Sequence record: MZ501107
Length of the DNA stretch: 43,627 nucleotides
From: Escherichia phage TheodorHerzl
Reading direction: 5' to 3' (one strand)
Part shown: positions 1 to 43,627 of the stretch, piece by piece
Numbering within the stretch: the first letter of the stretch is position 1
Layout of the letters: each line of letters begins with the position of its first letter
Translations under genes and position numbers: made by a program
The notes under the pieces: model-generated
The model's database searches: none
What the model saw: the letters and a program-made list of their open reading frames with translations, nothing else
What the model was told of the DNA's origin: nothing

Positions 1-552
1 ATGGCAGAAATCAAAGTTAAGGGCCGACGCGCCAAACTGGACGGACGAGTGGCAGTAACCCCGCGCCGTAAACCAGGCGAGCAAACCGAACATACCAATC
101 TCGGGCCTGAAATCGAGTACGGAAAGCGCCGTAAAGGCGGCAAATGTGGGCGCCCTACTGACTACCGATCTGTTTACTGCGACCAGCTTCGCCGCTATTT
201 CGCCGATGCCGTAGCGTGGCAGATCAACTACTCTGACAAGGGGGCCGCGCAAGTCATTCCCCGGAACAAGATGCCGACTTTTGGTCGTTTTGCCGCAGAA
301 ATTGGGGTAGGCGTTGCCTGCCTGTATCGCTGGGCGCGCGCACATGAGGAGTTCGCCGAGGCGATGGCGGACGCAATGGAGTTGCAGAAAACTTTCCTGA
401 TGGAAGCTGGCGGCGTAACCATAGCGGCGGGCTTCGCTACGTTCCTGCTTAAAGCCAACCACGGCGTCCGCGACGATATCCCACTGGATGACGACGAAGA
501 TGATAACGGCGACGTCGTTGTTGAGCCTACCGGCAAAGGCCAGGGCGAATAA
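1..552 (+). CDS. terminase small subunit (HTH-containing)
   Basis: ORF sits directly upstream of the large terminase with a TAATG stop/start overlap. The segment PTFGRFAAEIGVGVACLYRWARAHEEFAEAMADAM...FATFLLKANHGVRDD resembles the HTH core of small terminases as I remember the family. The ORF begins at window position 1, so the record appears linearised at this ATG. Confidence 0.75.
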   Translation: MAEIKVKGRRAKLDGRVAVTPRRKPGEQTEHTNLGPEIEYGKRRKGGKCGRPTDYRSVYCDQLRRYFADAVAWQINYSDKGAAQVIPRNKMPTFGRFAAEIGVGVACLYRWARAHEEFAEAMADAMELQKTFLMEAGGVTIAAGFATFLLKANHGVRDDIPLDDDEDDNGDVVVEPTGKGQGE

Positions 553-1937
553 TGCGTAACTATGCGGCAGAACACCGCGCACTGGAGCGCACGATCGCAA
601 AGCGCAACCGACCGCCACGCCCTACACGCGTTGCGCAGGCGGTGCGTCTTTACCAGCCTGATTGCCTACCGCACCAGGTAGAACTACTGCGCGACACGAA
701 GACTAAAATCCTCGGCCTGTGTTCCGGCTTCGGCGGCGGTAAGTCATGGGTCGCAGCACGTAAGGTAATCCAGCTTCTCACATTGAACCCCGGTCATGAT
801 GGCATTGTGACGGAGCCGACTATTCCGCTCCTGGTTAAAATCATGTACCCGGAACTCGAGAAGGCATTCGATGAGGCTGGCTTCCGGTGGAAGTTCAACA
901 AGCAGGACAAGATCTATAACGTGCGGGTGAAAGGGAAATGGACCCGCGTTATCTGTGAATCAATGGAGAACTATACCCGCCTGATCGGGGTCAACGCCGC
1001 GTGGATTGTTGCCGACGAGTTCGACACCACGAAACAAGACGTCGCGCTGGCGGCATATCACAAATTGCTAGGTCGTCTGCGTGCGGGCTTCGTCCGCCAG
1101 TTCGTCATAGTATCCACGCCTGAAGGCTACCGGGCGATGTACCAGATTTTCGAAGTGGAGAAGGATAGCCAAAAACGTTTGATCCGGGCGAAGACCACCG
1201 ACAACCACCACTTACCGGCAGACTTTATCGACACGCTGCGCAGTCAGTACCCGGCTAACCTGATTGATGCGTACTTGAACGGCCTGTTTGTCAACCTTAC
1301 GTCTGGCGCAGTATACAAGATGTTCAACCGTGAGGAGAACGCCAGCACCGAAGAAGTGCAGCCGGAAGACACGCTGATTATCGGTATGGACTTTAACGTC
1401 ACGAAAATGGCGGCGGTTGTGTACGTCAGACGGCAGCGCACCACGGAGAACAAGGAGTTCCGCGACGAGATCCACGCAGTGGATGAGTTTGTGGACCTGT
1501 TTGATACCCCGGCTATGATTGAGGCGATCGAGGAGCGCTACCCCGATCATTGTGCTGCCGGTCGTGTTGTCGTTTATCCGGATAGCAGCGGCAAGTCTCG
1601 CAAGACTGTCAACGCATCGTCGTCCGATATCGCGCAACTGGAAGACGCGGGCTTCGAGGTGGAATACGACAGCGTTAACCCACCTGTGAAAGACCGATTG
1701 ATCGCGATGAATACGATGATGTGCAACTCGAAGGGTGTGCGCCAGTATTTTGTCAACCTGGATAAATGCCCTACACTAGCGAAATGTCTGGAACAGCAGG
1801 TTTACGACCTGAAGAAAGGCGAGCCGGATAAAACCGCCGGTGTGGACCACATGAACGATGCCGCGGGCTATCCAATTGCGCACCTGTTCCCAGTGATTCG
1901 TCCGATCGCCGTTGTTCCAACTGTAGACTTCTACTAA
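552..1937 (+). CDS. terminase large subunit
   Basis: 461 aa with Walker A-like GLCSGFGGGKS and Walker B-like WIVADEFD, followed by a C-terminal nuclease-like half. Lies between small terminase and portal. Confidence 0.9.
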   Translation: MRNYAAEHRALERTIAKRNRPPRPTRVAQAVRLYQPDCLPHQVELLRDTKTKILGLCSGFGGGKSWVAARKVIQLLTLNPGHDGIVTEPTIPLLVKIMYPELEKAFDEAGFRWKFNKQDKIYNVRVKGKWTRVICESMENYTRLIGVNAAWIVADEFDTTKQDVALAAYHKLLGRLRAGFVRQFVIVSTPEGYRAMYQIFEVEKDSQKRLIRAKTTDNHHLPADFIDTLRSQYPANLIDAYLNGLFVNLTSGAVYKMFNREENASTEEVQPEDTLIIGMDFNVTKMAAVVYVRRQRTTENKEFRDEIHAVDEFVDLFDTPAMIEAIEERYPDHCAAGRVVVYPDSSGKSRKTVNASSSDIAQLEDAGFEVEYDSVNPPVKDRLIAMNTMMCNSKGVRQYFVNLDKCPTLAKCLEQQVYDLKKGEPDKTAGVDHMNDAAGYPIAHLFPVIRPIAVVPTVDFY

Positions 1938-1947
1938 GGAAACGACC

Positions 1948-3468
1948 ATGACCGTTAACGTTGACAACCAGCACCCGCTCTATGCGCGCATCGCGCCAGA
2001 GTGGAAAATGATCCGTGACTGTGTAGCAGGGGAGCGCGCCGTGAAGGCGTGCGGCCCCTTATACCTGCCACACCCAGCCAGTGGCGACAACACTGACCCG
2101 AAAGCACGGGCGCGGTATAAGGCGTACAAGCAACGCGCTGTATTCATGAACGCCACCGCCCGTACACTTAACGCGCTGTTAGGCGTTGCCTTTGCTAAAC
2201 CGGTAAGTCTGGACCTTTCCGGGGCAATGGCTGACCTGATTGACGACGTAGACGGCAGCGGTATGCCGCTGCCGCAACTCCTGCGCGGTGCTATGTCTGA
2301 AGTTCTGCAATCAGGCCGTGCGGGCTTTATGGTCGACTACGACCGCCAGGCGCATTTTGATGAACTTGGTAACGTAGTGCCGCAGACAGCCGCCGAGATG
2401 GCGTCACACCGCCCGCTTATCCGCCTGTACACGGCAGAACAGATCATCAACTGGCGGCAGACCCACGGCGTCGATACGCTAATTGTGCTGAAGGAGACGG
2501 ATGAAATCAGCACCGAAGACCCGGACGACTTCGCAAACCACGAAGTAACAATCTGGACCGAGCTTCGCATGATTAACGGTGCAGCACACGCCCGCCGCTG
2601 GTACTACAACGCCGACACGTCCGAGGTGCAAATGGACTTGCCGCGTGGATTCACCCGCACCGACCTTGTACCGCTGGTGGATGCTGCCGGTAATGCGCTG
2701 ACACAACTTCCGTTTTGCTGGTGTGGCGCGGTGGATAACAACGCGACGCCAGACGCCGCGCCGCTGGCGGATATTGCATCCATCAACATTAAGCACTACA
2801 ACGCCGAAGCGGACGTCGCCGAGATTGCGCACATCGTGGGCCAACCTACCCTGGTGGCAACTGGCTTGACTCAATCATGGGCGGACAAAAACCTGAAAGG
2901 CGGCATCGCGCTCGGAGCGACTAAGGGCGTTATCCTTGGCCAGAACATGGACGCCAAACTGATTCAGGCCGAGGAGCGCAACTTGTCTGTTACACTGTGT
3001 GAGCGACGCGAATTGCAAATGGCTAAACTGGGCGCGGCCCTGGTCGAGAAGGGGACCGCACCTAAGACGGCAACCGAGGCGGCATACGATGCGCAGACTG
3101 ATAACAGTATCCTGTCGCTTATTGCCGGTAACGTTGAGAAGGCTTTCAACCGTGCGCTGCAAATCGTCCAGCTATTCACGGGCGACACTGCCGACCAGCG
3201 CGTAACGCTGAACAAGTTCTACACCGAAATCACGGTTGATGCGCAGCTTATGACCGCGATGATGTCGGGGGTGCAGACCGGCACGGTCCGCCTGGCTGAC
3301 TTCATCAAGTGGATGATGGCGCAGGGTGTCATCGACGACTCGCAAACCGTCGAGCAGGTGGAAGACGAATTGCGAAATCAGAATCCATTGCCCCAAATGT
3401 CCCCCGATGCGGTAGAATCTACCGAAGAAGACCCGGACAAGGTAGCGGACGATGGCGAGAACAATTAA
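1948..3468 (+). CDS. portal protein
   Basis: 506 aa ORF immediately after terL, with RBS AAGGAAA upstream and an acidic C-terminus. Assignment by size and synteny. Confidence 0.85.
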   Translation: MTVNVDNQHPLYARIAPEWKMIRDCVAGERAVKACGPLYLPHPASGDNTDPKARARYKAYKQRAVFMNATARTLNALLGVAFAKPVSLDLSGAMADLIDDVDGSGMPLPQLLRGAMSEVLQSGRAGFMVDYDRQAHFDELGNVVPQTAAEMASHRPLIRLYTAEQIINWRQTHGVDTLIVLKETDEISTEDPDDFANHEVTIWTELRMINGAAHARRWYYNADTSEVQMDLPRGFTRTDLVPLVDAAGNALTQLPFCWCGAVDNNATPDAAPLADIASINIKHYNAEADVAEIAHIVGQPTLVATGLTQSWADKNLKGGIALGATKGVILGQNMDAKLIQAEERNLSVTLCERRELQMAKLGAALVEKGTAPKTATEAAYDAQTDNSILSLIAGNVEKAFNRALQIVQLFTGDTADQRVTLNKFYTEITVDAQLMTAMMSGVQTGTVRLADFIKWMMAQGVIDDSQTVEQVEDELRNQNPLPQMSPDAVESTEEDPDKVADDGENN

Positions 3469-4555
3469 TCAATATATGGCGGACCGCATGATCCGCCGTC
3501 ACATCTTCACCCAGCGCCTGAGCAATGACCAGGCGCGGAGGGTGCTGGCTATGTGGGAGAAGTTCCGGCCCACGTTACTGGGTAAGCTGACCGAGTTACT
3601 TGATGGCAAAAAGTCCATGAATAACAAGGCACTTACCACACTTTTAACGCAACTCGACAAGACCGTTAAAACGGAACTGCGCGCCGAGTTTAAAGTGCTG
3701 GCGGAGAGCCTTCAGGAGTTCGCCGACACCGAGGCTGATTATCTCGCTGACACACTAACGGCAGCGATCCAGCCCGCTGTCGCCGTACCCGCTGTTGAAG
3801 TAGTTGGCGTTGTTACCGGCGCGCAGATTGCAGCGACGGCAGTGAAAAACCCGTTCCAGGGTAATACGATGATGCAATGGCCTGACTCACTTTCCGAGTG
3901 GACCCGGACGCAGATCGGCAACCAGGTGCGCGCCGGATTCATCCAGGGCAAGCCAACGATGGAAATTATCGCGGACGTGAGGCGCGCACTCGGCGGTCGT
4001 AGTGCGCAAGCGATCTCAAGCGTTGTTAAGTCCGCGGTCAACCACTATGCGGCGACCGCCCGCGAATTAATGGTAAAAGCTAATGACGATATTCTCGAAG
4101 GTCGCCAATGGTTGGCTACATTGGACACTCATACTTCCCCTATGTGCCAGCTACGCGATCGCCTGTTTTATCCTGTTGACGTCACTCCCGACACCAAAGG
4201 AAAACGCGGCGGGAAAGTGGTGGCGGGATCACAATATGGCGCTGGTCCGGGCAAGCTGCATTATTGCTGCCGTTCGACGGAGACGTGGAAAGTTAAGGGC
4301 ATGGAAGATTGGCCCAGTGGTAAGCGTCCGGCACTGAAGGCTGACGCGGGCCGATTGCTGAGTGAGCAGGTCGACGCGCAGACTGATTTCTTCTCCTGGG
4401 TGCAGCGCCAGCCTCGCCATATTCTGGAGGAATTATATGGGGTGCAGCGCGCCGATCAGATTATGCGCGGCGTGAAAGTTCCGAAGATGTTTACCGATTC
4501 TGGCGAACTGATGACTATTGCACAGCTTAAAAACCGGGGGTTATGGCGTGATTAA
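3452..4555 (+). CDS. head morphogenesis / minor head protein (Mu F / SPP1 gp7-like)
   Basis: 367 aa overlapping the portal 3-prime end. Position and the region WLATLDTHTSPMCQLRDRLFYPVD are typical of this family as I recall it. Confidence 0.75.
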   Translation: MARTINQYMADRMIRRHIFTQRLSNDQARRVLAMWEKFRPTLLGKLTELLDGKKSMNNKALTTLLTQLDKTVKTELRAEFKVLAESLQEFADTEADYLADTLTAAIQPAVAVPAVEVVGVVTGAQIAATAVKNPFQGNTMMQWPDSLSEWTRTQIGNQVRAGFIQGKPTMEIIADVRRALGGRSAQAISSVVKSAVNHYAATARELMVKANDDILEGRQWLATLDTHTSPMCQLRDRLFYPVDVTPDTKGKRGGKVVAGSQYGAGPGKLHYCCRSTETWKVKGMEDWPSGKRPALKADAGRLLSEQVDAQTDFFSWVQRQPRHILEELYGVQRADQIMRGVKVPKMFTDSGELMTIAQLKNRGLWRD

Positions 4556-4877
4556 GTATGCAGCGATTGGGCTGGTTATCGGTCTGGCGGTGGGATTCTG
4601 GCTAGGTGACTCCTATCGCGCTGGCGTAGTGGCGGAGGCGGCGCAAGAAGCGCAAGCCCAAGCCCAACGGCAGCAAACTAAAGTTGTTGAGCGCTCCGTG
4701 CAGGCAGAACAGGCCCGCGACGTAGAATACCGGACTATCACGAAAGAGGTTGTTAAATATGTTACGCGCCCTAACCGCCCTGATTGTAATTTTGATTCTG
4801 AGCGCGTGCGGATCAAGCAACGTGCCGTTGATGCCGCTAACGGAGTCGGCACTGCGACCGCCGTGCAAGTTCGATAG
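4548..4877 (+). CDS. putative i-spanin (Rz-like)
   Basis: N-terminal transmembrane helix AAIGLVIGLAVGFWLG followed by a charged coiled-coil-like region AQEAQAQAQRQQ. A lipoprotein ORF is embedded in another frame. Start is uncertain (GTG 4548 or ATG 4518). Confidence 0.55.
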   Translation: MIKYAAIGLVIGLAVGFWLGDSYRAGVVAEAAQEAQAQAQRQQTKVVERSVQAEQARDVEYRTITKEVVKYVTRPNRPDCNFDSERVRIKQRAVDAANGVGTATAVQVR

Positions 4878-4989
4878 CCCGTCCGCAGACCCCGACGAGG
4901 ATTTGATGATTGACGTGAAAAATATGGAATGCGGGGCGAATCTAAGGGCGCAGGTGCTGGAGTTGCAGCAAATAATTCGGGGGCCGTAA
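4759..4989 (+). CDS. putative o-spanin (Rz1-like outer-membrane lipoprotein)
   Basis: Signal peptide with lipobox MLRALTALIVILILSAC, a Pro-rich mature part with extra Cys, RBS GAGG 9 nt upstream. Starts inside the Rz-like ORF in a different frame and runs past its stop. Confidence 0.55.
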   Translation: MLRALTALIVILILSACGSSNVPLMPLTESALRPPCKFDSPSADPDEDLMIDVKNMECGANLRAQVLELQQIIRGP

Positions 4990-5002
4990 TGGCCCCTTTT
5001 TG
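4978..5002 (+). terminator. intrinsic terminator after the spanin pair (possibly bidirectional)
   Basis: GC hairpin GGGGCC-GTAAT-GGCCCC followed by TTTTTG; it overlaps the o-spanin stop. Coordinates approximate. Confidence 0.6.
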
Positions 5003-5006
5003 TTAG

Positions 5007-5519
5007 CTACAAACGCATCGGCATGATAACAAGGAAGGCACCGCCTTTGAACAGCACACGTGTCGCCTTGTCTACTCCCTGAAATTCCAGTTTTAAGCTA
5101 TCAAACTTACGGTCGAACAATTTAGCAATTTTGCAGGCGTCTGACAGGTATGCCCCAGCAAACCCGATAGCCTCCACTTTAGCGCTGTCGAAAGACGTAA
5201 ATCTACTCCAGTCTGGGAATCGGCCGTCTACGATCTCTATGGGTATGGTACAGATTAATACGTCTTTACTTTCAAAGAACGCAGCGGAGGTGCCGTCTAT
5301 GTTGCAGTATTCGAATTTAGTAGGTAAGCGGCCTTTAATTGCTACTATTTTACTTTCACCTTCGGGAACAACCGCGGACCCGCAGAACAAGCGATGACCG
5401 TTGGTGGCCACAATGAATCCTTTCTCGTCGAAAAATACACCATTTAGGTAGTATCGCACGTCATTAGTTGCGGCGCACATCGTAGCGGCTTTAAGTTCGG
5501 CATAGTTAACTTTAATCAT
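5007..5519 (-). CDS. truncated beta sliding clamp (DnaN domain II-III) homologue
   Basis: 171 aa from the ATG preceded by RBS AGGAA. DVRYYLNGVFF, ATNGHRL, IVDGRFPDW and C-terminal LVIMPMRL match E. coli DnaN DVRYYLNGMLF, ATDGHRL, LVDGRFPDY and VVMPMRL as recalled from memory. Domain I is absent. Confidence 0.8.
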   Translation of the reverse strand: MIKVNYAELKAATMCAATNDVRYYLNGVFFDEKGFIVATNGHRLFCGSAVVPEGESKIVAIKGRLPTKFEYCNIDGTSAAFFESKDVLICTIPIEIVDGRFPDWSRFTSFDSAKVEAIGFAGAYLSDACKIAKLFDRKFDSLKLEFQGVDKATRVLFKGGAFLVIMPMRL

Positions 5520-5540
5520 TGTCATTTCCTCGTTGTTGGT

Positions 5541-5580
5541 GTGCAACCAATATAGTGCAACCAATACGCGGATTGCAAGC
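5541..5580 (-). promoter_or_regulatory. sigma70-like promoter for the clamp-fragment gene, containing two ATTGGTTGCA motif copies
   Basis: Minus-strand reading gives TTGCAA, an 18-nt spacer that includes ATTGGTTGCAC, then TATATT, with a second TTGGTTGCAC just downstream. Coordinates approximate. Confidence 0.5.
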
Positions 5581-5668
5581 GAATTTTGCGATTATTTTTA
5601 TCACTGATAATATTAGAGGCGTGAAGTCGAGCGGGTGGCCTGCTCTGCCACAATCCCAGGGGGATAGC

Positions 5669-6367
5669 ATGAAACTTACTAAAGCAGAATATGACGCGTT
5701 GCCGGAAGGTATGAAGGCGCTTTTTGTTGCCGATGGCGACGGGTATAAATCAACGTTCATGACCGCAGAAGAAGTACAGGCGGAAATCAAGGGTCTGAAA
5801 GACAACAACGCTAAGCTGGTGAGCGAGAAGAAAGCAGAAGCTGAACGCCGCGCAGAAGCTGAGCGCCTTGCGAAAGAGAAAGAGGAAGCCGCCGCGCGCA
5901 AAAACGGCGACCTCGAAGCGATCGATAAGTCCTGGAAGGATAAGTTTGCGAAACACGAAGCAGATACATCGGGAAAAATCGAAGCCTACCGCAAGCAGAT
6001 CCACGACCTAACCATCGGCAGCGCTGCCAAAGACCTGGCGTCGAAGCTGTTCGGTAAGAATGCGGGAATCATGCAACGCCACGTAATGGACCGCCTGACG
6101 CTGGAAGACGGCGAAGACGGCAGCTTGAAAGTGCGTGTCTTGCAGGATGGCAAACCATCCGCGCTGACTATGGAAGAGCTTGAAAAAGAGTTCCGTAATA
6201 ACGCCGATTTCGCATCCGTCCTGGCTGGCACGCCAGCCAGTGGCGCGCCTAGCAAACCGACGCAGGTTGTCGAAGATGTGAAGTCTAAAATTACGATGGG
6301 CCATAGCTTCGGTATCACCGATCTCACCAAACAGGCCGGGGATATCATCGCAAAAATGGGCGACTAG
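5669..6367 (+). CDS. scaffolding protein
   Basis: 232 aa from the ATG at 5669. Highly charged, Ala/Lys/Glu-rich predicted coiled coil (KKAEAERRAEAERLAKEKEEAAARK), located immediately upstream of the capsid gene. Confidence 0.7.
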   Translation: MKLTKAEYDALPEGMKALFVADGDGYKSTFMTAEEVQAEIKGLKDNNAKLVSEKKAEAERRAEAERLAKEKEEAAARKNGDLEAIDKSWKDKFAKHEADTSGKIEAYRKQIHDLTIGSAAKDLASKLFGKNAGIMQRHVMDRLTLEDGEDGSLKVRVLQDGKPSALTMEELEKEFRNNADFASVLAGTPASGAPSKPTQVVEDVKSKITMGHSFGITDLTKQAGDIIAKMGD

Positions 6368-6467
6368 TAAGCAGATTGCCCGCGAAAGCGGGCAATTTTG
6401 CGAGCGCGTAAAACTAAGGTAACATTAATGCCACTGGGCGAATGCTCACAACTCAAAGGATTTCGAT

Positions 6468-7568
6468 ATGTCTTTAACAGTGTTCCAGCGTAAACTCGTT
6501 ACCGCGGTTACGCAAATGATCCCCGACAACCTGAACGTTTTCAACGCCGCCGCCAATGGCGCTGTTGTTCTCGGTACTGGTGAAGTGCTGAAGGATGTTG
6601 TAGAAAAAATGTCCGTAGGCTTGATCGCCAACCTCGTTACAGACCGTAACGCCTATGCCCCTGTCGGTACTCCGGCGACCGCAAAAGTGCTGGCGCGTAT
6701 GCTGACCAACTCGGTTAACCTTTCCGCGAAAGTGGGTCCGGTAGCAATCACTAAGGCCATGACTGCTAAGATCGAAACCAACGTTAACAGCGTTGCGGCT
6801 GAGATTGCGGCGCAGGCTACTCAAGCGATTATGCTGCACTACCTGAAAGCGGGTATCGGCGCAAGTAAAGCGGCGATCGAAAGCAACGCAGCGGCAAAAT
6901 ACACCCAACCGGCGCGCGTTGATGGCGTTGGCGGTCGTACCTTCCCGACCCTGGCAGACTTCCCGCTGGCGGCGTCTAAGTTCGGCGATCAGGCGTCTTT
7001 GATTAAGTCCTGGTTTATGGACGGTGTTACCTGGGCAAACTTCATTGCGTACCAGGCGCTCCCTTCCGCTGAACATGTATTCGCAATTGGCGATCTTCAG
7101 GTAATGGGTGATGGCCTGGGCCGTCGTTTCATTATCTCCGATGCCGCTGCCGGTGCTATGGGCACGGGTAACATGCTGGGTCTGGTCCCTGGCGCGGTTG
7201 CCGTTACCACCAACGGCCTCGATATGCTGGCGCAGGAGAAAGGCGGTAACGAGAACATCGAACGCTGGTGGCAGGGTGAGTTCGACTTCAACGTGGCGGT
7301 TAAAGGCTACCGTCTGAAGGCGTCCGCTCGTACTCCGGTAGAAGGTGTGCGCTCGTTCAAGCTGTCTGATATCACCACTAAGGATAACTGGGAGCTTGAC
7401 AATGGCCAGGTAGACAACGCACCGGCAACCGTGCAGGACGTTGGCGCTGTTGGTGATGGCGATACTAAAGGCCGTCGTAAGACCCAGGCCGCACAGGTAG
7501 TGCCGACCCGTCACATCAAGGAAACGGCGGGCGTACTGGTTACGCTGACTGAGACCAAAGCGTCCTGA
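6468..7568 (+). CDS. major capsid protein
   Basis: 366 aa with RBS AAAGGA, directly after the scaffold gene and followed by a strong terminator. The mirror ORF on the minus strand (6474-7577) has an Arg/Cys-rich nonsense-like composition. Confidence 0.8.
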   Translation: MSLTVFQRKLVTAVTQMIPDNLNVFNAAANGAVVLGTGEVLKDVVEKMSVGLIANLVTDRNAYAPVGTPATAKVLARMLTNSVNLSAKVGPVAITKAMTAKIETNVNSVAAEIAAQATQAIMLHYLKAGIGASKAAIESNAAAKYTQPARVDGVGGRTFPTLADFPLAASKFGDQASLIKSWFMDGVTWANFIAYQALPSAEHVFAIGDLQVMGDGLGRRFIISDAAAGAMGTGNMLGLVPGAVAVTTNGLDMLAQEKGGNENIERWWQGEFDFNVAVKGYRLKASARTPVEGVRSFKLSDITTKDNWELDNGQVDNAPATVQDVGAVGDGDTKGRRKTQAAQVVPTRHIKETAGVLVTLTETKAS

Positions 7569-7584
7569 TCTACGCACATCAAAA

Positions 7585-7613
7585 ATGGGCGGGCTTATGC
7601 CCGCCTTTTTTAT
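7585..7613 (+). terminator. intrinsic terminator after the capsid gene
   Basis: GGGCGGGC-TTAT-GCCCGCC followed by TTTTTTAT. Confidence 0.75.
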
Positions 7614-7626
7614 AGGAGCAAATAAG

Positions 7627-8127
7627 ATGTATGGCGACCCGCAAACCTTTGTCGATTATGCCGCTGCGCGAGGCGTTGAAATTACGCTGGGCGATGCAAC
7701 TCGACACCTTACCGTCGTTAATGACTTCCTTAACGGCATCAACTGGATCGGCGAACAAGCGGACCAGACCGGAATCGACGCATGGCCCCGCATCAATTAC
7801 CCATCGGACGGTAAGCCGGTGCGCGACACGCTAACCGAAGTCGTGGCGGTAGTGCCTGTCGGGCAAATCGTAGACTTTGCATCAATCCCCGTTGCCGTTG
7901 AGCAAGCTGTTTACCGGCTGGCGCTGTTGGTGGCGGACGAGATCGATATTTCTCCGGTCGGCGATGGTAAAGAGACTATCCGCGAAACGGTCGGCCCGAT
8001 CACGATGGAATATGACCCGGCGTCGATTGGTAGCGGGGTGTCGTTCCCGTGGTGGGATGGCTTGTTAGGCCACTGGGTTGATTCAGGCGGCAACGCCGCA
8101 GGCAATTTCGACGTATTCAGGGGGTAA
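7627..8127 (+). CDS. head-tail connector / adaptor protein (putative)
   Basis: 166 aa from ATG 7627 with RBS AGGAG. Position between capsid and tail genes; no specific motif recognised. Confidence 0.45.
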   Translation: MYGDPQTFVDYAAARGVEITLGDATRHLTVVNDFLNGINWIGEQADQTGIDAWPRINYPSDGKPVRDTLTEVVAVVPVGQIVDFASIPVAVEQAVYRLALLVADEIDISPVGDGKETIRETVGPITMEYDPASIGSGVSFPWWDGLLGHWVDSGGNAAGNFDVFRG

Positions 8128-8128
8128 T

Positions 8129-8248
8129 ATGAATCCTGCATTACTCGCGGCGATAATCGCCGCCAACACTAAACAGCCGCCGGAACAAGAACCGGAGCCA
8201 GAACAAGTACAACCGGCACAGGAGAGCGAAGAAGATGGCGGGCTTTAA
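8129..8248 (+). CDS. small acidic Pro/Glu-rich protein (39 aa), hypothetical
   Basis: ATG one nt after the upstream stop, RBS AGGGGG. Translation MNPALLAAIIAANTKQPPEQEPEPEQVQPAQESEEDGGL. Its stop overlaps the next gene. Below the ORF-track size cutoff. Confidence 0.3.
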   Translation: MNPALLAAIIAANTKQPPEQEPEPEQVQPAQESEEDGGL

Positions 8249-8588
8249 TTACGCAGGATTAAAGCGGAAAGTGAATCCGCTGATTAAAAAATTCGGCATG
8301 ACCGTTACGGTTACGCGTCCGGGATCGGTTGACCGTGTAGACGGCGACGAAGTGGTAATCCCGCCAACGTCGTTTGACGTCATCGGTCTTCGCGAGGAGT
8401 ACAAGCCTAGCGAGATCGACGGAACGCGTATCGTTGCCGGTGATGTGAAGTTTTTATGTCGGGCGGTTGAGCAATTGCGGGTGGGCGACCTTGTTAACCT
8501 GAACGGCACTGACTACAGGGTCATCAACCCAAACCCCCTGCAACCGGCTGGCACAACCATGCTGTTTCAACTACAGCTAAGGGGGTAA
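8235..8588 (+). CDS. head-tail joining / head closure protein (putative)
   Basis: 117 aa in the connector region. Assignment by synteny and size only. Confidence 0.45.
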   Translation: MAGFNYAGLKRKVNPLIKKFGMTVTVTRPGSVDRVDGDEVVIPPTSFDVIGLREEYKPSEIDGTRIVAGDVKFLCRAVEQLRVGDLVNLNGTDYRVINPNPLQPAGTTMLFQLQLRG

Positions 8589-8589
8589 C

Positions 8590-9183
8590 GTGGCTGAAGT
8601 CTACTCGTTCGCCGCCACTATTGCTACGTGGGTGGATAAGACGAAGGAGAACAACGACAAGGCGGTGCGGGCGTACGGTATGCAAATACTCGGACGCCTG
8701 ATCGAGATCTCCCCAGTGGGCGACCCGCGCCGATGGAAAATTAACAGGGCTTACGCGCTCGCCCGCCAGCACGCAAACAAGGTGAACGCCGCACAGCGTC
8801 GCAAGAATGGCGGCAAACTGAAGCGCGGTCAGAAGAAGCACGCCAGTGTGCTGGTATCATTCAAAACTAAAAACGGCAACGTCACGTTCCGCCAGCGCGG
8901 CTGGGCCGCGAAGAATTACACCGGGGGGCGCTTCCGGGGGAACTGGCAGGTGACGTTCGACCGCCCGGCTGTTGGCGCTATTGACCGCGTGGACAAGGCC
9001 GGAACGGCAACATTAGCCGCTGGGCGTGAAGTGCTGGCACATTACGATTCGAGTGAATACGGGTCGATCTGGTTTACTAACAACGTGCCATACGCGCAGC
9101 GCCTAGAGTATGGCTGGAGTAAACAAGCGCCCGCGGGGATTGTTCGCGTAGTAGCGGCAGAAATTAATTCGAAGGTGAAATAA
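8590..9183 (+). CDS. neck / tail-completion protein (HK97 gp10-like, putative)
   Basis: 197 aa with GTG start and RBS AAGGGGG. Position between head closure and tail genes. Confidence 0.45.
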   Translation: MAEVYSFAATIATWVDKTKENNDKAVRAYGMQILGRLIEISPVGDPRRWKINRAYALARQHANKVNAAQRRKNGGKLKRGQKKHASVLVSFKTKNGNVTFRQRGWAAKNYTGGRFRGNWQVTFDRPAVGAIDRVDKAGTATLAAGREVLAHYDSSEYGSIWFTNNVPYAQRLEYGWSKQAPAGIVRVVAAEINSKVK

Positions 9184-9605
9184 TGAGCAATACTCTAATC
9201 CGCAAGGCGCTTAACCGCGTGGTAGAAGATTTATCGGTAAGCCTGAGCACCAGCCAGCGACCGATCCTTGTTAACTGGGAGAACGTGCAAGGGGACCACG
9301 CAAACGGCAGCGGTGTCTACCTGGAACCATATCTGCTTCCGGCCCCTACCCAGTTTGTGGGCTTCCAGCAGAAGGGCCGGATCTATGCAGGCGTGTATCA
9401 GATTGCCGTGGTATTTCCTGCGGGCACTGGCACACAGTATGCGAGCGAACTGGCGGACGCCATCGCGACGTCTGACAAGTGGCAGGCCGTAAGGCTTACC
9501 GGCGCTGCGTTCCAGCTTCAAGACGCGCCATACACCAGTTCGGTGATTGAGGATGTTGATCGCGCCCGCATCGTGGTTACAGTACCCTACACCTGTTGCG
9601 CCTGA
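9183..9605 (+). CDS. tail terminator-like protein (putative)
   Basis: 140 aa with ATG overlapping the upstream stop; lies immediately upstream of the major tail protein. Confidence 0.45.
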   Translation: MSNTLIRKALNRVVEDLSVSLSTSQRPILVNWENVQGDHANGSGVYLEPYLLPAPTQFVGFQQKGRIYAGVYQIAVVFPAGTGTQYASELADAIATSDKWQAVRLTGAAFQLQDAPYTSSVIEDVDRARIVVTVPYTCCA

Positions 9606-9665
9606 TTTGGCGCAATTCTGCGCGTGCTGTATCATTAAACCGTATATCTAAACAGGAGCTTTATT

Positions 9666-10391
9666 ATGGGTTATCAACTTCCCAACGGGTCCAGCGTCCA
9701 GATCGGGTCCGTATTAGGCAGCGGCATCGCGGTTACGGCAGCTACCAACGCCGCGGCGTCAATCTCCGATCTTACGCAAGGTTGCGTAATTACCTGCGCG
9801 GCTTTGCATGGTCTGGTTGTTGGCGACGTTGTTATGTTCACTAAAACCCCGTGGGTCCGAGCGCTTAACCGCGCATTCATCGTGGGTAAAGTGGACGCCA
9901 ACGACGTTACGCTGGCGCGCTTCGACACCGAAGACGTCACAAAATACCCGACCGGCGCTTTCAGCGTAGGCACTCCAGGCGAAGTGGTGAAGGTGTCGGG
10001 CTTTATCGACTTCCCTTTCATTACTAACGTTGCCGTGTCTGGTGGCGACCAGCAGACGACTACCTTCCAGCCGTTGCAGGTGAACACCGCAATCAGTCTG
10101 AACACCACGAAAAACCCGTTGGTACAGACTTACACTTTCACCCACGACGAAGAAGACCCGATCCGCCCAATCCTGGAAGACCTGGACGACACACAGAAAA
10201 CCACTGTGATTAAGTTCACGAACCCAGCGGCAGCAAGCGGCAAAGGTGAAATCCGTATTTACCCTGCTAAGGTATCTTTCCAGAAGATTCCGTCCGCTGA
10301 AGTAAACAACGTGGAAACGGTGCAGTCCACTCTGACCATGCAGTCTGATATGGTTATCTACCGTAAGGACCTGGTCGAGGCGTTGTCTTGA
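9666..10391 (+). CDS. major tail (tube) protein
   Basis: 241 aa with RBS AGGAG, followed by a terminator and then the G/GT chaperone genes. Canonical siphovirus order. Confidence 0.7.
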   Translation: MGYQLPNGSSVQIGSVLGSGIAVTAATNAAASISDLTQGCVITCAALHGLVVGDVVMFTKTPWVRALNRAFIVGKVDANDVTLARFDTEDVTKYPTGAFSVGTPGEVVKVSGFIDFPFITNVAVSGGDQQTTTFQPLQVNTAISLNTTKNPLVQTYTFTHDEEDPIRPILEDLDDTQKTTVIKFTNPAAASGKGEIRIYPAKVSFQKIPSAEVNNVETVQSTLTMQSDMVIYRKDLVEALS

Positions 10392-10421
10392 TTTGGTCGC
10401 TTAAATAGCGAGTGTTAATAT

Positions 10422-10448
10422 GGGGCCAGCAAGGCCCCTTTTTTTATT
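10422..10448 (+). terminator. intrinsic terminator after the major tail protein
   Basis: GGGGCC-AGCAA-GGCCCC followed by a run of eight T. Confidence 0.75.
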
Positions 10449-10461
10449 GGAGAATATTACA

Positions 10462-10824
10462 ATGGCTAAAGCACCACTCTTTACACTTGACCCTAAGCCG
10501 ACCTTTAAGCTGCCGATTGAGATCCCGCGCCCTGGTGAGAACGAACCAGGCAAGATGACGTTTACCGTCCGCCACCGCCCTATCGACGAATTTTCGCAGA
10601 CCATGCAGGACACCGAACGCAAGTTGTCGGAGTATGACGACAATGACCCGGACGGCTTTAACGTTATGGTCGAGGCCATCATGCACGTCGCAGAAGGCTG
10701 GAATCTGCCGGACGAATTTAACGCGGAGAACGTCCGCCGCCTGGTGGTCAACTATCCACGCGCGTTCGGTGTGTTCCACACTTCGTACTATCTCGAACTG
10801 ATGGGATTGCGTGAAAAAAACTAA
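10462..10824 (+). CDS. tail assembly chaperone (G-like)
   Basis: 120 aa from ATG 10462. Ends MGLREKN* with a slippery A-run at its 3-prime end; an open -1 frame continues downstream. Confidence 0.75.
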   Translation: MAKAPLFTLDPKPTFKLPIEIPRPGENEPGKMTFTVRHRPIDEFSQTMQDTERKLSEYDDNDPDGFNVMVEAIMHVAEGWNLPDEFNAENVRRLVVNYPRAFGVFHTSYYLELMGLREKN

Positions 10825-11138
10825 TTGAGGCGGCGCGACGCTTTTATGGCCCGCCGCCACCCTCCGAAGATTTAGCCGCAAGTTTATGGGGTGCGACCCC
10901 CGAAGATGTTTGTCCGCCTGTTGCGCTGTGGCCTGACAACGCGAAGATAGTCGCAGTCTTCACAGATTGCGCCACGCAATGGCGCACCGGATTTGGTGGC
11001 GCATACGGCATCGACTACGGCGTGATGGAGTGGTTATTTAAGATGCACGGTATCGAAAACGAGCAGCGCGCGTTTAAAGATATCAAGCTAATGGAACGAA
11101 TCGCGCTTGATGAGATGGCGCAGCAGAACCCCGCATAA
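10462..11138 (+). CDS. tail assembly chaperone GT fusion, produced by -1 frameshift near 10815-10821
   Basis: The -1 frame extension reads LIEAARRFYGPPPPSEDLAASLWGATPEDVCPPVALWPDNAKIVAVFTDCATQWRTGFGG...MAQQNPA and sits where the T-extension is conserved in siphoviruses. Confidence 0.6.
10815..10821 (+). other. programmed -1 ribosomal frameshift site (A AAA AAC)
   Basis: Heptamer A_AAA_AAC spans the last codons of the G-like ORF. The -1 frame (codon starts divisible by 3) stays open to TAA at 11136-11138. Confidence 0.65.
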
Positions 11139-11258
11139 TGAAGCGGGACAGGCGGGACGTCCCGTTTTGTCCCACCCCTGTGAAACTGCATACCTACTCA
11201 CTTCCATTGCATAATATAAAAGCGGGACAGGCGGGACGTCCCGTTTTGTCCCACCCCA
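11136..11258. repeat. direct repeat: two copies of a ~39-bp unit AAGCGGGACAGGCGGGACGTCCCGTTTTGTCCCACCCC spaced ~80 bp
   Basis: The unit appears identically at about 11141-11178 and 11220-11257. Each contains the palindrome GGGACGTCCC flanked by GGGACA and TGTCCC. Confidence 0.85.
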
Positions 11259-11299
11259 CAAAAGTGCATACGTATTCGGTTTTCGTGCATAAAACAAAC

Positions 11300-11400
11300 T
11301 GGACAAAAAGCGGGACAAACACTAGGCGGGACAAAGCGGGACAGCACCCCGTCCCAGCCAGTGCTGCCGCGGTTTTCAGCCGATCGGGACAGCGGGACAG
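11300..11400. repeat. GGGACA iteron block A
   Basis: Repeated GCGGGACA(A/G) units; about 70 bp is nearly identical to 38636-38705. Confidence 0.8.
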
Positions 11401-11405
11401 CACCC

Positions 11406-11453
11406 CAGTCTTTCAGACTAGACGGGGGTCAACGGCCCCCCTCGTCTGAGACT
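11406..11453 (+). repeat. conserved long imperfect hairpin A (copy of 38757-38803)
   Basis: CAGTCTTTCAGACTAGACGGGGGTCAACGG(C5-6)TCGTCTGAGACT followed by GAATAA. Inverted arms TCAGAC/GTCTGA and GGGGG/CCCCC. This copy appears to carry one extra C relative to copy B, judged from the reading frame of the overlapping ORF in the track. Confidence 0.75.
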
Positions 11454-11522
11454 GAATAAGGTTTGTTTTGAAATCGCTGATACAATATCCATCGGCAACT
11501 GCATAAAAAAGGGGACTGCATA

Positions 11523-14165
11523 ATGGCAGATCAGGCAGCAGGCATCACGCTAAAGGCTGATGTTGCACAAATCAGAACGGCAAATACTGTGCTGGACTCC
11601 TTCGCACAGAAATCCGAGAACACAGAAAACAAGGTTAAGAAATTAAACGACACCCTCGGCAAATCCAAAAAGGTGACGAGTGACGCCGCGGGCGGAATGG
11701 AAAAGCTGGCAAACGAATCGCAGCGCGCCGCCGATGGCATGACGAAACAGGAGCGACTCGCCAACAGGTTAGGGATGTCGACTAAAAACCTGGGCTTTGC
11801 CTCGCGTAACGCCGCATTCCAGCTACAGGATATTGCGGTAACGCTTGAGATGGGTATGCCGGTTCACCGCGTCATGCTTCAGCAGTTACCGCAGCTAACT
11901 GGGGCGTTCGGTGGACTGGGTAACACGCTGCGTTATGTTGCGGGCTTCCTCGGCCCAGTAGGGATCGGCCTCGCCGCCGTAACGGCAACGTTAGGCGTGG
12001 GCGTGGCAATTACGTCCCGCGCAGAGAACCAGGTCGCCGCGCTTAACAAGACGCTGGCGCTGTCAGGTAACATTTCCGGCCTGACGGCAAACCAGATCCT
12101 GGTGTTATCCGAGAACGCCGAGCGCATGGGCGGATCATTCCGCAAGACGCGTGACACAATCCAGGCGCTGGCGGCGGCGGGTGTGAAAGCGGGTGGTGAC
12201 TTCGGTGCATTGGCTAAGGTAGTGAATGACTTCGCGAAGGTGTCCAGCCAGCCGATCGAGGATGTGGTCGCGGCGGTGGCGAAGCTGTCTACAGACCCGG
12301 TAGGCGGCTTGCGAGCATTGGCTGATAAGTATCACGTCGTAAACGAAGCGCAGATCCAGCAGGTGCAGTCACTAATGACGGCTGGTCGCGAAACCGAAGC
12401 GGTGGCGCTGGCTAACAAAACAGCCGCGGCGTCGTTTACCACTATGACCAACGATATTAAGTCCAGCATGGGTACGCTTGAGCGGTCGATGAACGTCGTT
12501 ACATCGGCAGCTAAATCTATGTGGGATGCCATCCTGGATGTCGGGCGCGCGCAGTCCTCGAATGAGTCAGAGATGAAAGCGCGTGAATCATTGCAGCGAC
12601 TGACCACGGCTTACTATGCCGAGATGAAAGCGGTAAACGCTGCCGGTGGGGTGATGACCGAAGCGCAGAAAGCACGTATTAACATGCTTTATAGCGAAAT
12701 GGTCGCCCAGGAGAAAGTAGTCGCGTCGCTCACCCTGCGCAACCGTGCAGAGCGTGACAACGCCAACGCCGCGGAACAATCAGCAAAGGCGAACGAGGAG
12801 GCAAACCGCACTGCCCGCGACCGCGCCGCGTTTGAGAAGGAGTACGCAACCAACGCTAAGCGGCGCGCCGACGAGATCGCCCGCCTCAATTTGCTTAATA
12901 AGCGCGGCGTGATTAACGAGAAAGAGCTTGCCGAGGCGGTGAAGCAGGTAAACGAGCGTTACAAAGACCCCGCCCCGAAGAAGGCCGCCGCTGTTCGAGT
13001 CGATGCCGGGCTGAAAATGCTGGAGGTCGCACGGAGCGAACTGGCACAGCTTCGGGAATCAGGCAAGCAGATTGAGGCCAACTCTTCGACGCAGACCCGC
13101 ACGCAACGAGCGCAAGCGGCCCTTAACAAGCTGATTGCCGACAACGAGCAGTTAATCGCCGCGAGCAAAGAAAGGGCGCTGACGGCAGCAGAGAAGCAGC
13201 AATTAGTCGAGTTCGGACGCGTGAAGGAAGTACGTGAGCAGATCGTCGAAGAAGCCAAATTGCTGGACGCGAAAGAGAAGCAGGTCAAGGCGCACGCGCA
13301 GATCGACGCCTTCGTTAAGAACCAGAACGCCGAGCTAAAAGCCACCGCGGCGGGATATGCGCTTTCCACTCGCGAAGCGGCTAACCTGCGCGAAGAATTG
13401 CAGCTAATTGACCGCCTTAAGCGGGTGGGCGCTAGCGATACCGATATTGATCTGGCGGTGTCTAAGCTGCGCGAAGTGCAGGAAGCACAGACCGGTGCTA
13501 ATGCCTCGTTGTGGGATGGCTTCAGCCGCGGGCTTAAGGATAGCGTGGATGAAATGGGTAACTGTTATACGCAGATGGCGTCACTCACAAAATTCACGTT
13601 CGGCGCTATGCAGGACACGATGAACGAGTTTTTCGAGACTGGCAAGCTGAACGCAAAGGATATGGTTAAGTCCATCCTGAGCGAATTAATCAAGCTGGCT
13701 ACATCGCAGGCATTCAAGTCCATCGTTAACGCTTTCGGTGGTGACGGCGGCAAAAACGGATTGTTCGGCGCTATCTTCTCTGGCCTCACTAAGAATGCGG
13801 ACGGCGGAGCGTACGCAGGGGGCAATCTCGCGGCCTATTCGGGGAAAGTGGTAAGCCAGCCTACCTTTTTCAGTTATGGCGTTCAGGCGTTCGCTAAGGG
13901 CGCGGGATTGATGGGCGAGGCTGGACCCGAGGCCATCATGCCACTGAAGCGCGGGCCGGACGGGAAACTGGGCGTTGCCGCGTCTGGAGCAGGCGGAGGT
14001 ATGGTCGTGACGACTAACGTTTACACGGGGTCCGGTAAAACAGATACCAGTGTCAGCGGGCCGGACCCCCGTACCGCGCAGGCGTTCGGCAAGCAAATCA
14101 CCGAAGCGGTGAAGGCCGAGATCGTGAAAGCGACGAAACCGGGTGGTGTACTTTACAAACGATGA
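11523..14165 (+). CDS. tape measure protein
   Basis: 880 aa, largely alpha-helical and Ala/Gln-rich, with Gly-rich hydrophobic segments. Lies after the G/GT genes. Confidence 0.9.
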   Translation: MADQAAGITLKADVAQIRTANTVLDSFAQKSENTENKVKKLNDTLGKSKKVTSDAAGGMEKLANESQRAADGMTKQERLANRLGMSTKNLGFASRNAAFQLQDIAVTLEMGMPVHRVMLQQLPQLTGAFGGLGNTLRYVAGFLGPVGIGLAAVTATLGVGVAITSRAENQVAALNKTLALSGNISGLTANQILVLSENAERMGGSFRKTRDTIQALAAAGVKAGGDFGALAKVVNDFAKVSSQPIEDVVAAVAKLSTDPVGGLRALADKYHVVNEAQIQQVQSLMTAGRETEAVALANKTAAASFTTMTNDIKSSMGTLERSMNVVTSAAKSMWDAILDVGRAQSSNESEMKARESLQRLTTAYYAEMKAVNAAGGVMTEAQKARINMLYSEMVAQEKVVASLTLRNRAERDNANAAEQSAKANEEANRTARDRAAFEKEYATNAKRRADEIARLNLLNKRGVINEKELAEAVKQVNERYKDPAPKKAAAVRVDAGLKMLEVARSELAQLRESGKQIEANSSTQTRTQRAQAALNKLIADNEQLIAASKERALTAAEKQQLVEFGRVKEVREQIVEEAKLLDAKEKQVKAHAQIDAFVKNQNAELKATAAGYALSTREAANLREELQLIDRLKRVGASDTDIDLAVSKLREVQEAQTGANASLWDGFSRGLKDSVDEMGNCYTQMASLTKFTFGAMQDTMNEFFETGKLNAKDMVKSILSELIKLATSQAFKSIVNAFGGDGGKNGLFGAIFSGLTKNADGGAYAGGNLAAYSGKVVSQPTFFSYGVQAFAKGAGLMGEAGPEAIMPLKRGPDGKLGVAASGAGGGMVVTTNVYTGSGKTDTSVSGPDPRTAQAFGKQITEAVKAEIVKATKPGGVLYKR

Positions 14166-14172
14166 TAAAATG

Positions 14173-14201
14173 GCCCTCACATCCATCGTGGGGGCTTTTT
14201 T
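14173..14201 (+). terminator. terminator-like hairpin plus T-run after the tape measure gene
   Basis: GCCCTCAC-ATCCATC-GTGGGGGC followed by six T. Confidence 0.5.
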
Positions 14202-14801
14202 ATGTCACAAGGTACAATCACATTAACTAAGGGGAGTAAGACCGTTACGGGCGCGGGAACGGCGTTCCTTAGCGAGATCGGGAAGGTACGCGTATTTACC
14301 CGCATAGACGGCAACGACTACACCGGCAAAATTGCGGCATTCAACTCGAACACGGTCATTACACTGAAAGATAACTGGGCCGGTCCGACGAAATCCGGTG
14401 CGGCATATGAACTAATCGAAGCACACGACCCGCGGTCAAACGAATGGCCATATTACTGGCACATGCAATTGCAGGGCGGCGGCGACGTGCAGTTAGCTTT
14501 CCGATCCGAGGAATTGCAATTCGGTAATGGTTACGGGCAGAACATCGCGGACGGCCAGAACGCCGAGACGAAACAATTTCCCGTGCAATTCATAGGACTG
14601 ACTACTGACAAGTGGTGCGACCCTAAACTGGTTTACAACTTTCTTCGCGGTCACTTCGTCAAACCGTTTGTCGTCACCGCTCCGGATGGCGAAACAGGTT
14701 TATTCGTGGTCGAGCGTTCGAGCTTGTCGTACACTGACAACGGACACAACACGGCAACGGTATCCGCCACCCTTAAGACAGCTATTGGATTCGTAAGATG
14801 A
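14202..14801 (+). CDS. minor tail protein (M position) with an N-terminal domain shared with the tail fibre
   Basis: 199 aa, first gene after the tape measure. Its N-terminal ~75 aa (MSQGTITLTKGSKTVTGAGTAF...SNTVITL...GPTKSG) align with the N-terminus of the 21655 fibre (MAAGTLSVTNNSKAVVGVGTTF...SNTALTL...GPTATG). Confidence 0.7.
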   Translation: MSQGTITLTKGSKTVTGAGTAFLSEIGKVRVFTRIDGNDYTGKIAAFNSNTVITLKDNWAGPTKSGAAYELIEAHDPRSNEWPYYWHMQLQGGGDVQLAFRSEELQFGNGYGQNIADGQNAETKQFPVQFIGLTTDKWCDPKLVYNFLRGHFVKPFVVTAPDGETGLFVVERSSLSYTDNGHNTATVSATLKTAIGFVR

Positions 14802-15586
14802 ATAAACTATATCGCGAGGCGACGCGCTTTGACCCATCGGGCCGCGTTCGCCTGATTCACATTGACGCTCAGGACGTGGAGCCAGGCGATGGCGCGATCG
14901 GAGCGGGCCACCACTATTTTCACTACTGCTTTATTCCGCACACTGCCGAGGATATTGCCGCCGCAGGCGGTGACGAGGACAAGCTAAAACCTAAATCCAT
15001 CTTCTTCGGCGGGCAGGAGTTCGAATTTTGGCCCTTCGATCTTTCCGGCCTTAACTTCTCCACATCAACGGCAGCAGAACCGCAGCTAACCATCGTTGAT
15101 ATTGGCGGCATAATTACCCGGCTGTCGCTGAATCACGACCAGCTACTGGGCGCGAAGGTTGAAATAATCGACACGTTCGCGAAGTTCCTGGATAACGGGT
15201 CGGATCCAGACCCGACGCAAAAACGTGTCCAGGAGTATTACATCGACTCACAGGTCGGGCGCAATCCGGGCAAGCAAATCACCTTCGCATTATCCTCACC
15301 CGCGGATATGGAGGGGCAAGTAGTTCCCCGCCGCCAAATCATGAATATGTGCGAATGGGCTTTAAATGGGAAGTACGCCAGCGGGGACGGTTGCACCTGG
15401 AACCTTGCGAAGCCAGGTATCAAGTATTACGACGAGCGAGGTAATGAAGTCATCGCGATGAACATGGACCTATGCGGCGGCTGTTTGTCCGACTGTTATC
15501 TTCGATTTGGGCAAGGGCTTGCCGATCCTAAAGCGGCGGTGCTGGACTTCGGCGGCTTTCCGGGGTCGCGATTAATTAAGGGGTAG
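14798..15586 (+). CDS. minor tail protein L-like
   Basis: 262 aa with ATGA overlap to the upstream gene. A C-terminal Cys cluster (C...CGGCLSDC) is consistent with the Fe-S site described for lambda gpL. Confidence 0.8.
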   Translation: MNKLYREATRFDPSGRVRLIHIDAQDVEPGDGAIGAGHHYFHYCFIPHTAEDIAAAGGDEDKLKPKSIFFGGQEFEFWPFDLSGLNFSTSTAAEPQLTIVDIGGIITRLSLNHDQLLGAKVEIIDTFAKFLDNGSDPDPTQKRVQEYYIDSQVGRNPGKQITFALSSPADMEGQVVPRRQIMNMCEWALNGKYASGDGCTWNLAKPGIKYYDERGNEVIAMNMDLCGGCLSDCYLRFGQGLADPKAAVLDFGGFPGSRLIKG

Positions 15587-15588
15587 TC

Positions 15589-16329
15589 ATGTTAACGAAG
15601 AAGGTTAAAAGCGATATCGCCGCACACGTCGCGGCATGTCTGCCGGAAGAAGCCTGCGGCCTGGTTGTCATGGTGGGCCGCAAACAAGTGTTTATCCCGT
15701 GCCCGAACGTCTTCGAAGACCCCACCGGCGCTCGCTCGCGAAAGGACGCGTTTACAATTAGTGATATGGCCTGGATGGATGCCGAGGATATGGGCGACGT
15801 TGTGCGCGTAGTCCACTCGCACCCCGGTCAGCGCGAGCTAACACCGTCATTGGGCGACGTCAACGGATGCAACGGCAGCGGCGTCGTCTGGACCATCACT
15901 AACGAATATGGCGACTTCATCGAGATCGACCCGGAAGACCCGCCGCTGGTAGGACGCCGATTTGTTCTCGGGGTTACGGACTGTTACGGCCTCGTCATGG
16001 CATGGCATAAAAAGCAGGGCGTAAACCTGCCAGACTTCCGCGTACCGTACAACTGGTGGGAGGAAGGCGAAAACCTGTATATGGACAATTGGTATGGCGC
16101 GGGCTTCCGGGAGTGTGCGGAGAATACACCAGGGGCTATGGTCATCATGCAGATTAGCGCGCCAGTTCCTAACCATGCCGGAATCTACCTTCCGGGCAAC
16201 CAACTACTACACCATATCTACGGCAGCCTGTCGAGCGTGATCCCCTTCCGGGCAGGATTTTTCCGCGACAATGTGGTTAAATGGGTACGTCATAAAGACC
16301 TACCGGGGAATATCACAGAATGGCAATGA
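15589..16329 (+). CDS. tail assembly protein K-like (MPN/JAMM plus NlpC/P60-like)
   Basis: 246 aa. HSHPGQRELTPSLGD resembles a JAMM/MPN motif; the C-terminal half contains Cys/His residues as in NlpC/P60 domains. Confidence 0.8.
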   Translation: MLTKKVKSDIAAHVAACLPEEACGLVVMVGRKQVFIPCPNVFEDPTGARSRKDAFTISDMAWMDAEDMGDVVRVVHSHPGQRELTPSLGDVNGCNGSGVVWTITNEYGDFIEIDPEDPPLVGRRFVLGVTDCYGLVMAWHKKQGVNLPDFRVPYNWWEEGENLYMDNWYGAGFRECAENTPGAMVIMQISAPVPNHAGIYLPGNQLLHHIYGSLSSVIPFRAGFFRDNVVKWVRHKDLPGNITEWQ

Positions 16330-16937
16330 CCACATTTAAATTGTACGGCGTCTTAGGACGTCGTTTTGGTAAAGTGCATAAGCTGGACTGCTTCACACCG
16401 GGCGAAGGAATCACCGGCTTGTGTGTGAAGTTGCCAGGGTTACAAGACTTTTTAATGTCAGCCCACCTGGACAACATGATGTTCAAAGTGCGCAAGGGCA
16501 ATCACACCATGACCGGCTACGATGAGCTGGGCGAGTTCCACGGCGACCGCGTAGTGACCATCGCGCCGGTTATGACGGGCGCAAAAAGCGGACTGGGCCA
16601 ATTGCTGGCGGGTGTAGCGATCGTGGTGGCGTCGTTCTATACCGGAGGGCTTGCGACTGCCGCTTTCGGAGCTTCAGCGGCGACCGCGGCATCTATCGGC
16701 GCAGCGACGTTTTCGTTCGGGATGTCGATGGCGCTGGGTGGCGTTATGCAATTGTTATCACCGCAACCGAAGGGATTGCAAACACGGCAGGACGTGGATA
16801 ACAAGGCGTCGTATGCGTTCGGCGGACCGGTAAACACGACCGCGCAAGGTACGGCACTTGGTGTATTATGGGGCGAGCGTGAGATCGGCGGCGCTATTAT
16901 TTCCGCCGGAATCGTAACCGAGGACTTGAACGAATGA
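16320..16937 (+). CDS. tail assembly protein I-like
   Basis: 205 aa with a Gly/Ala-rich hydrophobic C-terminal half, lying between the K-like and J-like genes. Confidence 0.7.
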   Translation: MAMTTFKLYGVLGRRFGKVHKLDCFTPGEGITGLCVKLPGLQDFLMSAHLDNMMFKVRKGNHTMTGYDELGEFHGDRVVTIAPVMTGAKSGLGQLLAGVAIVVASFYTGGLATAAFGASAATAASIGAATFSFGMSMALGGVMQLLSPQPKGLQTRQDVDNKASYAFGGPVNTTAQGTALGVLWGEREIGGAIISAGIVTEDLNE

Positions 16938-19900
16938 CGATTATCTACGACGTCACGGGCCATAAAGGCGGCGGTGGCAAGCAGCACACCCCACAGGAGA
17001 CGCCTGACAGCCTGCATTCGCTGGCTAAAATCCGCATCTTGCTCGCGCTGGGCGAAGGTGAGTTCGAAGGCATTACCGACCCTAACGAATTACGGCAGCG
17101 CGTATACCTGGACGGAACACCGATCCAGAACGCCGACCGGTCTGAAAACTTCCCAGGCGCGCGCGTGGAGTTCCGCCCAGGCACGCAGCATCAAGACGTG
17201 ATTCACGGATTTTCTGCGGTGGAAAGCGAGCAAACAGTGGGCGTAAAACTGGAAAACGGCACGCCGTGGGTGCGCCAGATTAATGACACCAGTCTTGACG
17301 CCGTGCGCATTCGAATCGGCATTCCGGCCCTATACACTAACGAAGATAATGGCGACCTGGTGGGCGGGCGCATCGACTATAAGATCGTTGTGTATACGGA
17401 TAACGCCGACCCGCGTGAGTTCAGATTCGCCGCCGTTGGTAAAACAATGTCGCTATATGAGCGCGACCACCGCATCGAATTACCGCCGAACGTGAATACC
17501 GGCTGGCGAGTGGAGGTGCACCGCATAACGGCAGACTCCACATCGGCGAAAGTGGTGAACGATATTCAGGTGCAATCCATCACTGAGATTATCGACGCCC
17601 GCCTGCGTTACCCGCTAACCGCGCTGTTGTTTGTGGAGTTCGACGCCAAAGCGTTCCAGAACATCCCGCGCGTGTCCATCAAGTGCAAAGGCCGCAAAGT
17701 TCTAATACCGAACAACTACGACCCGATTAATCATACCTATTCCGGGGACTGGGACGGCACGTTTAAACGCGCATGGACGGATAACCCCGCGTGGCACTGG
17801 TACGATATTTGTATTACTGAGCGCTTCGGCCTCGGTCGGCGTATCAAACCGCAAATGTTAAACCGGTACGCGCTCTACCAGATTGCGCAGCGCTGCGATC
17901 AGTTGGTCAGCGACGGCAACGGTGGTCGAGAAATCCGCTTTAAGAATGATATGTACATTCAGTCACAGACGGATGCCTGGACCGTGCTTAAGGATTTAGC
18001 CGCTATCTTTGCCGGTATGACCTGGTGGGGAAATCAGATGTTGAATATCGTCAGTGACCAGCCGGTCGCAGCGGTATCGCACACCATCACCAACGCCTCG
18101 GTCATTGATGGTCGATTCGACTACGCGTCCGGTAGCCAGAAAACTCGGTATTCCACATTCGCGGTAGCATACGGCAACTCGAAGAACCACTATGAAGATG
18201 CCATTGCTACGGGGCAGCGTGTCGAACTGGTACGCCGCCATAAGATTAACCGTCTGGATATAACGGCGATCGGCTGTACGCGTGAGTCAGAAGCGCAACG
18301 ACGTGGGCACTGGGCGCTAATCTCCAACCAGCTTGACCAGCAAGTTAGCTTTAAGGTTGGCATGGAAGGACTATTCTTTATTCCGGGTAGCGTAGTCGCG
18401 ATCGCCGATACAAACATTTCTGGAGGCTTCGAGACACGCGGCGGTCGCCTGTTGTCGGACCCTGGCACGCGTACCGTGCTTAACACTGACAGCGAAATCA
18501 CATTCCGCCCTGGTGATAAGTTCCTGGTGCGCACCGATAGCGGAAATGTGGAGACTCGCGAGATCGCCAGCGTCAACGGCAACAAGGTTACGCTAAAAAC
18601 CGCACTGGACGCCGACCCGATTCCTGATCAGCCGTTTTGCGTCGATGGCAACGATATCCAGTTGCAGAAGTTCCGCATCACCGACCTGGAATATGACGAC
18701 TCTACCAGCACTTTTTCAGTGCGCGGGATCGAGTACAACGATAGCAAATATGATGCCGTTGATAATGGCGCTCGCCTTGACCCTGGCATCTTTACGCAAG
18801 TGCCTGACGGCGTAATGAAGGGGCCGGAGTCAGTGACCATCACCCCGTCGCAGATTTCATCGCAAGGCCAGCTAATCACCAACGTGGATATTGTATTCCC
18901 GCCGGTGAAGGACGCCGTGGTGTATGAAATCCAGTGGCGACGTACCAGCTTGCAGAATATGGCGATCCAGTGGGGAAACGACTGGGTAAACATCCCCCGC
19001 ACGGCATCGAACGGCGCTCACATCCCTAACGTGTTCTCCGGTAACTACCAGGCACGCGTCCGCGCAATCGGTATGGGCGAGATTTCGTCCCCGTGGGTGT
19101 CGTCCGCTATCACGCCGATCGAAGGTCGTCTCGGCGGGCTTAACGCGCCAATCATCACCAACGCGATTTCGGGCCTCCACCAAATTTTGTGGAAGTGGAA
19201 CCACAACAACGCCGCGACGGATATCTCTTACACCGAGCTTGAAGTCCGCAAGACTGGTGAGACGGAATGGAAGTTCCTAACCAACGTCCCATATCCGGGG
19301 GCGGAGTATGCGCAAACGTCACTGGAGTTCGGCATCTACCAGCAGTTGCGCGCCCGCGTAGCAGATAAAATCGGCAACCTGTCGGACTGGTCGGCCCAGT
19401 TTGAAGGGCAGGTGAGTGACAAAGTTGACGAGTACATGAAGGGGCTTGATGACGAGTTCTTGACTTCCGAGGATGGTAAGCACTTCCAGGAAGCTATTAA
19501 CACGATCCCGCAAGGCATTTATGAGTCAATGCTCACCGACGCCCAGCAGCTATTCAATGCCCGCGCCGAGTATAAAGGGATTTATGCGGAAATCACGGTG
19601 GCGTATAACGTGGCGGCGGATGCCCACAAGGCGGTCGCGCAACTTGAGACGTTGATCGGCACTCGTCTTGACGATGCAGAAGCGTCGATCCACACGTTGC
19701 AGACCGCGCAAAGCACGCATGAACAAGCGTTCGCCCAGTATCAACAAACTGTTGCCGCTAAGTTCGGGGAGCAGGAATCAGCCATCCAGCAGGTACAAAC
19801 GGCAACGGCAGACGTAGCGGGAGCGCTGGCGGAGTACAAGACCCAGGTAGCGACACAGTTCGGTCAGCAGTCCGCCGCGATCGAGCAGAAGATGACGTCT

Positions 19901-20386
19901 TCGTTTAACCATGCTGGTGGTAGCGCCACCTACAGCCTTAAGGCGGGCGTGACGTATAACGGGACTTACTATGATGCCGGTATGCAGCTTTCCGTCGTGA
20001 CGTCGGGCAACGCAGTTAAATCTCGTATTGCGTTCAAGGCCGACCAGTTCTACATTATGCACCCGTCGAATGGGTCGCTTTCGTCCGCGTTTATCGTTGA
20101 CGGCGGTCAGGTGTATATTGACACGGCGCGCATCAAGGACGCGTCCATCAATTTCGCGCAGATCACGGACACGCTGCAATCAAATAACTTCGTTTCGGGG
20201 TCACGCGGCTGGCGTATCCAGAAAGGCGGCGCTGCGGAGTTTAACGAAGTAACGGCCCGCGGCAGGCTGTACGCTAACAGTGGTGAGTTCGCTTTTAACG
20301 GACAAAATAACACCGTGCAGATTAACGGGAATGGGGTTACAGTTAACCTACCCGGAGGGGGAAGGGTTGTATTAGGTGTGTTCTGA
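16934..20386 (+). CDS. host specificity / central tail fibre protein (J-like)
   Basis: 1150 aa with ATGA overlap to the upstream gene. Size and position match lambda J-type tip proteins. Confidence 0.9.
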   Translation: MTIIYDVTGHKGGGGKQHTPQETPDSLHSLAKIRILLALGEGEFEGITDPNELRQRVYLDGTPIQNADRSENFPGARVEFRPGTQHQDVIHGFSAVESEQTVGVKLENGTPWVRQINDTSLDAVRIRIGIPALYTNEDNGDLVGGRIDYKIVVYTDNADPREFRFAAVGKTMSLYERDHRIELPPNVNTGWRVEVHRITADSTSAKVVNDIQVQSITEIIDARLRYPLTALLFVEFDAKAFQNIPRVSIKCKGRKVLIPNNYDPINHTYSGDWDGTFKRAWTDNPAWHWYDICITERFGLGRRIKPQMLNRYALYQIAQRCDQLVSDGNGGREIRFKNDMYIQSQTDAWTVLKDLAAIFAGMTWWGNQMLNIVSDQPVAAVSHTITNASVIDGRFDYASGSQKTRYSTFAVAYGNSKNHYEDAIATGQRVELVRRHKINRLDITAIGCTRESEAQRRGHWALISNQLDQQVSFKVGMEGLFFIPGSVVAIADTNISGGFETRGGRLLSDPGTRTVLNTDSEITFRPGDKFLVRTDSGNVETREIASVNGNKVTLKTALDADPIPDQPFCVDGNDIQLQKFRITDLEYDDSTSTFSVRGIEYNDSKYDAVDNGARLDPGIFTQVPDGVMKGPESVTITPSQISSQGQLITNVDIVFPPVKDAVVYEIQWRRTSLQNMAIQWGNDWVNIPRTASNGAHIPNVFSGNYQARVRAIGMGEISSPWVSSAITPIEGRLGGLNAPIITNAISGLHQILWKWNHNNAATDISYTELEVRKTGETEWKFLTNVPYPGAEYAQTSLEFGIYQQLRARVADKIGNLSDWSAQFEGQVSDKVDEYMKGLDDEFLTSEDGKHFQEAINTIPQGIYESMLTDAQQLFNARAEYKGIYAEITVAYNVAADAHKAVAQLETLIGTRLDDAEASIHTLQTAQSTHEQAFAQYQQTVAAKFGEQESAIQQVQTATADVAGALAEYKTQVATQFGQQSAAIEQKMTSSFNHAGGSATYSLKAGVTYNGTYYDAGMQLSVVTSGNAVKSRIAFKADQFYIMHPSNGSLSSAFIVDGGQVYIDTARIKDASINFAQITDTLQSNNFVSGSRGWRIQKGGAAEFNEVTARGRLYANSGEFAFNGQNNTVQINGNGVTVNLPGGGRVVLGVF

Positions 20387-20390
20387 AATT

Positions 20391-20410
20391 AAAGCCCCGC
20401 AAGGGGCTTT
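20391..20410. terminator. bidirectional terminator hairpin between the J-like gene and the convergent minus-strand cassette
   Basis: AAAGCCCC-GCAA-GGGGCTTT, A/T-flanked on both sides. Confidence 0.65.
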
Positions 20411-21344
20411 AATACATGTTTGGGAGGTACGGCAGCGGAGTTGGTATCGTAACGTCGGGTCTGTTGCCGATTGCGTACCTTACAATCCGGGAGCCAGTTC
20501 CCGACCTTACATATCCGCCACTCATAACTACGCCTTTGTTTCTTAGTTCCTTATATGCTGGTATGGCCCTTGTGTTGAACCCACACCTTAGAATGGGGAA
20601 GTAAGAATCCCCGATATACTGATTGCTTCCTGACAGACTTATAAACCCGGACACAACAAAGGGCCTGGTAACTGTTGAAAGAATACAGGCGCCGTTGCGG
20701 TTAAATATGTTTAACCCCGGTCCCGGAACGGGCGCAACCATCTGGAAAATAACCAAATCCATAGTAACACTTCCGGGGGTGTGCCCTGTATCTTTTGTGT
20801 TTATGTTTGTACAAATCAACCGATTAACTCCGTCGTACTCAACAGAAACACCGGAATTGTCCCACCTGCCGAACGGTATGCCGTAGATGGGGAGGGTGTA
20901 ACTATCATGGAATGATATAGTTTGAGCAAATTTGCAGACAAGCAACCGGTCCGTTGTGGTTATCGATGTAAAATCCGTACTGTCGGCAACGTAGATCCCC
21001 TGGCCTGTCGATGCTCTAAGAACCTCAACTACAGTTCCAGAGAACTGCGTTACGCGGTCGGGATAACCATTCACAGAGCCAATAGATATAGTTCCGCTGG
21101 ATGCTGTTGACGAAAAGCCCTTTATATAATAAGCCTCAACACCCCGGTCCAGTTCGAAGGAGTATGCGCCATTGTTCGGCAGCAGAAACCTTGAAGCCCC
21201 TTCATTACCTTTAATGGGGAATGACTTGCTAAACCCGCCACTTGAAACGTTGAAGTTACCCGCAAAATTCAAGGCACGCATACCCGCGGTGATTGTCATC
21301 GGTTTACGGCCATCCTTAAGATCGATGTAAATACCTTGCGCCAT
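20409..21344 (-). CDS. hypothetical beta-rich Ser/Thr/Gly-rich protein (311 aa), possible receptor-binding or host-range accessory protein
   Basis: Minus-strand ORF against the flow of the tail operon. Its ATG overlaps the stop of the upstream lipoprotein gene (TAATG). Appears lower in GC than its flanks, by eye. No recognisable motif. Confidence 0.6.
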   Translation of the reverse strand: MAQGIYIDLKDGRKPMTITAGMRALNFAGNFNVSSGGFSKSFPIKGNEGASRFLLPNNGAYSFELDRGVEAYYIKGFSSTASSGTISIGSVNGYPDRVTQFSGTVVEVLRASTGQGIYVADSTDFTSITTTDRLLVCKFAQTISFHDSYTLPIYGIPFGRWDNSGVSVEYDGVNRLICTNINTKDTGHTPGSVTMDLVIFQMVAPVPGPGLNIFNRNGACILSTVTRPFVVSGFISLSGSNQYIGDSYFPILRCGFNTRAIPAYKELRNKGVVMSGGYVRSGTGSRIVRYAIGNRPDVTIPTPLPYLPNMY

Positions 21345-21574
21345 TAGTTCCACTCCCGGGAGCCATAATCGCGAACGGAGCCGCCATGCCCTTTAATTCC
21401 GTCATAACGAATATCAACTTCACCCGCCGGAACGACTACACCGCCTTTCCATTTAGCCACACATACGCCGCTTGCTTGCGTAGCGCACCAACCATCCGGA
21501 CGCGGGCCAGAAGAGCAACCAACAGTTATTACTACTACCGCGGCAATGATTGCGGATTTGATTAAAGTTTTCAT
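21344..21574 (-). CDS. small outer-membrane lipoprotein (76 aa), candidate Cor/Llp-like superinfection-exclusion protein
   Basis: RBS GGAGAT upstream. Signal peptide with lipobox [20 protein letters not shown], and a mature part with two more Cys. Position next to the tail fibre genes matches where T1/phi80 cor and T5 llp sit. Confidence 0.55.
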
Positions 21575-21654
21575 GTTATCATCTCCTTTATTTGGTTGAG
21601 TTTTAGTATTACACCGCTCGATCAAGAATGCAACCAATTTAAGAGGATTTAGCT

Positions 21655-23379
21655 ATGGCAGCGGGTACGCTCTCCGTAACGAACAATAGCAAGGCGGTAG
21701 TAGGGGTCGGCACAACGTTCACCGCGTTCAAGGCTGGCGACTTCTTATCGCTGGTGGTAGGGCAAGTGCCTTACACCGTAGCGATCGCATCAATCGAAAG
21801 TAACACGGCGCTTACGCTGGTGCTGCCGTTCGACGGCCCAACGGCAACCGGCCTTGCGTGGGACGGCGTTAAACGCGATACCCTGTCACTGGCAACGATG
21901 GGCGTTACCGTCCAGGCCCAGAAAGCATTGCGCTTGATGATTGCCGACGAAAACAACTGGCGTGCAATCTTCGGCGAAGAAGAAGAAATCTCGGTCACGC
22001 TACCTAACGGTCAAGTGGTGCAGGGTATGTCGTGGGGCTATTTGTCCTCCTTGCTGAAGGAAGTAGACCCCGTTGAGATGCGCAACCTTCAACAACAGGC
22101 CGAGAACGCTCGCAACCAGGCGCAAGGCTACCGTGATGAGGCGGAAGGTTTTAAAAACCAGATTAACCCTGCACTATTCGTGCAGAAGTCCCAAAACCTG
22201 AATGACGTTGCCGATAAAGCTGAGGCGCGCGCTAACTTGCAAGTTTTATTTGCGTCAAACTCTAACCTGGGGTCTACCGACCTCAACACGCTCAACAGCA
22301 CGAAGGAAGGGCGTTATTACCAGACCACATCGGTGAACGCTACACCAGAGCGTAACTACCCGTTTCAGGAAGCCGGTTGTCTTACCGTGTTTAAAACCGG
22401 CGGGGGTAGTGTGGAGGCTTGCATCCAGGAGTACACCACGTTTTCAAGCCTGCGTCGGTTCGTCCGTGCGCTCGCTGGGGCGGTGTGGACGGAGTGGAAG
22501 GAGATCTACCTGCAAGGGTCGTCCCCAACATACGAAAATATCGACTCGACAGGACGAGTTAGATCTGAAAAGGCATATCCGGCGTTCGAGTGGGTGTCGA
22601 CGAGAGTAGACGACGATTTCATCGGTAAGCGAGTCAGCATTGAGAACGACACAGGCGTTAATATGTATATGTTCTTCATGCAGAAAGACACAACCGCAAA
22701 CAGACGTGTCGTAGCGTTCGCAAGGCCAAACTCTACTGTTTTCCACTTCGTAGGATATAACGGCGGGCTACCCACAGACGGCAACAGCGCCCCGTCGGAT
22801 AACATTAACTTTAACACGCAACCGCAAGGATGGCGTATGGTGTCCGGCGGCTGGCAAAATGCACCGCTCGCCGGGAACAACTACGGGACTTTATTCACGC
22901 AGTGTGTGCAAGGTGTGTCGCAGGGGGATTCTAAAAACAGCGGCACTTCTGGCCTATGGTACTCACAGCGATATTTTAATACAGAATCGCGGGCGTTTAT
23001 CCGAAATCAAACAAACAACGCAGACTGGGGCGGGTGGTATGAATTTACTAAAACGGCAGTCTCGGATGAACGCCTGAAGAATGTAAAAGGTAATTTGAAT
23101 GTTGAAGGTGCGCTCGATAACATCAACCGCATGGAATTTAAAATATTCTCGTTTAAGGATGAGAAGGCCGGTAAGGGGTATCGTCGCGGTGTTATCTCGC
23201 AGCAGATTCGCCAGATCGATAAAGAGTACACGAAGGAGATCGGCGGGTACTATCACCTCGACCAGACACCAATGCTACTGGACGCCCTAGCGGCAATTAA
23301 GGCGTTGCGTGCGCGTGACGAGGCTAATAAAGCAGAGATTGCAGAACTGAAGGCGGCTATTGCCGAATTGAAGCAATAA
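21655..23379 (+). CDS. tail fibre protein with C-terminal intramolecular chaperone (S74-like) domain
   Basis: 574 aa with RBS AAGAGGA. The C-terminal ~105 aa begin at the SDERLKN motif and end in a coiled coil, typical of self-cleaving fibre chaperone domains. N-terminus is homologous to the 14202 gene product. Confidence 0.8.
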   Translation: MAAGTLSVTNNSKAVVGVGTTFTAFKAGDFLSLVVGQVPYTVAIASIESNTALTLVLPFDGPTATGLAWDGVKRDTLSLATMGVTVQAQKALRLMIADENNWRAIFGEEEEISVTLPNGQVVQGMSWGYLSSLLKEVDPVEMRNLQQQAENARNQAQGYRDEAEGFKNQINPALFVQKSQNLNDVADKAEARANLQVLFASNSNLGSTDLNTLNSTKEGRYYQTTSVNATPERNYPFQEAGCLTVFKTGGGSVEACIQEYTTFSSLRRFVRALAGAVWTEWKEIYLQGSSPTYENIDSTGRVRSEKAYPAFEWVSTRVDDDFIGKRVSIENDTGVNMYMFFMQKDTTANRRVVAFARPNSTVFHFVGYNGGLPTDGNSAPSDNINFNTQPQGWRMVSGGWQNAPLAGNNYGTLFTQCVQGVSQGDSKNSGTSGLWYSQRYFNTESRAFIRNQTNNADWGGWYEFTKTAVSDERLKNVKGNLNVEGALDNINRMEFKIFSFKDEKAGKGYRRGVISQQIRQIDKEYTKEIGGYYHLDQTPMLLDALAAIKALRARDEANKAEIAELKAAIAELKQ

Positions 23380-23383
23380 ATAG

Positions 23384-23409
23384 AAGGGGCCGTATGGCCC
23401 CTTTTTTAG
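23384..23409. terminator. terminator between the convergent tail fibre gene and the minus-strand early operon
   Basis: AAGGGGCC-GTAT-GGCCCC followed by six T. Confidence 0.75.
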
Positions 23410-23981
23410 TTTAAGTTTTCCCAGTCCATTTTGCGCCGCACTAGCGGGCTTTCGTAATACTCCTTCCCATCCACTTCCACTAAGGGCCAGTCATTAACAA
23501 TGACGTAAGGCTCTGCGATATCCTCGATCACGCCGTGCGCGCTATGTTGTCCGAAATCTACGCCCACCAGGATAACACCGGCAACGCGACGCGTGAGATA
23601 CTCGCGAGCGCAACGGGCCTCGACCAGTCCTCGACGTATGCCGCTGGTGGCCTTAACCTCGTAGGTCCAGACGGCATCGATCACATGTTCGCGGAAGTCG
23701 GGACCGGATTTTACCTTGCGCTTGCCGACCATGATAATATCGCCGCGGTCGATAGTGTTAGCGCTAAACAGGCCGGTACGCATTAGTAAGCCTTGCGGGA
23801 TACAGCTACGCCCACCCGTCTGCCCTTCGAGGTACATGCCTGCAAACATTTCGCCCAGCACACCGACGAGTCTGCTTTGCTTGCACGCGTCGGACTTATA
23901 CCGCCACTGGTCAAACTCGATGCTTGCGATCATTGCCGCCAGGTGGAATTGTTTACCTGATATTTCATATTCGCCGTACAT
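23406..23981 (-). CDS. hypothetical protein, possible PD-(D/E)XK-fold nuclease
   Basis: 191 aa with RBS GGGGGA. The stretch GPDF...DAVWTYEVKAT has PD...ExK-like spacing. Weak assignment. Confidence 0.45.
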   Translation of the reverse strand: MYGEYEISGKQFHLAAMIASIEFDQWRYKSDACKQSRLVGVLGEMFAGMYLEGQTGGRSCIPQGLLMRTGLFSANTIDRGDIIMVGKRKVKSGPDFREHVIDAVWTYEVKATSGIRRGLVEARCAREYLTRRVAGVILVGVDFGQHSAHGVIEDIAEPYVIVNDWPLVEVDGKEYYESPLVRRKMDWENLN

Positions 23982-24023
23982 TGTGAATCCCCCATTGCCG
24001 CGGGCCGAAGCCCGCGATTAGAA

Positions 24024-24545
24024 TTATTTCAGTGCGCCAGTCACCAGTGTTTTTTCCATGTTGCGGAAGTCTTCCGGCGTCATGAGGATTTTGGACCCAT
24101 CCTCGCCAGTGAGCACGACAATAGGCTGGACGTCCTGGGCTACGACGCCGAAATCGGCGGCTTTGACAGTCTTGCCCGCAGATGCCGAAGGACGCCACGT
24201 TCCGCCGGAGGCGATGGGCCAACCTTTGAGGCTGTCGAATTGTGCTGCCGTTGTATCGATCTGAATCTCGTCATGCACGGTCATGTAAGACTCACCCAGC
24301 AGGGCGGCATACGCCACCAGATCCACGATGTTATCTTCCTGGTGCTTTCGGTGCTGACGTACCAGCTTCAGGCAGATCAGGAAGGTCCAGGCTTCTTGCT
24401 CGGACAGGTCGCGACCGGTAAGCGCGTTAAACACGGCGGCGATTTGTTTAGCGCTGCGTTCTTCTTTCGCGTTGTCATAGCCGTTTTCTTTCCCTCGCTG
24501 CTCCATAGTGGTGGCGGCGTTTTTGCAGTATTCGTATGCTTTCAC
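24024..24545 (-). CDS. hypothetical protein
   Basis: 173 aa with GTG start, preceded by a TTGCAA-N18-TATAGT promoter. Confidence 0.55.
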   Translation of the reverse strand: MKAYEYCKNAATTMEQRGKENGYDNAKEERSAKQIAAVFNALTGRDLSEQEAWTFLICLKLVRQHRKHQEDNIVDLVAYAALLGESYMTVHDEIQIDTTAAQFDSLKGWPIASGGTWRPSASAGKTVKAADFGVVAQDVQPIVVLTGEDGSKILMTPEDFRNMEKTLVTGALK

Positions 24546-24592
24546 AGTATTACCCTTTTTAGTGAGGGGGCTGTATTGCCCCCGACGAGTTA

Positions 24593-24622
24593 ACTATAAT
24601 GCAACCAACCTATTGGTTGCAA
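24593..24622 (-). promoter_or_regulatory. sigma70-like promoter containing a palindromic ATTGGTTGCA pair
   Basis: Minus strand reads TTGCAA, then the 18-nt spacer CCAATAGGTTGGTTGCAT, then TATAGT. The 8-4-8 palindrome GCAACCAA-nnnn-TTGGTTGC overlaps the 3-prime end of the HAD gene. Coordinates approximate. Confidence 0.55.
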
Positions 24623-25080
24623 GTGAATTTTGCAACGTTTATTGCGTAAATTTTCGGAACCAAATCACCACACGCCCGACGAATTGCCGCGATGTTCTTC
24701 TCGCAATCTTCAATGATGACCAGTTCCGACACGTCTGCGTAGCAGACCATTTTGAACACGGCGCACGCCTTAAACTCTGGCGGCGGTGTGTCGTCCAGCA
24801 TGTGGCGCATAAACAACCGGCCCACCGGGAAGACCTTCAATTGCTCGGCGGTGGTGTCCCAACATTCTCGCTGCCGGTTTGTCAGATACGCTATCTCGAA
24901 GCCTTGCTCTTTGTACATGCGCAGCAGCGGCAGCATATCCATGTTCAGATCTTCGCGGACGTGCGCTTTGTGCCACTTTGCCCAAAAGGTGGATTTCGTT
25001 TTTATCCCTGGCACCAGGTCGGCACGCGCATCGCTTGAACCGTTAATAACGCCATCCAGGTCACAAATCAGTAATTTCAT
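24610..25080 (-). CDS. HAD-superfamily phosphatase (possible 5-prime-deoxynucleotidase)
   Basis: 156 aa. The N-terminal MKLLICDLDGVI matches HAD motif I (DxDG). Confidence 0.65.
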   Translation of the reverse strand: MKLLICDLDGVINGSSDARADLVPGIKTKSTFWAKWHKAHVREDLNMDMLPLLRMYKEQGFEIAYLTNRQRECWDTTAEQLKVFPVGRLFMRHMLDDTPPPEFKACAVFKMVCYADVSELVIIEDCEKNIAAIRRACGDLVPKIYAINVAKFTCNQ

Positions 25081-25310
25081 TTTAAACTCTCAATAAGGGT
25101 CTGTCGGGCGCTTCGCGCAGTAAAGGAGTTGCACACGAAATGGCAACGCTGAGTCATGACAAGCCAACCGGTGAGGTCAAGGCCCATGATGCGTCCGGGA
25201 TGAGACGCGCGCACCACATGATTGCGCCGCGGGTCAATGCCGTAGTCTTTTTGCATTTGGTCTACGACCGCAGGGTCGCGGTCAACGATTAAGATATTCA
25301 TGTAGCTCAC
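25077..25310 (-). CDS. hypothetical protein
   Basis: 77 aa ORF with ATGA overlap to the downstream gene; co-oriented within the operon. Confidence 0.4.
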   Translation of the reverse strand: MSYMNILIVDRDPAVVDQMQKDYGIDPRRNHVVRASHPGRIMGLDLTGWLVMTQRCHFVCNSFTARSARQTLIESLK

Positions 25311-25767
25311 TCTCGCTCATTATTTCAATTTGTGCGCTGCCGGTGGGCGGCGCTTCGTCAAAGATTATCAATTGCTGGCACTTGTTATTGCTCGGCCCGA
25401 CTTCGCCGGTTACAGCATGTATAAATCGGATCCGCCAGTCCAGAAGAATTATCAGGTTTGCAGTCTTCCGGGCCATCTTTGCCCACTTCGTCGACGTGTC
25501 CTGATTCAGTAGCATGACAGTCCGGCGACCGTGCGCTGCGCATTCCACCCACGGCAGCGGATCGGAATACGGCGGATTGCACCACTTCCACCCTTTCAAC
25601 TCTGCCCAGTCCACATCAAGCGCGCTGTGCTCTGCCGTGAAGTAACGCGGTAGCAGATGATTGGCGTCGCTTGCCGCCATATCGTAACGGAATCGATACT
25701 TCCGACGAAGCGGTTTAAATAAAGCTGGCGGCGTGCGCCAGCTATCTTTTTGCTCATTCTTCTGCAT
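25282..25767 (-). CDS. DNA N6-adenine methyltransferase (phage Dam-type)
   Basis: 161 aa. WRTPPALFKPL...YDMAASDANHLLPRYFTAE...WKWCNPPYSD carries the NPPY catalytic motif and a phage-Dam-like N-terminus. Confidence 0.8.
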   Translation of the reverse strand: MQKNEQKDSWRTPPALFKPLRRKYRFRYDMAASDANHLLPRYFTAEHSALDVDWAELKGWKWCNPPYSDPLPWVECAAHGRRTVMLLNQDTSTKWAKMARKTANLIILLDWRIRFIHAVTGEVGPSNNKCQQLIIFDEAPPTGSAQIEIMSESELHEYLNR

Positions 25768-26218
25768 GACCTGGATCTATCGCGTATAAAGGGACTTTAT
25801 TGCCGGTTTTCATAACGCGCTGGACGCGCTTTGACTCCTCGGCGCTCATTGGGCGCATATCAGTGCTATAACCTCCGTTTGATGTATGCCGCCACGCTAT
25901 CAGCACCAGATCTTTCCTGTCGATCTTAGACTGGCTGCACTTCGGTCGCACGTACGCCTCGGCCCGTTTGCAATGCTCGCGCAGACCTTCGGCCGTGATG
26001 CGGTTTAGCGCGACGGTGGTTGTGTACCCGGTGCGCTGCATAATACCCATCAACTCATACAGCAGTTCGAAGCGTTCCTCTAATTCCTTGCGCGCCTTCT
26101 CCTCGCCTTCATAGCTTGCCAGGTAGGTGTCCGCCAACGCGTTCGCACGTTCGGCCTGTTCGCGGGCTTCGAGGCATTGCGCGGCCCAGTAATTTTTCTC
26201 TTCTTGTAAAATTTTCAT
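25754..26218 (-). CDS. hypothetical protein (coiled-coil N-terminus)
   Basis: 154 aa, contiguous with its neighbours in the operon. Confidence 0.5.
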   Translation of the reverse strand: MKILQEEKNYWAAQCLEAREQAERANALADTYLASYEGEEKARKELEERFELLYELMGIMQRTGYTTTVALNRITAEGLREHCKRAEAYVRPKCSQSKIDRKDLVLIAWRHTSNGGYSTDMRPMSAEESKRVQRVMKTGNKVPLYAIDPGHAEE

Positions 26219-26461
26219 TTATTTAATCTCCGTAGTGCGGATTTCCTTGCGAGGAATAAATTTGCCGTCTTTCTCGACCCAGCAAGTTCCGTAACGCCAT
26301 TGGGTATTACGGCCTGTTTGCTCGGCATATACGGTCTTGCATTCGTAGCGTTCCGTGTAGTAAATAGCCGCGGTAGGTACGAAAATACAAACGGCAAACA
26401 TGAGGGTGAGTATCACCCAAAATCGAAGGTCGCCGTCGTAGTCGAAAAATAATGATCTCAT
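26219..26461 (-). CDS. small membrane protein
   Basis: 80 aa with RBS GGAGA and one predicted transmembrane helix WVILTLMFAVCIFVPTAAIYY. Confidence 0.5.
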   Translation of the reverse strand: MRSLFFDYDGDLRFWVILTLMFAVCIFVPTAAIYYTERYECKTVYAEQTGRNTQWRYGTCWVEKDGKFIPRKEIRTTEIK

Positions 26462-26508
26462 TGTGTCGTCTCCGGGTATTAAAAAGGGCGTCCAAACCGG
26501 ACACCCTC

Positions 26509-26542
26509 AATATAATGCAACCAATATGATTATGCAACCAAT
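26509..26542 (-). promoter_or_regulatory. sigma70-like promoter TTGCAT-N17-TATATT built from two direct ATTGGTTGCAT copies
   Basis: Minus strand reads ATTGGTTGCAT AATCAT ATTGGTTGCAT TATATT. Coordinates approximate. Confidence 0.55.
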
Positions 26543-26866
26543 TTACGCATAAAAGTTCGGGTCGCGTGCAACGTCTACCAGGTAAAGGTTGCTTATGCGG
26601 TTGCCGTAGTGCCCTGGGGTGCGCTGGCGGCACACAACGGCGAAGCCTGGAGGGATTGTATTGCCCGTCGCAATAATCCACGCCACGCGTGCGCCAGACA
26701 GCGTCTTGCCGTTGCATTCGATACGGGTTCCGCCGTCGGCAGTGTTAAGGTTGCCAATCTTGCAGCCGGTGGACTTCAGACGGATGACCCCGGTTTTGCT
26801 GTCGTAGGTGAATAGCTGGTTAGTCATTGCGACCGAAAAGTCGATTGCTTCGAATGAAGTATTCAT
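26543..26866 (-). CDS. HNH-type endonuclease-like protein (putative)
   Basis: 107 aa. The pattern NGKTLSGARVAWIIATGNTIP...NLYLV resembles HNH_3-type homing-endonuclease domains. Assignment from memory. Confidence 0.45.
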   Translation of the reverse strand: MNTSFEAIDFSVAMTNQLFTYDSKTGVIRLKSTGCKIGNLNTADGGTRIECNGKTLSGARVAWIIATGNTIPPGFAVVCRQRTPGHYGNRISNLYLVDVARDPNFYA

Positions 26867-27441
26867 TTTAAATTTTCCTCGTTAACCGCTATCGCGAAGC
26901 CGTTGCCGGTCCATAAGCAGGTCAGCTTCGGATATGAATCGCGGGCGTTGATGTATTCCGGGAAGAGCGGGTGTACGTCATCCTCCGGCAGATATCCCCC
27001 ATACTCCCACGGGTCGAACGAGTGATCCGGCTTGCGCCACTGGGAGGAAAGCACACTGCGCGGATTCTCAATCATATATGGCACTTCGAAGAAGTCACCC
27101 AGGTAAGCGGCGATCTTCGCGGTGCGCACCGCCTTAAGCTGAAAGGCCGGGTCTTTAGCCCGCTTGCGCGGGAAAGCTGGCGCACCGCTCACTGCCAGAT
27201 CCGTACACGGAGGGAATGCATAGATGATATCCGGCGTACCGAAATCGCCGTTCATCGCGCGGTCCACAAAGTCCATATCGATAAACACATTGCGATACCG
27301 GATTCCGCGACCATAAATACGGTAGTCAAGGTAAGACCCGTGATCGGCTTCGGAGTAGTTGAAGCAATAACACTTATGCCCCATCTCGGCAGCACGCTCA
27401 ATCATCAAGCCGCTGCCGTCAAACAATGACCAGATTATCAT
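26863..27441 (-). CDS. short DNA (cytosine-5)-methyltransferase-like protein
   Basis: 192 aa. SLFDGSG (motif I-like), FPPCTDLAVSG (PC motif IV-like) and YMIENPRS (ENV motif VI-like). Too short to hold a canonical target-recognition domain. Confidence 0.45.
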   Translation of the reverse strand: MIIWSLFDGSGLMIERAAEMGHKCYCFNYSEADHGSYLDYRIYGRGIRYRNVFIDMDFVDRAMNGDFGTPDIIYAFPPCTDLAVSGAPAFPRKRAKDPAFQLKAVRTAKIAAYLGDFFEVPYMIENPRSVLSSQWRKPDHSFDPWEYGGYLPEDDVHPLFPEYINARDSYPKLTCLWTGNGFAIAVNEENLK

Positions 27442-28862
27442 TTGCGCGCCTTTTTAGCTTTCATGTATTCCATCAAGTCGTCCTGTATATCTCGCTTACT
27501 GTCGCGACGCTCGGCGACCAATTCGTCCAGTGTCCCGCGCGCCTGGATAATGTAGACGAATACCGGTCGAGGGTGTCCGGCCTGCATCTGGCGAACCGGC
27601 CCGATACGCTCAACGATCTGCGAAAAGTGCTCAAAGTTCCAGGTATCGGAGAAGATTGCCAGGTGATGCCCGCCGTCCTGCAAGTTAAGGCCGTGGCCCG
27701 CCGATGCCGGGTGTGCAAACATGATGGGGATCTCGCCCCTGTTCCACGCTTCCATATCCTTATTGCCCTGCTTACCCTTACCCAACGCGACGCCGTGCGG
27801 AAATTTCTTCTTAAGACGTGCCAGGTCATGCTTATACTGATACGCAACGAGCAACGGCGCGCCGTTCAACTCCTCCACGATACTTTCCAGCGCGTCCAGC
27901 TTCGCGTCGTGAATCTTCACCCACTCGTCGGTCCGTTCGCCGTCTTCGTCCACCTTATACACAGCGCCGGAAGCAAGCTGAAGGCACTTAATTGTCTTCG
28001 CCGCGGCATTCGCCGCTTCCACTGTCCCGCTTTCCAGTTCGGCAAATAGCTCGCTTTCAAACTGGTCGTAAATCTTGCGGGCTTTCTTCGGCAGGTCCAC
28101 AACAACAGGCGTATAGATTGGCTTGTCGCACCCGAAGTATTCAGCCGCGTCAACGGTGAGGGATACATCTGACAGACGTTGTTGTATCTCTTTCTCGGAG
28201 TTCTTTAGCGGAGCGTGCTGCATAGTGAAGCTGCCAGGCTTAACAGGCTTGCTAATGAACCAGCGGTCGGTAAATGCCTTATAACTACTGCCGAGGCGTT
28301 CGCCACCGTCGACAAACCACGTCTGACCCCATAAGTCTTTCAGCCCGTTTGGCGCTGGTGTGCCGGTAAGGTTAATCCAGCGCTTGACGTGCTTATGTGC
28401 AATCGCTGCCAGTGCGCGGGCGCGCTTGCTCCCCTGCTTGCTACGATAGCCTTTCAGCTTAGTCGATTCATCGGCAACAACGACCGTAAAGGGCCACGCA
28501 TCGCCGTAATAGTCGACCAGCCACTCAACCACATCGTAGTTAACACAAACCACGTTAGCGTCGCTCTCAAGCGCTGCAATACGGTCCTTCTCCGGCCCGG
28601 TGCCGTCTACGACCAGCAGGGATGAGAACCGCCATTTCTCCTGTTCCGGGGGCCATGTACCCGACGCAACACGCAGCGGGGCCAGCACCAGTACGCGGTC
28701 CTCATGATGGGACAGGACGCCAGTCTGGAACATTTTATTCAGCGCCCACATTGTCGCGCCGGTTTTACCCGACCCCATTGTCGCCCAGATATTGCATCGC
28801 TTATGCTTGAGGATGAACGCGGTAATCAACTTCTGATATTCGCGGCGTCGGAATCGTGCCAT
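27438..28862 (-). CDS. SNF2/DEAD-like DNA helicase
   Basis: 474 aa from the internal ATG at 28862, which abuts the upstream gene. Walker A ATMGSGKTG, DExx box VVADESTKL, and a C-terminal helicase domain. Confidence 0.85.
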   Translation of the reverse strand: MARFRRREYQKLITAFILKHKRCNIWATMGSGKTGATMWALNKMFQTGVLSHHEDRVLVLAPLRVASGTWPPEQEKWRFSSLLVVDGTGPEKDRIAALESDANVVCVNYDVVEWLVDYYGDAWPFTVVVADESTKLKGYRSKQGSKRARALAAIAHKHVKRWINLTGTPAPNGLKDLWGQTWFVDGGERLGSSYKAFTDRWFISKPVKPGSFTMQHAPLKNSEKEIQQRLSDVSLTVDAAEYFGCDKPIYTPVVVDLPKKARKIYDQFESELFAELESGTVEAANAAAKTIKCLQLASGAVYKVDEDGERTDEWVKIHDAKLDALESIVEELNGAPLLVAYQYKHDLARLKKKFPHGVALGKGKQGNKDMEAWNRGEIPIMFAHPASAGHGLNLQDGGHHLAIFSDTWNFEHFSQIVERIGPVRQMQAGHPRPVFVYIIQARGTLDELVAERRDSKRDIQDDLMEYMKAKKARK

Positions 28863-28866
28863 CTCT

Positions 28867-29100
28867 TTATTCCGCCTTTTTCCAGACTTCAGTTTCACTA
28901 TCCCAGTTCCTCTTTGTGGCGTCGTAGTTGGTGGCGTGTCCGACGTGGATACCGGTCGCACGGAAGCTCTTAAACTTCTGCCAACACACCGTCAACGGCA
29001 GCGGGGTATTCATGCCTGCGATAAACCATACGCGATCTCCTTGTTTACATTCGCCCAGCTTGGTGAGTCGGTAATGTTCTTTCATCGTCATGTCTCCCAA
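28867..29100 (-). CDS. hypothetical protein
   Basis: 77 aa ORF ending 5 nt before the helicase start. Confidence 0.45.
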   Translation of the reverse strand: MGDMTMKEHYRLTKLGECKQGDRVWFIAGMNTPLPLTVCWQKFKSFRATGIHVGHATNYDATKRNWDSETEVWKKAE

Positions 29101-29128
29101 AAATGGCGGGACAAGCCCGCCGTATTAA

Positions 29129-29292
29129 TTATTTTTGTTCTGCACGGTAACGGCGCTGCCGTTCGCGCTCTTTCTTATTGCGGCACGATTTGCACTCTGC
29201 CCGATACCCGTCCGGGCTTCGCGCAGTCTTACCGGTGTATTTGTGGAACTGTGATAGCGGTTTAACGCAGCCGCAATTACTACAACGTTTTT
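29129..29292 (-). CDS. small zinc-ribbon protein (putative)
   Basis: 54 aa from the ATG with RBS GAGG. Contains CSNCGC...CKSC (four Cys) and a basic C-terminus. Start is uncertain; the ORF could extend to 29374. Confidence 0.4.
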
Positions 29293-29323
29293 CTTCAATC
29301 ATCTCTAAAATCCTCGATATGGC

Positions 29324-29363
29324 TAACCGGCACACTATACCGCTATGCGACCAATTCAGCAAC
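29324..29363 (-). promoter_or_regulatory. sigma70-like promoter TTGCTG-N17-TATAGT with ATTGGTTGC and ATTGGTCGCAT motif copies
   Basis: Minus strand reads ATTGGTTGCTG AATTGGTCGCATAGCGG TATAGT. Coordinates approximate. Confidence 0.45.
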
Positions 29364-29621
29364 CAATAAATCACAGTCGGCGATGTTGTCTATAACGCGA
29401 ACGTCAGCGCCGCGGCGGGCCATCCGCTCATGTTCACGTACCTGGTGCGGCTTCGGTTTTCCTCCGGGGCGCTTCACTTCGACGAACACTATTTTGCCGT
29501 TGATGATGATAATCAGATCGGGCGCACCTGCGCGCCCCTCCCATGCCAGTTTGCGGCAGAATCCGCCCACCTCTTTCACCCGTCGCATCAGGTGACTTTG
29601 AATCTTGCCTTCTGGAGTCAT
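29343..29621 (-). CDS. VRR-NUC domain nuclease
   Basis: 92 aa from the ATG with RBS AGGAAG, overlapping the polymerase stop (TAATG). GAPDLIIIINGKIVFVEVKRPGGKPKPHQVREHERMARRGADVRV is a PD-(D/E)XK VRR-NUC signature. Confidence 0.75.
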   Translation of the reverse strand: MTPEGKIQSHLMRRVKEVGGFCRKLAWEGRAGAPDLIIIINGKIVFVEVKRPGGKPKPHQVREHERMARRGADVRVIDNIADCDLLVAELVA

Positions 29622-31912
29622 TACTTCCTGTACCTGTACATGATGTCGCCCTCTGCGGCAAGTGGGAAGCCTTTCGCCCAAATCGGCAGGTCGCACATCA
29701 GCGCGCAAAGCTCCTCGGTCGTGTAGTCGTCGGTGTCCGGCACTTCTGTGATCAATTCGTCGTGTACTGACAGGACGATTTCATAGCCAGCAGCTTCAAC
29801 GCCCGGCATGGACCATGCGAGAATATCGCGGCACAACGCCTGTACGATGTTTTCCGTCAGTTTGCCGCCGTAGGTATACTGGAAGCCCCACTGGCGCGTA
29901 GTCTGATTCTCGCCCTGATATTTAATGCGTGTGCTGGTGCGCTTCTTGCCGGTGTCTTCGTCGATCTCGGTCGTGACAGACAGCGCGATGCCCGGATAGC
30001 TCATGATGCGCCCCGACGGCAACTCAATTTTCAACCACCAACCGGCGGCGTTCGGGTCGTCGCGCTCCTCGTCGAAGGTTGGGTCGTGCTTCGCCTTCGT
30101 GCGCACAATCTTAAGCGCTTTCCTACCGTCAGGGCGAACGTTCGCGCCAGCCCAGTATGCTTTGCCCGGATTGCGGATCGCACATAACACCGCGTCCTCA
30201 AGCTCGGCCCAAAAGGCTACCGTCTTCGGGTGAGCCTCGCGCCACATACGTTTGATTGCGTCACAAGTCAGCCATACGTTTTTCGGCAGTATGTATGTTG
30301 GACGCTCGTCTTTCTTGCCTGGCTTCGGCGGGCGTTTCGCTTCGTTAATGCGGGCGTACTCATAACCACGTTTCGCCGCCGCCCAAATGTGATCCGGGAA
30401 CGTGCCTTTCATCACGTCCGCCATAGTGTAAAGGTCGAGGCCCAGGTTTTTAGCGAACTGCAAGAACGCCGCGACGCCGCCACCATAGCCCAACCCCAAT
30501 TCGCACGCCTTACCGATCTGGCGTAAGTCCTTGCGGTTAGCTTTAATGTAGTCCGGGTCCAGGCCGAACATCTTACCGGCAGTCTCACAATAGATATCGC
30601 GACCGGCCTTAAACACCATTAGCGCGGTTTTCTCGCCAGCGATCCAGGCAAGGCCACGCCCTTCCACGTTGGAGTAGTCCGCTACGACAAACTTCTTACC
30701 CTTTGCAGGGATAATGCACCCGCGAACGGTCGAGGCCGTTAGCTTCGATATGTCATACGCCCAGTGTGCGGTCCCGCGTAACAGGGAGTTGATGCCGTTG
30801 GTGAGCATGTGCGACCGGACCCAAAACGAGACGTCGCTTTCACCCTCGCGGCGTTTAATCTTCCCTTCGTGGTCGTCGCTGTACTCGCCACGCGCCAGGT
30901 TTTGAGGTTGAAAGCCTTTACCGGCCCAGCGTAGCGTGCGCTTTGCCCCACCATACTGAAGACAACCACGGCGGCGACCATCTGCGGATAAGCCGTTAAC
31001 TAGCGGATTGTACTTAGTCGATGCCGTTGATGACGCACCGAGGCGCATTTCGATCAGCGCTTTGCCCTCGTCCGGGAAGTCCGGGTCTTCCAGTAGGTCG
31101 TTTAGCGTGGATTTCTGCGCGTTGTGTATCGTGAATGCTGGCGCAATATCACGCAGGATTGGCAGGAAGTCATTGCCGGTCAGCTTACCGCCAAACCGCT
31201 CCCAGGCTTCTTCCTTCAATTCTTCCTTATGCGCCTGCACCGCTTTGATCGCGGCGTTCGCCAGGTCAACGTCCACATAGAAGCCGCGGTCGTTGATCAA
31301 CTGGTCGATAAGCAGGATTTCATCTTCCTTCGGAGTATTACCCCAGTCCGGTATGCGCCAGTAGACTTCACGCATTGCGATAATATCCAGCGCGGCATAG
31401 CGCAGAAATTTGGCCCATTCTTCAGGGTGAGTCTCGCGAGTGTAGCGGCGTATTTTGTAGGTCTTAGGGGTAGGCTTACAGAATCTTTTAATCAGCGCCT
31501 TGCCTGCCTTATCCTTCGCGTGCTCTGCGTCAACGCCCAGCACCTGGCACTGCATATCGAGGCTACCGGGCAGCGCGTGGCGAAAGGCCATAATCATGGT
31601 GTCTTCGATCTGGCTTACCGGCAGGTCAATACCCCACTTCTCGCGAATAACCAGGCGGTCAAACAGGAGGCCGTTAGCCATCACTATTTTTGCTTTCTTG
31701 CGGGATACCTGACGGAGCGCCTTGCGCAGTTCACGCGGCATTGTTGGGGATTCAGTGGCATCCCATGTCTGCACGCGGCCTTCGTCGATGGCGTAGGTGC
31801 AAATCATAATCTCGGTGGTTGGGTGCTCTGCGTAGGCGTACGCCCCTACTTTCTTCAGGTCCACCCCGCTAAATGTCTCGGTGTCGAGAAACAGACGTTC
31901 GAAGTCTCTCAT
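29621..31912 (-). CDS. DNA polymerase, family A, with 3-prime-5-prime exonuclease domain
   Basis: 763 aa. Exo I motif FLDTETF, motif B-like RQIGKACELGLGYGGG, and motif C SVHDELITEV. Confidence 0.9.
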   Translation of the reverse strand: MRDFERLFLDTETFSGVDLKKVGAYAYAEHPTTEIMICTYAIDEGRVQTWDATESPTMPRELRKALRQVSRKKAKIVMANGLLFDRLVIREKWGIDLPVSQIEDTMIMAFRHALPGSLDMQCQVLGVDAEHAKDKAGKALIKRFCKPTPKTYKIRRYTRETHPEEWAKFLRYAALDIIAMREVYWRIPDWGNTPKEDEILLIDQLINDRGFYVDVDLANAAIKAVQAHKEELKEEAWERFGGKLTGNDFLPILRDIAPAFTIHNAQKSTLNDLLEDPDFPDEGKALIEMRLGASSTASTKYNPLVNGLSADGRRRGCLQYGGAKRTLRWAGKGFQPQNLARGEYSDDHEGKIKRREGESDVSFWVRSHMLTNGINSLLRGTAHWAYDISKLTASTVRGCIIPAKGKKFVVADYSNVEGRGLAWIAGEKTALMVFKAGRDIYCETAGKMFGLDPDYIKANRKDLRQIGKACELGLGYGGGVAAFLQFAKNLGLDLYTMADVMKGTFPDHIWAAAKRGYEYARINEAKRPPKPGKKDERPTYILPKNVWLTCDAIKRMWREAHPKTVAFWAELEDAVLCAIRNPGKAYWAGANVRPDGRKALKIVRTKAKHDPTFDEERDDPNAAGWWLKIELPSGRIMSYPGIALSVTTEIDEDTGKKRTSTRIKYQGENQTTRQWGFQYTYGGKLTENIVQALCRDILAWSMPGVEAAGYEIVLSVHDELITEVPDTDDYTTEELCALMCDLPIWAKGFPLAAEGDIMYRYRK

Positions 31913-32079
31913 TGCTTTATCCTCACCACGGCGTCAGCGCTGCCGATCATGGAGAAGATGCCGTCTGACAGGGCGATCTCTTCGCCGTTGTTGCGAATCT
32001 CGGCAACTGTGAAATATTCCCCCAGTAGCTTGGACCATACTTGCATTCCGACTTTTACTTCGCTGGCTTTAATACGCAT
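31909..32079 (-). CDS. small hypothetical protein (56 aa)
   Basis: ATG with RBS AGGA. Its stop overlaps the polymerase ATG (ATGA). Reads MRIKASEVKVGMQVWSKLLGEYFTVAEIRNNGEEIALSDGIFSMIGSADAVVRIKQ. Below the ORF-track cutoff. Confidence 0.35.
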   Translation of the reverse strand: MRIKASEVKVGMQVWSKLLGEYFTVAEIRNNGEEIALSDGIFSMIGSADAVVRIKQ

Positions 32080-32093
32080 TTTTCATTGTCCTA

Positions 32094-32120
32094 TTAAAAA
32101 GCCCGCATTAAGCGGGCTTG
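32094..32120 (-). terminator. intrinsic terminator (minus strand) downstream of the ssDNA-binding-like gene
   Basis: Minus strand CAAGCCCGC-TTAAT-GCGGGCTTTTTAA. Confidence 0.6.
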
Positions 32121-32137
32121 AATAGTGGTCTTTGCCC

Positions 32138-32860
32138 TTAACGGCGGCGACGTTTACGTGGCGCTTCGTCTTCCTCATCGTCGTCGTCATCGCGGCGCTT
32201 GGATTTCTTGGACTTGCGCGGCTTGTCATCTTCATCATCGTCATCACGACGTTTTGACTTTTTGGACTTGCGCGGTGCTTCGTCTTCGTCGTCGTTGTCC
32301 AGGTCTTCATCGGAGCAAGAAGACCCGCCACCTCCGAAGGCTTCGCCGTCTTCACGGAATCGCAGACCCAGCAAGCCAGCCCCGAGACCCTTGCCGTTGG
32401 TATTGTTCCATGCCCAAATATCAAGGGACACGTTGCAATAACAACCGGAGTAGATCTCCTGGCCTTCAATCTCGTCGCCGTCGATGGTCAGACCTTGTTC
32501 AGTCTGCTTCTCGCCGAGTGACGTTTGAATGATTGGTTGTTTGAACGATTTGGCGTTGATATACAACATGCCTTCGAATTCTTCGGTTACTTCATCGCGC
32601 TCGTCACCGTCGCGGACTGCGCATTCCTTAGAATCCTGGGCGTAGTGGCGGTCCATCCACTTATCGGCATTCTTCTCAGATTTCAGCTTGTCGGTGAGCA
32701 CTGCGCGTGCTGCCGCTTCCACTTTGTCCACCTGCGGATCTTCTTTATCAAGAAGAATCACGGCACGGTATGCCGGTTTTTGTCCATCCTGTTTAGGGGT
32801 ATCACGTTCCCAAATTTTCAGGAAACATACGCGCACATTTTTCAGGTTGACTTTAGCCAT
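32138..32860 (-). CDS. ssDNA-binding-like protein (DUF2815-like) with repetitive charged C-terminal tail
   Basis: 240 aa from ATG 32860 with RBS GAGGA. The N-terminus MAKVNLKNVRVCFLKIWE resembles the phage SSB-like DUF2815 family as I recall it. The C-terminus carries tandem DDDDEDD/PRKSKKSKRR repeats. Confidence 0.65.
   Translation of the reverse strand: MAKVNLKNVRVCFLKIWERDTPKQDGQKPAYRAVILLDKEDPQVDKVEAAARAVLTDKLKSEKNADKWMDRHYAQDSKECAVRDGDERDEVTEEFEGMLYINAKSFKQPIIQTSLGEKQTEQGLTIDGDEIEGQEIYSGCYCNVSLDIWAWNNTNGKGLGAGLLGLRFREDGEAFGGGGSSCSDEDLDNDDEDEAPRKSKKSKRRDDDDEDDKPRKSKKSKRRDDDDDEEDEAPRKRRRR
32160..32300 (-). repeat. in-frame tandem DNA repeat (~63-bp unit, about 2.5 copies) encoding alternating basic/acidic blocks
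   Basis: The segment TTGGATTTCTTGGACTTGCGCGG...TCATCTTCATCATCGTCATCA recurs as TTGACTTTTTGGACTTGCGCGG...TCGTCTTCGTCGTCG on the plus strand. Coordinates approximate. Confidence 0.7.
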
Positions 32861-32950
32861 TTTCCAATTCCTCATTTTCACATGTATCGGGGTTATTGGA
32901 AGCCACCCCGTTCGGCTTGGTTGCCAATTTACTTGGTTGCGCCTGAGCGG

Positions 32951-33193
32951 TCAAGCATTTTCATTAAAAAGATTTCTGGTCACGTAGTTGGTAGCGTTCT
33001 CGATCCAGCTTAACGGCGGGCGGTTGATGTTCTTCTCCACCCAATCGGCGGCAGCTTCGCTATAGCCGTCATCCAACCAGCTGGTCTGATGTCGAATCAT
33101 CCACGCCACCATTAACACGCCTTGCACACAATGCAGGATAAAGCCCAGCGCGCCGAGCAAAAACATCAATAAGATTGCGAATACTTTATTCAT
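32951..33193 (-). CDS. small membrane protein
   Basis: 80 aa with an N-terminal hydrophobic helix FAILLMFLLGALGFILHCVQGVLMVAWMI. Confidence 0.5.
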   Translation of the reverse strand: MNKVFAILLMFLLGALGFILHCVQGVLMVAWMIRHQTSWLDDGYSEAAADWVEKNINRPPLSWIENATNYVTRNLFNENA

Positions 33194-34616
33194 TGCTTAA
33201 GTCCTCGTCAGTAGCTTCTGACCACGCAGGGCGCGGGTCGTCGATTGGTGCTAATACCGGTTTTGCCGGTGCGCGCGTGATTTTATCACACAGCTTCGCC
33301 CACACTTTCGGTTTCTCATCCTTCAATACCTTCTCGGCATCAGTAGGGCTGAGCAATGTTTCTTTGTACATCACATCGCGCTTGATCCGGGCCTTCGTGA
33401 AGATTTCAATCACTTCGCTTTCGTCTGCCCACTTGCGAATCCCTTCCTTACCGGCAACCATCTTGAGGCCCAGCGATTCGCCATCGCCCGCCATAACCGC
33501 TTTGAATACCGCGGACTCGATAGCCTTGATGTGCTGGCGCATTGCGTCTAAACCTTCATACGCCTTGCGCAGTTCCGCGGCAGTCATAGCGCCGGAGGCC
33601 GCTTCTTTCTTGCCACGCTTCGCACGTCGTGCCGCTTTGCGGGCTTCGCGGGCCATATTGCGGTCATGATTGGCGCATTCTTCCTCTGTCGCAATACTCA
33701 CGTCGTCGCCCAGGTCTTCGTCTGTTGCCGTTGGTGGGGTCATCGTGTCGATTGCAGCCTTAGCGCGGGCGCTACACTGATCCGCAAATCTGCACCACTG
33801 ACACGCATCAACGCTCGGTCGGAAGTCGGCGCGGGTGAGTCCCTTTTTGCCTCTGGCGTACGCTTCCAGGGCGGCGATAGCACGCTTGGACGCAAACTTA
33901 GCGAATATCTCCAGGGCTTCTACCGAAATATCCCACTCCGACGCCCCACCGCAATACGGCTGGAAGATAACCAGGCGCACGGTCGTAATGTCGTACATAG
34001 TTTTCAGCTTGCGCAGCAGGCCGAGCGCGTACAACATAAGCTGTTTGTTTTCTTTCGCCTCGACCTTATGCCGCCCCGTCTTCAGGTCGCCAACAATCAG
34101 CATGTACGTGCCGTCGGTCTTCTTCATGACCATGACCATATCCGCAGTGCCGAACGTCTTAACCCGGTTGCCGTCGATCTCGAAGCCAGAGTGTAGGACG
34201 CGGGTTAGGTCGGCGCGCATCTCAAGCTGGACAAACTCCGCCACTTCGAGGAGCGGTCGCCAGTGGTCGATGTACGCGTCGCACTGTTTCACCATGTCGT
34301 CGTTGACCAGTACGCCGCCTTTCGGTGCTTTCGGGTGCGCCTTTACCGGCCCCTTACCTTCGTTCTCGACGTAACACCCTTTGTACGTCTTAGCGGTTAT
34401 CAGCTTCTCACCGGCAATGATGCGGTTGAGTACGACTTCAGATACGGTGTGCATACTCGTACCGTTAATCGCCGCTTGCCCGGATTCGTTCGGGATATCT
34501 TTTTCCACCACCAGGGCGGCGGGGCAACCCATCCATTTTTTAGCACCGGATGGCCCGAGTAATGAGTGTTCCGTGTTGCTACCGGATTGCGTTTTACGTT
34601 TTGGTTTAATCGCCAT
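33186..34616 (-). CDS. DUF2800-like PD-(D/E)XK exonuclease (Cas4/RecB-like) with C-terminal extension
   Basis: 476 aa. N-terminal LLGPSGAKKWMGCPA, and a Cys cluster CQWCRFADQC typical of Fe-S Cas4-like nucleases. Frequently paired with the DUF2815 protein. Confidence 0.7.
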   Translation of the reverse strand: MAIKPKRKTQSGSNTEHSLLGPSGAKKWMGCPAALVVEKDIPNESGQAAINGTSMHTVSEVVLNRIIAGEKLITAKTYKGCYVENEGKGPVKAHPKAPKGGVLVNDDMVKQCDAYIDHWRPLLEVAEFVQLEMRADLTRVLHSGFEIDGNRVKTFGTADMVMVMKKTDGTYMLIVGDLKTGRHKVEAKENKQLMLYALGLLRKLKTMYDITTVRLVIFQPYCGGASEWDISVEALEIFAKFASKRAIAALEAYARGKKGLTRADFRPSVDACQWCRFADQCSARAKAAIDTMTPPTATDEDLGDDVSIATEEECANHDRNMAREARKAARRAKRGKKEAASGAMTAAELRKAYEGLDAMRQHIKAIESAVFKAVMAGDGESLGLKMVAGKEGIRKWADESEVIEIFTKARIKRDVMYKETLLSPTDAEKVLKDEKPKVWAKLCDKITRAPAKPVLAPIDDPRPAWSEATDEDLSNE

Positions 34617-34804
34617 TATTCCACCCTTGAAAATTGAGCAATGTAATAGTCGTGTTTAACATTGGCCCGCTTCGCGGCTTCGTTCATGGTCGATGCCAGT
34701 TCTCGGGCTTGCGTCCAGCAGCAATTCCAGTTTTGATTCATAACAATTTCTGATTGCTCGTCGCCGGTGATACGGCAACGAAATAAAACAAAGAATATAG
34801 CCAT
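34616..34804 (-). CDS. hypothetical protein
   Basis: 62 aa with RBS GGGAGA. Overlaps its downstream neighbour (TAATG) and abuts its upstream neighbour. Confidence 0.45.
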   Translation of the reverse strand: MAIFFVLFRCRITGDEQSEIVMNQNWNCCWTQARELASTMNEAAKRANVKHDYYIAQFSRVE

Positions 34805-35056
34805 TTATTTTGTCTCCCAGCGGTCGATTGTTTTTGCTTCGGATGCAACAGCGAAGCGAACAAATTCCAGATTGGAATCAGCCCAAATATAAAAGTCGGG
34901 ATTAATAAAGGTGGTGCGCTTAATTTGCGCGGGGGTATTGCGGCGTTTGTCTATTACGGCAACGCGTGACTGAAAATTGCCGATGCGTTCGAATAGCCAA
35001 TAATATGAGCGCTGGTCGCGGGAGTCCACCGCCTCGATTAGCGTGAAGCGTGCCAT
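34805..35056 (-). CDS. hypothetical protein
   Basis: 83 aa with RBS GAGGA. Confidence 0.5.
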   Translation of the reverse strand: MARFTLIEAVDSRDQRSYYWLFERIGNFQSRVAVIDKRRNTPAQIKRTTFINPDFYIWADSNLEFVRFAVASEAKTIDRWETK

Positions 35057-35065
35057 TGTCTCGTC

Positions 35066-35100
35066 CTCTAAAAAGAGGCCCGCTAATCTGCGGGCCGGAA
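35066..35100 (-). terminator. intrinsic terminator (minus strand) after the first early gene
   Basis: Minus strand GGCCCGC-AGATTAG-CGGGCC followed by TCTTTTT. Confidence 0.6.
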
Positions 35101-35104
35101 TATA

Positions 35105-35536
35105 TTAGTCTTCCAGTTCGAAATAGGTTTCGACGATTTCTTTTAGCTCTTTGTGGAAGTCTTCGACGTCGTCATCTTCCAGCTTGGCGATTGATTTGAT
35201 CTCGAACGATTCCAGCAGGTCGTCGAATTCGTCGTTCGCGTCGTCGTCGTCACCACCGGCAATAATCGCGGCATACTGTTTGATCTCGTCGCGCATCTCT
35301 GCCAGCGGATCGGCATCTTTCTTACCTTTGCCCTTCGCCGGTGCTTTTTTAGCTTTAGCCGGTTTTTCGTCTTCGGCGTCATCTTCGGCGTCATCTTCGA
35401 CAACTTCTTTTTTGGCCTTAGACGGCTTCTTGTCTTCCTGTTTACCAACGGCAGCGCCAACGGTTTCATAATGCTTTGCAATGGTTTCCAGTGCTACTAC
35501 GCCGCGAGTGATCAGGTTTACGATTTGCTCAAACAT
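35105..35536 (-). CDS. highly acidic protein with central Lys/Ala-rich segment; first gene of the leftward early operon
   Basis: 143 aa with RBS GGAGA. Rich in Asp/Glu (DDAEDDAEDE, GGDDDDANDEFDD, LEDDDVEDF), with a central KPAKAKKAPAKGKGKK segment. Confidence 0.6.
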   Translation of the reverse strand: MFEQIVNLITRGVVALETIAKHYETVGAAVGKQEDKKPSKAKKEVVEDDAEDDAEDEKPAKAKKAPAKGKGKKDADPLAEMRDEIKQYAAIIAGGDDDDANDEFDDLLESFEIKSIAKLEDDDVEDFHKELKEIVETYFELED

Positions 35537-35772
35537 GGTATATCTCCGATTGGTTAAGTTTAGGTGTCGGCAGTTAACTTCGTCGGTGGCCTTAACATAT
35601 TGCCAGGTTACGCGTTCTCCCGTTCGGGTAGTGGACCTGGTTATATAATCACGGTTGGGAATCCTGACACTTCGATCCGGCCCCTGCGTTGCCCCTCTCC
35701 AGTTTGCGTCCTGTATCCTGTCGACGGAGTGAATAATAGATTGGTTGCAGGATGGGTGTCAACAACTAATTT

Positions 35773-35807
35773 CAAAAAAAAGCGCCGAGGCAAAATGCGA
35801 CGGCGCT
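35773..35807 (-). terminator. orphan intrinsic terminator on the minus strand inside the divergent control region
   Basis: Minus strand AGCGCCG-TCGCATTTTGCCT-CGGCGCT followed by eight T. No annotated minus-strand gene lies upstream except a 36-codon ORF. Confidence 0.6.
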
Positions 35808-35916
35808 AACCAATGAGAGACAATGAGACGAGAATTATTATTACACGCGTGCGCGCCCGTTTCAATATCCAAAGGATTGGACACCTTGCGGTTTTAGGTG
35901 TAGTTTCGTTGGTCAT
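35806..35916 (-). other. candidate small RNA or 36-codon micro-ORF ending at the orphan terminator
   Basis: ORF MTNETTPKTARCPILWILKRARTRVIIILVSLSLIG with no clear Shine-Dalgarno; it ends at the terminator hairpin. Confidence 0.25.
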
Positions 35917-35937
35917 TAACCAACTGAGGGCAGAGCA

Positions 35938-36267
35938 ATGAATGTAAACGACGCAATCGAAATGTTAACGAAGACTGTTAGCAGTGAAACAAGCCGGTCA
36001 TGGGCTTATACCGATGCCGTTGGGGCGGTATTATTTGAGGTCGAGCGCCTGCGCAGTGTCGAGAAAGAATTACGCGCCAGGCTGGGATTGCTCAACGGCA
36101 CGGCAGCGAGCAAGCTACAAAAACACAATGAAGAAATGGAAGAATACAAAAAGCAGGTTATCCGTTTGCGCGCCGAGGGTAAATCGTGGGCGATGATTGC
36201 CGAGTTGACCGGGATTAATCAGAGCACAGTGCGCTCCTGGGTACGCAATAATAAAACTTCTAAGTAA
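35938..36267 (+). CDS. HTH DNA-binding protein (putative transcriptional regulator)
   Basis: 109 aa with RBS GAGGG. C-terminal helix-turn-helix KSWAMIAELTGINQSTVRSWVRNN. First gene of the rightward operon; a near-palindrome TTGGTCATTAACCAA overlaps its RBS region. Confidence 0.65.
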   Translation: MNVNDAIEMLTKTVSSETSRSWAYTDAVGAVLFEVERLRSVEKELRARLGLLNGTAASKLQKHNEEMEEYKKQVIRLRAEGKSWAMIAELTGINQSTVRSWVRNNKTSK

Positions 36268-36277
36268 GGCCACGGCA

Positions 36278-38542
36278 ATGAGCTTAATTAAATTCGCTGT
36301 AACAAGACCCGCTAAAAAAGGCGAAAAAGCCAGGGCGGAAAACTTCCAGATGACGACCGATGAGTTTTTCGAATTTATCAAAGATGCGAAAGAAATCTCC
36401 TCGGTGCATATCAACAAGACGGAAGATAAAGCCGAGTATGCGCGCCGCAAGCGTAAGGCCGATGGCATCGTGGCGTATACCAGTGACGGATTGCGTCGTA
36501 AGACCAGTGCGGTGGACCGCTCGATCCTGTTCTTTGATATTGACCGCACCGACACCCGCACCCTGCGCCGCTGCCGTAAGGCGTTCATCGACGCGGGTCT
36601 GGAACACGTATTTCACACCACCACCGGCGACCGCCACCCGCTGAAGGGCGGCACGCGTTGCGCCCGTTTCCTGGTGTTCACTGACAAGCCTGTACCGGCT
36701 GAAGACCTGGGCCGCGTCCAGTATGCACTATTACACCAACTGGGTCTGTCAGATGTGGACTTCGACGATTGCACGAAAGACACAAACCGCCTGATGTACC
36801 TGCCACACCAGCAGTCCGTTATTAAGTGCCACTATGGCAAGCGCGCCAATGTGCGTCGTCTACTCCGTCGGGCGGACAAGCTGGGGGTGGAAAAAGAGGA
36901 AGTACGCCGCGAGCTTACCCAGGGCGACGACGCAGTGGCAGACGGCATTCTGGACTGGTGCTTCCAGGCCGGATTCGAGGAGTTATCTTCTGGTCGCGGT
37001 TATGAAGTGCCGTGCCCGAACGAACATCTGCACAGCGGCGAAGGGTCGACGGCTATCATGGTCAAGGATGGCGAGATCCGTTTCAAGTGTATGCACACCG
37101 GCAACGAGTGTTGCTCGGAACTGAACAGACACCAGCACCTGGCGCTACGTCTTATCGGGATCCCGGACCACCTGAACGTCGAACCGCACAACATGTCACG
37201 TAAGCAAATCGCCGCCATCCTCCCAGGACTGGACGACGAGGAAGTGGAATCGTGCTATGAACATATCGTTGATGCGGTCGGTGACGGCGACGAGTACGGC
37301 GGATGTACGGACGCAGACCTTGACAACGAGCCGGTTGCGCTGTTCAGTAAGCACGACCCGATCATCGAGGGGTTGATTAACTTTAAATCGACCTGGTACA
37401 TGGCGGGTGAGTCGAACATCGGTAAGTCTTTCTACGTGCTGGGCCAGATGGGCGCGGTTGCCGCGGGTATTCCGTTCGGCGGCGCTAAGGTCGTCCAGTC
37501 CCATTGTTTCTATTTCGATGCGGAAGGCGGCGAAGCCTCCAACCAGCGTAAGGAAGCATTGCAGATTAAATATGAGCACGACCTGGACAAGCTGCACATT
37601 ATCGATCTGCAATCACGCGGCTGGGATATCACCAGCAAATCCGGCTTGCGTGAAGTTATCAGCTTCATCAACCGCACCGCTAACGGCGAACCGGTTGGCC
37701 TGGTGGCCTTCGACTCACTCAACCAGACTGTTGCGCTGCGGTCCGCGGATTCTAAGCCGTTCGACGAGAACAACGCCAGCGATATGGGTGAAGTGGTCAA
37801 GGCGCTGAAGGCCATTGCGGAAAATACAGGCGGAAGTGCGGGCGTCATCCACCACCCGGCGAAGGGTGCAAACGGCAGCAGAACGCCACGCGGGTCCGGC
37901 GCGCTTCATGGTGCTGTCGATTCTGCGTTCTTCCTGGAGCAACCGGACGACAATCAGCCGGGCCAATTGAACCTGTATCACGAAAAGGCACGTAACGGCA
38001 TCAAGCAAGCGCCGCGCGGCTTCGTCCTGCTCAAGTGCAAGGTTAAGGTGGATCTCCGCAAGTCCGAAGCGTTCGAAGCCCACCAGTCCACCAGCACCGG
38101 GCCGGACTTCGGTGATGTGGTTGCCGGTTGGGACGTCAAGCCGATCGCATCCACGCCACGCGACGAGACTCTTTATCTCGTACCGGTCGCCCTGGCACCG
38201 TTCGCCATCGAACAGGCGAAGGCCGCGGGTAAGGCAGCAGTTAAGGAAGAGAACGCCGCAGGGCCGCGCAACGAAAAAGAGAAAGTGCTTTATGCGGCAC
38301 TGGAAAAACTGATGGAAGATAACCCGGACCATACCGGATTCAGTAAATCGGCAATCGTCCGCCAGGCGGGATTGGCAAAAGGTGGCACATCGACGAAGGC
38401 AATCGACGATATGGTCGAGCGCGGCGTACTCGGTTTTTATACCGATCCGCACACCGGGGCCATCTATGGGTCGTCGAATATCGTCATCAAAACGAATATA
38501 CCCATCACGCTTTCTGCGACCGATGACGACCTGAAAGATTAA
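36278..38542 (+). CDS. primase-helicase (N-terminal primase-like domain with zinc-binding motif, C-terminal RecA-like AAA_25 ATPase)
   Basis: 754 aa. Cys/His cluster CPNEHLHSGEGS...KCMHTGNEC, Walker A AGESNIGKS, and Walker B LVAFDSL. Confidence 0.8.
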   Translation: MSLIKFAVTRPAKKGEKARAENFQMTTDEFFEFIKDAKEISSVHINKTEDKAEYARRKRKADGIVAYTSDGLRRKTSAVDRSILFFDIDRTDTRTLRRCRKAFIDAGLEHVFHTTTGDRHPLKGGTRCARFLVFTDKPVPAEDLGRVQYALLHQLGLSDVDFDDCTKDTNRLMYLPHQQSVIKCHYGKRANVRRLLRRADKLGVEKEEVRRELTQGDDAVADGILDWCFQAGFEELSSGRGYEVPCPNEHLHSGEGSTAIMVKDGEIRFKCMHTGNECCSELNRHQHLALRLIGIPDHLNVEPHNMSRKQIAAILPGLDDEEVESCYEHIVDAVGDGDEYGGCTDADLDNEPVALFSKHDPIIEGLINFKSTWYMAGESNIGKSFYVLGQMGAVAAGIPFGGAKVVQSHCFYFDAEGGEASNQRKEALQIKYEHDLDKLHIIDLQSRGWDITSKSGLREVISFINRTANGEPVGLVAFDSLNQTVALRSADSKPFDENNASDMGEVVKALKAIAENTGGSAGVIHHPAKGANGSRTPRGSGALHGAVDSAFFLEQPDDNQPGQLNLYHEKARNGIKQAPRGFVLLKCKVKVDLRKSEAFEAHQSTSTGPDFGDVVAGWDVKPIASTPRDETLYLVPVALAPFAIEQAKAAGKAAVKEENAAGPRNEKEKVLYAALEKLMEDNPDHTGFSKSAIVRQAGLAKGGTSTKAIDDMVERGVLGFYTDPHTGAIYGSSNIVIKTNIPITLSATDDDLKD

Positions 38543-38588
38543 ATTTTGCGCGCATTGGTTGCCATTTTGAGTGTTTTTATCTGGTCGT

Positions 38589-38616
38589 ATTGGTTGCCGT
38601 GTAGTGTAAGTATAAT
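38589..38616 (+). promoter_or_regulatory. ATTGGTTGCC motif copies followed by a TATAAT -10 box
   Basis: Motif copies at 38554-38563 and 38589-38598; TATAAT at 38611-38616 (anchored to the track ORF that starts at 38546). Confidence 0.4.
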
Positions 38617-38635
38617 GAATAGTTATGCAATAAAA

Positions 38636-38756
38636 CTGCATAAACCAAACGGGACAAAAAGCGGGACAAACACTAGGCGGGACAAAGCGGGACAGCACCC
38701 CCGTCCCGCCCCGGATGACGCGGCCTGGAGAGGAGCGGGACAGCGGGACAGCACCC
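38636..38756. repeat. GGGACA iteron block B (homologous to 11287-11400)
   Basis: GGGACA at 38651, 38663, 38679, 38689, 38738 and 38745. The block TGCATAAACCAAACGGGACAAAAAGCGGGACAAACACTAGGCGGGACAAAGCGGGACAGCACCCCCGTCCC is nearly identical to region A. Confidence 0.8.
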
Positions 38757-38803
38757 CAGTCTTTCAGACTAGACGGGGGTCAACGGCCCCCTCGTCTGAG
38801 ACT
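38757..38803 (+). repeat. conserved long imperfect hairpin B (copy of 11406-11453)
   Basis: CAGTCTTTCAGACTAGACGGGGGTCAACGGCCCCCTCGTCTGAGACT followed by GAATAA. Confidence 0.8.
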
Positions 38804-38958
38804 GAATAAAATCCGAGGATTGCAAATTACACGGCAGCATGTTGCGAAGTGCGGTCGCGGATGAACTAGGCAACCAATGCGAGTTGTATTATGCTGAGTG
38901 AAAAATGTGGTTTGCAGTCACAGCAGATAGCGATCGACTTTTTCATGCGCGTGATTAA

Positions 38959-38993
38959 TATTGGTTGCATTCACCCCGGCACCTTGTTATATT
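38959..38993 (+). promoter_or_regulatory. sigma70-like promoter TTGCAT-N17-TATATT with flanking ATTGGTTGCA copies
   Basis: ATTGGTTGCAT at 38959-38969; TATATT at 38988-38993, followed immediately by TGGTTGCAC. Lies about 30 nt upstream of the 39021 gene. Confidence 0.55.
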
Positions 38994-39020
38994 GGTTGCA
39001 CACCAACGGGAGGGCGGAAC

Positions 39021-39200
39021 ATGAAAACCGAAATGGTTAATAAGCGCGAAATCAAGATCGGCGATACGGTAGTCCACAACGGGGAGCTTCGCACTGTGTG
39101 CAAGCGAGCGTTTAGCATCGATGAATTTATGGGCCTGCTACTTTGGGGCGACAGCTATCGTTTAGGGCATAAACTGGTTGAGAGGGTTACGGAACTATGA
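39021..39200 (+). CDS. hypothetical protein
   Basis: 59 aa from the ATG with RBS GGGAGGG. Confidence 0.45.
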   Translation: MKTEMVNKREIKIGDTVVHNGELRTVCKRAFSIDEFMGLLLWGDSYRLGHKLVERVTEL

Positions 39201-39523
39201 AAGCGATTATCTGGAATTACGCAATGGCTATGGCGGCGGCACAAGAAGCGGCGGAGTTCGCCGGTGAAGGAGCGGAAGCGGTCGAAAGACTATCGGCAGC
39301 GTGGTCCGTTGTTCGCGTCACGCAGCAGGCCATCGCCTGTATGCTTGAGCGCCGTTTCGACACGATGGCGGAGATCCAGCCTCTGGCGAACGCAATCCAG
39401 GACTACGCGCTTGCATTTGCCCGTGAGCGCCTGGCGTATCGCTTCGGGATCGGCGAGACGGCAGTGACAAACGTCGCCCGGATTAAAGCCCAGCGCGAAC
39501 TATTTGCCCAGCTTGCGAAATAA
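39197..39523 (+). CDS. hypothetical protein
   Basis: 108 aa with ATGA overlap to the upstream gene. Confidence 0.5.
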   Translation: MKAIIWNYAMAMAAAQEAAEFAGEGAEAVERLSAAWSVVRVTQQAIACMLERRFDTMAEIQPLANAIQDYALAFARERLAYRFGIGETAVTNVARIKAQRELFAQLAK

Positions 39524-39532
39524 GGGGCCAAA

Positions 39533-39802
39533 ATGGGCCGTAGACGAGCAAAACAGCTTTCGTGGCATATTCCCCTGCATTGCATACGAATATGGGCTGA
39601 GAATGCGAATGCTGGGGATTCTGTATTCTGGTGTTATCGCGATGACGTTAAGCCGTTGACGCAGACTCGCTACCTGCACCAGTTCGCAGCACAACACGAT
39701 TTCAGGGTGCGGACTTCCTTGCAACCAATGGGGATCCGTATTACATTACGCCGGAAGCCCGCCGTTGAGCGGGTAGGCAAACACTGGAGACTGAGCAAAT
39801 GA
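39533..39802 (+). CDS. hypothetical protein (basic)
   Basis: 89 aa with RBS AAGGGG. Confidence 0.5.
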   Translation: MGRRRAKQLSWHIPLHCIRIWAENANAGDSVFWCYRDDVKPLTQTRYLHQFAAQHDFRVRTSLQPMGIRITLRRKPAVERVGKHWRLSK

Positions 39803-39951
39803 CGCCAATGCAAATAACGCTAATGGCAGGGTATTCGCAGCAATTCGTAGACCTGTTATCTTGCATAGCGGACTATGAAATGGACGGCATCGCTACGGTG
39901 TGCGATGGCGACACGAAGACTATCGACGAGATCGAGGAGACAGAACAATGA
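39799..39951 (+). CDS. small hypothetical acidic protein (50 aa)
   Basis: ATGA overlaps at both ends. Below the ORF-track cutoff. Confidence 0.3.
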   Translation: MTPMQITLMAGYSQQFVDLLSCIADYEMDGIATVCDGDTKTIDEIEETEQ

Positions 39952-40508
39952 AATTACTATTCCGCCGTAAAGCAGATGGCTTCCCCATGAGGCCGATCCA
40001 GACCCTTGATACATGCGTGCGCTTGCGCCATGTACACAGCGGCCTTGAGAGCCTGGCAGATACGGCCCACCTACCGGCAAACTTTGACGTACTTACACAT
40101 GATATCGAGCGCGGCGATGTGCTGCGTGATATACGCAACGGGCAATTGTGGGTCGTGGAGCACACCCACCAGCACGGCTTGCGTATGCAATCCCGCAAGG
40201 ATGGCGTAGTAGTCGGGATGACGTACTTCGGGCTAATCCACTACGAGCGCGTGGGCCGCAAATACAGCCTCCGCAAACGCCAGCCGCATGAGCGCGTCGA
40301 GTTCCGCAAGTCGCAGCCCGCCTACGCAACCTACGACGCCCACCAGGTGCAAGCGAGGATGAAACGCGCCGCGCACGAAATCGTCAATCGCTTTGATGCC
40401 GTGACGAATGCGCAACGCCATGCGCAGGAATACGGCGTTGGATTCATCCGGGTGGAACAAGACGGCAGCATGAAAGCCATCGACCCGCGCTCGGTGATTC
40501 TGAAATGA
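39948..40508 (+). CDS. hypothetical protein
   Basis: 186 aa from the ATG with RBS GAGGAG. Confidence 0.55.
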   Translation: MKLLFRRKADGFPMRPIQTLDTCVRLRHVHSGLESLADTAHLPANFDVLTHDIERGDVLRDIRNGQLWVVEHTHQHGLRMQSRKDGVVVGMTYFGLIHYERVGRKYSLRKRQPHERVEFRKSQPAYATYDAHQVQARMKRAAHEIVNRFDAVTNAQRHAQEYGVGFIRVEQDGSMKAIDPRSVILK

Positions 40509-40651
40509 GTGCGTCTATCCGTGATATGCTGATGCACAACCGCTTTGAGATCGGCGGTCGGGTGTTTCGCAATTACTTCGTGGCGCGTGCATGGGCGCGC
40601 CATATTGGCAAACCGGAAGGGGCAATTCGATGCTATACGTCTTCGCGGTAG
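40505..40651 (+). CDS. small hypothetical protein (48 aa)
   Basis: ATGA overlap with the upstream gene. Confidence 0.3.
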   Translation: MSASIRDMLMHNRFEIGGRVFRNYFVARAWARHIGKPEGAIRCYTSSR

Positions 40652-40731
40652 TATGTGGCGGTAGTCTGGCGGCCCTGGTGCTGTTGGCGTCGGTTATTAG
40701 TCTGGTTAAATACCTATGGGGCAGATTATGA
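40630..40731 (+). CDS. small hydrophobic peptide (33 aa, one transmembrane segment)
   Basis: Reads MLYVFAVVCGGSLAALVLLASVISLVKYLWGRL and overlaps its neighbours. Confidence 0.3.
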   Translation: MLYVFAVVCGGSLAALVLLASVISLVKYLWGRL

Positions 40732-41015
40732 TTCATGATGTGATTTGTTGGTTTGGTTTGATCTGCGGGCTATGCCTGCTTACCGCGGTGCTGTTGGGCA
40801 TCCTGATGTTCGTCGTATGGCCTGCAGTGGAAGCCGCCAGTATTACCCGCATGACGTTCGAGGTATACAAGCGCCGCGGGATCACGGAGCACCCGACCAG
40901 GTTGCGCATGTGGTGGCTGTGGTATCGGGATATGATAGGCGGGCGAACATTCGAGGCCGTCCGGTCGAGTGGATGGGAGTGGAAAGGCGTCGGCAAGTGG
41001 TCCATTTTCGATTAA
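40716..41015 (+). CDS. membrane protein (one transmembrane segment)
   Basis: 99 aa containing WFGLICGLCLLTAVLLGILMFVVW. Confidence 0.5.
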   Translation: MGQIMIHDVICWFGLICGLCLLTAVLLGILMFVVWPAVEAASITRMTFEVYKRRGITEHPTRLRMWWLWYRDMIGGRTFEAVRSSGWEWKGVGKWSIFD

Positions 41016-41033
41016 TTATGCAAGCGTGATATA

Positions 41034-41067
41034 GTCCCAGTGAGCTAAAACTTACTGGGACTTTTTT
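41034..41067 (+). terminator. terminator-like hairpin plus T-run immediately upstream of the holin start
   Basis: GTCCCAGT-loop-ACTGGGAC followed by six T. Confidence 0.5.
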
Positions 41068-41358
41068 ATGGATAAGCTAAACGAGTGGTTATTTGCCATC
41101 GCATGTCTGGCAGGCGGCTTCGTAGGCGCACGCATTCATGGCGAGGCTACGAAAGGACCGCTAAACTTCGTTTTATATATCGTGGTCGGCTTCTTGTGTG
41201 CCGTTTTTGGCGCACCGGCTATTGCCGAGTGGGCTGGCTTATCTGGCGAGCGCACTGTCGCCGGTTTGGGCTTCGTAACTGCAATCTTCTGGATGCCAAT
41301 AGCCGCCCGGATCAGGGAGACTATTGAGTCGTTCCGACTTCCGGGGGGTGCAAAATGA
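41068..41358 (+). CDS. putative holin (three transmembrane segments)
   Basis: 96 aa with three hydrophobic helices and a charged C-terminus (RIRETIESFRLPGGAK), two genes upstream of the endolysin. Confidence 0.6.
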   Translation: MDKLNEWLFAIACLAGGFVGARIHGEATKGPLNFVLYIVVGFLCAVFGAPAIAEWAGLSGERTVAGLGFVTAIFWMPIAARIRETIESFRLPGGAK

Positions 41359-41600
41359 TTATCTCCGTCCTGTTGTTTGTTATCATAGGGGCTTCGTCCC
41401 TGTTTAACGTGTACGCGCCATCCGTTCAGGATGGCTTCTTCGGTCGGGTGTTATATCTGCTCACGGCGATGATCTGCATTATCGGATTGTTGCAGACAGG
41501 AGACGTATCAGATACTACCTGGACCGCGTTAATCTGGCTGTTTGCATTGCGCACACTGCGTAATGCTGTTTTGAATGGGGTAAAACATGCGATTCAGTGA
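41355..41600 (+). CDS. second holin-like / antiholin-like membrane protein
   Basis: 81 aa with RBS GGGGGG and two or three hydrophobic helices. Overlaps the endolysin start. Confidence 0.5.
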   Translation: MIISVLLFVIIGASSLFNVYAPSVQDGFFGRVLYLLTAMICIIGLLQTGDVSDTTWTALIWLFALRTLRNAVLNGVKHAIQ

Positions 41601-42078
41601 CAACGGTCTAAGATTTACGGCAGCATGGGAGGCTTTCAGCCCGGTGCCGTATTTCGCGACCAAGAAAGAGCAGGCCCGCGGCCTGTACACTTGGGGTTAT
41701 GGTCATACCGGCACTAATCCGCCTCGAAGCATTACCCGCGAGGAAGCGCTGGAACTGCTCAAGCGCGATGTGGCGTATGCCGAGGACTGGGTGAACAAAT
41801 ACGCACATCCGAGCATTAACCAGGCGCAATTCGACGCGCTGGTGGATCTGGTAATCAACGCCGGTCCGGGTCCGATCGTACCGGATGACGTCGCGAACGA
41901 CTTTGATGATGCGGTCCGCCTGGGCGACTGGGCGAAGGTACGGGCTACTCTGCCGCAGTTCCGCAAGCAAGGCGGGGAAGTGCTTAAGGGTCTGGTCCGT
42001 CGCGCAATCGGCAGGCAAGCACTATTCGATGGTAAGCCGTGGGACGTTGCCGAGAAAATCGGGCGTAACGCAGCATAA
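41587..42078 (+). CDS. endolysin (lysozyme, GH24-like)
   Basis: 163 aa. The N-terminus MRFSDNGLRFTAAWEAFSPVPY...GLYTWGYGHT and the LKGLVRRAIGRQALF motif are typical of T4/lambda-type lysozymes. Confidence 0.85.
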   Translation: MRFSDNGLRFTAAWEAFSPVPYFATKKEQARGLYTWGYGHTGTNPPRSITREEALELLKRDVAYAEDWVNKYAHPSINQAQFDALVDLVINAGPGPIVPDDVANDFDDAVRLGDWAKVRATLPQFRKQGGEVLKGLVRRAIGRQALFDGKPWDVAEKIGRNAA

Positions 42079-42268
42079 TACGAGGTAACACAGTATGTTA
42101 AAAAGCATTCTTGATCATAACGCCGACGCGCTCGCCGCGCTGGCTAAAACCTAAGATCCGGGCGCGCGAGCTATCATCGCGGATACTATCAACCACGCTG
42201 GGGTCTTCGATGCGAAGCTGCCAAGCCCACCCCCGCAGGAAGAGTCTGACCCCGTAGCGTAAACTATC

Positions 42269-42297
42269 AAGCCCGGTTAATTCCGGGCTTTTTATTG
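42269..42297 (+). terminator. intrinsic terminator after the lysis genes
   Basis: AGCCCGG-TTAATT-CCGGGCT followed by TTTTATT. Confidence 0.7.
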
Positions 42298-42354
42298 CCC
42301 GCCTCGATAAGTCCCGTGATATATTGTCCCCGGTCCCATAATCAGGAAGTAATT

Positions 42355-43497
42355 ATGCACCCGCAAACTAAAATCACAGACGAGCAATTGATTGCTGAAT
42401 TACAATCCGGCGCTACATCGAAAGAGATTTCTAAGAAGTACGGCTTGTCCCTCCGAAACGTCTACATGCGGAAAGCACGCTTGTCGAAAAAAGGAATTGG
42501 GCATGGCAATGATGCTGTAATCCGCAAGCGCGTTGCCGATGGCTTCGGTGTTAAGCGCGTATCGGCCCTGGTGCGCGGCAATGGCGAAGAGGTCATGTCG
42601 TGGGTTATCACTGAGCAGGACAAGGAGCGACAACTCGAAGCTATGCGCGCTGTTATCGAGGGTATGAACAGCGAAATCACACCGGCAGCGCCAGTAAAAG
42701 CCCCGCCAGTACCGATCCAGGCGCTCGACTTGCTCAACCTGTACACCGTGTCAGACTTCCACCTGGGCATGTTGGCATGGGGCGAGGAGACTGGCGAAGA
42801 CTGGGATATGGCGATCGCCGAAGACCTGTTCTACCGCTGGTTTGTCGAAGCCTTCGCCCGCGCACCGGACGCAGGCACTGCCGTAATTAATATCCTCGGG
42901 GATATGGCCCACTTTGATAGCCTCGACGCTGTCACTCCGGCAAGTGGTCACGTACTGGACGCCGACACCCGCTACCAGAAACTGGTCCGATACATGATTC
43001 GCATGGTGCGCAACGTCGTCGAACTGGCGCTGCAAAAACACCACAAAGTAAAACTGCTAATCGTCCAGGGAAATCATGACGAGTCGGGTATGATTTGGCT
43101 GGCTGAGATGTTCAATACTCTGTACGAGAACGAGCCGCGCGTCGATGTGGATACGTCCCCGGACGTCTACAAAATGGTGCAGCACGGCAAGACCACGCTA
43201 TTTTTCCACCACGGGCACAAAGCGCGATTCGATGCTATCGAGCAGGTTATGATTTCTAAATTCAGACAGGCTTTCGGATCCAGTGAGTATAGCTACGCGC
43301 ACGTAGGCCACTTGCACCACCAGAAGATCGTCGAGTCTCGCAATATGATTGTTGAACAGCACCGGACGCTCGCAGCGAAAGACGCCTACGCCAGTCGTGG
43401 CGGTTGGATGTCCGGTCGCAGCGCAAACGTCATCACCTACAGCGCCAACTACGGCGAAGTAGCGCGCTTAACCATTAGCCCAGAAATGTTGAAGTAA
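42355..43497 (+). CDS. HTH domain fused to calcineurin-like metallophosphoesterase
   Basis: 380 aa from the ATG with RBS AGGAAG. N-terminal HTH TSKEISKKYGLSLRNVYMRKARL. Phosphoesterase motifs SDFHLG (D-x-H), LGDMAHFD (GD), QGNHDE (GNHD/E), HHGH and HVGHLHH. Located directly upstream of the small terminase if the genome is circularised. Confidence 0.7.
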   Translation: MHPQTKITDEQLIAELQSGATSKEISKKYGLSLRNVYMRKARLSKKGIGHGNDAVIRKRVADGFGVKRVSALVRGNGEEVMSWVITEQDKERQLEAMRAVIEGMNSEITPAAPVKAPPVPIQALDLLNLYTVSDFHLGMLAWGEETGEDWDMAIAEDLFYRWFVEAFARAPDAGTAVINILGDMAHFDSLDAVTPASGHVLDADTRYQKLVRYMIRMVRNVVELALQKHHKVKLLIVQGNHDESGMIWLAEMFNTLYENEPRVDVDTSPDVYKMVQHGKTTLFFHHGHKARFDAIEQVMISKFRQAFGSSEYSYAHVGHLHHQKIVESRNMIVEQHRTLAAKDAYASRGGWMSGRSANVITYSANYGEVARLTISPEMLK

Positions 43498-43627
43498 CCC
43501 CGCGCTGTAACCCTCCCAGCCTGCCGATTTGGTGGGCTTTTTTGTGCCTGTTATAATCCCACTTAGATGGCAGGGCCGTCTCCTATGTTGCCGATGGTCG
43601 GCGCATATGAACAAAAGGGCTTATATC

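Follow-up and report, generated by a model that had tools for sequence, protein, structure and literature searches.

Gene content and context of the cluster

The window analysed in this study, by which we mean the whole 43,627-nucleotide stretch of Escherichia phage TheodorHerzl DNA (record MZ501107; BASEL Bas14, Dhillonvirus), carries a run of minus-strand genes at positions 24,024 to 27,441. This cluster is an ordinary accessory gene set of the phage and has already been annotated; about 150 related genomes (156 phage records) share it, annotated alike, and all of the minus-strand ORFs named in the initial annotation were found where it had placed them. The features of the region and its immediate surroundings are as follows.

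23382..23405, no strand: bidirectional terminator-like hairpin between the leftward operon and the tail-fibre gene that converges on it
23406..23981, minus strand: last gene of the leftward operon (191 aa, phrog_10558), just beyond the studied cluster
24024..24545, minus strand: DUF6378 protein, 173 aa
24593..24622, minus strand: palindrome TGCAACCAA-N4-TTGGTTGCA (two inverted copies of a 9-mer) that lies upstream of the DUF6378 gene and overlaps a sigma-70-like promoter (TTGCAA-18-TATAGT)
24610..25080, minus strand: stand-alone HAD phosphatase, 156 aa, with four catalytic motifs (D7xD9, T67, K104, D125)
25077..25310, minus strand: small protein, 74-77 aa, phrog_10685
25282..25767, minus strand: Dam of the phage type (N6-adenine DNA methyltransferase), 161 aa, with NPPY at residues 64-67
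25754..26218, minus strand: 154-aa protein, phrog_10530
26219..26461, minus strand: 80-aa protein, phrog_18961, whose sequence shows a single hydrophobic segment (FWVILTLMFAVCIFVPTAAIYY) that probably spans the membrane
26481..26541, minus strand: intergenic control region upstream of the 80-aa gene, with two direct copies of TTGGTTGCA(T) over a sigma-70-like promoter (TTGCAT-17-TATATT)
26543..26866, minus strand: degenerate HNH-like protein, 107 aa, its start sharing 4 nt (ATGA) with the dcm-like stop
26863..27441, minus strand: dcm-like gene (phrog_757), here a 192-aa allele with an internal deletion; the full-length protein is a minimal C5-cytosine methyltransferase of 231-236 aa
26896..26902, minus strand: deletion junction within the dcm-like gene, where a single copy of the 7-bp direct repeat CGGCTTC is left
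27438..28961, minus strand: SNF2-family helicase (context), its stop sharing 4 nt with the dcm-like start

This region is best explained as the promoter-distal accessory end of the TheodorHerzl replication/early operon. Its earlier description as the promoter-distal part of the leftward operon broadly stands, given that the strongest leftward promoter-like sites lie at 35762-35733 and the terminator at 23382-23405, with the qualification that the cluster also contains two internal promoter-like/operator sites. At 26481..26541 the promoter is followed by a 10-bp GC-rich hairpin and a T run, and the positions of these elements are conserved in Oekolampad and SSL-2009a. An Rfam scan of 22500-29500 returned no RNA family, and the original view that the locus encodes no hypermodification pathway is supported. 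Neither GATC (164 sites observed, 168-203 expected) nor CCWGG (138 observed, 109-148 expected) is depleted, although these counts are uninformative on site avoidance.

The 74-77-aa protein probably starts at the ATG at 25301, since phrog_10685 matches from residue 4. Two existing labels were rejected for want of domain support, namely "DNA ligase" for the 154-aa ORF (phrog_10530; RefSeq, SSL-2009a) and the PHROG label "phosphofructokinase" for the DUF6378 protein; for the latter a single-sequence PDB search gave no significant match, and we found nothing functional on DUF6378 in the literature. We also note a candidate PD-(D/E)xK-like motif (GDIIM...YEVK) in the 191-aa protein at 23406..23981.

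The internally deleted dcm-like gene

GenBank/RefSeq records label this ORF "Dcm-like C5 cytosine methyltransferase", and its 192-aa product is identical to QXV85043.1 of TheodorHerzl. The protein keeps FDGSG (aa 7-11), PPC79 and E125-N-P, and the motif IV Cys and motif VI Glu are invariant in 72 divergent family representatives. The C5-methyltransferase motifs reported earlier were therefore largely borne out (FDGSG, PPC and the motif VI Glu-Asn), but motif VI reads ENP rather than ENV, and sequence searches against Pfam, NCBIfam and the PDB do not recognise a C5-methyltransferase in it. Against phrog_757 the N-terminal 181 aa match at E=2.7e-64 over profile positions 15-168 of 247; the homology does not extend over the full length of about 230 aa, the C-terminal motif LGGKSxxTKxIRSxTPRGFA being missing. 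PF00145 matched neither the 192-aa protein nor P0001 at E<=0.1, and only 5 of the 72 relatives match it at E<=1. Searches of the 192-aa protein with Pfam, NCBIfam and PADLOC gave nothing significant for a C5-methyltransferase, two family profiles gave nothing significant against all PDB sequences (M.HaeIII, E=1.3), and hhalign of the family profile with the 330-aa C5-methyltransferase of Edwardsiella phage eiAU-183 produced no meaningful alignment. We base the assignment on fold comparison, which alone connected the family with C5-methyltransferases (an AdoMet-methyltransferase fold with C5-methyltransferase topology), and on a published homologue.

This homologue, the K42/KarlJaspers (Bas06) Dcm, belongs to the same family (phrog_757) and length class (236 aa) as the full-length Dhillonvirus proteins and has the same DNMT3A-like predicted fold. 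The KarlJaspers Dcm shares 54% identity with the full-length relative (E=8e-86) and 56% with the TheodorHerzl protein (E=2e-72); the C82, E128 and K175 positions are conserved in the Dhillonvirus proteins, whereas K176 is Leu there. Phage group and gene neighbourhood differ (TheodorHerzl is a Dhillonvirus, KarlJaspers a member of the Drexlerviridae), and, unlike the K42/KarlJaspers Dcm, the TheodorHerzl copy is without 39 residues ahead of its C-terminal helix. Sequence profiles make no connection to the canonical C5-methyltransferases (PF00145: M.HhaI, M.HaeIII and the DNMT3A/3B catalytic domain). The phage proteins fall short of these by about 100 residues; their target-recognition region is no more than vestigial, and a motif X is not recognisable in them.

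The length of 192 aa is not the native size, which was not visible to the initial annotation: relatives have 231-236 aa, and the TheodorHerzl copy is short by a 39-aa in-frame deletion. In the relatives 117 bp (39 codons, FRMPEK...IRSLTPRG) lie between two copies of CGGCTTC, and a slippage-type deletion between these repeats would account for the loss of the 39 residues. The missing stretch carries the most conserved motif of the family, LGGKSxxTKxIRSLTPRGF; L208-R224 are at least 90% conserved in the family alignment A3, and R219, S220, P223 and G225 still reach at least 90% conservation among 72 representatives of clusters formed at 50% identity. The missing residues follow the last core strand and precede the C-terminal helix, that is, at the position of target recognition and motif IX, and both the IRSLTPR segment (R-x-L-T-P-R-like) and the loop preceding it are gone. 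The segment is retained in 153 phage records, and each of the best 60 records has it. Synonymous changes exceed amino-acid changes (15:4 and 37:7), and the dcm-like gene was therefore under purifying selection until recently.

Dam, the HNH-like protein and the phosphatase

At the genus level the locus does encode two types of DNA methyltransferase, as originally proposed: Dam and the mini Dcm-like enzyme. Dam was confirmed by a full-length match to the phage Dam family (PF05869, E=5.6e-36, 124.2 bits against a gathering cut-off of 28.1) and by its NPPY motif; for TIGR01712 its 87.5 bits fall short of the NCBIfam equivalog cut-off of 97.05 bits. The enzyme is apparently intact and would presumably methylate adenines of the phage DNA after replication.

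The HNH-like gene is probably translationally coupled to dcm. Described earlier as an HNH nuclease, its product does match PHROG 99 (E=8.8e-16), but the canonical Asp-His is replaced (Cys-Arg/Gln), no helix follows the last Asn, and neither a Pfam HNH, HNH_3 or HNH_5 match at E<=0.1 nor a beta-beta-alpha-Me motif with its catalytic His was found; a single-sequence PDB search gave no significant match. The product aligns with the HNH_3/AP2-type phage homing endonucleases of phrog_99 over its beta-rich N-terminal part and the ...GNRxSNL... segment, whereas the TheodorHerzl protein stops 3 residues past the last Asn and its gene is genus-wide rather than sporadic, being present in essentially every Dhillonvirus genome at 80-99% identity. 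Judged from its sequence, it is a degenerate, genus-fixed protein and not a demonstrable nuclease. A role as specificity partner of the mini-Dcm was considered and rejected: the K42 Dcm is active alone when expressed from a plasmid (bioRxiv 10.1101/2023.08.16.553469), and among the matches listed (about 1,500 phage records contain a family member) no Dcm-like gene outside Dhillonvirus has an adjoining HNH annotation, which argues equally against one conserved module. In KarlJaspers, which is without such a neighbour, neither an HNH-like gene nor Dam adjoins the dcm-like gene, and some 5 kb separate it from the Pnkp-like phosphatase.

The identification of the HAD phosphatase was upheld, with D7, D9, K104 and D125 invariant and S/T67 conserved in 12 homologues, and the fold agrees. 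That fold is nearest to the 3'-phosphatase domain of T4 Pnkp/Pnkp1 and to class B/C acid phosphatases, the latter scoring equally well. Pfam HAD_PNKP did not match; PF06941 did not match either, 5'(3')-deoxyribonucleotidase (NT5C) was not the closest fold, and a single-sequence PDB search gave no significant match. The protein differs from T4 Pnkp and from the Pnkp1 of bacterial RNA repair in being stand-alone: it has no kinase domain, and a supported ligase is likewise missing from the cluster. We regard it as a putative stand-alone Pnkp-like 3'-phosphatase, a substrate suggested by its fold. Because the nearest folds are of the Pnkp type and not deoxynucleotidases, the suggested remodelling of the nucleotide pool by this enzyme is without support. 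The HNH-like and phosphatase genes, together with five small unknowns, are probably independent accessory genes.

Decay of the dcm-like gene

Four other independent dcm-like decay alleles are found in the genus, in Teewinot (a 61-aa remnant), in AV129 (split in two) and in the metagenomic genomes P0005 and P0047. Because the deletion removes a conserved motif, because other records retain the segment so widely and because decay alleles occur elsewhere in the genus, the TheodorHerzl copy is probably inactive; it retains the core for AdoMet binding and catalysis (PC, ENP), but its ability to methylate DNA has most likely been lost. We thus read the locus, with a probability of roughly 0.7, as an ordinary accessory cluster in which Dam is apparently intact, the dcm-like gene has decayed by deletion and the other genes are independent.

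Against inactivity it may be argued that the motif I loop (FDGSG) is intact, as are both catalytic residues (Cys and Glu), that the frame is preserved, and that residual or altered activity is conceivable. The 192-aa protein would then still be a functional enzyme, perhaps one whose target specificity is relaxed or altered or one serving some other AdoMet-dependent role, and the deletion would be a variant and not a null, as the retained C-terminal helix and the occurrence of the exact protein on 6 contigs might suggest. We consider this unlikely: no residues of the C-terminal half are better conserved among the 72 divergent representatives than those removed, other alleles in the genus drop the whole catalytic core, so that loss of function is tolerated, and the in-frame outcome is also explicable by a need for translational coupling to the downstream gene. 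AF2 is unsuited to judging the stability of the deleted protein. Alternatively, the deletion might be an assembly or cloning artefact, the phage really having a full-length gene, given that only one genome of the phage collection carries it and that short direct repeats are able to mislead assemblers. This is very improbable, however, as a loss of 117 bp between 7-bp repeats is atypical of short-read collapse, other natural deletions are known in the same gene, and the 6 contigs with the same 192-aa sequence come from NCBI and from independent Logan assemblies.

The initial annotation saw in these genes an active two-methyltransferase anti-restriction module with a HAD phosphatase remodelling the nucleotide pool. 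Several observations fit such a module, namely the intact Dam, the PC and ENP kept by the dcm-like ORF, the co-oriented and tightly packed genes, and a related Edwardsiella phage with helicase, HNH-like, C5-methyltransferase and Dam genes in one neighbourhood; we nevertheless think it improbable. In TheodorHerzl the cytosine methylase is without the most conserved 39 residues of its family and is probably inactive, and nothing supports a coordinated modification/nucleotide-pool module. Nor does an anti-restriction role sit well with the comparative sensitivity of Dhillonvirus to type I and II restriction, and in the related Drexlerviridae restriction resistance was not found to follow simply from the methyltransferase genes present (BASEL, PMC8594841). 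The Dcm family is instead a published liability, triggering retron Ec86 and being lost in escapers. The K42 Dcm (711 bp; C82/E128/K175/K176) places 5mC on msDNA, as measured by LC-MS, and triggers Ec86, and it was disrupted in 4/4 Ec86 escaper phages; the CCWGG target of the family was assumed and not mapped in the published work (bioRxiv 10.1101/2023.08.16.553469; also published as Cell Rep 2024;43:114857, as cited in PMC12746101).

Returning to decay by deletion, the dcm-like gene is dispensable in Dhillonvirus and has been lost repeatedly, plausibly because host defences sense C5 methylation. We speculate, tentatively and with some doubt, that the gene is a recurrently discarded liability in the genus, the independent inactivating lesions in TheodorHerzl, Teewinot, AV129 and the two metagenomic genomes having been selected by methylation-sensing defences (retron Ec86-type or type IV restriction) and the in-frame excess (4/5) reflecting selection for coupling to the HNH-like gene. 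The case for retron or type IV restriction pressure as the cause of the loss is circumstantial, and we found no data in the literature on the sensitivity of Bas14 to retron Ec86. The BASEL phages were reportedly isolated on a K-12 strain without restriction systems and, to our knowledge, Ec86 is absent from K-12.

The single new point here is that the dcm-like gene has decayed recurrently. The locus calls for caution, as the TheodorHerzl allele, annotated as a "Dcm-like C5 cytosine methyltransferase", is probably unable to methylate DNA, and in defence screens (retrons, type IV restriction, BREX-like systems) Bas14 can be expected to differ from Bas15-18 for reasons that have nothing to do with the system being screened. 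If the gene is indeed a discarded liability, TheodorHerzl would be a natural retron-escape variant, and if its recurrent decay is adaptive, this would represent a natural example of a phage abandoning an anti-restriction function because host immunity senses the modification.

Layout of the cluster and its transcription context

We note that every ORF of this cluster lies on the minus strand, arranged in tightly packed blocks, and that the initial annotation was largely right in its gene calls. Its description of the cluster as promoter-distal was also correct, since the top leftward promoter-like sites lie at 35762-35733 and 35865-35837.

27438-28961, minus: SNF2 helicase; ATGA 4-nt overlap with the dcm-like gene
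26863-27441, minus: dcm-like gene; ATGA 4-nt overlaps with the helicase and HNH-like genes
26543-26866, minus: HNH-like gene; ATGA 4-nt overlap with the dcm-like gene
Gap of 81 bp between the HNH-like block and the 80-aa block
Block, minus: genes for 80-aa, 154-aa (25754-26218), Dam, 77-aa and HAD proteins, which abut or overlap
Gap of 64 bp between the HAD block and the DUF6378 gene
24024-24545, minus: DUF6378 gene
Gap of 42 bp between the DUF6378 gene and the 191-aa ORF
23406-23981, minus: 191-aa ORF, last gene of the operon
23382-23405: bidirectional terminator-like hairpin after the 191-aa ORF

At 43,627 bp, the window spans the whole genome of TheodorHerzl, which is Bas14 of the BASEL collection. 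The 4-kb region shows 90-93% DNA identity to 156 phage records, nearly all Escherichia phages of the genus Dhillonvirus (the collection searched apparently lacked TheodorHerzl's own record, the top DNA identity being 93%). Sister-genome annotation gives the identical gene order: helicase, Dcm-like methyltransferase, putative homing/HNH endonuclease, two hypotheticals, Dam-like methyltransferase, a hypothetical, a putative phosphatase and two further hypotheticals. The longest helicase ORF begins with a GTG at 28961 and encodes 507 aa. In relatives the annotated protein has 474 aa (1,425 nt), which makes a true start downstream of 28961 probable.

A 9-mer, TTGGTTGCA, occurs in 11 copies in the window versus 0.47 expected, often paired, direct or palindromic (5542-5564, 21629-21637, 24600-24621, 26516-26541, 35741-35749, 38961-39000 and 39720-39728). 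Within the cluster both intergenic gaps contain copies, as does the spacer of the top-ranking leftward promoter-like site (35762-35733), and the positions are kept in the relatives Oekolampad and SSL-2009a. A phage regulator probably uses the 9-mer as an operator or a promoter element.

The dcm-like family and the TheodorHerzl allele

The 192-aa dcm-like product exactly matches QXV85043.1/YP_010740963.1, "Dcm-like C5 cytosine methyltransferase" of Escherichia phage TheodorHerzl, and falls in phrog_757 (E=2.7e-64); the curated models of Pfam, NCBIfam and PADLOC gave no match. Its family is very large: clustering at 90% identity gives 2,384 clusters, nearly all of 226-250 aa, clustering at 50% identity gives 1,896 representatives, and members occur in 1,509 records of Escherichia, Klebsiella, Salmonella and other phages. 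Family profiles did not reach solved C5-methyltransferases at the sequence level (best relevant match M.HaeIII, E=1.3), and only 5 of 72 family representatives touched PF00145 at E<=1.

The 711-bp "dcm" of phage K42, a relative of KarlJaspers (Bas06), was reported as the trigger of retron Ec86 (10.1101/2023.08.16.553469; per the references of PMC12746101, later Cell Rep 2024;43:114857). In that preprint its expression increased 5mC on msDNA by LC-MS, the C82A/E128A/K175A/K176A mutant was inactive, the modeled protein was superposed on DNMT3A, and all four of four escaper phages had lesions in dcm or just upstream (10.1101/2023.08.16.553469). The KarlJaspers gene bas06_0055 is 711 bp. Over its whole length, its product shares 54% identity with P0001, a full-length relative of the TheodorHerzl protein (E=8e-86); identity to the TheodorHerzl protein itself is 56% (E=2e-72), and C79, E125 and K172 of the latter align with C82, E128 and K175 of K42/KarlJaspers Dcm. 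The K42 5mC and retron data, together with this homology, establish the family as a real, experimentally supported minimal C5-methyltransferase, as was already known.

Relatives of the TheodorHerzl product have 231-236 aa; the gene here lacks 117 bp, in frame, lying exactly between two copies of CGGCTTC, a single copy of which remains at 26896-26902. Among the 39 missing residues (FRMPEK...LGGKSARTKLIRSLTPRG) is the most strongly conserved block in the C-terminal half, with L208-R224 at least 90% conserved in an alignment of close relatives; R219, S220, P223 and G225 remain at least 90% conserved across a divergent set. A structure model places the lost stretch after the last core strand (179-184) and before the C-terminal helix (224-234), the position at which canonical C5 enzymes carry the target-recognition region and motif IX; its RSLTPR appears to resemble the motif IX consensus. 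The segment is kept in 153 phage records and in 60 of the 60 best matches. Change in the rest of the gene is mostly synonymous relative to relatives (15:4 and 37:7 codons), and the deletion is thus recent, in a gene previously under constraint. Judged from its sequence, the TheodorHerzl copy is very probably inactive.

Neighboring products and the anti-restriction proposal

The Dam methyltransferase was borne out by PF05869 (E=5.6e-36; 124 bits, cut-off 28) and the NPPY motif; its TIGR01712 score fell slightly below the equivalog cut-off.

The proposed HNH nuclease fared less simply, matching PHROG 99 (E=8.8e-16) but none of the Pfam HNH models, and with Cys-Arg/Gln replacing the Asp-His usual in HNH_3-type enzymes. 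In its alignment NRxSNL comes after a conserved GHY, and the C-terminus lies three residues past the last Asn. Homologues were found only in Dhillonvirus, where practically every record has one at 80-99% identity, always adjoining dcm, plus a 41%-identical protein of Edwardsiella phage eiAU-183. Being fixed and degenerate, the protein is atypical of mobile homing endonucleases. In eiAU-183, of the related genus Eiauvirus (852-4382 of locus L006), the homologue lies between a helicase and a C5-methyltransferase, followed by Dam. The neighborhood, conserved between Eiauvirus and Dhillonvirus, is thus old, although the eiAU-183 cytosine methylase is of canonical size (330 aa, PF00145); the methylase type has been exchanged at a conserved locus.

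The HAD phosphatase is intact and has no kinase or ligase partner present; a role as a polynucleotide or 3'-nucleotide phosphatase is better supported than the nucleotide-pool remodeling suggested initially. The DUF6378, 154-aa, 80-aa and 74-77-aa proteins gave no informative matches, and the 80-aa protein has a single hydrophobic segment. The labels "DNA ligase" for the 154-aa protein (phrog_10530, RefSeq SSL-2009a gp35) and "phosphofructokinase" for the DUF6378 protein (phrog_474/1167) were without Pfam, NCBIfam or PDB support and look like propagated misannotations. The 191-aa protein (phrog_10558) had no domain match; read by eye, its GDIIM...(27 aa)...YEVK is reminiscent of a PD-(D/E)xK nuclease motif.

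A coordinated modification or anti-restriction module is only partly supported, and one of the two methylases in TheodorHerzl is probably dead. According to the BASEL paper, the sensitivity of Dhillonvirus phages to type I and II restriction-modification systems notably exceeds that of the 7-deazaguanine-modified Queuovirinae, and in the related Drexlerviridae methyltransferase genes and restriction resistance were not linked in any simple way (PMC8594841). We saw no avoidance of GATC or CCWGG in the genome. The contents of the cluster are of known kinds, already annotated.

Recurrent decay of the dcm-like gene

Four further independent lesions of the dcm-like gene were found in Dhillonvirus genomes. 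Teewinot (locus L008, 1486-1671) keeps a 61-aa in-frame remnant from which the whole catalytic core is gone, in AV129 (locus L007, 164-859) the gene is split into two ORFs, and the metagenomic alleles P0005 and P0047 carry other in-frame internal deletions. With the TheodorHerzl allele included, four of five lesions are in frame versus one-third expected by chance (binomial p ~0.045). We speculate that, as the gene overlaps the HNH-like gene downstream of it by 4 nt, lesions that preserve translational coupling would be favored.

Phage or prophage adenine methylases have been reported as retron triggers in two further papers (PMC12548924 and a preprint by Bobonis et al.). In the literature we found no data on Bas14 against retron Ec86. 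Another TheodorHerzl product, the DUF2800 PD-(D/E)XK nuclease Bas14_0045, is reported to trigger the type IX retron Sen3 and to be mutated in escapers (2026 preprint).

What is new here is modest: the decayed allele, and the fact that the dcm-like gene has decayed repeatedly in the genus. Taken with the retron Ec86 work, this pattern is consistent with a gene that is dispensable and at times harmful to the phage.

Follow-up and report, generated by a model that had tools for sequence, protein, structure and literature searches.

The predicted promoter P_gp27 raises the question of what a ten-nucleotide word, ATTGGTTGCA, does on top of its core elements. The original prediction had singled out the span of this promoter and had taken the word both as the defining part of a family of sigma70-like promoters and as an operator for a dimeric phage regulator. 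Two copies in opposite orientation lie within the promoter:

24593..24622, minus strand: P_gp27, TTGCAA-18-TATAGT, the span singled out originally
24612..24621, plus strand: exact copy, inverted relative to P_gp27; its TTGCAA palindrome is the minus-strand -35
24600..24609, minus strand: copy reading GTTGGTTGCA in the P_gp27 spacer, 1 nt before the -10

We address whether the word is part of the promoter or a protein-binding site laid over it, and which protein could read it. The -35 and -10 elements given here and below were assigned by sequence reading and with a generic sigma70 scanner, and all promoters are predicted ones.

The window, meaning the whole 43.6-kb stretch of DNA that was analysed, is a complete Dhillonvirus genome (an HK578/SO-1/EP23-like siphovirus of E. 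coli), and the Dhillonvirus phage is lytic according to its description in the literature. The replication half is about 94% identical to vb_EcoS_bov11C2, SO-1, welsh and others, and the structural half has 91-94% identity to HK578, SO-1 and EP23. We obtained the gene map of the window by projecting the SO-1 coding sequences onto it. Packaging, head and tail genes run rightward from 1 to approximately 23.4 kb, and this structural block is broken by two leftward morons, gp07 (clamp-like) and gp24/gp23 (lipoprotein and DUF6453). Sigma70-like promoters are not in excess in the structural region, in which several internal terminators are present. The replication operon, in leftward orientation, extends between 35.7 and 23.4 kb. 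A divergent control region occupies positions 35717-35937, and the rightward operon comprises, in this order, gp47 (109 aa), the primase-helicase gene gp48, a non-coding stretch of 478 bp that we call region B (38543-39020), small genes, lysis genes and gp58. An Rfam search of the whole window gave no match. Furthermore, no phage-encoded single-subunit RNA polymerase was found in the window, where the only open reading frames of at least 750 aa are those of the tape measure, tail protein J, DNA polymerase and primase-helicase. A T7-like phage-polymerase promoter was rejected because the genome is without a single-subunit RNA polymerase gene.

On both strands of the window ATTGGTTGCA has ten exact matches, compared to 0.09 expected from dinucleotide shuffles (n=100; maximum 1), and 16 matches with up to one mismatch, compared to 3.3 expected (shuffle maximum 8). 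This agrees with the approximately 15 occurrences and the chance expectation well under one that had been claimed, and all sites listed originally lie within 1-2 nt of those found here. The original list was incomplete by one exact copy:

39720..39729, minus strand: exact copy in gp51, antisense, with no promoter-like partner

This copy, also found in SO-1 and TH13, is the only one of the 16 deep in coding sequence. Eleven of the 16 are intergenic and four lie at gene edges, although intergenic DNA makes up only 6.6% of the genome (binomial P 1e-11 for at least 12 of 16 copies). The nearly exclusive intergenic or promoter placement that had been proposed therefore stands, with 15 of the 16 copies in such places, and so does the enrichment over coding sequence that it implied. 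Two more copies with two mismatches each (32916 and 32932), both of which are kept as such in relatives, bring the total to 18. ATTGGTTGCA is moreover the commonest 10-mer of the window, SO-1, LM40P1 and CHD5UKE2, and joint first in TH13.

The copies are kept in related phages while their surroundings diverge, which is what the comparison with the promoters of relatives, suggested with the original prediction, brought out. LM40P1 is a 78%-identical relative and the most diverged among the complete relatives compared. In its alignment to the window only 2 of 159 aligned motif columns differ (98.7% identity), against 77.3% identity for the flanks of 25 nt on either side, 78.9% for other intergenic DNA and 81.8% for coding sequence. 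The 5' half of the word, ATTGG, is conserved as strongly as TTGCA in this alignment. When homologous promoters are aligned, the copies are fixed and the bases between them vary freely; for instance, the spacer between the two P_orf80 copies reads taatcat, taattag, ttgcgag or ttctaag across relatives. The contigs L127, L129 and L131 share only about 72% identity with the window, and no 8-mer is more frequent in them than TTGGTTGC (13, 13 and 9 copies); these copies lie at positions corresponding to those in the window as judged from flanking sequence and gene order. In a profile of 69 sites the core TTGGTTGC is invariant, an invariance imposed by the way the sites were collected; an A is found at -1 in about 70% and at +9 in about 50% of the sites, and there is no information further out. 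Judged from these counts and alignments, ATTGGTTGCA with its core TTGGTTGC is a real, strongly selected and lineage-specific cis-regulatory word.

The word is found on or beside most of the early and accessory-gene promoters identified in the genome. Besides P_gp27 and gp51, the loci are:

5549..5578, minus strand: P_gp07, TTGCAA-18-TATATT, predicted to drive the clamp-like moron gp07 (5525..5007)
5556..5565, minus strand: exact copy in the P_gp07 spacer, stopping 1 nt short of the -10
5542..5551, minus strand: exact copy over the 3' half of the P_gp07 -10 and the +1, TATATTGGTTGCACACCAAC
21605..21633, minus strand: P_gp24, TTGCAT-17-AATACT with TG upstream, predicted to drive the moron for the lipoprotein and the DUF6453 membrane protein
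21629..21638, minus strand: exact copy, the -35 of P_gp24
26509..26537, minus strand: P_orf80, TTGCAT-17-TATATT
26533..26542, minus strand: exact copy, the -35 of P_orf80
26516..26525, minus strand: exact copy in the P_orf80 spacer, 1 nt before the -10
26508-26484: terminator hairpin after P_orf80, followed by U5; its 5' arm covers the predicted start site
29334..29362, minus strand: P_gp35, TTGCTG-17-TATAGT
29358..29367, minus strand: copy ATTGGTTGCT (1 mismatch), the -35 of P_gp35, within the 3' end of gp36
29346..29355, minus strand: copy ATTGGTCGCA (1 mismatch) in the P_gp35 spacer
32926..32954, minus strand: P_gp41, TTGACC-17-TAAATT, predicted to drive the gene of the ssDNA-binding protein
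32932..32941, plus strand: degenerate inverted copy CTTGGTTGCG (2 mismatches), filling the P_gp41 spacer up to the -10
32916..32925, plus strand: degenerate inverted copy CTTGGTTGCC (2 mismatches), directly downstream of the P_gp41 -10
35733..35762, minus strand: P_L, predicted main leftward early promoter, TTGACA-18-TATTAT
35740..35749, plus strand: exact inverted copy in the P_L spacer, 1 nt from the -10
35877..35906, plus strand: P_R, TTGGAC-18-TAGTTT, predicted promoter of gp47 and the primase
35909..35923, no strand assigned: TTGGT-N5-ACCAA just downstream of P_R, putative autoregulatory site
38554..38563, plus strand: copy ATTGGTTGCC following directly on the primase stop codon; forms the left arm of a 13-nt inverted repeat
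38589..38598, plus strand: copy ATTGGTTGCC in no conserved promoter register
38869..38878, minus strand: copy ATTGGTTGCC, right arm of the inverted repeat
38965..38993, plus strand: P_gp49, TTGCAT-17-TATATT
38960..38969, plus strand: exact copy, the -35 of P_gp49
38991..39000, plus strand: exact copy over the 3' half of the P_gp49 -10 and the +1, in the same 20-mer TATATTGGTTGCACACCAAC as at P_gp07

From these elements transcription is predicted to start near 5542, 21598, 24586, 26502, 29327, 32919 and 35726 on the minus strand and near 35913 and 39000 on the plus strand. Three registers relative to the promoters can be distinguished. In register I the TTGCAn of the word is the -35 and lies 17-18 nt from the -10 (P_gp24, P_orf80, P_gp35 and P_gp49, and P_gp27 by way of the TTGCAA of its inverted copy). 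In register II a copy in the spacer ends 1 nt before the -10, giving ATTGGTTGCA-n-TATAnT, at P_gp07, P_gp27 and P_orf80; at P_gp35 the corresponding copy ends 6 nt before the -10. In register III a copy lies over the start site and the final three bases of the -10, at P_gp07 and P_gp49 within the 20-mer TATATTGGTTGCACACCAAC. Inverted copies are found in the spacers of P_L and P_gp41 and just past the -10 of P_gp41. The pairs are spaced by 12, 14, 16, 17, 31 or 35 bp, of which registers I, II and III account for 17, 14 and 31 bp. A blind count around 69 core copies of four diverged genomes recovers same-strand -10-like hexamers in peaks at +19 (14), +2 (10) and -12/-13 (18 and 11), with a background of about 2 per offset; the -12/-13 peak is partly inflated, as the motif's own ATT is half a hexamer. 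A further cluster of -10-like hexamers lies on the opposite strand of these copies. The proposed tie to sigma70-type promoters is thus a strong one, and a second copy, as described originally, usually lies in the spacer or over the -10 and +1.

One reading of these registers is that of a pure promoter element, in which ATTGGTTGCA is the extended -35 of this lineage (ATTGG plus TTGCAn), used by the sigma70 holoenzyme alone with no dedicated binder, and in which the extra copies belong to overlapping, tandem or divergent promoters. It is in line with the five of 18 copies that lie exactly 17-18 nt upstream of good, TATAnT-like -10 hexamers (21629, 24612 for the other strand, 26533, 29358 and 38960), the same places in which the word had been credited with supplying the -35 at least five times, and with the +19 peak, which holds 14 of the 69 sites. 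Moreover, a rightward promoter TTGCAG-16-TAATTT could take its -35 from the copy at 35740. The copies in spacers, over the -10 and +1, in inverted orientation and in region B, however, do not combine a TTGACA-like hexamer, a distance of 16-18 nt and a common orientation with a -10, and a -10 to go with them is missing for the second copies located in a spacer or over a -10. In region B the hexamer is TTGCCn, which makes a poor -35, and a conserved -10 is lacking there; from the inverted copies in P_L and P_gp41 one would expect antisense promoters inside operons. The five bases that precede the -35 are no part of what sigma70 region 4 reads and are nonetheless conserved like TTGCA; that conservation would be confined to the hexamer read by sigma is refuted by the conservation of all ten positions, ATTGG included.

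The comparison of promoters between relatives argues in the same direction. The word changes its orientation at one position between close relatives, with TH13 carrying the copy in the P_gp27 spacer in opposite orientation, and it changes its number, with LM40P1 having gained a second copy in the spacer of P_gp24 (register II). A directional promoter element should not be expected to flip or to change in copy number in this way. Variants can also be retained, since the ATTGGTCGCA copy of P_gp35 is present in the 72%-identical contig L127. Upstream of gp58, a promoter in relatives is overlaid by an inverted pair, while the sequence of the window is unrelated at this place. In diverged relatives P_L carries two overlapping inverted copies. 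Altogether we regard the pure promoter element as unlikely.

The statement that the motif defines the promoters has to be given up, because the best of them (P_L, P_gp41 and P_R) have their own -35, with the word inverted in the spacer or just downstream. At P_gp07, too, the -35 is a TTGCAA outside the word, and the two copies both follow downstream of this hexamer. In the half of the genome that was scanned, P_L scores highest as a sigma70 match (11/12), and P_L and P_gp41, the promoters with the best -35 of their own, carry the word inverted. The -35 of P_R reads TTGACA in SO-1 and TH13. At the site corresponding to TTGGT-N5-ACCAA, the contigs L127, L129 and L131 have a full inverted copy of the motif at approximately +10 of the gp47 promoter, and the TTGGT-N5-ACCAA of the window is putatively a decayed form of this copy.

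Occurrence in several registers and both orientations, always on or beside core promoters, fits an operator, and the sites do overlap core promoter elements while being conserved above their flanks. As far as the alignments tell, the only requirement of such sites is overlap with the polymerase footprint, which is the behaviour of protein-binding sites. Part of the signal may nevertheless be read by sigma70, given that the motif contains a usable -35 (TTGCAn) and that the copy at 21629 stands alone. Of the operator for a dimeric regulator that had been proposed, the operator is thus favoured, and the dimer on a palindrome fares less well: the inverted pair, described at about 24601-24620, is present as the copies at 24600 (minus) and 24612 (plus), as an exception and not as the rule. 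Since a palindrome is seen at a single locus out of about ten and the pairs are variably spaced, a classical dimer bound to a palindromic operator is weakly supported, and an asymmetric site read by single HTH domains appears to fit better.

The candidate binder named originally, the HTH protein encoded from 35938, is favoured by the evidence, through its HTH and its co-occurrence with the motif:

35938..36267, plus strand: gp47, 109 aa, a long helix and a single C-terminal HTH; first gene of the rightward early operon

The HTH of gp47 scores above the Pfam cut-off for HTH_23, HTH_28 and Sigma70_r4_2, with weak ECF-sigma and IS630 matches in NCBIfam, and no Cro/C1-type (HTH_3-like) match above the Pfam cut-off was found in gp47. 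In the other 29 early, accessory and small proteins scanned from the window, Pfam found no DNA-binding domain. The AlphaFold model (mean pLDDT 85) has a short helix, a 59-residue helix (residues 21-79) and a compact HTH. Structural neighbours were obtained for the HTH only and are LuxR/GerE/NarL, recombinase and transposase HTHs (about 1 Å over approximately 35 residues), and the structure search with the whole gp47 chain gave no significant neighbour. The GenBank labels "transposase", "resolvase" and "Gam nuclease inhibitor" of gp47 are unsupported beyond the shared HTH.

The gp47 family comprises two clades, of 109 aa and 142-169 aa, which are about 40% identical overall, with an N-terminus that is either hypervariable or exchanged altogether. 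Little or no variation is seen across both clades at the HTH positions G-x-S-W..I-A..T-G-x-N-x-(S/T)-T-x-R-x-W, and genomes of both clades have the same word in the same places. Recognition residues and motif are both invariant in the diverged variants as well (P0013, P0014, P0022, the CHD5UKE2 type-2 clade, P0029 and P0033). As the recognition residues never vary and the family is found only on Dhillonvirus-type genomes, there is no covariation of gp47 and motif to test. Family members were found on 153 phage records and 13 viral contigs, which are Dhillonvirus isolates or contigs of 42-46 kb of that type; the bacterial genomes searched gave no relative, and the viral collection only contigs of Dhillonvirus size. 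All gp47-carrying genomes examined carry the motif. In a phyletic profile over the shared 20-kb segment, four proteins occur in every motif-bearing genome and in none of the relatives that lack the motif; gp47 belongs to these four, and among them it alone has a DNA-binding domain. The cognate reader of ATTGGTTGCA is therefore most probably gp47, which we treat as a candidate.

Our preferred reading is that ATTGGTTGCA would be the operator of a Dhillonvirus-specific regulator, most probably gp47, with shut-down of promoters as the net effect; we consider this specific model about equally likely to be right or wrong. Host sigma70 polymerase would start at P_L and P_R, as their near-consensus elements suggest, and gp47 would be made first, from P_R. 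The long helix is a likely oligomerisation element, probably pairing the HTH domains, each of which would read one asymmetric site of 8-10 bp. These sites would be placed on the -35, against the -10 in the spacer, or over the -10 and +1, usually two per promoter and in either orientation, and a loosely tethered pair of HTH domains would tolerate the variable spacing and orientation. Since the sites are laid over core promoter elements, a bound protein would compete with RNA polymerase. With the accumulation of gp47 the early and accessory promoters would be shut down in a negative feedback, the likely net effect, and the targets would be the divergent P_L and P_R, the latter being the promoter of gp47 itself, as well as the promoters inside the leftward replication operon, those of the two morons, and P_gp49. 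We infer gp47 as the binder, the firing of the promoters and the sign of the regulation from the sequence. One locus is awkward for a simple early shut-off: P_gp49 probably heads a long rightward unit into the lysis and structural (late) genes, and the motif at a promoter that probably feeds late genes is not explained by it, which keeps a model of activation or polymerase appropriation alive.

In such a model of positive control or sigma appropriation, gp47 on a -35-register copy would recruit or re-target host RNA polymerase to middle promoters with weak -35s and would block strong early ones, an early-to-middle switch working like T4 MotA or phi29 p4. This would explain the motif at P_gp49, at the head of the long rightward unit, and it matches the finding that the -35-register promoters have weak -35s (TTGCAT, TTGCTG) and those with an inverted copy in the spacer near-consensus ones (TTGACA, TTGACC), as well as the Sigma70_r4_2 match above the Pfam cut-off and the weak ECF-sigma match in gp47. 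On the other hand, most -35-register promoters have a second copy in the spacer or over the -10 and +1 that should block polymerase, no MotA-, AsiA- or sigma-like protein was found among the proteins scanned, and sigma region 4 likeness is common to generic transposase- and LuxR-type HTHs. We find positive control improbable. A more far-reaching proposal, in our estimate quite unlikely, is that gp47 could be a free-standing sigma-region-4-like domain on a coiled-coil stalk, which would replace or compete with sigma70 region 4 and run the whole switch from early to middle and late genes. If this was true, the word in the -35 register would hand polymerase to weak promoters and the word in the spacer or at the start site would lock strong early ones. 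One small protein would then run the switch in a phage without a sigma factor, RNA polymerase or MotA/AsiA, and the hypervariable N-terminus of gp47 would be an evolving interface with polymerase or host defence.

Apart from the promoter-bound copies there are the three ATTGGTTGCC copies in region B (38554, 38589 and 38869), all of which end in ...GCC, as do their counterparts in diverged contigs. No convincing conserved promoter was found at these three copies in the aligned window and relatives; 38589 precedes a TATAAT-like hexamer, which is out of register and unconserved in relatives. A perfect 13-nt inverted repeat, with its right arm at 38869-38881 and its arms 305 nt apart, brackets a block of GCGGGACA iterons and a hairpin. 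Among the genomes inspected at this place, the window, SO-1, LM40P1, TH13, L127, L129, L131, L135 and L136 show a cluster of copies at the primase stop codon. The copies flanking the iteron block suggest a second role, either architectural (looping) or linked to replication and its origin.

The corresponding replication-linked reading holds that the word is bound by an origin-recognition activity, either gp47 as initiator or the primase-helicase gp48, and marks or insulates an origin region after the primase gene; the promoter copies would then couple replication to transcription in the manner of DnaA boxes or iterons. Besides the clustering at the primase stop codon and the motif-containing inverted repeat around the iteron and hairpin block, the gene pair of gp47 and primase resembles an initiator-helicase pair. 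Most copies, nevertheless, lie at a distance from region B in fixed promoter registers, and as repeats of a putative origin the GCGGGACA iterons suggest themselves more readily.

Relatives outside the genus bear on this point as well. The related Guernseyvirinae SP-031 and TS33 share the replication module, with only 2 and 1 core copies, and have a Cro-type HTH at the gene position of gp47; no other genome-wide intergenic word was found in these two genomes. Their primase is 44% identical, yet they are without the motif, which stands against a replication-linked role. Serratia phage Tsm2 has 12 core copies against approximately 1.6 expected and shares the primase but not gp47, and no gp47-like protein is encoded there. 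Four of these copies lie in the 3' coding end of the primase gene, within its last 200 bp, and one follows a perfect promoter. Tsm2 keeps a primase-linked or other reader alive as an alternative, although altogether a replication-linked word strikes us as quite improbable. That the motif is ancestral to the shared replication module was rejected, because SP-031 and TS33 show no excess, despite the 12 copies of Tsm2. Closely spaced pairs of the word were also looked for in viral contigs, where the hits were mostly unrelated tandem repeats without diagnostic value.

A binding site of an E. coli protein exploited by the phage is highly improbable: ATTGG is the Y-box pentamer and Tsm2 has the core without gp47, which are hints only with nothing direct, whereas SP-031 and TS33, with the same or related enterobacterial hosts, are without the word, the conserved unit is TTGGTTGC and not ATTGG, and we know of no E. 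coli regulator with this consensus. Several further candidates were rejected. A sigma54 promoter (GG-N10-GC) does not apply, as only 2 nt separate GG from GC within a copy and the required 8-bp offset occurs in none of the pairs. DnaA-box, NtrC and Y-box readings failed on pair spacing, on the 69-site profile and on the known consensus sequences. A function at the RNA level was rejected since the copies occur in both orientations and mostly upstream of the predicted start sites.

In the Dhillonvirus and HK578 genome literature searched we found no mention of the promoters, of this repeat or of its regulator, and no promoter map, regulator or transcript study for Dhillonvirus. Where GenBank records contain regulatory features, these are limited to terminators and an unrelated repeat. 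The control signal is therefore apparently undescribed so far, though of a familiar kind, and the underlying biology is conventional, with a small HTH protein whose operators cover promoters. Dhillonviruses rank among the coliphages isolated most often, with more than 150 phage-collection records matching this genome; they belong to the BASEL collection and are used in phage-therapy and anti-defence engineering studies. The motif provides a map of approximately ten predicted transcription units with one 109-aa protein as candidate regulator, which would be the first regulatory map of the genus, and it also explains how the inserted accessory genes (morons) may be wired into the phage programme. 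For engineering, the short promoter-plus-operator cassettes would be natural insertion signals.

Comparable arrangements are known from other systems. The T4 middle promoters, which consist of a MotA box and a sigma70 -10, likewise have an asymmetric phage word of about 9-10 bp at or over the -35, at a fixed distance from a host-type -10 and genome-wide. The MotA box has one register and one orientation, whereas at least three registers and both orientations are seen here, and unlike the MotA box the word keeps a -35-like TTGCA. A scan of 30 proteins of the window gave no homologue of MotA or AsiA, and together with the multiple registers this led us to reject MotA-box middle promoters. DnaA boxes or iterons that double as operators, as in RepA-type autoregulation and the P4 alpha iterons, share the asymmetric word of 8-10 bp with a single-HTH reader, and their sites also flank a putative origin beside replication genes and cover promoters. 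They differ in that the word has no sequence likeness to the DnaA box and that the copies here are mostly promoter-locked and not clustered at the putative origin. The p4 protein of phi29 is a small phage protein with sites over early promoters that could repress or activate depending on the position relative to the -35; its sites are inverted repeats at one control region and it works with p6, so that the analogy is functional only, with no homology.

In lambda the operators OR and OL of Cro and CI, at PR, PL and PRM, are 17-bp near-palindromes bound by dimers in two control regions only. Here, the word is asymmetric, measures 8-10 bp and is spread over about ten loci, among them promoters inside operons and those of the morons; both orientations are found, and the spacing of the pairs varies. 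A lambda-type Cro/CI operator was rejected on account of this asymmetry, of the inverted pair at only one of about ten loci and of gp47 not having a Cro/CI-type HTH. The lambdoid system is alike in having a small HTH protein encoded first in the rightward early operon, a divergent control region, sites over the -35, spacer and -10 of early promoters including its own, and an expected early turn-down. By analogy, the lambdoid Cro operators would be the closest in working, and ATTGGTTGCA with gp47 would represent a Cro-like logic in a phage described as lytic.

Upstream of the gp58 homologue, a promoter-like site covered by two inverted copies of the recurring motif was found in four motif-bearing contigs (L127, L129, L135 and L136). 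The corresponding stretch of the window (42224-42354) is unrelated in sequence to this site. The region upstream of gp58 thus illustrates how operators or promoters turn over from one lineage to another. Serratia phage Tsm2 (L004) carries copies of the word TTGGTTGC, at the following locations:

9373-9494, 209-216 and 6714-6721 of Tsm2: copies of TTGGTTGC

Four copies lie within the final 200 bp of the Tsm2 primase gene, one in the divergent control region and one after a perfect TTGACA-17-TATAGT promoter, at a position homologous to P_gp35, a predicted minus-strand promoter of the window. A gp47-like protein is missing from Tsm2, and the TTGGTTGC word is missing from the sister phages of Tsm2.

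In gp47, the proposed reader of the motif, the N-terminal ~45 residues (residues 1-46; window 35938-36075) are hypervariable or swapped for unrelated sequence between phages that are otherwise close, while the C-terminal 60 residues are nearly invariant across the same phages. A variable N-terminus joined to an almost invariant C-terminus suggests that the N-terminus is a fast-evolving partner interface.

Two terminators are found close to predicted promoters. On the minus strand at 26484-26508, a hairpin with a 10-bp stem followed by U5 lies directly after the -10 of P_orf80, which puts the predicted start of transcription within the 5' arm of the hairpin. This terminator would stop transcripts that read through from upstream, whereas RNA initiated at P_orf80 would be unable to fold into it. 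Contig L127 has a stem of different sequence after the corresponding P_orf80 promoter, as read from the site listing rather than from an alignment. The other terminator lies between P_R and P_L, the divergent predicted early promoters, where the minus strand has a promoter-like site, TTGAAA-17-AATAAT with TG (35865-35837). About 25 nt past this site there is a strong terminator, GCGCCG...CGGCGC followed by U8 (z = -3.2), which ends just upstream of P_L. The diverged contigs L127 and L129 retain this hairpin plus T-run, with a different sequence. The minus strand of 35765-35865 may encode a small RNA of ~60 nt, upstream of P_R and transcribed divergently to it; alternatively, this may be a leader or an attenuator.

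Two gene annotations from relatives also deserve comment. The 5' part of SO-1 'gp46' (window 35612-35713) matches unannotated DNA in the unrelated phages sortkaff, JLBYU16, Klebsiella KMI8 and Alux-21 with 80-92% identity, as well as a PHB17 region annotated as methyltransferase. The ATG start of SO-1 'gp46' is ATA in the window; the frame is still open and its first canonical start is at 35536. The minus-strand ORF 26863-27441 (192 aa) is annotated as a cytosine-C5 DNA methyltransferase in relatives. This label looks doubtful, because the ORF has no Pfam or NCBIfam match at E <= 0.01.

Among the most repeated words of the window are 10-mers containing the octamers ACGGCAGC/GCTGCCGT or CGCTGCCG, which occur mainly in coding sequence. 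This observation spans the whole window and also L004, L125, L126 and L134; in Dhillonvirus CHD5UKE2 and Guernseyvirinae relatives these octamers are very frequent, at ~16-30 copies per 40 kb. They may be Chi-like or codon-driven.

A block of ~170 bp is present twice in the window:

11280-11458: region A block, between the tail chaperone and tape-measure genes
38635-38808: region B block, 3' of the primase gene

Each has a region rich in A and T, some seven iterons of GCGGGACA(A/G) that occur in either orientation, and after these a hairpin of 47 nt (z = -4.7). The duplicated block is separate from the ATTGGTTGCA system. It may serve as an origin, or as an array of sites bound by an antitermination factor or a factor for late genes. 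In the record of the related phage SO-1, the two blocks are named repeat regions A and B.

Follow-up and report, generated by a model that had tools for sequence, protein, structure and literature searches.

The 43,627-nt sequence of Escherichia phage TheodorHerzl (MZ501107), analysed over its whole length as the window, represents an essentially complete Dhillonvirus-type coliphage genome. On its minus strand, between the genes of an SNF2-type DNA helicase and of an HNH-endonuclease-like protein, an open reading frame with an ATG start encodes a 192-aa product with three sequence stretches that resemble motifs I, IV and VI of C5-cytosine methyltransferases. The features of the locus are as follows:

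27438..28961, minus strand: gene of an SNF2-type DNA helicase, upstream (PF00176, E = 1.9e-10; phrog_62, E = 3.5e-157)
26863..27441, minus strand: dcm-like C5-cytosine DNA methyltransferase gene, allele with a 117-bp in-frame deletion (open reading frame; phrog_757; DNA alignment)
27409..27429, minus strand: motif I, SLFDGSG (AdoMet-binding FxGxG), residues 5-11 (F7, S10 and G11 family-invariant)
27184..27216, minus strand: motif IV, FPPCTDLAVSG, residues 76-86, with the catalytic Pro78-Cys79 (P77-P78-C79-T80 invariant)
27055..27078, minus strand: motif VI, YMIENPRS, residues 122-129, with Glu125 (E125-N126-P127 invariant)
26896..26902, minus strand: deletion junction with one CGGCTTC copy left (three-way DNA alignment; simulated deletion)
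26543..26866, minus strand: HNH-endonuclease-like gene, 107 aa, downstream (phrog_99, E = 8.8e-16; position kept in relatives)

The codons of Cys79 and Glu125 occupy positions 27205-27207 and 27067-27069, respectively. At either end the dcm-like gene overlaps its neighbour within a 4-nt ATGA: its start codon (27439-27441) with the TGA of the helicase gene (27438-27440) and its own TGA (26863-26865) with the ATG of the HNH-like gene (26864-26866). Direct reading of the sequence thus bears out the 192-aa frame, the three motifs and both overlaps as they had been described in the first-pass annotation.

The helicase open reading frame, if delimited mechanically, comprises 507 aa from a GTG at 28961, which is 33 codons beyond the 1,425-bp coding sequence of the relatives; going by the annotation of the latter, translation probably begins with the ATG at 28862 (MARFRRREYQ..., 474 aa). 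The 107-aa HNH-like protein, for which neither Pfam nor NCBIfam yields a match, covers just positions 108-198 of the 383-column phrog_99 profile and may constitute a truncated or degenerate member of the HNH family instead of an active homing endonuclease. A 154-aa open reading frame (25754-26218, minus strand) has no Pfam match; its homologues in relatives are variously annotated as “putative DNA ligase ... no evidence” or “hypothetical”, and the ligase label appears unsupported. A second orphan methyltransferase gene (25282-25767, minus strand) encodes a Dam-like N6-adenine enzyme of 161 aa (PF05869, E = 5.6e-36; phrog_111) which looks intact and reaches 87.5 bits compared to an NCBIfam equivalog cut-off of 97.

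Among the PHROGs profiles the 192-aa protein matches phrog_757, “DNA methyltransferase” (E = 2.7e-64), with the match ending at position 168 of the 247 profile positions. A large protein collection contains 2,384 homologues at E ≤ 1e-3, and by tblastn 1,498 phage records match, including T1-like, rV5-like, RB49-like and N15-like phages; the depositors use labels as different as “hypothetical protein” and “Dcm-like C5 cytosine methyltransferase”. The phrog_757 match and the number of homologues put the resemblance far outside what chance would produce. The homologues are 227-240 aa long and align to residues 1-184 of the query only. Within a family alignment of 45 sequences, F-x-G-S-G, P-P-C-T and E-N-P are invariant. 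PF00145 is the sole Pfam family recurrently matched, namely by 26 of the 45 members at E ≤ 1 (best E = 1.3e-6), and three out of six individually scanned members exceed its 22-bit gathering cut-off (P0023 with 28.5, P0081 with 25.4 and P0031 with 24.7 bits). The matches of these members always cover profile positions 4-94, corresponding to motifs I to IV, and the motif I stretch of the TheodorHerzl protein falls inside the region concerned. For the 192-aa protein itself, the Pfam and NCBIfam scans are empty (no PF00145 match at E ≤ 0.1), PADLOC finds nothing, and searches of PDB chains by sequence and by profile return no match even at E ≤ 10. Because these PDB searches are empty, we draw the kinship to the canonical enzymes from the Pfam matches of the homologues and from fold comparison. 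The AlphaFold model of P0001, an intact homologue of 236 aa, is of high confidence (pLDDT 90.6, pTM 0.89), and Foldseek, queried with it, ranks nothing but DNMT3A/3B/DNMT1 at the top (prob 1.00, E as low as 8e-7). The C5-methyltransferase kinship suggested in the first-pass annotation is thereby confirmed: the Pro-Cys and Glu-Asn-Pro elements are family-invariant, the catalytic Pro-Cys is present in a proper alignment, the best structural matches to the model of the intact relative are all C5 DNA methyltransferases, and no confident match to any family other than methyltransferases emerges.

Compared to the canonical C5 methyltransferases (M.HhaI, M.HaeIII, the catalytic domains of DNMT3A/3B; PF00145) the phrog_757 family shows an identity of 10-17%, is shorter by about 100 aa, offers about 35 residues at the place of the target-recognition domain (TRD) and has no motif X that is recognisable as a separate element. 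E. coli K-12 Dcm (b1961, 472 aa, CCWGG) catalyses the same reaction as the phage Dcm-like family, while in an hhalign comparison with it only motif IV aligns, and weakly so (E = 0.066), placing GFPCQPFSLAG opposite FPPCTDLAVSG. Judged from this alignment, “Dcm-like” is a functional label and does not denote close homology to the E. coli enzyme.

Phage K42, with a genome sharing 95.4% identity with that of KarlJaspers/Bas06, provides the experimental anchor of the family (bioRxiv 10.1101/2023.08.16.553469; the reference list of PMC12746101 gives the published version as Cell Rep 2024;43:114857). In this study, four out of four K42 escapers of retron Ec86 disrupt the 711-bp dcm gene, expression of K42 Dcm is toxic solely in the presence of Ec86, LC-MS reveals a gain of 5mC on msDNA with K42 Dcm, and C82A/E128A/K175A/K176A constitutes an inactive mutant (10.1101/2023.08.16.553469). 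The activating methylation is assigned to a CCTGG site of the msDNA whose mutation abolishes defence, and 34 of 35 Ec86-sensitive phages encode Dcm (10.1101/2023.08.16.553469). That compact Dcm triggers retron Eco1 is also stated in PMC12916289 and PMC12640716. The protein encoded by the 711-bp “Dcm-like” gene of KarlJaspers comprises 236 aa and, along this full length, shares 54% identity with the intact Dhillonvirus protein (E = 8e-86); against residues 1-184 of the TheodorHerzl protein the identity is 56%. K42 and KarlJaspers (Drexlerviridae, Bas06) differ from TheodorHerzl in phage family and genomic context as well as in the intact C-terminus of their protein. The residues C82, E128 and K175/K176 of KarlJaspers Dcm correspond to FPPC, ENP and the two lysines of Y-x-K-K-T (YFKKT; family consensus YPKKT), so that Cys79 of the TheodorHerzl protein is equivalent to C82 of K42 Dcm and Glu125 to E128 of the K42 and KarlJaspers proteins; the second lysine, K176, is replaced by Leu in Dhillonviruses. 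Since C82, E128 and K175 of a K42-type homologue coincide with the family motifs and since 5mC is produced, phrog_757 is a genuine family of compact DNA C5-methyltransferases of about 230 aa. Its members are widespread orphan phage enzymes; the family is already annotated and experimentally characterised and does not represent a new kind of enzyme. A substrate other than DNA, i.e. a nucleotide or RNA, as had been considered initially, finds no support, given that a homologue of 54-56% identity makes 5mC in DNA. The puzzle at the family level is how an enzyme of 230 aa with a TRD of about 35 residues recognises its site.

The dcm region of TheodorHerzl has its best match in vB_EcoS_Sponge (96.5% identity). 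In Sponge (SPONGE_21, QXN70364.1) and in Oekolampad (bas18_0036, QXV83002.1) the gene resides at the same locus, between SNF2 helicase and HNH, with the same overlaps. Compared to these two phages exactly 117 bp, i.e. 39 codons encoding RMPEKKPVFVEKGYSKQYSRLGGKSARTKLIRSLTPRGF, are missing from the TheodorHerzl gene, while intact Dhillonvirus dcm genes comprise 696-711 bp and encode proteins of 231-236 aa; it is because of this deletion that the TheodorHerzl copy is shorter than its relatives. In the protein alignment the P0001 sequence ...WTGNGF-RMPEKKPVFVEKGYSKQYSRLGGKSARTKLIRSLTPRGF-AIAVNEENLK faces ...WTGNGF-AIAVNEENLK in TheodorHerzl. Outside the deletion the TheodorHerzl copy is 96% identical to P0001 and about 96% identical, at the amino acid level, to the “Dcm-like” proteins of Dhillonvirus relatives. 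The most conserved C-terminal block of the family, LGGKSxxTKxIRSLTPRG(F/L)AxAV, is gone, leaving the remnant AIAVNEENLK, and 16 of the 39 lost residues, among them LGGKS, TK and IRSLTPRG, are conserved to at least 95%. All 44 other homologues of the alignment carry the 117-bp segment, as do KarlJaspers and 28 of 28 IMG/VR loci, down to an identity of 33%. The deletion recurs in none of the 85 relatives checked; each of the 57 full-coverage GenBank relatives sampled aligns to the junction as two pieces across about 208 bases, and among 2.9 million viral contigs the junction sequence is absent. Accordingly, the deletion is private to the TheodorHerzl genome. Beyond conserved sites which are broken in intact relatives too, no conserved site is broken outside the deletion, and because there is no such extra decay the lesion looks recent.

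Two other accounts of the gap were considered and rejected. An insertion of the HNH gene which had split the methyltransferase, leaving its C-terminus beyond, does not fit, as AIAVNEENLK constitutes the true C-terminus of the family and the gap is internal; moreover, the HNH gene lies directly 3' of the intact methyltransferase gene in all relatives. Neither can the TheodorHerzl form be the ancestral one and the 117 bp a gain of the relatives, since the segment is conserved family-wide down to 33% identity. In Sponge and Oekolampad a copy of CGGCTTC flanks the stretch on either side, at nucleotides 540 and 657 of the gene, and a deletion between such copies bears the signature of slippage during replication or of a microhomology-mediated event. 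Slippage between these repeats would remove 39 residues while keeping the frame, and with the frame kept, the downstream genes would remain coupled through the ATGA stop/start overlap.

The deleted segment follows a motif VIII-like strand (..YPK-x-TCLWTG) and hence occupies the canonical place of the TRD and motif IX. Its R-S-L-T-P-R-G resembles R-x-x-T-P-R-E of canonical motif IX. From position and pattern resemblance we infer that the lost segment corresponds to a miniature target-recognition region of the family together with a motif IX-like element; the TRD slot of the intact family, made up of about 35 residues plus R-S-L-T-P-R-G, is missing from the TheodorHerzl copy. The initial observation that the protein lacks room for a TRD therefore holds for the 192-aa product, but not as a trait of the enzyme, the segment having been removed by a private deletion. 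C5-methyltransferases such as M.HhaI and DNMT3 hold the flipped base through contacts made by the TRD and motif IX. When the 192-aa protein is modelled (mean pLDDT 87.5), the Rossmann core is kept, mostly above 85, while the C-terminal helix (H224-234 of the intact protein) is missing and the model confidence of residues 141-192 drops from about 91-98 in the intact protein to 75-77. The fold similarity of this model to C5 methyltransferases is no better than that to generic Rossmann proteins; AlphaFold is, though, a poor judge of what deletions do.

As the conserved C-terminal block is lost and the terminal helix is gone in the model, we consider the 192-aa product most likely inactive on DNA. 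The terminal helix would no longer be able to form and the target cytosine would neither be bound nor flipped, leaving a dead enzyme, and TheodorHerzl would then add no 5mC of its own to DNA. The gene is most likely the dcm gene of a Dhillonvirus damaged by a private 117-bp in-frame deletion and encoding a dead enzyme. Against this speak the intact motifs I, IV and VI and Lys172, the preserved frame and coupling, the lack of further decay at conserved sites and the confidently modelled core. Two of the initial proposals hold only in part: “minimal methyltransferase” is apt for the compact family of about 230 aa but not for the 192-aa copy, whose shortness reflects a deletion, and the “inactive regulatory paralogue” is probably inactive indeed, yet a damaged allele instead of a regulatory paralogue. 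The annotation should read C5-cytosine DNA methyltransferase with internal deletion, probably non-functional, and not a new minimal enzyme.

If the 192-aa protein were nevertheless an active C5 DNA methyltransferase which dispenses with a TRD, its specificity being relaxed or absent, it would be the smallest known of its class. The retained AdoMet motif, Pro-Cys nucleophile, ENP glutamate and invariant Lys172 would agree with such an enzyme, as would the core pLDDT of mostly above 85, the kept frame and the lack of any further damaging substitution. We regard it as improbable, since the 16 lost positions are conserved to at least 95% throughout a family reaching down to 33% identity, the specific similarity to C5 methyltransferases collapses in the model concomitantly with the loss of the terminal helix, and the form, found in none of the 85 relatives, is not a maintained variant; furthermore, it is established knowledge that C5-methyltransferases need the contacts of TRD and motif IX. 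Similarly small is the chance that the product still binds AdoMet and keeps some activity, be it sequence-nonspecific C5 methylation or some other function, AdoMet-dependent or as a decoy. In that case no smaller functional core of a C5-methyltransferase would be known, and nature would have put the contribution of the TRD to the test.

With the deletion being known from one sequence alone, an assembly or sequencing artefact absent from the phage population, or a minority variant that chanced to be assembled, had to be weighed as well. We likewise give it little credence: at 7 bp the repeat is much too short to make short-read assemblers drop 117 bp, the precise junction is in frame and shows the classic microhomology signature, and similar repeat-mediated dcm deletions occur in independently sequenced phages. 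Least probable of all is a non-catalytic role, kept or gained by the truncated protein, in AdoMet binding or sequestration, as a decoy for Dcm sensors or in translation coupling, for even though neither the frame nor the two ATGA overlaps have been disturbed and a larger deletion in phages Teewinot and Opt212 is likewise in frame with both termini kept, an in-frame outcome is to be expected from the repeat content (see below), phage AV129 with a plain nonsense codon argues against the need for a protein-level function, and the evidence from family and fold points to no other activity.

The damaged, probably dead dcm allele of TheodorHerzl is accompanied by further natural lesions among Dhillonviruses. 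In AV129 (OR352959.1 18857-19552; L037:864-1559) the very codon of the catalytic Glu has become a nonsense codon (YMI*NPRS); its dcm is annotated as two “hypothetical proteins”. P0005, a metagenomic homologue of 195 aa encoded on a 27-kb contig, is devoid of 36 residues including ENP. A 108-bp deletion between CCGCGCA repeats (nucleotides 271 and 379 of the Sponge gene), simulated on Sponge DNA and compared with the P0005 protein, yields a protein of 195 aa that shares the P0005 junction, ...AFPR|SVLS..., with only two differences elsewhere. In Teewinot (L038:1802-1987) and Opt212 (L039:1801-2001) an in-frame deletion of 510 bp fuses FDGSG of motif I to FRMPEKK, leaving a dcm remnant of 61-66 aa. 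This deletion is flanked by imperfect GGCAnCGGyTT repeats, and one of its endpoints coincides with the GNGF site of the TheodorHerzl deletion. The idea that three in-frame deletions indicate selection for the frame is weakened by the fact that 16 of the 23 repeated 7-mer pairs within the dcm gene are in frame regardless, and by the way in which P0005 came to light, which favours in-frame products. Dhillonvirus dcm thus appears to have at least four independent natural loss-of-function alleles, consisting of the 117-, 108- and 510-bp deletions and the nonsense codon at the catalytic Glu, which suggests that the gene is dispensable, prone to repeat-mediated deletion and perhaps at times counter-selected.

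These lesions parallel the laboratory escapers of retron Ec86. Intact homologues trigger retron Ec86/Eco1 via methylation of msDNA and laboratory escapers disrupt dcm, so that loss of function would render TheodorHerzl invisible to retron-type defence. By analogy, we conjecture that the natural knockouts (117-bp, E125*, 108-bp, 510-bp) might be field-selected escapers of Dcm-sensing immunity, e.g. retron Eco1; the TheodorHerzl deletion may have been selected by a retron or may reflect the neutral loss of a dispensable gene. The main interest of the locus lies in this tie between natural dcm-null alleles and retron sensing. Should the escape reading be true, phages carrying these alleles would plate on retron Eco1 hosts that restrict their intact relatives, a prediction which bears on phage-host work and phage therapy.

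McrBC is an unlikely source of counter-selection if the specificity is CCWGG, because C-5mC-WGG is not an R-5mC site. Within the window CCWGG occurs 138 times compared to 68 ± 7.7 expected from dinucleotide shuffles, 138 being reached in none of 100; the count denotes enrichment instead of avoidance, codon usage was not controlled in the shuffles, and it has no bearing on the 192-aa allele. Some records encountered in the searches deserve mention. MG065640.1 (Campylobacter phage A14b) contains, according to tblastn, a dcm homologue of 39.7% identity. MG065648.1 (Campylobacter phage A144), OQ221563.1 (Acinetobacter phage NJ01) and GQ502199.1 (Sodalis phage SO-1), although named for hosts other than Escherichia, carry sequence 99-100% identical to this region of the E. 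coli Dhillonvirus, and the host labels or the sample purity of these three records look questionable.

Follow-up and report, generated by a model that had tools for sequence, protein, structure and literature searches.

The SSB Gene and Its Neighbourhood

The window, the whole 43,627-nucleotide stretch of Escherichia phage TheodorHerzl DNA that was analysed (sequence record MZ501107), carries on its minus strand a gene for an ssDNA-binding protein (SSB) with a long C-terminal tail of alternating charge (Table 1). The product matches the Pfam family PF10991 (Enc34_ssDNA-bd) at 110.1 bits, against a cutoff of 26, over residues 10–200, as well as PHROG 112 at 4e-57, and these matches, in agreement with Foldseek, support its assignment as a probable SSB of the T7 gp2.5/Enc34 type (PF10991, DUF2815). 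The preliminary description, made from the sequence alone, had already called the protein SSB-like. The mechanical open reading frame (32138..32881, minus) reaches a GTG at 32881. The ATG at 32860 (MAKVNL), with a GAGGAA Shine-Dalgarno sequence 9 nt upstream, is the probable start codon, and is the choice made for SECphi4 and by gene callers.

Table 1. Features of the SSB locus in the window.
Feature	Position	Strand	Basis
SSB gene, 240 aa plus stop	32138..32860	minus	ORF list, Pfam, PHROG
Predicted OB-fold ssDNA-binding core, residues 1–177	32330..32860	minus	AlphaFold2, Foldseek, pN/pS
Gly/Ser hinge and proximal acidic block GGSSCSDEDLDNDDEDEA, residues 178–195	32276..32329	minus	translation, alignment
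Unit A, PRKSKKSKRR + DDDDEDDK, 54 bp	32222..32275	minus	translation, codon comparison
Unit B, PRKSKKSKRR + DDDDDEEDEA, 60 bp	32162..32221	minus	translation, codon comparison
60-bp deletion junction, microhomology GAAGA	32169..32173	minus	alignment with Oekolampad, SECphi4 and BF9
Terminal basic block PRKRRRR	32141..32161	minus	stop codon at 32138–32140
Probable intrinsic terminator, hairpin and U-run directly 3' of the SSB stop	32096..32119	minus	RNA folding
DUF2800 PD-(D/E)XK exonuclease, upstream module partner	33186..34616	minus	Pfam PF10926 1.5e-66, PF12705
Family A DNA polymerase, 763 aa, downstream module partner	29621..31912	minus	Pfam PF00476, PHROG 17 at 1.9e-130

The gene lies in a duf2800-SSB-polA neighbourhood, with the DUF2800 and PolA genes on the SSB strand; a conserved duf2800-gp2.5-polA module has already been described (PMC8093625). 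The hairpin of the probable terminator folds at −19.8 kcal/mol (z −4.3), none of 200 shuffles folds equally well, and a terminator is annotated beneath the matching region in related records. A simple terminator scan did not call the hairpin after the SSB stop, though folding reveals it. All six frames are open over the tail region, where ORFs in other frames and on the plus strand overlap the gene, because the sequence there is GA-rich and of low complexity; the annotated SSB frame is supported by the pattern of pN/pS.

The OB-Fold Core

The core of the protein is predicted to form an extended OB-fold like those of Enc34 ORF6 and T7 gp2.5. AlphaFold2 models residues 1–172 with pLDDT values of 89–97, and Foldseek places the core next to the Enc34 structures (4klk at 3.5e-12, 5odl at 2e-11, and 5odj within the E range of 1e-10 to 1e-12), with T7 gp2.5 (1je5) at 1e-6. 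Across 18 Dhillonvirus genes, pN/pS of the core is 0.059. The residues of Enc34 that contact ssDNA are Y30, Y37, K46, R112, W150, N154, and Y156 (PMC5686142). In a phmmer alignment to 5ODJ, four of these contacts are kept (W150 as W149, N154 as N153, R112 as K104, and Y30 as F13), and three are changed (Y37 to T21, K46 to A30 with K28 adjacent, and Y156 to N155 with W151 adjacent). The contacts called conserved across T7-type SSBs (PMC5686142) are present in the aligned TheodorHerzl SSB.

Architecture of the C-Terminal Tail

The C-terminal translation reads ...DEDLDNDDEDEAPRKSKKSKRRDDDDEDDKPRKSKKSKRRDDDDDEEDEAPRKRRRR*. Its last 63 residues comprise an acidic block, two successive modules in which PRKSKKSKRR is followed by acidic residues, and a closing PRKRRRR, exactly the alternating-charge repeat tail that the preliminary description had written out. 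The tandem repeat that it had seen at the DNA level is likewise recovered by Tandem Repeats Finder (32170–32295, period 54, 2.3 copies, 73% matches, score 147), and a repeat search finds three copies, at spacings of 60 and 54 nt, with 74–81% DNA identity. The unit of about 63 bp proposed at that time gives way to the units of 54 and 60 bp, whose copies have diverged and are not near-identical. An exact 14-residue peptide is present twice in the tail.

The acidic run, essentially uninterrupted in the canonical SSB tail, is broken here by three basic blocks of 6–7 K/R each, and the tail lacks a hydrophobic or aromatic C-terminal residue. It holds 25 D/E versus 21 K/R residues (net −4), and its charge segregation of 0.418, compared with 0.089 ± 0.039, is reached by none of 2000 shuffles of the same tail. 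The disorder prediction suggested in the preliminary description gives pLDDT values of 34–56 and no secondary structure for residues 176–240 (AlphaFold2), so the tail is predicted to be intrinsically disordered. A single alpha-helix (ER/K) domain was considered and rejected on the basis of the Pro at the acid-to-basic junctions, the Asp-rich character of the acidic blocks, and the lack of any helix in residues 187–240 of the AlphaFold2 model.

Reliability of the Sequence and the Repeat at the DNA Level

The identical protein is deposited as QXV85050.1 of Escherichia phage TheodorHerzl (Bas14) and is found on six Logan contigs, one of which (SRR32566266) shows 0 mismatches in 3723 nt against positions 30638–34360 of the window. 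A sequencing or assembly artefact, named in the preliminary description as a possible source of the repeat, is ruled out by this independent assembly, identical across the locus.

The repeats are direct, in tandem, and situated in a replication gene, as would be expected of a DNA- or RNA-level element such as the iterons of a replication origin that lies within a gene (as in the lambda ori). This explanation, taken together with that of an artefact, deserves hardly any credence. The copies share only 74–81% DNA identity, yet conservation of their peptide is 100%, which is the reverse of the pattern expected of iterons, and the alternating layout recurs in all 21 relatives fetched, each independently sequenced. 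Searches of Rfam and for tRNAs and inverted repeats gave no matches to a DNA or RNA element, and with the differences between repeats being synonymous, such an element was rejected.

Age, Selection and Turnover of the Units

Units A and B differ within their first 14 codons by eight synonymous and no non-synonymous changes, and each keeps its own codon signature throughout the genus Dhillonvirus (TCA AAA CGT CGT in unit A, TCC AAG CGC CGC in unit B). Because this saturated synonymous divergence is common to all Dhillonvirus genomes examined, the A/B duplication must be old, and the recent expansion put forward in the preliminary description was rejected on the same grounds. Among the 18 Dhillonvirus genes, pN/pS is 0.045 for unit A, 0.17 for unit B, and 0.16 for the proximal acidic block, while the terminal PRKRRRR is invariant in protein in all 18 (pN 0, pS 0.067); the values for the tail, at 0–0.17, are near the core value of 0.06. 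These comparisons of codons show the modules to be old and under purifying selection at the protein level.

A third unit, C (PRKRRKPRDDEDEDDDEDEA), is present in most relatives and absent from the window, which differs from Oekolampad by a 60-bp in-frame deletion at a GAAGA microhomology. On this alignment, the window has the A+B form, derived from the common A+B+C form through the loss of 60 bp, and represents a contraction, since it holds one unit fewer than most relatives. Unit C has been lost in SECphi4, BF9, and the window at three different junctions. The forms A, A+B, A+C, B+C, and A+B+C occur in the genus (EP23 has a one-unit form), and in every one of them the terminal PRKRRRR and the proximal acidic block are retained. 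In 31 of the 32 full-length matches in GenBank, the length difference from the window is a multiple of 3 nt (−48 to +63). Alignments of these forms show that unit number changes by in-frame, microhomology-mediated loss or gain.

This turnover might be taken as the mark of a neutral, slippage-prone, low-complexity appendage, where nothing but the proximal acidic block is important and the remainder, having no sequence-specific role, varies in length by drift. Unit number does vary freely, the six open frames over the region follow from its composition, and frameshifted tails occur in three database sequences (two Dhillonvirus genomes in GenBank and one contig of a Logan assembly), which, if real, would mean that most of the tail is dispensable in the laboratory. 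However, unit pN/pS stays near the core value and the terminus is invariant, the A and B peptides are identical despite the saturated synonymous divergence, length variants are nearly always in frame, and both the junction Pro and the net charge are conserved across homologues that are 40–60% divergent. Neutral drift is thus a very improbable explanation of the tail.

Distribution of the Alternating Tail

About 150 Dhillonvirus genomes carry a tail locus of the TheodorHerzl type. A wider comparison of homologues, as proposed in the preliminary description, reveals a common, conserved tail: all 111 scorable homologue tails alternate, 110 of them are charge-segregated beyond 99% of shuffles, and Pro occupies 238 of the 253 acid-to-basic junctions. 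In the homologue alignment, the D-L of the proximal block is nearly invariant (D186, L187, and column 189 are at least 90% conserved), and this block aligns with the DDFEDL-type start of the plain acidic tails found elsewhere in the family. The C-terminal residue among 114 homologues is basic in 53, acidic in 40, and hydrophobic in two, whereas in plain-tail members of the family it is mostly F, I, L, A, or V.

A core-only search for the family yielded 1991 clusters, and in about 90% of the sampled family the tail is plain and acidic, with a length of about 25 aa. Plain tails have a median length of 25 and a net charge of −8, compared with 66 and −8 for the alternating tails. This comparison shows that the net charge of the tail stays at the family norm of about −8 (−4 in TheodorHerzl). 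The tail was regarded as atypical in the preliminary description, which holds in so far as it departs from the purely acidic, hydrophobic-tipped textbook tail, but not with regard to its relatives, where it is common.

Roughly 500 more distant phage records have a core identity of 37–57%, and a minimal form, acid plus PRRERRRR, is present in both distant representatives checked, Salmonella phage Jersey (Jerseyvirus) and a Kagunavirus-like phage, where the acid-A-P-R...RRRR ending of the TheodorHerzl tail recurs. Cultured phages thus display a graded series from the plain acidic tail of Acinetobacter phage 4316, through the minimal form of Jersey and the Kagunavirus-like phage, to the tails with 2–4 basic blocks of Dhillonvirus, Smarc3, and Scapp. 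Alternating blocks together with a DDDDDIPF tip were found in only one homologue, P0115. Alternating tails also occur on distant DUF2815 cores (P0113–P0115, P0117, P0171/P0178, P0172, P0190, and Scapp), and a rough neighbour-joining tree, which is crude and includes some members recruited via tail words, scatters several of them outside the main clade. Judged by these homologues, the alternating tail is a real and old type, common to hundreds of related phages. A literature search on DUF2815 and on SSB tails with alternating or positive charges turned up no description of it, and the type seems to be undescribed in print.

Proposed Function of the Tail

The explanation held here with slightly better than even confidence is that the canonical acidic SSB tail is present here in a longer and disordered version, to which the basic blocks would add electrostatic self-association. 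In one large enterobacterial siphophage lineage, the short acidic tail would have been lengthened by tandem modules, each composed of an x-Pro-(Arg/Lys/Ser) block and a subsequent Asp/Glu block. Off DNA, the net-acidic tail would occupy the protein's own DNA-binding cleft, as the tails of T7 gp2.5 and Enc34 do, enforcing selectivity for ssDNA over dsDNA, and would contact replisome partners. The interleaved basic blocks are expected to pair with acidic blocks both in cis and on neighbouring SSB molecules, resulting in a salt-sensitive, multivalent self-association (cooperative coating, possibly condensates), the valency of which would be tuned by the number of units. The functional part of this explanation is drawn from homology and charge physics. 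Deletion of the tail of the Enc34 SSB unmasks dsDNA binding (PMC5686142), and the tail of T7 gp2.5 makes contacts with polymerase and helicase and also competes with ssDNA (PMC10359462). The contacts with partners may work differently in TheodorHerzl, because its tail ends in RRRR with no hydrophobic or aromatic C-terminal residue, a residue of importance in both T7 gp2.5 and E. coli SSB, and the valency cannot be critical, given that any number of internal units from one to three is tolerated.

The basic blocks could instead constitute an auxiliary nucleic-acid-binding or strand-annealing element working with the DUF2800 exonuclease, in which the x-P-R-K-S-K-K sequence, resembling SPKK-type minor-groove binders, would neutralise backbone charge to anneal strands or hold dsDNA. 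In PHROG 112 and in many GenBank records, the family goes by the name "ssDNA binding and annealing protein", the duf2800-gp2.5-polA module comes without a separate recombinase, and some relatives have a literal S-P-R-K. Moreover, the Enc34 SSB without its tail binds dsDNA, and therefore the chemistry of the tail controls DNA selectivity. Nevertheless, each basic block is flanked by an acidic block of equal or larger size, and the net charge is negative, at the value of plain tails, both of which fit internal neutralisation better than free DNA binding. A role in annealing is therefore considered rather unlikely.

Another alternative, regarded as distinctly doubtful, is that of a blocky polyampholyte "zipper" that evolved more than once, became co-adapted with an unusually acidic OB core, and replaces the logic of the acidic tail and hydrophobic tip. 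The basic blocks would clasp the acidic blocks of a neighbour, or its acidic core, leading to cooperative coating of ssDNA or to a replication condensate, with unit number as an evolvable dial of valency. The scattered distant alternating tails hint at such an arrangement, as does the charge of the cores, which is about −5 in the main clade of alternating tails (−8 in TheodorHerzl) versus a median of +2 for plain-tail cores. Treating sequences as independent makes this difference highly significant, but the trend is not consistent in those alternating-tail proteins that lie outside the main clade; the pairing of an acidic core with an alternating tail may be regarded as a lead, not as evidence.

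The blocky charges might also make the SSB a condensate-forming polyampholyte, whose self-coacervation would concentrate replication proteins at phage replication sites. The very high charge segregation, conserved in nearly all homologues, the predicted disorder of the tail, and the phase separation of E. coli SSB via its own disordered linker (PMC7584906) are in line with this proposal. On the other hand, the phages with the one-unit EP23 form and the minimal Jersey form are viable, and therefore high valency is not required, and the net charge of the tail is not zero. As the principal function of the tail, condensate formation is accordingly improbable; the phase separation or nucleic-acid condensation raised in the preliminary description is one possible consequence of strong charge segregation.

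Significance of the Alternating Tail

The C-terminal tails of SSBs are control and docking elements of the replisome, and by the textbook rule they are acidic and end in a hydrophobic tip. Siphophages of E. coli, Salmonella, and Serratia, in a group that is large and well sampled and that includes such widely used laboratory phages as Bas14 and Bas18 of the BASEL collection and SECphi4 with its Retron-Eco8-triggering SSB, depart from this rule, with tails that carry stripes of basic blocks and often a poly-Arg end, while keeping the net charge of an ordinary tail. The presence of 0, 1, 2, or 3 internal units in otherwise near-identical phages provides a natural series of charge patterning and valency. 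If the tail were merely a tolerated extension, the lesson would be one for annotation and assembly, with the tail locus as an in-frame, length-polymorphic hotspot that has occasional frameshifted database entries.

Comparison with Known Systems

The closest characterized relatives are the Enc34 ORF6/DUF2815 SSBs (5ODJ, 5ODL, 4KLK, and 4JG2), which share with the TheodorHerzl protein the Pfam family, the OB-fold variant, the duf2800-SSB-polA module, and a disordered C-terminal tail after an FGG hinge. However, the tail of Enc34 is plain, acidic, and about 25 aa long, as is usual for the family, where a hydrophobic end is the common case, whereas that of TheodorHerzl has 63 aa, alternates, and ends in RRRR. 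T7 gp2.5 has a homologous fold, although it lies outside PF10991 in Pfam and the relation is visible in structure only. Its tail, net acidic and disordered after an FGGG hinge, reads acid, SAKASKPR, acid, in effect a single unit in rudimentary form that shares the K-P-R junction. Contrary to the three strong basic blocks and non-aromatic terminus of TheodorHerzl, T7 gp2.5 has just one basic patch, which is weak, and a long acidic run at its end, and its C-terminal Phe (F232) is essential.

The SECphi4 SSB (QJI52528.1), an orthologue, has a near-identical core and shares the layout of A, B, and terminal block, but unit C was lost at another junction, and this loss is consequently an independent one. 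In published experiments, the SECphi4 SSB triggers Retron-Eco8, as T7 gp2.5 does, and binding of the SECphi4 protein to the retron msdDNA is stated in a later paper; the published structural model omits the "flexible C-terminal residues". The mutations by which SECphi4 and SECphi18 escape Retron-Eco8 affect the core (T56P) or the promoter, with none in the tail, and the C-tail of T7 gp2.5 is dispensable for Retron-Eco8 activation. Since the escape mutations fall outside the tail, the Retron-Eco8 data set is uninformative on this region.

Other systems resemble the alternating tail in function or pattern. In T4 gp32, a basic N-terminal LAST motif (Lys/Arg/Ser/Thr) and an acidic C-terminal domain mediate cooperativity and partner binding electrostatically, the functional analogy behind the proposed mechanism. 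However, T4 gp32 belongs to an unrelated fold family, and its charged elements are located at opposite ends instead of in tandem repeats. Among eukaryotic nucleolar proteins, the N-terminus of nucleolin and Nopp140 exhibit a blocky alternation of acidic and Lys-rich stretches, with Pro starting the basic ones (TPxKK-like), an analogy of pattern only, between non-homologous proteins of different kingdoms with different partners. In E. coli SSB, a disordered tail likewise governs cooperativity and condensation (PMC7584906), but its linker is Gly/Gln/Pro-rich and nearly uncharged, and leads to a DDDIPF tip.

The SSB gene and its surroundings

The charge-alternating stretch is the disordered C-terminal tail of a gp2.5/Enc34-type protein that binds single-stranded DNA (an SSB), and is shown here to be built of old, selected modules, each joining a proline-basic block to an acidic one. 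It scores 110 bits, over a cutoff of 26, against Pfam PF10991 (Enc34_ssDNA-bd; previously DUF2815) and also hits PHROG 112, "Gp2.5-like ssDNA binding and annealing protein" (4e-57), and the solved DUF2815 structures and Enc34 ORF6 were also matched in the sequence search. Translation likely starts at the ATG at 32860 (MAKVNL...), with GAGGAA ahead of it, giving a product of 240 aa; the SECphi4 annotation and database gene callers choose the same start. A 245-aa version is identical to QXV85050.1, the "putative single-stranded DNA binding protein" of TheodorHerzl, which belongs to the genus Dhillonvirus and is listed in the BASEL collection as Bas14. The locus has matches of 85–97% identity in about 150 Dhillonvirus records. 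The gene, which lies within the known duf2800-gp2.5-polA module (PMC8093625), is already known and annotated, and its SECphi4 orthologue has already been studied.

Features of the SSB locus, with pN/pS computed over 18 genes
Feature	Position	Strand	Sequence and basis	pN/pS
Sigma-70-like promoter match	32926-32954	minus	TTGACC, 17 nt spacer, TAAATT; upstream of SSB gene	
SSB mechanical ORF	32138..32881	minus	ORF listing; tail at 3' end of gene	
OB core				0.059
Hinge and proximal acidic block	32276-32329	minus	GGSSCS-DEDLDNDDEDEA; translation	0.16 (acidic block)
Unit A, 54 bp	32222-32275	minus	PRKSKKSKRR-DDDDEDDK; translation	0.045
Unit B, 60 bp	32162-32221	minus	PRKSKKSKRR-DDDDDEEDEA; translation	0.17
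Deletion junction	32169-32173		GAAGA microhomology	
Terminal basic block	32141-32161	minus	PRKRRRR; translation	0 (invariant)
Hairpin	32096-32119	minus	AAGCCCGC-UUAAU-GCGGGCUU and U-run; RNA folding; 18 nt past SSB stop codon	
56-aa ORF	31909-32079	minus	between SSB gene and polA	

For SECphi4 to escape Retron-Eco8, one point mutation in the intergenic sequence, 45 nt upstream of the SSB start, sufficed. The 56-aa ORF is identical to SECphi4's "56aa protein of unknown function" and has a match in PHROG 10102 (unknown function); Table S2 of Stokar-Avihail et al. includes a frameshift in the SECphi4 gene (E21fs) among defence-escape mutants. The strong hairpin (-19.8 kcal/mol, z -4.3), which separates the SSB gene from this ORF and polA, probably serves as an intrinsic terminator or attenuator; a simple terminator scan did not call it, and folding revealed it. 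The 21 nt encoding PRKRRRR show a genus-wide pS of 0.067, compared with about 0.22–0.42 in the remaining gene, and this unusually low synonymous diversity hints at extra nucleotide-level constraint near the stop codon and terminator.

An AlphaFold2 model with 49 homologues as input is confident over residues 1-172 (pLDDT 89–97), and its core superposes on 4KLK and 5ODL/5ODJ and, more distantly, on T7 gp2.5. The Enc34 DNA contacts W150, N154, and R112 (aromatic, polar, and basic), described as conserved (PMC5686142), correspond to W149, N153, and K104; three further Enc34 contacts are not conserved in this SSB.

Architecture and authenticity of the tail

Translation of the minus-strand gene gives the tail peptide of the preliminary description, whose two and a half copies are also visible in the DNA; its unit of ~63 bp, however, has to be replaced by units of 54 and 60 bp. 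Tandem Repeats Finder reports a period of 54, with 2.3 copies, 73% matches, and a score of 147, and a second repeat search places copies 60 and 54 nt apart (74–81% identical). With 25 D/E and 21 K/R among 63 residues, the tail has a net charge of -4 and a charge segregation of 0.418, against 0.089 +/- 0.039 after shuffling, a value reached by 0 of 2000 shuffles. The disorder prediction proposed at the outset gives a pLDDT of 34–56 without secondary structure (AlphaFold2).

A sequencing or assembly artefact, raised beforehand as a possible refutation, is ruled out: over 3723 nt (30638-34360 of the window), a contig assembled by Logan from SRR32566266 shows 0 mismatches, five more Logan contigs encode the same protein, and the layout of A, B, and terminal block recurs in SECphi4 and BF9, whose sequencing was done in other laboratories. 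Three database sequences carry frameshifted tails, namely two GenBank Dhillonvirus genomes (L019, MZ234014.1, vB_EcoS-101114B2, 641-1456; and P0004, from vB_EcoS-22664B1) and one Logan contig (P0008). These tails continue in another frame (..MTKTRTTTTKTKHHVNVAAVKGKAHYSSPLIAGFLLGQ) across the terminator hairpin, and may reflect missequencing or misassembly of the repeat, or else mutants that are viable with such a tail. In vB_EcoS-101114B2, the two PRKAKKSKRR units are exact DNA copies. Another contig, L014 (IMGVR_UViG_3300045988_003101), stops within the tail at ...RRDDAVSYTHLRAHE, presumably a translated Nextera adapter, which suggests a break in the assembly at the repeat, with adapter sequence retained.

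Age, selection, and turnover of the units

Units A and B are identical in their first 14 residues, and all eight differing positions are synonymous (8/8), using nearly every synonymous site available beyond the first four codons. Their distinguishing codons (TCA AAA CGT CGT in A, TCC AAG CGC CGC in B) are present in all Dhillonvirus loci examined. As this divergence is common to all loci, the duplication predates the genus, with the peptide unchanged since, and the recent expansion envisaged by the preliminary description is ruled out. The same divergence speaks against a repeat acting as a DNA-level element, a reading that is disfavoured. That the tail is merely a tolerated low-complexity appendage is improbable given the selection data (see table).

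Most relatives hold a third unit, C (PRKRRKPR-DDEDEDDDEDEA), and the 90%-identity cluster of the SSB (537 members) has a representative of 261 aa. Compared with its closest relative, Oekolampad, the window has exactly 60 nt fewer, with microhomology at the junction, so that by alignment its tail is a contraction of a longer form. SECphi4 and BF9 have also lost unit C, at junctions unlike that of the window, while other relatives retain A and C (L012), B and C (L010, L011), A only (EP23), or a B/C fusion (L005). The length difference from the window is divisible by three in 31 of the 32 GenBank records that cover the locus (-48 to +63 nt), with about two thirds of the records at +51 to +63, and the proximal acidic block and PRKRRRR terminus are never lost among the length variants. 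These comparisons show a pattern of unit gain and loss by in-frame slippage.

Distribution of alternating tails

The layout, considered atypical at the outset, is not an oddity of this genome. In a search of a 5.8-billion-protein collection, all 111 scorable homologues hold alternating tails (-+- to -+-+-+-+-+), with segregation above 99% of shuffles in 110 of them and proline, as xP(K/R), at 238 of 253 acid-to-basic junctions. Among cultured phages, a minimal form (...DDLEDDEEDEA-PRRERRRR) is present in Salmonella phage Jersey and a Kagunavirus-like phage, these being the two examined out of several hundred records at 37–41% core identity; three to four basic blocks occur in Serratia phages Smarc3 and Scapp, and the tail of Acinetobacter phage 4316 is plain acidic, with DPLFA at its end.

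An exhaustive core-only search delimits a family of 1991 clusters at 50% identity. Plain acidic tails (median ~25 aa, mostly with a hydrophobic end) occur in ~135 of the 146 nearest representatives, and basic blocks in the remaining 11–14. In a rough tree, the window falls inside one all-alternating clade, with a few other alternating tails scattered elsewhere; one of these, P0115, retains a DDDDDIPF end. Median net tail charge is -8 in both classes, and alternating tails are 2.6 times longer. The OB core (32330-32860, minus strand) is unusually acidic, with a net charge of -8 in the window and a median of -5 in the main alternating clade, whereas cores with plain tails are slightly basic (median +2; comparison of P0118-P0265); this pattern is weak outside the main clade and mostly an effect of it. 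The alternating tail is a variant of the SSB C-terminal tail that is conserved and apparently undescribed.

Among distant DUF2815 proteins, other extreme tails occur: that of P0172 is 166 aa long and rich in Arg, Asp, Ser, and Gly (GSDRDRGRDR...), and that of P0190 has five tandem units of DDDDD-RGSRSRSR. P0116, labelled Hevea brasiliensis (rubber tree) GH714_044142, has a DUF2800 Pfam match and a C-terminus (...EAPRKSKRRPVEDEAPRRKRRNYEDDEE) of the phage SSB tail type, and most likely entered the plant assembly as a phage or bacterial contaminant.

Proposed function

The alternating tail has kept two features of ordinary family tails, their net charge and their proximal acidic D-L motif, and for this reason probably retains the established T7-type roles, for which the tails of Enc34 (PMC5686142) and T7 gp2.5 (PMC10359462) are precedents. 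It would compete with DNA for the SSB binding cleft, enforce selectivity for ssDNA over dsDNA, and dock replisome partners. Basic blocks between acidic ones would allow electrostatic pairing among tails in cis and in trans, and thereby self-association that is multivalent and sensitive to salt, its valency being tunable through the number of units. The SECphi4 SSB study omitted the flexible C-terminus from its model, and Retron-Eco8 escape mutations lie in the SSB core or promoter. Alternatively, the SPKK-like basic blocks might serve in auxiliary DNA binding or annealing, which seems unlikely, or the tail might form condensates, which seems less likely still.

The tail of T7 gp2.5 (acid, SAKASKPR, acid) looks like a one-unit rudiment of the alternating tail. 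T4 gp32 has a basic LAST motif and an acidic domain, and the tail pairing proposed here resembles the interplay between them.

Follow-up and report, generated by a model that had tools for sequence, protein, structure and literature searches.

What does a 400-bp gap between two divergent early operons contain, and how might it control the genes on either side? The window, that is, the whole 43,627-nt stretch analyzed here, is a Dhillonvirus genome of the HK578/SO-1 type, with 174 matches among phage records at 80-99% identity, almost all of them to Dhillonvirus. The gap between divergent genes that had been pointed out in the initial annotation was confirmed: positions 35537-35937 are flanked by a leftward gene for a 143-aa acidic protein (35105-35536, minus strand) and a rightward gene for a 109-aa HTH protein (35938-36267, plus strand). 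The latter is a candidate regulator assigned to PHROG 9366, with Pfam matches (HTH_23, HTH_28 and Sigma70_r4_2) that fall in residues 65-105; a related HTH domain, with 49% identity, is encoded in HK578. Among coliphages, Dhillonviruses and T1-like phages are common and easy to grow, yet their control of early expression is almost unstudied.

The explanation that we consider probable is a joint one, in which a hub of three promoters is combined with a folded, cis-acting leader RNA at the start of the leftward transcript and a small RNA that would dampen translation. All transcript ends in the gap were deduced from the nucleotide sequence. Even if the proposed RNAs fail, the analysis of this region still maps three promoters, a terminator and candidate operators in a poorly studied genus.

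Promoters and terminator of the early region

Judged by its sequence, the gap is an early transcription hub with three host-type sigma-70 promoters, P_R, P_s and P_L. These predicted promoters are consensus-like and conserved, and the depositors of the HK578 record independently annotated the equivalents of all three sites. P_L (35733-35762, minus strand), which would initiate the leftward replication and recombination operon, matches the consensus at 11 of 12 positions (TTGACA at 35762-35757, an 18-nt spacer and TATTAT at 35738-35733). It is located just beyond the minus-strand terminator described below, is conserved among the relatives, including those that lack the leader RNA, and contains in its spacer one GCAACCAAT box (35741-35748; the plus strand reads TTGGTTGC). 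P_s (35837-35865, minus strand), the putative small-RNA promoter, has 10 matches out of 12 (TTGAAA at 35865-35860, a 17-nt spacer and AATAAT at 35842-35837) and an extended -10 element with TG at -15/-14 (TGnAATAAT). The P_s site is also present in the related locus L010, has a spacer 2 nt shorter (15 nt) in L015, and gave no match in the promoter scan of L018, the most divergent relative. P_R (35878-35906, plus strand) consists of TGGACA at 35878-35883, which is TTGACA in relatives, a 17-nt spacer and TAGTTT at 35901-35906; the copy in the window scores 8/12 and for this reason was not flagged by the promoter scan. The -35 elements of P_R and P_s stand back to back, with 12 bp between them. 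P_R is predicted to drive the operon of the HTH regulator and the primase-helicase from a start at ~35913, inside a conserved inverted repeat.

The strong intrinsic terminator previously proposed on the minus strand, here denoted t_s, is borne out and extends over 35774-35807. Its hairpin (35807-35781) is built on a 7-bp stem, AGCGCCG..CGGCGCU, with an inner 3-bp GCA/UGC extension, and runs into U8 (35781-35774). The predicted stability is -16.7 kcal/mol (z = -4.1), with none of 200 shuffled sequences as stable, and compensatory changes convert GCGCCG/CGGCGC to UCCCCG/CGGGGA in L015 and in phage Ioannina; in L018, an unrelated hairpin with an A-run occupies the same position. A simple terminator scan misses t_s for the sole reason that it accepts no loop longer than 8 nt. 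Thus, t_s is a genuine conserved terminator with a functional appearance, at which transcripts are predicted to end in vivo, and it would also protect P_L from read-through of transcription from P_s.

The 36-codon ORF suggested to lie upstream of t_s exists (35806-35916, minus strand) but does not qualify as a gene. Among 20 variants, its frame comprises 7, 15, 24, 36, 48 or 49 codons, being shifted, truncated or extended from one relative to another, and its middle third is frame-shifted while the DNA is conserved. We give almost no credence to translation of this or any other micro-ORF into a leader peptide or micro-protein, for which t_s would serve as the attenuator: the ORF does end at the terminator, but apart from its inconstant frame, it lacks a Shine-Dalgarno sequence and has a start codon upstream of the predicted P_s start.

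The cumulative GC skew of the window reaches its minimum at 35-36 kb, but this is uninformative with regard to a replication origin because the minimum coincides with the switch in gene orientation. A search with ARAGORN detected no tRNA or tmRNA.

A structured leader RNA in the predicted P_L transcript

About half of the gap is taken up by the first ~160 nt of the predicted P_L transcript (35725 to 35566, minus strand), which appears to form a structured leader RNA domain of eight helices. Helix P1 (35725-35718 with 35573-35566) pairs the 5' end with a segment 150 nt downstream; P2 is a small hairpin with an invariant AGGA loop and a covarying stem; P3 to P6 make up a nearly invariant core; and there is a long covarying arm, P7'/P7a/P7b, in which the loops on P7b are mostly of the GNRA type.

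In a comparison of 32 distinct leader sequences, 96.7% of the cells were paired, compared to 32-41% in slid controls, and 20 pairs were changed on both sides, compared to 2-6 in the controls, although these counts lean toward the structure because the variable arms had been fitted to it by manual alignment. The covariation score was 0.40 against 0.02-0.07 in the controls, and none of 500 shuffles reached the observed value. Stems that covary throughout are also seen when the leaders of different genera are aligned. RNAalifold independently yielded the same helices, with 40 pairs, 19 of them compensatory. A covariance model produced its sole match in the window at 35564-35727 on the minus strand (163.8 bits), scored every member of the leader set at 133-169 bits, and had no match at E <= 1 either in 6 Dhillonvirus loci without a leader or in ~70 unrelated viral loci. 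On the leader strand, 107 G:U cells were counted against 26 A:C cells. Approximately 70 columns are invariant, many of them unpaired; helices P4, P5 and P6 fall outside the covariation test because they do not vary. Folded as a single sequence, the leader is no more stable than shuffled sequences (z = +1.1; z = +1.5 for the full UTR), and the comparative structure lies 12-17 kcal/mol above the minimum free energy of each sequence. Taken together, the comparisons show that the predicted fold covaries, belongs to the minus strand, starts at the predicted +1 and is common to several genera.

The TTATATAAT element, initially placed at ~35651-35659, is present at 35641-35649 and is not a promoter or a control element of its own: it lies in the P7 arm, where it makes up one side of an RNA helix and pairs with AUAUGU. 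It is conserved only in Dhillonvirus and is replaced in other genera by GGCC(A)GAA or UACGUAA.

The leader is represented in five named genera, Dhillonvirus, Hanrivervirus, Changchunvirus, Jilinvirus and Sortsnevirus, as well as in unclassified relatives. It was detected in ~136 records, compared to 153-174 Dhillonvirus records overall, and is missing in about a fifth of Dhillonviruses; in L004, L010, L012 and L015, it is neatly replaced by 12 nt (GCAUACCGCCCG). The leader-less phages retain the same promoter, RBS and downstream terminator, so that any benefit of the leader in cis is not essential, and these natural variants are ready-made deletion controls. The BASEL collection contains several phages with the leader.

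The position of the leader is as regular as its structure. In all but two of 31 upstream variants, the -10 element ends 30-34 nt 5' of the GGAGAGG anchor; the leader begins at +1 to +4 of a sigma-70 promoter, and the genes that flank it are always on the RNA strand. In every genus, it is followed by a G-poor linker and then by an RBS, which lies 25-40 nt downstream, at a nearly fixed distance. In the window, this segment (35537-35565, minus strand) consists of an unstructured C/A-rich linker with a UUAACCAAU box (35557-35549) and the Shine-Dalgarno sequence GGAG (35547-35544), ahead of the start codon of the 143-aa protein gene (35536-35534, minus strand). In 13 contexts, the first ORFs after the leader show no homology to one another, and a search for a partner protein from -4 to +5 kb relative to the leader revealed no family common to at least three lineages.

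A protein-coding role for the leader was rejected, since every frame is closed in at least one lineage and the lineages differ from each other by 1-nt indels. Protein genes have been annotated over the leader in some records, such as that of SO-1, where gp46 is extended, and several Dhillonvirus entries with "hypothetical proteins"; the leader RNA corrects such annotations.

No copies of the leader were found in 5,426 E. coli genomes or in 72,556 plasmids, and among 185,579 species genomes, there was one match, in a phage-like 42.8-kb contig binned as Cereibacter. A gapped pattern proved too loose, returning 120 mostly random loci that were used as negatives for the covariance model; an additional locus, L060 (pattern GGAGAGGNGNAACGCNGGGGC), was a chance match. 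No Rfam 15 family reached its gathering threshold anywhere in the window; over the leader, there was no match at E <= 10 on either strand in the window and none at E <= 0.1 in 7 loci from other genera. No description of the leader or of the small RNA was found in searches of the literature; a catalogue of candidate structured RNAs of viral genomes (Fremin et al. 2023, PMC10690425) contains 10,006 unnamed candidates, to which the leader might belong.

Possible functions of the leader

That an RNA of 160 nt with ~70 invariant positions is conserved across genera with unrelated flanking genes suggests a specific contact with some component of the host. Our preferred reading is that the leader is a portable, gene-independent 5' module that probably acts in cis and, by means of a host factor to which it binds, boosts the yield of the early transcript. 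Possible routes are protection of the 5' end, recruitment of ribosomes via the exposed GGAGAGG and AGGA, and transcript elongation. The most far-reaching version of this scenario, that the leader represents a new class of phage RNA that docks onto a conserved enterobacterial machine and is exchanged among virulent siphophages as a portable unit of promoter and RNA, with the 56-nt RNA tuning both early operons, is offered tentatively and is, as a whole, doubtful. The machine in question might be RNA polymerase, the ribosome, a global RNA-binding regulator or a defence system, and the leader would then give any cassette behind it an early head start in infection.

The leader might instead function in trans, as a stand-alone RNA that titrates a host protein in the manner of a decoy or sponge, for example in anti-defence or as a CsrA-type GGA target, possibly after cleavage in the A/C-rich linker. 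A patchy distribution within Dhillonvirus along with presence in unrelated genera is typical of accessory early functions, and the unrelated downstream genes, the lack of a partner protein encoded nearby and the abundance of invariant, often unpaired positions, including the AGGA loop on its covarying stem and further GGA motifs, all suit a decoy. We nevertheless find this unlikely: there is no terminator or recognizable processing site after P1; the leader always precedes an RBS by 25-40 nt, and this nearly fixed distance suggests a link in cis; and there are just 3-5 GGA motifs, one of which is predicted to be paired. Leaders and sponges that bind CsrA/RsmA are exemplified by the flhDC leader and CsrB, respectively. 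Like these, the phage leader, a candidate CsrA target, has an invariant AGGA hairpin loop near the 5' end and other GGA motifs, including the Shine-Dalgarno sequence; unlike in these, most of its invariant nucleotides (AGAACGC, CCGACGAAG, CAC and the P4-P6 core) are left unexplained by GGA sites.

Processive antitermination by RNA only, as in put of phage HK022 and EAR of Bacillus, would similarly involve a structured RNA located just 3' of an early promoter and indifferent to the downstream gene. Under this scenario, the nascent leader would bind its own polymerase and enable it to read through terminators such as that at 35096-35077, a strong one (7 G-C pairs and a T-run) that follows the first leftward gene and has ~10 kb more genes beyond it; phage PT1 also has a terminator inside the operon. 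However, the terminator at 35096-35077 is equally present in the leader-less phages and thus does not co-occur with the leader, and a search for downstream terminators found none in slyngel or IME279. Furthermore, put consists of two stem-loops in ~70 nt; the 160-nt leader with its eight helices differs from these systems in fold and size and has no sequence relation to them. We regard this scenario as distinctly unlikely.

Less likely still is a riboswitch that responds to a small molecule or ion. A conserved aptamer-like domain was found, given the eight helices and ~70 invariant columns, and the closing P1, multi-helix junction, invariant unpaired junction nucleotides, covarying stems and location in the 5' UTR are all features shared with riboswitches and the cis-acting leaders of Rfam. 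Unlike those, the phage leader has no expression platform: P1 and the RBS are separated only by a variable, unstructured A/C-rich linker, with neither a terminator nor a conserved anti-Shine-Dalgarno alternative after P1. Neither is there a link to gene function, the genes in the 13 downstream contexts being unrelated and none of them metabolic, nor a match in Rfam 15.

A candidate small RNA and the AACCAAT boxes

P_s lies ~8 nt upstream of a 24-nt unstructured segment that is followed directly by t_s. From this geometry, P_s would produce an RNA of ~56 nt (35774-35829, minus strand; start site placed by the P_s -10 position) that consists of GUCUCAUUGUCUCUCAUUGGUUAG followed by the terminator hairpin and U8 and ends at the conserved terminator. 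The 24-nt 5' segment is unpaired in the predicted fold and nearly invariant among 19 variants, and its AGACAATGAG portion is retained in L018, which is otherwise unalignable. Of the two products that the initial annotation considered, a small RNA and a leader peptide, the former agrees with the conserved P_s and terminator, and the latter is contradicted by the frame breaks; the evidence supports the small RNA, a candidate for the trans-acting Hfq type with its own predicted promoter and terminator and a conserved single-stranded seed, as a much better reading than the peptide. As for the proposed antisense relation to the region upstream of the HTH gene, the small RNA would not be cis-antisense to the HTH transcript: P_R is predicted to start at ~35913, and the small RNA spans 35829-35774. 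Near-matches in Rfam (ncS54 and others) reflect only the generic terminator shape of the small RNA.

Both flanking first genes have translation start regions complementary to the 5' segment. When the small RNA was compared with 61 translation start regions, the HTH gene ranked best, at -22.1 kcal/mol, and the leftward gene seventh. Pairing with the HTH gene is predicted in 19 relatives at -17 to -22.5 kcal/mol (p <= 0.02), and pairing with the leftward gene at ~-18 kcal/mol (p <= 0.015), save in L015 (-14.0 kcal/mol, p = 0.065); for HK578, the predicted pairing at the HTH start is weak (-14.4 kcal/mol, p = 0.08). In a genome-wide scan, the duplex energies were no better than those of shuffled seeds. 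In the mechanism that we favor, UUGGUUA and the CU-rich stretch of the small RNA would pair, in each of the two divergent operons, with the UUAACCAAU/C box and the Shine-Dalgarno sequence that belong to the first gene, and would lower translation of both genes. If real, the 56-nt RNA would add a trans-acting riboregulator to a strictly virulent coliphage.

The oop RNA of lambda and the sar RNA of P22 are short phage transcripts, each with a promoter of its own and an intrinsic terminator at the end. The candidate resembles them in size (~55-80 nt), in the constitutive-looking sigma-70 promoter, the unstructured 5' part and the GC hairpin with a U-tail, and in its location within an early regulatory region. 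In contrast to oop and sar, which are cis-antisense to their targets, the putative RNA overlaps no predicted transcript and would act 90-270 nt away via partial complementarity.

About half of the predicted duplex is contributed by the AACCAAT box, which is also part of a DNA motif that recurs throughout the genome and confounds the pairing result. The ATTGGTT copies reported earlier in the gap are indeed present, and three were located, at 35549, 35740 and 35808 (minus strand). In the window, ATTGGTT occurs 17 times against 5.7 expected, and the longer motif TTGGTTGC/GCAACCAA occurs 20 times against 1.9 expected, with copies that are usually intergenic, directly 5' of -10-like hexamers and often paired. 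Within the gap, the boxes are found in the P_L spacer, as a pair of half-sites on the P_R start and at +15 to +22 of P_s.

The pair on the P_R start forms the inverted repeat TTGGTcattaACCAA (35909-35923; extended form GTTGGT-N5-ACCAAC, 35908-35924). This is the near-palindrome TTGGTCATTAACCAA that had been placed at ~35915-35929; the element itself exists, but its position is 35909-35923, and it is separated by one base from the Shine-Dalgarno sequence TGAGGG (35925-35930) instead of overlapping the RBS. The repeat is near-invariant in the aligned Dhillonvirus relatives, one of which differs at a single base, and HK578 lacks it. The UUAACCAAC box in the leader of the HTH mRNA is the right half of the repeat, which also pairs with 35550-57 as an inverted repeat. 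It is a plausible candidate operator because it sits exactly on the predicted P_R start.

These boxes bring up an explanation at the DNA level, in which P_s and t_s yield no trans-acting product: P_s would be a divergent promoter competing with P_R, t_s an insulator for P_L, and the AACCAAT boxes operators for a phage protein, possibly the HTH protein, with the RNA complementarity a by-product of boxes that are common in the genome. We consider this a real possibility, though not the one that we expect. The excess and placement of the TTGGTTGC/GCAACCAA motif, the locations of the boxes at all three promoters and the unremarkable duplex energies genome-wide all fit it, as does the same order of terminator, promoter and leader in phage PT1 and in L031, where the terminator merely ends the upstream gene. 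Yet an insulator needs no conserved transcript, and the 24-nt 5' part is almost invariant, with AGACAATGAG kept even in L018; the boxes near both RBSs precede complementary Shine-Dalgarno matches, which a DNA operator would not need; and HK578 lacks the P_R box despite its related HTH domain. The translation-damping small RNA stays part of the joint explanation given above.

Phage TLS carries 18 intergenic 21-nt repeats, the function of which was left as an open question (PMC11447400). Like the repeats of TLS and T1-like phages, the motif described here is short, phage-specific, present in many copies and located in intergenic regions 5' of genes; unlike the TLS repeats, the Dhillonvirus motif is GCAACCAAT, occurs in both orientations and is clustered after the primase gene.

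Anatomy of the divergent early control region

The gap between the two divergent early operons of Escherichia phage TheodorHerzl (35537-35937) is a real and, as a cluster of promoters and a terminator, largely ordinary control region. It also contains a structured RNA family that is well supported and, it appears, not described before, and a plausible small RNA. For the 1.4 kb around the gap, 174 phage records show 80-99% identity; almost all are from Dhillonvirus (HK578, SO-1, SSL-2009a and others). On the left, the gap is bordered by the gene for a 143-aa acidic protein (35105-35536, minus), with small ORFs and then a DUF2800/PD-(D/E)XK exonuclease gene farther leftward; on the right, by the gene for a 109-aa protein whose C-terminal domain is HTH_23/HTH_28/sigma-70-region-4-like, next to which lies the primase-helicase gene. 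Public records annotate no RNA or terminator within the gap, and the HK578 record annotates three promoters. All gap features listed in the initial annotation are present, with two coordinates corrected here (TTATATAAT lies at 35641-35649 and TTGGTCATTAACCAA at 35909-35923).

The 143-aa protein is also lysine-rich, and its length differs among loci of related phages (L001, L002, L004, L010, L012, L015) via internal repeat indels of ~90-220 bp; in phage welsh, a repeat_region is annotated within the gene. The terminator following it (35077-35096, minus) has a 6-nt loop whose orientation differs between relatives: some read AGATTA and others TAATCT, minor variants such as TAATAT also occurring, as if the loop had been flipped repeatedly. 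HK578 (locus L058, 814-1304) carries a swapped module: its DNA proximal to the predicted rightward promoter P_R lacks the TTGGT-N5-ACCAA repeat, and its HTH protein has 142 aa, a different N-terminus and an HTH domain that is 49% identical.

A structured leader RNA family

A segment of ~140-160 bp (35566-35725) is absent from five relatives, in which the alignment shows 12 nt cleanly in its place. With the segment as query, BLAST detected its 52-nt core (86-94% identity) in the non-coding DNA of other genera, namely, Hanrivervirus (slyngel, JK16 and others), Changchunvirus PHB17, Jilinvirus PT1 and Sortsnevirus IME279, as well as Enterobacter phage Arya, Klebsiella phage KA2-1 and Bas97. In all, 170 records match; scanning viral, metagenome and genome collections for sequence patterns yielded additional copies, and the E. 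coli chromosomes and plasmids searched contain none.

The adjoining genes are always on the strand corresponding to the minus strand of the window. With two exceptions, the 31 upstream variants have a sigma-70-like -10 element whose end is 30-34 nt 5' of an invariant GGAGAGG, which would put the start of the leader RNA at +1 to +4 of a transcript; in the window, the predicted promoter is P_L (35733-35762, minus; TTGACA, 18-nt spacer, TATTAT; 11 of 12 matches). The leader structure is succeeded, after 25-40 nt, by a ribosome-binding site and a start codon. The proteins encoded just after it are unrelated in 13 contexts, and no protein family near the leader is common to three or more lineages.

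One stem in the segment covaries, reading CCAGG/CCTGG, CCCGG/CCGGG or CCTGG/CCAGG. From an anchor-based alignment of 32 distinct sequences (gaps treated as N, register preserved by MAFFT), we propose an eight-helix fold, in which P1 pairs the 5' end of the leader with a segment ~150 nt downstream; an invariant AGGA forms the loop of a small hairpin, P2; P3-P6 form a near-invariant core; and the long arm made up of P7', P7a and P7b has a conserved internal loop and tetraloops that are mostly GNRA. In this alignment, whose arms were placed by hand to fit the structure, which biases the pair counts in its favour, 96.7% of 1,356 cells are paired, a share that drops to 32-41% if partners are displaced by 1-3 columns; 20 pairs changed on both sides versus 2-6 in these slid controls, and the covariation score is 0.40 versus 0.02-0.07, a value reached by 0 of 500 shuffles. 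RNAalifold, run on the same alignment, recovered 40 of the proposed pairs, 19 of them compensatory. G:U cells (107) outnumber A:C cells (26), which fits an RNA encoded on the minus strand; P4-P6, being invariant, provide no covariation test. In single-sequence folding, stability does not exceed that of shuffles, and the consensus fold lies 12-17 kcal/mol above the minimum free energy of each sequence; the minimum-energy fold of slyngel recovers most of the proposed helices.

In the window, a covariance model detects a single copy (35564-35727, minus, 163.8 bits); it also detects one in every known member (133-169 bits) and, at E <= 1, nothing in leader-less Dhillonviruses or ~70 unrelated viral loci. 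The initial annotation took TTATATAAT for an element of its own; it is the 5' strand of P7', where different sequences in other genera maintain the pairing.

The leader matches no family in Rfam 15; tRNA and tmRNA were ruled out, and there is no conserved reading frame. Its position resembles that of riboswitch aptamers and put/EAR elements. A riboswitch is unlikely: the leader lacks an expression platform and a tie to any gene function. A put-like antitermination element gains no support: phages with and without the leader alike have the strong terminator that follows the first leftward gene (35096-35077), and two other genera show no downstream terminators. The literature searched contains no description of this RNA or of the candidate small RNA discussed below; the leader could be among the 10,006 unnamed candidate RNAs of Fremin et al. 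2023 (PMC10690425).

Several CDSs annotated across the leader, namely, SO-1 gp46 extended to 202 aa (L003, 1606-2214), the 3' end of the PHB17 'DNA methyltransferase' (L020, 2564-3322) and 'hypothetical proteins' in several Dhillonvirus records, are likely over-annotations. The leader is also carried by L057 (QFQS01000013.1), a phage-sized contig of 42,764 bp filed as a Cereibacter sphaeroides metagenome-assembled genome, which is probably a mis-binned phage genome; its leader and first downstream protein resemble their counterparts in Klebsiella phage IME279. A 19-nt imperfect direct repeat, GGTGTCNNCANNTAANTTC (35563-35581 and 35755-35773, 74% identity), flanks the leader and P_L together and may be a trace of module insertion or due to chance.

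A terminator and a candidate small RNA

The initial annotation rightly recognized a minus-strand terminator, t_s (35774-35807; AGCGCCG..CGGCGCU plus U8; -16.7 kcal/mol, z = -4.1, with 0 of 200 shuffles equally stable), which a simple terminator scan misses only because it limits loops to <= 8 nt. Among the relatives aligned (19, later 10), compensatory changes, GCGCCG/CGGCGC to UCCCCG/CGGGGA, preserve the hairpin in L015 and phage Ioannina, and L018, the most divergent relative, has an unrelated hairpin and A-run in this position. The 36-codon micro-ORF suggested upstream proved to be a misreading: its middle third is frame-shifted by one-nucleotide indels while the DNA is conserved, and the frame is shortened in some phages (7, 15 or 24 codons) and lengthened in others (48-49).

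A promoter-like site upstream of t_s, P_s (35865-35837, minus; TTGAAA, 17-nt spacer, AATAAT with a preceding TG; 10 of 12 matches), is conserved in the main clade and annotated in HK578. Starting near 35829, its product would be a plausible small RNA of 56 nt (35774-35829, minus), comprising a 24-nt unstructured 5' part, almost unchanged across 19 variants, and the t_s hairpin with U8. Phage lambda oop and P22 sar are short promoter-to-terminator transcripts as well, but are cis-antisense, unlike this RNA. It is complementary to the UUAACCAA(U/C) box and Shine-Dalgarno sequence ahead of the first gene in both divergent operons. When 61 translation start regions of the window are ranked as predicted partners, the HTH gene comes first (-22.1 kcal/mol) and the first leftward gene 7th. 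In relatives, pairing with the HTH gene reaches -17 to -22.5 kcal/mol (p <= 0.02 vs shuffled targets), and that with the leftward gene, ~-18 kcal/mol in all except L015 (-14.0, p = 0.065); in HK578, with its swapped HTH module, pairing with the HTH gene is weak (-14.4 kcal/mol, p = 0.08). The genome-wide duplex scan performed no better than shuffled seeds, and half of the predicted duplex is an AACCAAT box that is also part of a DNA motif. A tandem CAATGAGA repeat lies within the small-RNA gene (35811-35828, plus); this 8-mer, with 4 copies versus 0.9 expected, also spans the start codons of two leftward genes (26461, 31912).

From this anatomy, which is what the sequence analysis shows, we infer how the region might work. 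P_R (35878-35906, plus) and P_s would fire back to back, with the P_s transcript stopping at t_s, which would also shield P_L from read-through. The mRNA of the leftward operon would come from P_L, with its 5' end held in a 160-nt domain that appears portable among phages and indifferent to the following gene. Our best guess is that the leader works in cis, offering a platform to a host factor that enhances early expression; a decoy RNA acting in trans is the chief rival.

Dispersed sequence boxes

ATTGGTT occurs 17 times in the window versus 5.7 expected, and TTGGTTGC/GCAACCAA(T), 20 times versus 1.9. AACCAAT/GCAACCAAT boxes lie in the P_L spacer, at the P_R start site, inside the small RNA and beside both ribosome-binding sites, and may be sites for a DNA-binding regulator, for RNA pairing or for both. 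Phage TLS carries unexplained 21-nt repeats (PMC11447400), and the Dhillonvirus motif is similarly dispersed. The GCAACCAA(T)/TTGGTTGC copies (5543-5564, 21515-21637, 24601-24620, 26517-26541, 32917-32940, 38555-38999, 39721 and others) are mostly intergenic, frequently paired and frequently located just 5' of a -10-like hexamer. Five are grouped in the 650-bp gap downstream of the primase-helicase gene (38555-38999), a cluster that looks like an iteron or operator set and may mark an origin.

Follow-up and report, generated by a model that had tools for sequence, protein, structure and literature searches.

What is the 478-bp non-coding gap directly downstream of the primase-helicase gene of Escherichia phage TheodorHerzl (MZ501107) for? 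The window, i.e., the whole 43,627-nt stretch of DNA that was analysed, is the genome of a Dhillonvirus (an HK578/SO-1-like E. coli siphophage) with a T7-like replication module comprising a family A polymerase, a gp2.5-like SSB, and an exonuclease. The Dhillonviruses SECphi4, SECphi18, Bas14-18, and HK578 are standard test phages for anti-phage defence, and the replication origin and regulatory sites of the group are so far unmapped.

The repeats themselves are already annotated. The record of Sodalis phage SO-1 (NC_013600) carries "repeat_region" annotations at 11214-11597, in the gap between gp16 and the tape-measure gene ("region A"), and at 40178-40657, 3' of the helicase-primase; its text describes direct, inverted, and palindromic repeats, with A similar to B. 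These loci are orthologous to regions A and B of the window. Literature searches found neither a functional study of the element nor a paper describing the SO-1 regions. Elsewhere, annotation pipelines called terminators on the unit hairpins (HK578 and CS16), some relatives' records present the element as a "hypothetical protein", and a published table for Edwardsiella phage eiAU implies a gap of ~870 bp from the chaperone to the tape-measure gene. In our reading, region B is most likely where replication of the phage starts or, failing that, an assembly platform for the replication-initiation machinery. We give this reading, an iteron-type origin with a Dhillonvirus-specific, ori/crr-like second copy, about an even chance of being right.

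The region and the gene in front of it are laid out as follows (window positions).

36278-38542, + strand: primase-helicase gene, 754 aa, the candidate protein acting on the element
38543-39020: intergenic region B, read from the sequence and flagged by the sequence-only reading
38603-38647: AT-rich leader, 73 to 77% A+T by A+T profile, directly 5' of the first unit
38637-38810, + strand: copy B of a duplicated ~174-nt unit, from comparison of copies A and B
38650, 38662, 38678, and 38688 (38650-38694), + strand: four direct CGGGACA units, spaced 12, 16, and 10 nt
38701-38707, - strand: inverted unit GTCCCGC, which together with direct unit four makes up a short palindrome or hairpin
38708-38735: central G+C-rich spacer, locus specific and not homogenised between A and B
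38736 and 38744 (38736-38750), + strand: two tight CGGGACA units with starts 8 nt apart
C38757-G38804: imperfect 48-nt stem-loop, -26.5 kcal/mol

In the duplicated unit, the AT-rich leader is thus followed by four direct CGGGACA units and an inverted one, and these by a locus-specific spacer, two tight units, and the stem-loop. Where at least six GGGACA iterons had been reported from sequence inspection, we count six direct CGGGACA units plus the inverted copy; the accompanying 47-nt hairpin (38757-38803) is there too but is one base longer, ending at G38804. Thirteen of the 16 CGGGACA matches in the window fall in just two regions (384 and 478 bp), and a total of 16 was reached in none of 100 shuffles (genome-wide expectation, 6.4 +/- 2.6). 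The units are irregularly spaced (8 to 16 nt); in 22 distinct copies, their positions are constant and it is the spacers that change. The leader, a candidate unwinding element, contains TATAAT (38611-38616) and the inverted pair TTATGCA/TGCATAA, and its TGAATAGTTATGCA...TG(C/A)ATAA sequence is kept in phiEap-2, SE1, and L024 to L027. The stem-loop combines a base that is invariant in 22 to 31 distinct copies with a variable apical loop, followed by the flank CTG(A/C)ATAA, and the direct repeats TGCATAA ... CTG(A/C)ATAA mark the boundaries of the unit. No DnaA box (up to one mismatch) or IHF consensus was found in region A or B, and a GATC scan of the regions was negative; to our knowledge, DnaA and IHF sites are not obligatory for phage origins.

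A second, near-identical copy had been claimed in the tail operon, and alignment bears this out.

11139-11522: intergenic region A, from the stop of the frameshifted tail chaperone GT (TAA, 11136-11138) to the tape-measure start (11523)
11141-11178 and 11220-11257: two identical 38-nt palindromic CGGGAC units, AAGCGGGACAGGCGGGACGTCCCGTTTTGTCCCACCCC, missed by the sequence-only reading
11286-11459, + strand: copy A of the duplicated unit, from alignment to copy B
11311, 11327, 11337, 11385, and 11393, + strand: CGGGACA units of copy A, plus a degenerate TGGACA at 11300
11405-11454: copy A stem-loop

Positions 11286-11440 and 38637-38791 align without gaps at 88% identity (about 90% over 175 nt), and in both copies the duplicated unit extends from TGCATAA to CTGAATAA, with ~30 nt in the middle differing. 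Each AAGCGGGACAGGCGGGACGTCCCGTTTTGTCCCACCCC palindrome is followed by TGCATA-N15-TGCATAA. The two 174-nt direct repeats lie 27 kb apart, and both are present in every complete genome. Within a genome, A and B share 86 to 97% identity in their iteron blocks, compared with 83 to 86% between genomes, which shows that the copies are kept matched. The central spacer shows 55 to 75% identity between A and B within a genome and 84% between the A copies of different genomes. Gene conversion may match the iteron and hairpin blocks of copy A to those of copy B. No tail-operon copy was found in the relatives examined outside Dhillonvirus; neither tblastn with the tape-measure N-terminus nor an IMG/VR search with the tail chaperone reached the sister lineages and their GT-TMP junction.

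The suggested check for conservation in related genomes gave a clear result: the element is present in 157 of 157 Dhillonvirus-type records, at two or more places in nearly all of them, and is real and under selection. In every lineage examined, and in unrelated lineages as well, it lies directly 3' of the primase-helicase. The shared layout (AT-rich leader, 3 to 5 units, inverted unit, ~30-nt spacer, 2 to 3 tight units, and long stem-loop) directly follows the primase-helicase stop codon where the helicase is just 43 to 69% identical. At least eight different units occupy this homologous position, among them the following.

L024 and L025: GTGTGGCA
L026: GTGTGCCA
L174 and L175: GGTGCCA
phiEap-2: CGGACAA
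SE1: GGGGGAGA
L028 and L030: ACTCGCAA/TCGCAA

Because the unit sequence varies by lineage at a constant layout, the pattern fits sites that are read by a protein. The units are always sense oriented relative to the upstream gene, unrelated lineages included, and in several lineages, units of either orientation occur, as do perfect DNA palindromes.

An exact CGGGACARAAAGCGGGACA scan of IMG/VR found arrays in unrelated phages too. Some CGGGACA arrays fall within genes for O-like replication initiators (phrog_345, E = 1e-21), in one case with a dnaB-like helicase gene adjoining, and others are immediately 3' of 728- to 752-aa proteins with an AAA_25 helicase core; the N-terminal domain match of one such protein (L200) is weak. 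In a further group, GTGTGGCA arrays plus a hairpin lie between a TOPRIM + RepA-like primase-helicase and ssb, and the matches listed in a degenerate IMG/VR scan for GTGTGGCA-N(1-14)-GTGTGGCA are chance matches. IMG/VR searches with a hairpin-stem 19-mer and a 22-mer (tight pair plus flank) returned only ~42- to 45-kb contigs, all Dhillonvirus except one contig of a 68% sister lineage, which matched the hairpin 19-mer only. The element was found in none of 5,426 E. coli genomes and none of 72,556 plasmids.

Several properties of region B are those of an origin: a cluster of short repeats far above chance, an adjoining A+T-rich segment, linkage to an initiator/helicase gene, and a repeat specific to the replicon lineage, whereas the host-factor sites that such origins often have (DnaA boxes and IHF) are missing. 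The sequence-only reading had weighed an origin against a late-promoter or antitermination element. The former is supported indirectly by the position, the lineage-specific units, the O-like genes, and the winged helix of the primase-helicase; antitermination or termination gains nothing, as there is no U-tract and no Rfam match and the stem-loop folds equally well on both strands. The turning points of the cumulative GC skew, near 35.5 kb and 23 kb, follow gene orientation and therefore provide no independent origin signal. Other observations speak against an origin: the 8- to 16-nt unit spacing is unlike that of classical 17- to 22-bp iterons, the inside of a late tail operon is an odd place for a copy, and a constant sense orientation would also be expected of an RNA-level or transcription-coupled element.

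From this arrangement, we infer a sequence of binding, unwinding, and priming that would give region B origin activity. A phage protein would recognise the CGGGACA heptamers in direct-repeat as well as palindromic arrangement; the primase-helicase, acting through its C-terminal winged-helix domain, is the best candidate. Binding would open the adjoining AT-rich leader and load the RepA-like helicase. The invariant stem base and CTG(A/C)ATAA, once single stranded, may then mark where the AEP-type primase domain primes or is loaded, a role that would resemble that of the RSF1010 ssi hairpins. Copy A may be a duplicate platform, either a second origin or a cis-enhancer like crr of phage P4.

The domain order of the primase-helicase is an AEP-like N-terminal domain, a Cys/His cluster, a RepA-like RecA-fold helicase, and a C-terminal winged helix. 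The sole Pfam match of the window protein is AAA_25, BT4734-like_N also being matched by the N-terminal regions of three of nine homologues, and the helicase core is closest in structure to 1g8y/1olo/1nlf (target-normalised TM-score [TMt], 0.62 to 0.63). Within +/-3 kb, only this protein and one other are common to all lineages.

35938-36267, + strand: 109-aa HTH protein (HTH_23/Sigma70_r4_2-like)

The HTH protein was ruled out as the iteron reader, its recognition helix being invariant across lineages whatever their iteron type; it is therefore a likelier reader of ATTGGTTGC than of CGGGACA. A presence/absence screen of the neighbourhood genes yielded no candidate iteron reader, and in sliding identity along the primase-helicase, no domain tracked iteron type. 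Group-specific residues are mildly enriched in its last 150 aa (11/22 versus 6/28). The candidate "KS" residues fail as iteron readers in the GGTGCCA lineages. Comparison by hhalign of the C-terminal winged helix with the O-like initiators that share the iteron detected no homology. A C-terminal profile matched the TALE-like BurrH repeats with a summed E-value of 8e-33, a value inflated by ~20 repeats that are individually non-significant, and this match was therefore treated as a short-motif resemblance and rejected.

The closest parallels differ in which parts they share with the element. In satellite phage P4, the alpha protein, with a TOPRIM-type primase, an SF3 helicase, and a C-terminal winged-helix origin-binding domain, recognises ori and crr. 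These likewise consist of short (7- to 8-bp) direct and inverted repeats with irregular spacing, likewise form two separate repeat loci per genome, and likewise have one locus beside a single multifunctional primase-helicase with a C-terminal winged helix. That winged helix is shared, but alpha is not homologous to the Dhillonvirus protein, which combines an AEP/BT4734-like primase with a RecA-fold RepA/AAA_25 helicase, and P4 lacks the terminal stem-loop. The oriV of IncQ plasmid RSF1010 has iterons, a GC-rich/AT-rich segment, and the ssiA and ssiB hairpins, served by the RepC initiator, the RepA helicase, and the RepB' primase. Iterons, a G+C-rich segment, and a conserved hairpin follow one another there as they do here, and the RSF1010 RepA type is the closest structural match of the helicase core. 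RepB' reads ssiA at the hairpin base, and the invariant stem base and variable apex of the present hairpin are the pattern expected of one recognised in this way. On the other hand, RSF1010 iterons are 20 bp long and regularly spaced, its two ssi hairpins lie on opposite strands, compared with a single hairpin in each copy here, and it divides the initiator, helicase, and primase functions among three proteins.

In phage lambda, the origin lies within the O gene. Similarly, O-like/DnaD-like genes of unrelated contigs hold the dimer CGGGACA-RAAAG-CGGGACA and tandem CGGGACA with 11-nt phasing, and these arrays constrain the peptide IGTESGTG. In contrast, the array in the window is intergenic, no O-like gene is present, and no similarity could be detected between the winged helix of the primase-helicase and the N-terminal domain of the O-like proteins. 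A bolder combination is that region B is a self-contained, initiator-less origin, that its tail-operon copy is maintained by gene conversion, and that the cassette is exchanged between phages; we hold this joint reading only tentatively. One AEP-primase/RepA-helicase/winged-helix protein would read the heptamers, load itself, and prime at the ssi-like hairpin. The tail-operon platform may be a second origin or a crr-like enhancer, or may couple the entry of replication forks to the dosage of late genes or the expression of the tape-measure gene. Phages with different initiators, i.e., O-like proteins and primase-helicases, would have exchanged the iteron/ori cassette.

Among the alternatives, a transcriptional control site survives best, although we consider it rather unlikely. 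A phage regulator would bind the array where the early/replication genes (HTH protein and primase-helicase) meet the small-gene/lysis/structural genes, and again before the tape-measure gene. The bound array could be a platform for activation, a loading site for processive antitermination, or a protein roadblock or insulator. Both copies do occupy intergenic gaps that are transcribed, in the same orientation as the genes on either side, and copy B is upstream of a conserved promoter-like site (38965-38993) and flanked by operator-like ATTGGTTGC motifs. The constant sense orientation of the units, unrelated lineages included, and the terminators called by pipelines in HK578 and CS16 point the same way. 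However, the hairpins have no U-tract, and terminator scans of 38300-39300 and 10800-11800 found no + strand site; an intrinsic terminator is rejected, the stem-loop being followed by AATAAAATCC. Rfam 15 gave no gathering-score match, with nothing at E <= 5 for region B and only chance miRNA-hairpin look-alikes far below gathering scores for region A. The equal stability of the stem-loop on both strands also argues against this reading, as does the lack of a tail-operon copy in the relatives examined outside Dhillonvirus, and it does not predict the link to replication genes (including iterons within O-like genes).

An RNA element is improbable. Here, the purine-rich GGGACA repeats and terminal stem-loop, transcribed with the operon or from their own promoter, would form a structured noncoding RNA, a protein sponge, or an R-loop from which replication is primed in the manner of the T7 or ColE1 origins. 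T7 uses transcription at its origin, and the T7-like replication module of the window would be in keeping with this, as would the repeats' constant sense orientation. Compared with shuffled sequences, folding of the + strand is somewhat more stable (z = -1.8 and -2.5); over the whole unit, this is not so for the - strand (z = -0.5). For the stem-loop alone, in contrast, the - strand is as stable as the + strand or more so, with no G.U bias. In addition to the absent Rfam match, no convincing sigma-70 promoter stands in front of the unit, several lineages have both orientations and perfect DNA palindromes, and other phages carry the units inside protein-coding initiator genes.

Marginally less probable again is a repeat of selfish or neutral nature, or a site for another DNA transaction (recombination, packaging, or an anti-defence decoy), duplicated by recombination and kept similar by gene conversion alone. 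Concerted evolution of the two copies, the direct repeats bounding the unit, and the extra modular palindromes in region A would suit it, but the terminase genes (1-1937) are distant, the IMG/VR 19-mer and 22-mer matches are confined to ~42- to 45-kb Dhillonvirus contigs and the one sister-lineage contig, copy B keeps its position across helicases down to 43% identity while its unit changes, and deletion-prone 174-nt repeats 27 kb apart are both retained in every complete genome. A MITE or other transposable element is rejected for want of terminal inverted repeats and by the absence from E. coli genomes and plasmids, and protein coding is rejected because the ORF at 38546-38809 is not conserved and orthologous copies differ by 1-nt indels.

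If the preferred reading, a replication origin, is correct, region B would be the cis-site of a large clade, Dhillonvirus and Guernseyvirinae-like phages, with a replication module without a recognisable initiator. The lineage-specific units would be naturally occurring iteron variants from which to work out a specificity code, and the site would be a handle for phage-dependent plasmids and engineering. One would then also ask what favours retaining a second, homogenised copy in the tail operon when such repeats risk deletion. Should region B not be an origin, it would still be a conserved putative protein-binding array at the early/late boundary.

The remaining motifs of region B belong to another system.

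38554-38562 and 38589-38597, + strand: two ATTGGTTGC class-2 motifs, part of a genome-wide motif
38554 and 38589 (+ strand), 38870 (- strand), and 38960 and 38991 (+ strand): exact ATTGGTTGC copies in region B
38960-38999, + strand: promoter-like TTGCAT(38965)-N17-TATATT(38988), 38965-38993, within two ATTGGTTGC copies and upstream of the 39021 gene

The ATTGGTTGC pair and TATAAT box noted earlier downstream of the primase-helicase gene are indeed present (38554, 38589, and 38611-38616). The ATTGGTTGCC motifs are not part of the duplicated element. The window holds 14 exact ATTGGTTGC copies, all intergenic and mostly paired, and the motif is kept in relatives whose iteron differs; it is a separate genome-wide promoter/operator-type motif outside the duplicated element. 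TATAAT has no -35 partner at 16 to 18 nt, and a promoter scan of 38300-39300 returned 0 sites. The proposed TTGCAT-N17-TATATT promoter falls below the consensus-scan threshold because its -35 matches at 3 of 6 positions, but the sequence itself is present as described, and the same arrangement, with the same spacing, recurs in L023, L025, L026, and L027.

Of the 16 copies of the heptamer CGGGACA in the window (6.4 are expected, and none of the shuffles gets to 16), 13 lie inside two intergenic regions that each contain one copy of a duplicated element of repeat units and a stem-loop.

11139-11522, region A, tail operon
11286-11459, copy A of the element
35938-36267, + strand, 109-aa HTH protein
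36278-38542, + strand, primase-helicase (754 aa)
38543-39020, region B
38637-38810, copy B of the element
38757-38804, stem-loop of copy B

The sequence-only reading had proposed a GGGACA iteron block followed by a hairpin in region B, and both are borne out, as six direct units plus one inverted unit and as a stem-loop of -26.5 kcal/mol. The near identity claimed for the two copies holds overall (~90%) but not in a central stretch of ~30 nt, and the duplicated unit is better bounded as TGCATAA...CTGAATAA. The TATAAT box is present at 38611 but has no -35 partner, and the TTGCAT-N17-TATATT promoter, although kept at the same spacing in relatives, falls below the scanner threshold. Region A takes up the entire gap that separates the frameshifted tail chaperone (stop codon at 11138) from the tape-measure gene (start at 11523) and additionally has two 38-nt palindromic CGGGAC units, identical to each other. 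Within the chaperone (10420-11138), the frame 10824-11138 is open without its own start codon, which fits a programmed -1 frameshift (G/GT); its counterpart is annotated as a separate gene in SO-1 and HK578.

This duplicated cis-element is real and conserved. Its most likely identity is an iteron-type origin of a kind that had not been characterized before, a reading in which we place roughly even confidence. Conservation in related genomes, proposed earlier as a check, was found: the 478 bp of region B match 157 phage records at 80 to 95% identity, nearly all Dhillonvirus by classification or name (including HK578, SO-1, SECphi4/18, and BASEL Bas14-18), and the layout is kept beyond the genus. 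The element had no match in E. coli genomes or plasmids. In annotated relatives, the + strand carries terminase, head, and tail genes and the - strand a replication/modification block. Coding then returns to the + strand, with the small HTH protein and the primase-helicase ahead of region B, and small genes, holins, and endolysin beyond it. The SO-1 GenBank record already annotates both repeat regions as "region A" and "region B," and our literature search found no publication testing them; the existence of the element is already known, and the cross-lineage evidence appears to be new. In several GenBank records, a "hypothetical protein" is placed over the iteron array (e.g., PaulFeyerabend bas15_0052, 3073-3258 of record L002). 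These annotations are probably false gene calls, as the reading frame is not conserved; 1-nt indels among orthologous copies inside the annotated ORF rule out a protein-coding gene.

Among 22 to 31 distinct Dhillonvirus copies, the positions of the CGGGACA units are fixed and the spacers differ. Both the lower stem (CAGTCTTTCAGACTAGAC ... CGTCTGAGACTG) and the flank CTG(A/C)ATAA are invariant; the apical loop is free to vary. Between copies A and B of one genome, the iteron blocks are 86 to 97% identical, versus 83 to 86% between genomes, and the window and records L015-L018 have genome-specific spacer variants common to both copies, such as CACTAGG in the window, which is absent from all other aligned genomes. 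The central ~30-nt spacer, in contrast, is locus specific (A-A identity, 84%; A-B, ~62%). Concerted evolution of the iteron and hairpin blocks around a locus-specific spacer indicates that the copies are homogenized patch-wise, by gene conversion over a distance of 27 kb. This is consistent with a need for both copies to suit a single trans-acting factor. Within-genus conservation therefore overstates the amount of independent evidence.

Beyond the genus, we compared contigs whose primase-helicases are 67 to 69% and 44 to 49% identical to that of the window, together with three Guernseyvirinae-type genomes. All have a 360- to 1,000-bp non-coding region directly 3' of the primase-helicase gene, with the parts in the same order and differing units.

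Repeat units in relatives outside the genus (L-numbers are compared phage records or contigs)
CGGGACA: L023, L027
GTGTGGCA: L024, L025
GTGTGCCA: L026
GGTGCCA: L174, L175
CGGACAA: phiEap-2
GGGGGAGA: SE1
ACTCGCAA / TCGCAA: L028, L030
Still other units: L029, L031, Otaku

The terminal stem-loop keeps its shape with a changed sequence in L026, phiEap-2, and L030. An ancient architecture with lineage-swapped units is the hallmark of sites recognized by a cognate protein. Copy A appears to be Dhillonvirus specific: in Guernseyvirinae relatives the tape-measure gene directly follows the chaperone, and two independent pattern scans of the only complete genome from the 68% lineage in IMG/VR each showed a single copy. 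The central spacer between the two iteron blocks has a conserved GATTTATAAGGAG-like motif in L025, L026, L029, L174, and L175; its Dhillonvirus counterpart is G+C rich instead.

The strongest indirect evidence for origin iterons is the association of such arrays with replication genes in other phages. In an exact IMG/VR scan, the unit dimer CGGGACARAAAGCGGGACA was found in Dhillonviruses and in ten additional contigs. In three unrelated phage contigs (L191, L192, and L198), the arrays are embedded in an O-like/DnaD-like replication-initiator gene (phrog_345, 1e-21; in L191, ORF 1516-2391 of the reverse-complemented locus), much as the lambda origin lies inside the O gene, and in L192 this gene is preceded by a 447-aa ORF in which DnaB-type helicase motifs were recognized by eye. 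The CGGGACA arrays force an invariant peptide, IGTESGTG, in O-like proteins that share only 43% identity. Here, as at lambda ori, a constraint on the DNA is visible through the protein that it encodes. In L193/L195 and L200, the arrays are immediately 3' of 728- to 752-aa proteins with an AAA_25 helicase core; the N-terminal domain of the L200 protein matches weakly. A scan for GTGTGGCA pairs recovered another group of IMG/VR contigs (L033, L035, and L036; 13 to ~43 kb), in which GTGTGGCA units, a G+C-rich hairpin, and then ssb come after the gene for a 698-aa TOPRIM plus RepA-like primase-helicase, the same layout as in the window though the primase type is unrelated.

The primase-helicase is built of four parts: an N-terminal alpha/beta domain modelled with confidence (the AEP-family model BT4734-like_N was matched by 3 of 9 homologues), a Cys/His cluster, a RecA-fold helicase (AAA_25) whose nearest match by target-normalized TM-score is RSF1010 RepA, and a C-terminal three-helix-plus-wing domain. 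Almost all fold matches listed for the last are winged-helix domains, several from origin-recognition proteins. No segment of the protein follows iteron type; group-specific residues are only mildly enriched in its last 150 aa, the best candidate unit-reading residues fail in GGTGCCA lineages, and the winged helix has no detectable relation to the O-like initiators with the same iteron. Because it and the HTH protein are the only proteins common to all lineages within ±3 kb, the primase-helicase is the default candidate reader, by elimination only. A C-terminal profile (residues ~685-708; window 38330-38400) matches all ~20 repeats of BurrH (TALE-like) via the motif GFSxxxIVKxAGxxxGG; each single repeat match is non-significant, and the resemblance may be helix-loop-helix likeness only.

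If the element is an origin, a phage protein, probably the primase-helicase through its winged helix, would bind the heptamers, the AT-rich leader would melt, and the RepA-like helicase would load; once exposed, the stem-loop, whose base and flank are invariant, would serve as an ssi-like priming or loading signal, and copy A as a second origin or crr-like enhancer. GC skew only tracks gene orientation, and no DnaA or IHF sites were found. Functionally, the nearest analogue is P4 ori/crr and its alpha protein. That system, too, has two loci of short direct and inverted repeats and a primase-helicase ending in a winged helix; the two proteins are not homologous, however, and the window system is therefore not a P4 family member. 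RSF1010 oriV likewise combines a RepA-type helicase with iterons and then a hairpin. As a less likely but credible alternative, the element could act in transcription where early and late genes meet, as a roadblock, an activator platform, or an antitermination platform; no intrinsic terminator is found on its transcribed strand. Function as an RNA or R-loop seems improbable: no known RNA family was matched by the element, and an RNA-biased stem-loop was rejected, the - strand folding equally well or better and the + strand having no G.U pair excess. A selfish element or other DNA site is slightly less probable still.

The sequence-only reading had also placed copies of another motif, ATTGGTTGC, near the iterons. 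They are there, but outside the duplicated element.

5543, 5557, 21630, 24612, 26517, 26534, 29359, 35740, 38554, 38589, 38870, 38960, 38991, 39721, exact copies of ATTGGTTGC (14)

All are intergenic, most are paired (12 to 35 nt apart), and several overlap promoter-like sites, those at 38960/38991 covering the -35 and spacer of the conserved one. Since ATTGGTTGC is conserved in lineages with a different iteron, across which the recognition helix of the HTH protein (HTH_23/Sigma70_r4_2-like) is also invariant, we regard it as a distinct promoter/operator motif whose probable reader is that protein.

Elsewhere in the window, two similar G+C hairpins with T-runs (GGGGCCGTAATGGCCCCTTTTT; 4960-5001 and 23365-23406) lie where + and - strand genes converge and look like bidirectional intrinsic terminators; the HK578 annotation has terminators at the first site. 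Repeats of the TCGTCGTC type in - strand genes (32165-32300 and 35228-35429) code for runs of acidic residues (Asp/Glu) close to the C termini of a 247-aa ORF (32138-32881; by position, the gp2.5-like SSB of relatives) and a 143-aa protein.
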